NCBI GenBank assembly: GCA_964035545.1
Contig: CAXIUT010000095.1
Location: forward strand, 1-16,278
From: Bugula neritina
Taxonomy: Eukaryota; Animalia; Bryozoa
DNA length: 16,278 bases
Direction of reading: 5' to 3'
Part shown: piece after piece, positions 1 through 16,278 of the stretch
Numbering within the stretch: position 1 is the stretch's first letter
Layout: each line of letters begins with the position of its first letter
The notes under the pieces: model-generated
Databases searched by the model: none
Told to the model about the DNA's origin: nothing
What the model saw: only the letters and a program-made list of their open reading frames with translations
Position numbers and translations under genes: made by a program

Positions 1-81
1 CCCAACCCCAACCCCAACCCCAACCCCAACCCCAACCCCAACCCCAACCCCAACCCCAACCCCAACCCCAACCCCAACCCC
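1..81 (+). repeat. Left telomere, (CCCCAA)n
   Basis: Perfect C4A2 tandem array at the window start, C-rich strand 5'. This is the Tetrahymena-type ciliate telomere repeat. Confidence 0.97.
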
Positions 82-174
82 TAATTGATTTAAAAGTAAT
101 TTTTAATTAATATTTTATCGAGGAATAAATATTAAAGAAAATAAAAAATTTTATTTTTACCTTTTGTGCACGAT

Positions 175-198
175 CCCCAACCCCAACCCCAACCCCAA
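175..198 (+). repeat. Internal telomeric tract (CCCCAA)4
   Basis: Four perfect units 93 bp inside the terminal telomere, same polarity. Confidence 0.93.
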
Positions 199-271
199 AT
201 TGATTTTTATTGATATATTTTTATTTATTTATCTAAACTGTTTTGATATAATTAATAATATTTATTCATCA

Positions 272-2509
272 TCATTTTTTAGCCTCATTTAGTAACGGAT
301 ACCTCATAAACTAACAGCCTCTTTGCAAGATAATTCTGATTTGATCAAAATTTTTCCACAAAATTTATAAACTACTTTCCTGTTTTAATGTTTTTTCAAA
401 TATCTAAACATAAGTATAAAGTTCTCTTAATAAACTAAAATGCTGAGAAAATAATTTTGTTCCTACATTCACCCTTTATTTAATCAAATTTTCGTTCTAA
501 TTTACTTCACTTTGTTGAGAATTCTTATTTAAAAACTGTCCATCATCTTGATTGATTATTTTTCTTTTTTATTAGATTTATAATTGTGTTTATTTTGAGA
601 ATTAAAAGCTTTCTTCTTTTTGTTTTTTATTTCTAGGACAAATGTGTAAAAAAGGAAATGGAGCATCAAAACCATATCTTTGAGTTGCTGTTATAAAATT
701 ATTGACATTAAAATCATAGCCATTTTTTCCAGCAGTAACAGTATATAGATAAAGTTTAGCCATTTGAAGATCACTTTTAATCGGAAAACGATACTGTAAA
801 TCATCACCAGCTCGATAAAGAAAGGTCTGATCAACAAAAATTTACTTCATCTCATCGATAGAAAAATATCCTTAGTTTTATTCAAATAGTCTTGAAAAAT
901 TTCTAGCTAAAGAACTACATATTCTTTTTTTAGAAGCCATATATTCATCAAAGAAAAGAGAAATAGCATAGTCAAAATCACAATATTACTATTTATCGAA
1001 AATTCTTAAATCTTTATCAAGTTTTGCCAAAAGTCTGGATTTATTTACTTAATCTGTAAAATATAAAGAAGCTTTAAGGAGTTTTTTAACTTGTTTAACT
1101 GCTATGTAGTTGACTCCTTCTTCCTCATAAGATTGATAAACTATCAGCTTTCTATAAATAGCAAAATAAAAATTTTGACTATTATAATCAAGTTTATAGT
1201 TGAATCCATCGATGCTATCAAATAAAGGATGATATCTCATTACATCCATCAGTTGACAAAAAAGTTATGCTTTTTTCCAATATCGACTATAATACTTTAA
1301 AGAAATAATAAACTATAGGAGCTTTACTTAGGCTAGTCTTCTGATTCTGTACTTATGAATAAAGTAAAATACTACAAATTAGTCAAATTGCATTCCATTT
1401 CCTATCACTCCTGTTGTCATCTCACTTTAATAATTCATTCTCTCTGAATATATTGATTTTATCAACTGTTTCATATATTACCAAGGAAGAACCTTACCAT
1501 TCTCATTATTTTTTGACATATTTTCAAGAAAGGTTAATAAAATTGGGGTAAGTGTCCATGGCTTATCAGCATGCTTTTCTATTTTAAAGTTTTCAACAGG
1601 TATGTTTTTCTCCTTGACCTTGAGCTGATCTATTAAATGTCCTTCTTTTGCAAAATCAACATTTATTGAGCTTGGGTCACCAAGTTCAAATGGAAGCTCT
1701 TACTGAGCATTTGTAAAAATGGCTCCAGCTTGAGTCAATAGTTCACTTTCATCAACTTGAGTTCCTGTTGAAACTTTACTACACTTAGTCATAGCTTTGA
1801 TCAATTCTCTCATATTTACTAAGTTCAATCCTGCTTCTTTTTGTTATTTTTCCATACTACCCATCATAGTTGAAAGCTACTTTAAAGATGAAAAAATTTC
1901 CGACGAGCCTTCTTATTCAGCTGCTTCTCGACTTTTTTACAGTTTGGTAAGATAATTTGATACTTTAGACATATCTCCTTGAAGAAGATGATATATTTAT
2001 CTCATTTCTGATCCAACCATTTAAAGTTATGTGTCTGCCATGCTTAATTGAGCACTTTAAAGTTATCTAAGATGTTAGATTTTTTATATTTTTTATTTCC
2101 ACTGCTCTTCTTGATTTTATAGTTCTCGATTGATTTTCAATAAAGCAGCATTCTTTTTATCTTTCTAATCAAGCAATCTATCACTTCTTTTTAAGAGCTT
2201 TACTACCACATATTTAAGAGTGTTCATGAAATCAGCCCAATTATCTTCAAAATTACCTGTTAGAAGAGGTTTATAAAGTCTAAGGTTGTCTAAGTTTTAA
2301 AGAAAATTATTATGTATAGGTTCTAATGAACGTACTATAGATAATACATCTTATCCAGTTTCTAAAGGAAAATCTTTTAGGTAGACATAGAAAGAAGGCA
2401 TTGTTTTAAGCTTAGACTAAACTGTAGAAGCTAATTCTTTCAGCTTTGTTTTTGATCTAAAATTAGATCTTTTAGTTGGAGAAGGAGTAAAAGCTATTGA
2501 ACTATCCAT
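272..2509 (-). CDS. Hypothetical coiled-coil protein, 745 aa (TAR read as Glu)
   Basis: ATG at 2509 (MDSSIAFTPSPTKRS...). One frame with no TGA until 274-272, followed by two more in-frame TGA. Contains track ORF 1049-1249 in frame. The N-terminal half is K/E/Q-rich and helical. Segment FVVFYFIHKYRIRRLAEVKLLEFIISLKYY weakly recalls TSNAXIP1-like ciliary proteins (inference, unverified). Confidence 0.85.
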
Positions 2510-2686
2510 ATTAAAATTATTATCACTGAGATATTTACTTCTTATATTTGAATAGTAATTTGCGATAATTAAATCAGATATAATAAGTCAAATAAGTTTT
2601 AATCAGATTAATAAATATAGATTAACTGATGTTGTTTGATTGTTTAAATAATTTAATTGATGAGATATAATAATTATTTGAGGTAA

Positions 2687-2920
2687 ATGAAGGTTAGATC
2701 TAGCGTGAAGAAGATGTGCAAAGGATGTAAGGTGGTCAAATATAATCAAAAAATTTACATAAAATGCAAATAAAATCCTAGACATAAACAAAGACAACTC
2801 TTTAGTACTGCTAAAAATAACTTTATCTATCCTGAATCTCTATCAAAAAATACTTTTAACATCATTCAAGTCACCATCAACAGAATCACCTATTCTGAAA
2901 TACAACAATGGCTTTTATGA
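2687..2920 (+). CDS. rpmJ: Mitochondrial-type ribosomal protein bL36 with C-terminal extension, 77 aa
   Basis: MKVRSSVKKMCKGCKVVKYNQKIYIKCK[TAA]NPRHKQRQ matches the bL36 zinc-ribbon signature (CxxC...C...H, NPRHKQRQ). Ends at TGA 2918-2920. Missed by the ORF track. Confidence 0.95.
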
Positions 2921-2922
2921 TA

Positions 2923-3014
2923 CTTAACTCAAATATATTTTATGGCTTAACTCAAATATATTTTATGACTTAACTCAAATATATTTTATGACTTAACTCA
3001 AATATATTTTAAGA
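2923..3014. repeat. 23-bp tandem minisatellite, about 4 copies
   Basis: Unit CTTAACTCAAATATATTTTATGA starts at 2923, 2946, 2969 and 2992, with few mismatches. It fills most of the convergent gap between bL36 and APC5. Confidence 0.95.
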
Positions 3015-3043
3015 TACTATTAAGATTTAATCAACCACTACCT

Positions 3044-5193
3044 TCAATTGTACAAACTTTTCAACTTATAAGCCACCTTTTCGATTAACTCTTTTTCATG
3101 ATATCGCTCATTCTAAATATTAGAAAACAAATTTAACACTTTCTAACAGTAAATAAGGATGTTGTTAATTGACCCTCTCTTTGAAGTCTTTAAAATATTT
3201 TAATATAAACCTACCATCTTATCCATTTCAAGAAGAACATGCTTTACCCCAACAAAATTATTCACTGATAGCTCAAGACTCAAAAGTTCTTCTAAACTTT
3301 AGAACTATTTTCTTTTAATATTTTAATATTCCTCTACAAAGTCTATATTATTAATAAAGTACTTGAATTCGAAGATAAAAGTTGGTATATAATTTGATAA
3401 GCTAGAGTTTTAGTCTCCTGAAAAATTATCTTTTTTTCATATTCTTTCCTAATAGAACTACTTTCTTGTTCAATCGACTTAAGCATGACCAAAGCCTAAT
3501 TAATTTGAATATTTAACTTAAATTGAATTTGAATTTTTAACAGCAGACAAACCACTTTATATTCAGACAATTTTTGAAGTTAACAATGCTTGATTACTTG
3601 TTAGACCTTCACCAGAGCATCATGATACATATTAGTATTCATCAATATTTTTATACTTACTATATGGCTTTCAAGCAACTACTCTTTTACATATCCATAT
3701 TTCAAACAAAAGTTAATCAACTATTAAGCTTCATGATATGAGTATGAGAAGTATCCATTTGCAAATTGGGTTTTCAAGATAGCTAATTTCAGATAAATCA
3801 AGTCTAATGGTGAAAGGGCTGAAGTCTCAAGACTCTTAAGTTACTGGAGATATTTTTATATAAGTTTTTTTTGGTTATTTTTTCTATACTGCTAAACTTT
3901 ATTAAAGAGTTGATCAAAAATAGATTTTTTTTGAAACTGTTGATAAGGCTCTGTTTATAGAAGTTAATTTCTTTGATAATAATCATTCATAAGAAGAGGA
4001 GTTAGCTCTGGCAAATGAGTTAGAACTGCTAGTTTACAAAGAAAATTGGGTAGTAAGAGGGATCTAAAGGAATGATAAATATTTTTACAGTTTGACTAAA
4101 AAGTATTATGAATTTTTTTTTTACTGAAGTGGAGAGCATCTGTCCAGTTAATATTTCTATGTTTAAGGAGCATAATATGAGGATCTTGAGTGTTATAATG
4201 TTTTTATGTTATACTGTAGCTGAGACAACTATAGACCATAAGCAGAATATTATTAAGATTAAGAGAATGAGTTATAGCATGCTAATTAAGAAGAATCTGT
4301 TAAGCGTGCTTTCCTAACTGTTCTGAGATGCGGTAAAGATATATTATGCAATTATTGATAGACTCCTCATCTGTATTGTTTTGACTGATCCTCATTCCCT
4401 CGGATATTGATTGCAAACTCTCTTATAAACAGTTTAGCTTGAGGTTAAGATAAGCATTTGATAAAATACAATGATTAATCTTATTACTCATAAGACTTAT
4501 CTCTGACTTCTCCTGGAAAAGGTTTCCTAAACTCTTATCAAAGTAACGGTGCATAGCACTGATAGCAGCGATAGGCTGTCCTGCATCAGCTCCAACCAAA
4601 GAACTTAAATAACTACTTTTGTGAGTGTGATCATATTAACTTAAAGCATTGACTTTTTTTGCTACTTCTTCAGGATTTACCTTATAATTTTACAAATTGA
4701 ATTTGATTTATTCAATTGATTTTGTTAGTAAAAACTAATGGTGGGGTTGTATTATGGGGTTGCCTTTTCTATATTCTTCAAACTGTTCATAAATTGCTAC
4801 CATCTCCTTAAAGTCAAGTTTTTAAAAATATATGTACATTCTCCTGACAAGGAAGTCAATAAGATTACCTTGTTCTAATTTGTTATTTCTTAAACTTCTA
4901 AGTGTCTTTAACATCTTTGACATTTATCGATAAAAGTCATTAAATGTTTTTATCTTTTTTATACTCTCTTGATAACGCTCCAAAAATTAACTACTATTAG
5001 TCACTGAAAGTAACTCATCTTCATACTGTTGATTGGTCAGACATTGAATAGAGTTAGTGGTACTCAGAATCTTTTCTATCAGAAACTGCACACTAGCATT
5101 TCTTGGATCTTTTTCTTCACCTTCGACAGTACTTTCATGAAGACAGAATAAAGTTGAAATCAAAGGAGGAGTAAAAAAGTTTGCATAAATCAT
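3044..5193 (-). CDS. APC5: Anaphase-promoting complex subunit 5-like, about 709 aa, one intron (3343-3362)
   Basis: N-terminal FFTPPLISTL, then LIDFLVRRMYIYF.KLDF, AISAMHRYFD and SLQSISEGMRISQNNTDEESINNCIIYL recall Apc5 motifs (LTP.K, FxRR...F.KL.F, LHRYFD, EAIRIAQ..D..CL). TPR-like helices follow. Exons 5193-3363 and 3342-3044 total 2130 nt and end in TGA. Confidence 0.82.
3343..3362 (-). other. Putative 20-nt spliceosomal intron in APC5
   Basis: GTACTTTATTAATAATATAG. Removal joins ...SSNS-N-FVEEY and extends the frame to TGA at 3046-3044. An acceptor 9 nt further on (29-nt intron) also restores the frame. Confidence 0.72.
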
Positions 5194-5365
5194 TTTAAAA
5201 ATTCAAATATAAACTCAATTAAACAAGTCATGATTAATTTAAAAATATAAGTCATTAGTTATTAATCAAAAATTAGGAATCGCTTTTTTTATTGTTTAAT
5301 TATAGATATTGATAATGGAAATCAATTTTATATGAATTAAAATTATATTACTTTGCTCTATTATA

Positions 5366-6757
5366 ATGATAGATTAGTCTAATTTGCCTGTCTGTCTGTA
5401 GTACTCCAAAGTGTTTGAAGACCTTAATGTATTGACTAAGTAAGCCAACTCTTCTCTTCCTAAAAAACCAACTTTTAGTAGTTTTTCTTTTAATCATCTC
5501 CTTTTAACAATCAATCAAAATGGCCTTAAAATTATTATTCGCTATTTACATTAAAAACTAAAAGGCCTTATTGAAAGTAAGCATCCAAACTACTCTCTCA
5601 ATGAAGATCTAGTAATTTTGGCAAATCTCAGGGTCAACTAATATAATCTACAAACTAAAAATATAGGCGAAGTAATGATTTAATTACTTCGAAATATGTT
5701 AAAAAAAGATTATATTGCAATAAACTAAATCTTGAATTTACTTCCAGGTCTTTTTTAATTTGAAAACACAATGAAAGTAATAGATAATAACTATCGATTC
5801 ATGATAATATTTCCTCATTAAAAGCTAACTGAATAGTGGATTATTTCATGGAAAAGCAATCAATTTCTTTAATACTGCTCTTTACCTTAAATTGATTAAT
5901 ATCTGCATCAATATACCATCGAAAATACATCAACTCAACTAGTATATATAAAAAATAATTATTAAACTTACTCATTCATTGCTAACTAAAACCATCCAAC
6001 CAAGAAATCAATTTTAAATCTTGCATAATTAAATGATAATTAAATAATAAATATTTAAGAAAAGTAATAAGAAATCTTCTCAATAATATAAATTTAAGAT
6101 AAATCCCAAATACATGCGAACAATAACTTATACTAATCTAAAATAAACATCAATTCATATTTTTAACCAGAAAAAATAAAATAATATAGCTAATTATAAA
6201 TCATATTTATAAGAAGAAAACTATTGAATTTATTATCTCTAAGAAAGTAACAAATAAAAATATCAAATAAAAAAAGAATATAAAAAGAATACAAATTTTA
6301 TGATAAAAAGAACAGAAAAGATATTACTTTATGTTTTTAAAATATATCAACTAAATGTTAATAATGGATTAATTCTTAGAATATAAATAATAAGTCAGTC
6401 AACTCAATGCTATAATTGTCAGAAATACTCATACAAATCCTACATTAATAAAATTCATAAACAATTATTAGAAAATAATTAAATGGTATCGTTGATCTGA
6501 CCTAAAATAGTTAAAACTAATAAAAATTAATTAATATCGATTTAATTTAAAATGATTATAATATCAATTGTAACTGTTTATCTCTCAATAAATAATCAAT
6601 CAGAAAAATGTCATAAACGAAAATAAAATAAATCTTTAAAGCAGCATAAACCAAATATAAGGATCATTCAAATAGTTCTTTTCTTTAAAACAAAATACCT
6701 ACTGAACAATCAAACAGTAAAAAAAATAAAAATCATTCTCGACATAATTTAAAATGA
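5366..6757 (+). CDS. Hypothetical N/K/I/E-rich protein, 463 aa
   Basis: ATG 5366 to TGA 6755-6757, 464 codons without an internal TGA. Fills the gap between APC5 and the kinase. No recognisable domain. Confidence 0.7.
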
Positions 6758-6790
6758 TATTGATAGCATTATTATTATAATATTTATAAA

Positions 6791-8041
6791 TCACAATGGA
6801 GAGTAAGGAGAGTCGATGTCTTGAACTACCGATTACTACATTCCAAATATGCTAGAGTTTGATTCTTACAAAATATCTTTTAAAGACTACTTAGAGGGAA
6901 TATCTTTTTGCTTTTTATCATCTGATGGATTGTGGGAGAAGTTAAATGGAACAGATAGCTGAAGATCCATCTCTGCTACAGTTTTCTAGTAATCCAAAGA
7001 ATGAATCATTTCCTAGTTTATGGAATCCGCCTTACTCAACCTTAAAAACCAAACATCTTTCAATGCCTCCTCAGCAGTTAACCTTTCCTCTTTATCTTTC
7101 TTCAAAAGTCTCTTCACCAAGTTCTTCGGACTCTGAGAACATTGAAAATTCAATTTTTCAGGAAATACTATATTTCCTTTAAGAATGTTAGCAATAGTAT
7201 CAATGTGGTACTAAGCTTCAAAAGGAGTTGAGCCAGTTATCAGTTTAAAGATAGTGACTCCTATGGCCCACAAGTCAACTCTTTCATCGTAGCCTCCTCC
7301 TTCTAACATTTATGGAGCTCGATAGTAAGGAGTTCCAGTAGGAGTAAGCATATCTCTCTTTATTCCTCTTTCTTATATTTTCTTACTTATACCAAAATCA
7401 ATTAATTTAATAGCTCTTTTCTATTGATCATAAAGAATGTTTTCAGGTTTAATATCCCGGTGACATATTTTCCTCTCGTGAATGTACTTTAAAGTTTTTA
7501 GTAATTGTTTTACTATAACTTTAAGTTCTTCCTCTGATTATATTTTCACTTCTTCAAGGTTAGGAAAAGGAAAGTATTCCATGACAAGATAACATCTAGA
7601 GTTTTTAGGTTAAAAAAAGAGAGCCTTATAGATTAAAACATGTTTGTATTTGAGTTCTTTAACTGCTACAAAATTCTTTTTCAAAAAAAGAGTATGCTAG
7701 TGTTCTAAAGTAATAGTTTTAACCGCCCAAACCTATCCTGTTAATTTTTATCTACATTTGTGTACGACTCCATGAGCTCCTTCCCCAGTCTTTTGTCCTA
7801 TCTCATATTTATCATTGAATAAAGATTTTCCACTCTATTACTAATCAGAACTAATTTCATTTTATACATTTTTAAAGTTGACATCTTTATCGAATAATTG
7901 TAAACTATTTTTTCTCTGTCGTTTTTATAATTTTTATACAAGTCTTTTTCCAGTCGCAAGAATCGCATTATTTGTAGATAAACTCTGTCTAATCAATGCC
8001 ATTTTATTCTTTCTAGAAACTGCCAAAGATTACTTCTACAT
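6791..8041 (-). CDS. Ser/Thr protein kinase, CAMK-like, 416 aa
   Basis: [44 protein letters not shown][TAA][26 protein letters not shown] at 8041 (alternative 8002) and TGA at 6793-6791. Confidence 0.95.
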
Positions 8042-8179
8042 TAAATAACTATTATTCTAAATTATCAAAGTTAAACAAACAACTAAAAAGTTATACTTTC
8101 TAATTAAAATTATCAATAGAATTATATTTTGAAAAACAACTCAGACTGTCTTGATATTTTTAGCTAAAATAGTTAAGAA

Positions 8180-9116
8180 TCATTCGAGTCTCCGATAATC
8201 CTCTTTCTTAAAACATGGACAACAAGAACAAAACCTCATCAACCAACTACTATTATCAGAACTACCTCTATGGCCACTCTTCTTTGACTCCAATTAAATT
8301 TGCTCCAACCTTCGATTCTACATCTTCAAAATTTCATCCACTTCTTTGCCCTTCCTTGAAATCTGCTTGTTGGGTAACTCATTCTTTATCTTCATTAATT
8401 TGATAAGTTCACTGTGTTACTGACTTTCTTTAACTTTAACCTTGTTATTAATAGGTGGAGTGTACTGCATAATGCCATACCTACAATAAAAGGAAGAATC
8501 TCAGTCACTCTCCACAAATACTCTTGAGAAAACTATTATTTTTTATCACTTTCCTTAGGTTTTAGATCCAGCTTTCCAGAAGAATCAGAGTTAAGTACCT
8601 TACCAAAGACCTAGTACTAGTCATTTTCTTTAATTTTCTTTTTATGAGAACAGAGATATGCCTGTGTAAAGATATTTTTAATAGTAATTAGTTCTCCTAT
8701 TCTCCAAAACTAATCCTGTCCATTATCAATCAACTCTATCGTCCACTCTTGGTGATCTTGGTAGTCTTTGGAAGATTAAAGAGAAACTTCCATGTTATTA
8801 GATATTGAACTTTCGAAGTGAGATGATAGATGCAATTGCTTATTTGTCTAGCTGTGACACAACAAAAGCTAATCTTTATATTTAAAGTGATAAGAACTTG
8901 AAGGGTCAATCCTTTTAACAGGCACAAACCTCAAATAAAAAAGAAATACCAGTCAGAATCATCAGATGACCTATGACATGATACAGCTTGCTTTAAAGAT
9001 CCTGAACTCCACTCAAATGGACAACTGTGTAGTCTTTGACCTGTCAGCATGTTTGTCAGTTTTATTTTGTCATAACACTTAATGTTGCTTCCATTTTGCA
9101 CTCCCTATTCAGCCAT
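8180..9116 (-). CDS. MIR-domain (SDF2-like beta-trefoil) protein with Cys-rich C-terminus, about 298 aa, two introns
   Basis: Three MIR-like repeats: IKLTNMLTGQRLHS...SGSLKQAVSC...DW, LLLCHSETNKQLH...NMEVSL...EWTIE, ITIKNIFTQAYLCSH...YEVFG...LWRV. Exons 9116-8950, 8929-8485 and 8464-8180 total 897 nt and end FCSCCPCFKKEDYRRLE-TGA. Confidence 0.83.
8465..8484 (-). other. Putative 20-nt intron (MIR gene intron 2)
   Basis: GTAGGTATGGCATTATGCAG. Removal joins ...ILPFI-YTPP and opens a 95-codon last exon. Confidence 0.62.
8930..8949 (-). other. Putative 20-nt intron (MIR gene intron 1)
   Basis: GTATTTCTTTTTTATTTGAG. Contains an in-frame TGA. Removal rebuilds TG|G (Trp) and puts MIR repeats 1 and 2 in the same frame. 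Confidence 0.8.
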
Positions 9117-9212
9117 TTATCACAATCAATCTTTTAAAATGAAAGTCATTTATTTTAATTACAAACAACCATTTAAGAATATTCAAAATATTAAATAATT
9201 CAAGATAATAGA

Positions 9213-11219
9213 TCACCAAACTTCGTCATTATAGAGAAGATTCATCAGCTTTCCAATCATACTCTTAAACATGGTATTTCTTGACACAATTCTCCTGGAT
9301 TCTTCCAAATCATCATCTCCGAAATCATAATTCCAAAAAGATAACTAGCAACCTTCTTCATTAAGCATCAACTTTGATATTTCATTAGAAAACAAAGTAT
9401 TACTCGAACTATACTTGCTCTTGCTGGTTTCTTCCTCAATAAAAATAGCCAAAATTGAATCAAGAATGTTAGGTTCTGCTTCTTGCTCACTAAAAGATCC
9501 CTTTGACCTGAGATAAGTCCTGAAATAAGCAAACCCTGATGCGATCTTTTTTATATTTTTCAAAGAATTACTATTAATGTATTTGTACTCTCTTGCTCTG
9601 AGAAAGTAGTGTTGGAGCAATTCCTGAGCTATTTTAGACTCCTCTTTAGTTTATTCGTTGTTTTGTTCTATTCCTTCAAAACTACTTTGATAATACTCAC
9701 TAATATGTTAAACTTTCTTTTCCTTGAACACTGTCTGGATGATGTCTTCATTTTTATTTATAAAGCTTTACAATCGCTGGTCCACCATTTCATCATAAAC
9801 CTCTCTACAAATGTTAATGTTCTTTTATACTGAAAGATCCATAATAATATCAATCTTCTATAACTGCAACTACTTCTTGTACTCAGAACTTGGTTCAGCT
9901 ATAATCCATAGAGTCACATTTATATTGAGTATAATTTTATCATTAACAAGACTGTTGATCAACTAGAAATCCCTTTTGTTTGGATTACTCACTAAAAGTA
10001 CTGAATTATTGCATTGAGATAAAAAAGTAATCAAAGTAGGTCCATCATATTGAGAAGGCCACTTATAGGTGCAAATTCCTTCAAGCCTGAGAGTCCTCTC
10101 AATAAAAGTCACTTATTCTGTTATAATCATTAAATGAAGAGTCTTCATATGTAGCTGGTTGAAAAGACTATTCAAAACTATTAACTTTACTGTTGATAAA
10201 CTATCTTCTTGCAGATAAGGAAATTTTATCTGATTAATCGTTTCAAGTAGTTTTTTGAAGTTATAAGCTATAGTTTCTTCATTCCTGGCATCTGAACAGT
10301 GAATATATTAGCAAGTAAGACCAGCTATTCTACTAAAAAAAGCATTATTACGACTTGTTCTACCATAAGAAGGATAGCTACTGATCAGATAACTTGAACG
10401 ACCTGTTTTTGCAACTATTCCTTATGTAGAAACCCTTGAAACATAAGGCTAAACTGATAAATAGGCACAAAGATCCAAAGAGTCTCCAATCTTTATAAGT
10501 CCAGAATGGTTTTGATCTAAGTAGAGTTCCATTTATCCTTTGTGAAATATCTATTATTTAGAATATCCTGACTTCATTGCACAAAAAATATTGATCTTCT
10601 GACAGTTCATGTAAACTTCATCCTCTACTTTAGAAAACTTCATCTTAGCAGAACAAAGACCACATCTTGGAATTTCTTTCACAACTACTTCCTTCAAATT
10701 TTGGGACTTACTTCTCACTATATCAATCAGTCTCTGTTTGCGTCTGAACGCCAACTTCTTTTAGTCACATTTACAAGCCAAATCCCAAACCTCAGTCCAG
10801 CTGGAAAGATACAACTCAAGTTGACTGATTTTCATTATCCTACAATCTTTCAGGTACACTAACACTCCATTGGTTTGTTCAAACACAGAAGTCAAGAATT
10901 AAGATGACTATAAGTTATGTCTTGGAAGAGAGCAGTTCTGAATCTGAAAGCTGAGATTTATTCCGAAAGCAGGAGCTTTTTTGTTTTATTCAGCCATCAT
11001 CTCAAGGACTGACAATTAAACCAGATGGGAAAACTCAGGGAAGTTTCCGATAATGAAGGAGGCAATTTATTTAGAGTTTCTGAGAGTTTTGATGAGGTCT
11101 ATTTTGACTGAGAGAGTCAGGATTCTATGAGTGTAGTCGTAGTTGATAGGTATTTGTTTGATGACAGAAGGAAGGTACTCTGCTTTGATATGAGTTTTGA
11201 GATGGTGTTCAAGCAACAT
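9213..11219 (-). CDS. MCMDC2: MCM domain-containing protein 2-like (inactive MCM family, meiotic recombination), 668 aa
   Basis: Single frame from ATG 11219 to TGA 9215-9213, linking track ORFs 10554-10754 and 9345-9620. Zn finger (CKC...CGLC), YMNCQKINI and OB-fold IKIGDSLDL. LHLMIITE stands where the Walker A strand would be, with no GxxxxxKS. Lid motifs LLQHYFLRAR, LKNIKKIASGFAYFR and DSILAIFIEEET. Confidence 0.7.
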
Positions 11220-11348
11220 TTTAAATTATAGCTAGTAATTAATTTGTTGACGATTTGAAGTTTAACTATTTTGAGTCAGATTATTATAATATTGAACTTT
11301 ATTTATAAATTAAATTATTGTCATTTACTTTATTTTGGTCAATGAAGT

Positions 11349-11415
11349 GGTTGGGGTTGGGGTTGGGGTTGGGGTTGGGGTTGGGGTTGGGGTTGGGGTT
11401 GGGGTTGGGGTTGGG
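11349..11415 (+). repeat. Internal telomeric tract, G-rich on + strand, 67 nt
   Basis: GG(TTGGGG)10TTGGG, 130 bp upstream of the MCMDC2-like start. Confidence 0.97.
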
Positions 11416-11568
11416 TAATTTTTTCGTCAAGTGAGAAAACAAAAGTAATTTTTGAATTATTCTGGGATAAGTAATAACTAATTCACTAAGAATCAATTTA
11501 ATTTTAATTTTTAAAATTACTCTTTATGACTTTACAATACTTTCTTGAATATTTTATTATTATAAATA

Positions 11569-14500
11569 ATGGGGTTGGGGTTGGGGTTGGGGTTGGGGTT
11601 GGGGTTGGGGTTGGGGTTGGGGTTGGGGTTGGGGTTGGGGTTGGGGTTGGGAGTTATTTACAAACGTTTCTAATAGTCGCGAGTTATAAACCGTAATCCT
11701 AAACACTAGTTACCTATCTAGGTAATAGCTCAATTGATATCATCACTTAAAGGGTGTCCTCCTTCTTATATTCAAAAATGTATATCTCAAGCATTAATAA
11801 AAGAAACAATTTCTTGGAATTAGTTTTTAACATTTTTAGATCAATAGAGTGAAGTCAGATAACAGATACTTGAATGGTTAATGTATGAAAAGACAGTTAT
11901 TAAATATAAAGAAGATAAATAATGGCCTTTGAGATCTAAAATTAATACCTTTTTTTAATAAATAACTTTTCTTAAATTTATATCATTAGGATAAAGCGAT
12001 AAACTTATTCTTTGCTGCATTGATAATGTTTAGTTCTTTTTACTAGAAGAAATTAACCATAAAATTACTATCATTGATAAGTATAAAAATAAATCAGAAA
12101 AAATAGCATAAGATAGACCTAAATTCATAGCATAAGATAGACCTAAATTCATAGAATAAGAAACTGGAAATAATAAATAAATGTCTAAAATACTCCTCAA
12201 AAATGATTCAAAAGTAAAAAAAAATAAAATCAATAGAAGTCTACATAGAACTTAAAAAAAAGAAATATAAAAAAATGTCAACCTAGTCATGAACTCATCT
12301 TCTAAAATGCCTTATATGACTAATTCAGTCAAATAAGATTAAGATTAATAAACCTACTTCAAAAAATAAAGAAAAAATATCAACTCTCTCTTCAATATTT
12401 GGAAAGATCTTGATTTTGATAATAGTGTATCATATGCAAAAGTAGTCGCTCCTAGAATTAGCGAAAGAGCCATCAATCAAGCACAGGTTTCTACACTAAA
12501 AGATCTATACAGTGGAATGGTCGAATAAAGACCTCATCACTAGAAGAAGCTGGGTGCTTCAAGTTATGGAGCAAAACCTCTAGACAAGGCTTATGGTCTA
12601 TTGAAGCAACTTCACCGTCAGAAACGTGTTCTAAGTTACAATCCATATGCAGCTGTTCGTAGTACAAATAATTCCTAGTACTAGATTCGTTTTAAGAAGC
12701 CGATCAAAGAGCGGAAAGAACGTGAATATACTCATGAGAACAATAAAGAAGTGTACAATAGTACGTTACGTTGTTTGGCAGTGATATATTTCAATATGTA
12801 GGTGGCCTTGATCAAAGTAGTAAAATAGTTTAACAAGGTAAGTTTGTAAGAGCAAGATAAAATAAGAATAATAACTGAAAACTAGCAGAAAAAGAACGAA
12901 ATAATCTAAGCTGTAGACTTTTACTATCACTCTATAGTAGGAAAATGGTTTTTGATAGTTCTTATTCGAGTCGAGTACAAAAACGAATTAAGAAATGAGA
13001 ACTAGTCGTATATTAGAGGGTATCAGATCAAGTTAGTGGATAACAAGAGACGTCAAGATCAAGATTACCGTTTTGTATCAAAAAAATAAGTATTTTCATT
13101 GAGTTTAAGCAACAAAGACAAAAAAGATGAATTAGTTCATCACGAAGTATTCAGAATGGAAATGCAAACTGAATACGGAATACATTTCATAACTGTTGGC
13201 GGAAAGTATCTTAGCATTCGATAAGATTACATTTAAAAACAAGGAATCAACTCATTGCTAAAATCAACTCAAACGACAACAAGTAAAAATAACTAGGATT
13301 TATATTTTACTTTTCATCATGAGGAAAAGTTTAAAAATTCAGGACTGAGTTTAAGTTGTTTATCTGTTGGAGTATAAATAAATAAAATAGTCTTTGGAAC
13401 CATTAGAGGAATCATGATTATCTACGACACCTTCAGCCACTTCTTCAAAATAAAAAAAGTAGCCAATTCACAGATAACCTAAATAAAAGTAGTAGGAACT
13501 TTAGCCTATGTTTTAACTCTTGATTAAAAGCTAATAGTAATCTAACTCATCAAATTGGACTAAGTACAACATCTAAACATTCGGAATTAAACCAAATTGC
13601 ACTAAAAAATAAAAAGCTTTTAGATATTTAAAAATTTAATATACTTCTATGGTACAGAAGTAAGATCATACTGTCAGTATATCAATGAATCACTCCAACA
13701 CTAAAAGAGAAAACTACAAACTATTTACAAATGGAGGTTGGACAAGTTATTGCATCAGTAAGACGTTTATTAGAAGGAATAAAAATAAAAACATAAAAAT
13801 ATTATCAAATATCTGCCAAAAAATGCTATATAGTCCAATATATCAAATATAGAAATGGTGCTAACTTCATAGTCATACTTTTTAGTTCTAACATAAGTAT
13901 TGTAGTTGATAGTAATCTCAAAAAACAACCTAAAAATAAAATTTACTATGATAGTACCCATTCCTCATGACAGTCAAGTCATGAAAATATCCCTATCACC
14001 CAATTAAAAACTACTAGCGCTGTTGTTATTCAACCAAAATATATATATATTCAATATTCATACTCAAGATCAATACCAGGTAATTAGACCTTCTCCTTAT
14101 CTTAAATTTACAGCTATTTCCTTTTTGGATACTAAAAATTAATATCTCCTTGCTTGTGGGACATAAAATGGTAAAATAATGTTGTCTCCTTATAGTACAA
14201 TTCCATAAAAACAACCTAAAATATTACAATCTCACAAAAAGACTATAACTTCTTTAGTTGTAGTTAAAAAATAGTATCTAGTCAGTTGTGGCTAAGATAT
14301 GCTCATCACCATCTGGCTACTTCCCTTCAATGTCCTCAAACATTAAATCAAACTCAACGCCAAAATAGGATACGTCCTAGAATAAATAAATTCATTCAAG
14401 TAATTTATATTCCTAAAAACTGTTTAATTAAATATCATCTAAATCAATGTCCATGAAGGTAAACTTATCAAATAAATCAAATAGGTCTAATCATGGATTT

Positions 14501-14754
14501 GTAGTAAAGTCGATCAATGTACTGGGGAGTTGATAGGTATCAAAAAAGGCAACATTCTTTAAAGAATGGTCAAAAGTAAAGATAGATGGGGAAAAACACT
14601 AGGTGTGAAGGTTTAAGTCAATAAAAGTGAGATCAGAGATTTAGGATTAATAGATAGCTAGAAAGTAGTAATATTTTTGGAGAATGGAACTGTAATAACA
14701 TGGCTATTCCATGGATAAAAATTTGGAAAAACCATCAACATTTGTCAATAATGA
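11569..14754 (+). CDS. Large WD40-repeat protein, about 1035 aa plus 26 telomere-encoded residues
   Basis: 1062 codons without an internal TGA, from ATG 11569 through the telomeric tract to TGA 14752-14754. WD40 blades include LLACGTENGKI and QSHKKTITSLVVVKKEYLVSCGEDMLITIW. N-terminal EF-hand-like ETISWNEFLTFL. The start is uncertain (next in-frame ATG is 11881). Confidence 0.8.
11571..11651 (+). repeat. Internal telomeric tract, G-rich on + strand, 81 nt
   Basis: GGG(GTTGGG)13, overlapping the ATG at 11569-11571. Confidence 0.97.
12103..12161 (+). repeat. 24-bp in-frame tandem duplication (IAEDRPKF x2 plus partial)
   Basis: ATAGCATAAGATAGACCTAAATTC twice, then ATAGAATAAGA. Confidence 0.9.
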
Positions 14755-14872
14755 TTTATCATATCTTTATCAATCATTATAGAACTAGGACTCATTAGTT
14801 ATATTTAAAGATAATATTCTTTTTATGTTAAATTAATACTGAAGTAAGAAATAGAATAGCCAAATGAATCAT

Positions 14873-15793
14873 TCAGGTTTCAATAATATGAGATAACTCC
14901 TGGTTGTGCTTTATTAATAAATTCCATGTTCCTGAATACTAATATGAAGTCTAAAATCCTTCATAGTACCACTTTCCTTTAATTTCTTAAGTCTTTACAG
15001 AAGTAGACTAATAGACAAGAGTATGCCAAGATCCTGTCTGACCTGCCCCAGCTGCATTATTATAATACTTCAACATCCAAAACAGCAAACCAGATTGAGT
15101 AATCAAAAATGCTCCTTTTCCTTTCCAACTCCCGAAATAGTCAGATCCTCTTATCTACAAATCACAATTCACAAAATTTACTTTTTTAACTACAAATGAT
15201 TCAACCTTGATATCTCGAGCTTCTTCTTTCTGTTTAAAAGTAAAAAAACTCTCTGAGGTCTGAACTCCCTTAAAAAGTTTTTCAAAAGCAGATAAATGCA
15301 ACGAGAATTATTATTCACACATCTAACTGCTCTATTTCTATGAAAAATTCTATCGATATTTATCAACTGCAGACCTTCTTATTTTACCTTCTGAAATAGA
15401 TTGCCTACACTTACTACAACAAAACATCACAAGACACACCAGACAAGCTATTCCAGCTATTCCTCCTATGATTGATATACCTATTATCCTATCCCTTCTG
15501 ACCTTTTATTGACATTAATGATCATCTTAAGCACATCCTCCACCTCCATTTCCCCCACTTCTATCACCATAGCCATATCGACCTCCATAGCCATAGCCAC
15601 CTCCATAACCCCCTCCATAACTACTTTCACCTCCATAGCTACTTCCACCTCCAGAACTACCTCCTCCTCCATAGCTACCACCACCTCCTCCTCCTCCTCC
15701 TCCTCCTCCTCCTCCTCCTCCTCCTCCTTGTCCTTGAGTGTAATTTACTACTAACACTAAGACCAATATCTTGAGAATGTTTGCAAGTTTCAT
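14873..15793 (-). CDS. Gly-rich type I membrane protein, 306 aa
   Basis: Signal peptide MKLANILKILVLVLVVNYTQG, then poly-Gly and SYGGG/YGYG region, TM helix IIGISIIGGIAGIACLVCLVMF, juxtamembrane CCSKC, and a beta-rich C-terminal domain. Track ORF 15527-15793 continues through TAA to TGA 14875-14873. Confidence 0.88.
15684..15728. repeat. (CCT)15 microsatellite encoding poly-Gly on the - strand
   Basis: Perfect trinucleotide run inside the Gly-rich CDS. Confidence 0.9.
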
Positions 15794-16016
15794 TTACAGT
15801 TACAATTTATAAGATAACGTTTGGGTATTTCTATTTATACACCTATTCCATGAGATTTAGTCTATATTTTTAGCAATTTTAGTCTATTTTTTAAATTACT
15901 TAAAATTCAAGATAAACCTTTATCATGTTTAAAAAAGTCCTTGACTGATCTTTCTCAATCTAAATAACCAATATTTATCATTTACTCATAGTTTGATTTT
16001 AACAATATCTATCACA

Positions 16017-16091
16017 GGGGTTGGGGTTGGGGTTGGGGTTGGGGTTGGGGTTGGGGTTGGGGTTGGGGTTGGGGTTGGGGTTGGGGTTGGG
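16017..16091 (+). repeat. Internal telomeric tract, G-rich on + strand, 75 nt
   Basis: GGG(GTTGGG)12, 94 bp inside the terminal telomere. Confidence 0.97.
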
Positions 16092-16185
16092 TCTTAAATC
16101 ATCATCTTAAATCACATCTAATAATTTTGAAATTATTGAATAATACTTTGATGATTATTTGGATGGTTCAATATTTTATATTTGA

Positions 16186-16278
16186 GGGGTTGGGGTTGGG
16201 GTTGGGGTTGGGGTTGGGGTTGGGGTTGGGGTTGGGGTTGGGGTTGGGGTTGGGGTTGGGGTTGGGGTTGGGGTTGGG
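16186..16278 (+). repeat. Right telomere, (TTGGGG)n
   Basis: Perfect array running to the window end, G-rich strand 3'. Confidence 0.97.

Follow-up and report, generated by a model that had tools for sequence, protein, structure and literature searches.

The window, a 16,278-nt contig analysed here over its whole length, carries six perfect C4A2/G4T2 arrays that form three same-polarity pairs, two of the arrays being terminal and four internal. We give about even chances to the reading that it is a native macronuclear minichromosome, built as a head-to-tail chain of telomere-ended units, from a ciliate that uses the peritrich genetic code. Arrays at both ends and reassigned stop codons, the two features by which a complete ciliate macronuclear chromosome was tested for, are both present. 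The pattern suggests that completed chromosome ends became fused head-to-tail with further DNA, either in the cell or in the library. New in the present analysis are the end register common to the arrays, the peritrich code, the argument against a merge during assembly and the colinearity, by coordinates, of contigs from public sequencing runs.

At their maximal perfect extent, the C4A2 arrays lie at 1-81, forming the left terminal telomere (CCCCAA)n with which the contig starts (CCCAACCCC), and at 175-198, where 24 nt (23 if the first C is counted to the adjoining GATC) make up the left telomere of a gene-bearing unit, A. The G4T2 arrays lie at 11349-11415 (tract 1, 67 nt), 11570-11651 (tract 2, 82 nt), 16017-16091 (tract 3, 75 nt) and 16186-16278, the last being the 93-nt right terminal telomere, whose final letters are ...TTGGG. 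An 18-nt C4A2 probe found 51 matches in the window and none in shuffles, and TRF reported 100% matches and zero indels for the five long arrays. The probe, the search for maximal arrays and TRF thus bear out the claim of the first-pass annotation that there are six perfect tracts in three pairs; its tract and spacer figures also stand, except for one pair, a tract start given as 11571 that should be 11570 and a spacer given as 155 bp that is 154 nt long.

The internal arrays look like the terminal ones in size and in the way that they end. Five of the six are 67-93 nt long, the three internal G4T2 tracts matching the two terminal arrays, and the sequence begins at A|GGGG in four of the six. 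Tracts 1, 2 and 3 all stop at ...TTGGG and are followed by TAATTT, AGTTAT and TCTTAA, respectively; their junction words consist of GGGTTGGG and then the first letters of spacer 2, unit B or spacer 3. The ...TTGGG end register can be read in all six arrays, unambiguously in five and with an ambiguity of one G in the sixth; if registers were random, the probability that the four internal tracts would share the terminal register is about 0.001-0.02. The outermost arrays have the outward orientation typical of complete linear ciliate chromosomes, and every internal array has telomere polarity relative to the DNA on its inner side, in agreement with the earlier view that the orientations fit two left ends and four right ends. 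All four internal junctions pass from telomere to unique DNA with one polarity per side, each being a single-polarity array with unique DNA on both flanks, and a search for C4A2/G4T2 arrays found no head-to-head or telomere-to-telomere junction in the window.

Between the arrays lie two gene-bearing units and three short orphans. Unit A (199-11348, 11,150 nt) holds about five genes with TAA and TAG as sense codons, among them, both on the minus strand, a kinase-like gene at about 6794-8140 and a conserved eukaryotic gene at about 8216-11219, whereas unit B (11652-16016, 4,365 nt), which has no left telomere, holds two convergent genes (about 11653-14751, plus; 14876-15793, minus). The orphans are spacer 1 (82-174, 93 nt, 15% G+C), whose inner end ...GATC abuts the inner C4A2 tract, spacer 2 (11416-11569, 154 nt, 18% G+C), which has no coding signal and is covered by contigs of two public runs, and spacer 3 (16092-16185, 94 nt, 19% G+C). 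That the spacers are unique, AT-rich and mutually dissimilar, as had been proposed, is confirmed: their G+C is 15-19% against 29-30% in the gene-bearing units, and comparison among spacers and with subtelomeres gave no similarity beyond chance, a single 13-nt word being common to spacers 1 and 2. An origin of the spacers by slippage or duplication was rejected, since the likeness that it predicts among spacers and adjacent subtelomeres is absent. They look like orphan pieces.

TAA and TAG occur at 3.5-10 per 100 codons within long TGA-free frames. In a codon test against two Logan contigs that carry distant eukaryotic homologues and no telomere repeats, and that were used for this test only (L001, 60% G+C; L002, 46% G+C), TAA stood opposite E at 13 of 21 positions and TAG at 17 of 23, positions being counted once per contig, which indicates that both are read as Glu, the peritrich code. 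For a 101-aa piece of the gene adjoining tract 1 the best homologues are 65% identical. A Pfam search of 18 stop-free pieces returned only one sub-threshold kinase match and three weak DUF matches, with no domain in the stop-free pieces of the unit B gene, and Rfam and tRNA scans of the window returned nothing. The earlier placement of the tracts in intergenic-looking DNA was judged correct; tracts 1 and 2 lie between two divergently oriented genes. The left edge of unit B is less simple: the 76 codons from 11653 to 11880, in frame with the downstream gene, have a coding-like score of 0.067 per codon (0.10 +/- 0.055 in coding windows, -0.19 +/- 0.13 in off-frame ones) and contain no ATG. The coding-like signal therefore reaches the junction at 11652 with no in-frame ATG before 11881, and by this signal unit B may start inside a coding region.

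Contigs from X1 and X2, two public runs of one study and possibly the window's own source, are colinear with the window over the central pair of arrays. Record 1 of X1, 5,179 nt long, aligns to 10300-11340 and 11659-11962, its two pieces being 318 letters apart in record and window alike, and its depth also accounts for spacer 2; record 10 of X2 covers spacer 2 and 11659-15670, where the gap is again of one size, 95 letters, in record and window, and it stops within (CCT)15. This colinearity is one of coordinates, the letters within the tracts having been masked and the comparison covering the central pair in runs of this one study. X1 agrees with the window at 5 sites where X2 departs from it, while at 13954 X1 and X4, a run of another study, differ and X2 matches; because the SNP patterns differ, X1 and X2 are not one identical data set. 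Among the contigs of four runs there was no joint that skips a tract and no contig on spacer 3. The ends of X1 contigs fall at GATC and GAATC sites, and X1 looks like a proximity-ligation (Hi-C) library rather than an MDA product. Extra free copies of unit B, considered on account of X1 depth (67 on A, about 130 on B), were rejected, as X1 depth tracks restriction sites; in X2 the depths are 11.1 (A) and 9.0 (B), in contigs that cannot show molecule ends. One inconsistency attaches to these records: according to the authors of Logan, no 31-mer occurs twice among the contigs of an accession, so perfect hexamer arrays of 67 and 82 nt should not fit in Logan contigs. Exact products of ORFs crossing or flanking the tracts are not on record in the protein collection, and JGI metagenome contigs, scanned for exact matches to the start of unit B and to spacer 2, gave none. 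A run search on two sampled junction-spanning words, limited to runs of kind dna, listed nothing; since the runs that do carry the locus are of unknown kind, this blank has no weight.

A merge of ordinary nested isoforms in the assembly or consensus, with no read that contains an internal tract, is the reading to which we attach the least weight, and we consider it very improbable. Alternative telomere addition is common in ciliates (PMC6937825) and the window is a single assembled contig, both of which speak for such a merge. Normal ends, however, yield only unique-to-G4T2 or C4A2-to-unique words, so that a G4T2-to-unique junction must be present in the reads; since normal ends lack that word, the junctions cannot be spelled by overlap assembly or by a graph path. 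In public-run contigs, which were assembled separately, the spacing across tracts 1 and 2 is moreover the same by coordinates. The suggestion of the first-pass annotation that isoform ends were merged during assembly is accordingly unlikely in principle, and the colinearity of X1 and X2 over the central pair also speaks against it. PCR jumping was rejected too: the only arrays with which a nascent G-strand end can pair are C-strand arrays leading off into an end, which regenerates normal ends.

The head-to-tail chain that we favour could have arisen as follows. Each internal array would be a finished telomere, begun by telomerase on unique DNA, mostly after an A and with GGGG, and the shared stop at ...TTGGG, as at both true ends, would reflect a fixed position of the C-strand's 5′ end. 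A finished, blunt end of this kind would then have been attached, by end-joining or by template switch (ligation to the new piece or extension on it), to DNA without a telomere on that side, and the far end of the joined piece would have carried or received a telomere of its own. The chain runs from spacer 1 through A, spacer 2 and B to spacer 3, with a complete array on each unit's side away from unit A. The likely site is the cell, most probably the developing macronucleus at low copy number, with very active end-joining. The amitotic macronucleus has no centromeres, for which reason chains could be tolerated and amplified there. The uniform native register speaks against random-primed amplification, from which ragged ends would be expected, and the single polarity of the junctions argues against random blunt ligation. 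Perfect tracts, possible mid-gene starts of units and a partner beginning with GATC are also expected from joining in vitro and so count against native chains. The in vivo origin proposed earlier is thus favoured by the colinear X1 and X2 contigs but is not proven, given the 31-mer inconsistency and the share of probability that amplification or library chimeras retain.

Those chimeras would be products of in-vitro ligation of native blunt telomere ends to other fragments, or of run-off template switching by a polymerase, with jackpot products then assembled; we think this unlikely, yet well worth weighing. Long-read sequencing of ciliate nanochromosomes is known to produce artefactual reads with embedded telomeres, which are filtered out (PMC6937825) and which resemble the present case in having non-terminal telomere arrays within one sequence; those chimeras, however, are found in single reads and join whole chromosomes, whereas the junctions here run from telomere to unique DNA, with one polarity, and occur in two runs by coordinates. 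GATC at the start of the inner-left partner and TAA at that of spacer 2 are both ends that proximity-ligation enzymes leave (p about 0.04, by our estimate, for two such matches among four), but the other two of the four partner starts match no Hi-C enzyme site. The perfection of the tracts, the possibly arbitrary starts of the units and the 31-mer inconsistency in the contig evidence for native molecules would all suit joining in vitro. Random joining, on the other hand, should not recur at one base, yet X1 and X2 carry different alleles and are colinear at identical junctions. From random blunt ligation one would also expect head-to-head telomere junctions, of which there are none, and random-primed amplification would be expected to leave ragged array ends rather than one register.

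A comparably small probability goes to the proposal that the germline carries A, spacer 2, B and spacer 3 as one continuous stretch and that programmed breaks were healed on one side by telomerase and rejoined, the long isoform keeping the tracts at which shorter nested isoforms end. The first-pass annotation had likewise seen beyond the internal tracts what looks like a colinear continuation, with telomere scars as one of its two options. The polarity, with its two left and four right ends, is consistent with this, as are the position of tracts 1 and 2 between divergent genes and the similar distances from tract to first ATG (129 nt at the right of A, 229 nt at the left of B and 223 nt at its right). 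Four of the six addition sites have TCAAT no more than 22 nt away, a score equalled by 23 of 1000 random sets and a hint of a signal for breakage or addition, and the X2 depths on A and B are compatible, if weakly, with a minority of shorter isoforms. Programmed breakage sites normally avoid genes, however, and the colinear reading is weakened because coding-like signal without an ATG extends to the 11652 junction, as it is by the orphan-like spacers. Scars would, in addition, need healing of one side to full telomere length and mature end register before rejoining. In the four runs no contig joins the flanks without a tract, though germline DNA would be too rare to appear there, and the exact scans of JGI metagenome contigs found no other copy of the locus.

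Arrays encoded in the micronuclear germline, for example as telomere seeds or fossil healing events retained where the macronucleus is uncut, are quite improbable, less so than an assembly merge. Tract 2 is apparently of the same length in the window, X1 and X2 despite SNPs, as a fixed inherited insert would be, but the SNPs may be just alleles within one clone. Internal telomeric repeats have been described in germline or polytene chromosomes of other ciliates, as cited in PMC7285179. Inherited interstitial arrays, however, normally decay or slip, whereas these are perfect over 67-93 nt and equal in size to live telomeres.

Telomeres are defined by their protection from joining. If internal arrays of this regular, perfect and telomere-sized kind, with one polarity and register, are native, then a cell can routinely join or extend capped ends and survive, and it would offer a natural system for studying the capping of new telomeres as ciliate genomes fragment, the placing of the C-strand terminus, and the behaviour of internal arrays in replication. 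A broader proposal, that the somatic genome is routinely built as head-to-tail chains by joining finished telomeres of fixed C-strand terminus to telomere-less fragments during macronuclear development, with the full arrays kept inside stable, amplified minichromosomes, is one that we put forward tentatively and regard as rather doubtful. Were it true, the joined pieces would include orphans of about 100-150 nt as well as pieces of genes. Telomere arrays would then not only cap chromosomes but also link parts within them, and any array inside a chromosome could become an alternative end. If the junctions are artefacts instead, the organism's assembly over-joins chromosomes on a large scale and its gene order is untrustworthy.

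We found no report in the literature of internal telomere arrays in peritrich macronuclei, and internal repeats in macronuclear contigs are termed extremely rare in PMC7285179. The Stylonychia and Tetrahymena cases cited in that paper share telomere-type repeats at internal genome positions, but those repeats are germline, mostly associated with transposon-like elements, and removed from the macronucleus. Endonuclease-less Penelope-like retroelements form terminal arrays interleaved with telomeric repeats in bdelloid rotifers and others (PMC8557442), with the same succession of telomeric repeats, an added unit and repeats again, head-to-tail and in one polarity. Their units encode reverse transcriptase, however, whereas the short units here consist of non-coding, AT-rich DNA 93-154 nt in length and ordinary genes lie on unit B; the spacers had no coding signal and the Pfam search of stop-free pieces gave no match indicating a retroelement origin. 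Vertebrate short interstitial telomeric sequences, attributed to telomerase insertion during double-strand-break repair (PMC2246262, PMC7215372), are alike in being one-polarity arrays with non-telomeric flanks, explained by healing of a 3′ end followed by rejoining. Those cases are rare, evolutionary, germline, usually short, often degenerate and proven by empty orthologous sites, while the arrays here are telomere-sized, perfect, frequent and somatic, with no empty site known. A further related system is ciliate alternative telomere addition as in Oxytricha, with nested molecules that share one common end and terminate at various internal sites, which are mostly intergenic, and with repeats added de novo by telomerase (PMC6937825, PMC3558436). 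In the known isoforms the long form has no telomeric repeats at the internal site, whereas here full arrays are kept and the members of each pair lie 93-154 nt apart: in place of plain unique sequence, all four internal sites carry arrays of 24-82 nt.

The contig carries six perfect telomere-type arrays: C4A2 at the left terminus (1-81, 81 nt) and just inside it (inner left, 175-198, 24 nt), and G4T2 at 11349-11415 (tract 1, 67 nt), 11570-11651 (tract 2, 82 nt), 16017-16091 (tract 3, 75 nt) and the right terminus (16186-16278, 93 nt). Taken as maximal perfect arrays, these reproduce to within one base the positions given in the first-pass annotation, and an 18-nt C4A2 probe matched the window 51 times versus none in shuffled sequence. 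Because the outermost arrays point outward, the contig reads as a complete linear molecule of ciliate type. Between the arrays lie, from left to right, spacer 1 (93 nt), unit A (11,150 nt), spacer 2 (154 nt), unit B (4,365 nt) and spacer 3 (94 nt). The spacers, previously described as AT-rich and mutually dissimilar, indeed have a G+C content of 15-19%, versus 29-30% for units A and B, and show no significant similarity to one another or to the neighbouring subtelomeres; the coding score gave no coding signal in them, and we found no large repeat common to the two units. A 13-nt exact word on the plus strand, AAAAGTAATTTTT, is common to spacers 1 and 2 (92-109 and 11441-11459), where it lies 10 and 25 nt, respectively, past the array to its left; this sharing is borderline relative to shuffles (p ~0.01 before correction for 42 comparisons).

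TAA and TAG occur at 3.5-10 per 100 codons inside the long TGA-free frames of the window. When the conserved gene at ~8216-11219 was aligned with two distant homologues, every position being scored once per homologue, Glu was found opposite TAA in 13 of 21 cases and opposite TAG in 17 of 23. Judged from sequence, the code is the peritrich nuclear code, with TAA and TAG read as sense codons (mostly Glu) and TGA as the predicted sole stop. RNA runs under the species label of the best-matching DNA runs have almost none of the window's words, and the contigs of the best match (public run X1) end at GATC and GAATC sites, the pattern of an Arima-type Hi-C library; from these observations, we infer that the project targeted a host genome, with a proximity-ligation library among its data, and that the ciliate was a cobiont. 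Two scans of JGI contigs and a search of the protein collection returned no sequence of the organism.

In G-strand orientation, four of the six arrays start with GGGG directly after an A, and the remaining two depart from this start by one or two T or G. A TTGGG ending fits all six, unambiguously at both contig ends and in the three internal G4T2 arrays, while the end of the 24-nt inner-left array could be TTGGGG followed by ATCG or, equally, TTGGG followed by GATCG. At that array's junction (171-175, GTGCACGATC joined to CCCAACCCC), the terminal GATC site of the spacer meets the array start in the native end register. Three internal arrays, at 67, 82 and 75 nt, also match the terminal ones (81 and 93 nt) in size. 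By their starts, register and sizes, the internal arrays thus look like whole telomeres that were initiated de novo on unique DNA and ended where real ends do; the common TTGGG terminus presumably marks the C-strand 5′ end. The DNA following an internal array lacks its own telomere on that side. TCAAT lies no more than 22 nt before the array at four of the six addition sites (equalled by 23 of 1000 random sets), is missing beside all four partner ends that lack a telomere, and may act as a signal of the subtelomere or of the addition site.

The first-pass annotation allowed either for telomere scars formed in vivo or for isoform ends merged during amplification or assembly. Normal ends, however, yield only unique-to-G4T2 words, or C4A2-to-unique words on the opposite strand, so that overlaps or graph paths built from normal-end reads cannot produce a step from G4T2 into unique sequence. 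The reads themselves must therefore contain the junctions, and a merge during assembly is extremely improbable. PCR jumping between arrays was also rejected, as it restores only normal ends: a complementary C-strand array invariably leads out to an end. This leaves joining in the cell, ligation in the library, or a polymerase template switch after run-off.

We compared 10300-16278, with arrays masked, with the Logan contigs of public runs, of which X1 and X2 belong to one study and X3 and X4 to others with other organism labels. A 5,179-nt record of X1 contains 10300-11340 (record 3517-4557) and 11659-11962 (record 4876-5179), separated by 318 letters in both record and window; bin depths of 39.8 and 35.4, versus a contig depth of 67.4, are consistent with this record spanning spacer 2 too. 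An X2 record contains spacer 2 (11423-11563) and 11659-15670, with 95 intervening letters, again equal in record and window, and a second X2 record, which stops after 36 letters of tract 1, overlaps the first by exactly 30. At five sites X2 departs from the window while X1 matches it, and at one site X1 and X4 depart while X2 matches, so the three samplings are not a single, identical data set. X3 and X4 contain low-depth parts of unit A, spacer 2 and unit B with no readable junction. No tract-skipping joint was reported in run contigs over 10300-16278, no run contig covered spacer 3, and a search of public runs with two sampled junction words (kind 'dna' only) listed no run. According to the Logan authors, the 31-mers of an accession's contigs are all distinct by construction, so a Logan contig should be unable to contain a perfect hexamer array of 67 or 82 nt; the X1 and X2 records are at odds with this rule in keeping, by coordinates, the full length of these arrays (11341-11658). 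The X2 record does halt inside (CCT)15, as the rule predicts, yet its coordinates run in exact colinearity with those of the window. The run records, in which the arrays were masked, count as support by coordinates only.

Chimeras made during library preparation or amplification would fit the perfection of the arrays, and long reads are known to carry embedded telomeres as an artefact (PMC6937825). One partner also starts with GATC and another, spacer 2, with TAA, as left by proximity-ligation enzymes (two of four enzyme-like starts, p ~0.04 by our own estimate), but the remaining two starts match no Hi-C enzyme site. Moreover, random ligation or switching does not strike an identical base in each of two samples, random blunt ligation predicts head-to-head arrays, of which there are none, and random-primed amplification predicts ragged array ends rather than a single register. 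These points lead us to regard the molecules as probably native, all in vivo readings taken jointly, and chimeras as rather unlikely. Among the in vivo readings, we favour, with about even confidence, one in which finished blunt telomere ends were ligated to, or extended onto, telomere-less DNA during macronuclear development, when low copy number and very active end-joining would allow a single event to become the dominant form. Arrays already encoded in the germline seem far less probable. The colinear continuation proposed in the first-pass annotation, with breaks healed by telomerase and then rejoined, would make unit A, spacer 2, unit B and spacer 3 contiguous in the germline and is permitted by the gene layout, in that tracts 1 and 2 lie between genes of divergent orientation and the leaders to the first ATG measure 129 nt (unit A right), 229 nt (unit B left) and 223 nt (unit B right). 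It sits less well with the start of unit B: in the frame of its gene, 11653-11880 comprises 76 codons with no TGA and no ATG and scores 0.067 per codon (coding windows, 0.10 +/- 0.055; off-frame windows, -0.19 +/- 0.13, only ~1 in 100 of which score as high), and because this stretch is coding-like and lacks an ATG, unit B may start inside a coding region. The only upstream in-frame ATG, at 11569 in spacer 2, would translate tract 2 as (Gly-Leu)13, and a Pfam search found no domain in the stop-free pieces of the gene. We consider such colinearity doubtful.

Ciliate alternative telomere addition yields nested isoforms, and its defining feature, a long form free of repeats where the shorter form ends (PMC6937825, PMC3558436), is absent from the window. 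Vertebrate short interstitial telomeric sequences, attributed to telomerase healing and rejoining (PMC2246262, PMC7215372), are the nearest mechanism but occur as rare events in the germline, with empty sites as their proof. Endonuclease-less Penelope-like elements form chains at chromosome ends in which telomeric repeats and attached units alternate (PMC8557442), but none of the units in the window is a retroelement. Internal telomeric repeats have been called extremely rare in spirotrich macronuclear contigs (PMC7285179), and our literature search found no report of internal arrays in peritrichs. If native, these molecules would be of genuine interest to the study of telomere capping; otherwise, they flag large-scale over-joining in the assembly.

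As a peritrich-code ciliate chromosome, the molecule spans 16 kb, with roughly seven genes and telomeres of only ~70-90 bp; to our knowledge, extensive macronuclear fragmentation is not the usual description for Oligohymenophorea. Within the minus-strand gene at 6794-8140, the stop-free piece 7016-7210 resembles the C-terminal part of a protein kinase domain below the Pfam cut-off (E 1.2e-5, 25.3 versus 31.7 bits). Over 15530-15793, the minus-strand gene at 14876-15793 has a signal-peptide-like start and then a long stretch of low complexity, rich in Gly, Ser and Tyr and containing (CCT)15 at 15684-15728, and a tandem repeat at 2913-3011 (23-nt unit, 4.2 copies, 94% matches) lies between two minus-strand genes.
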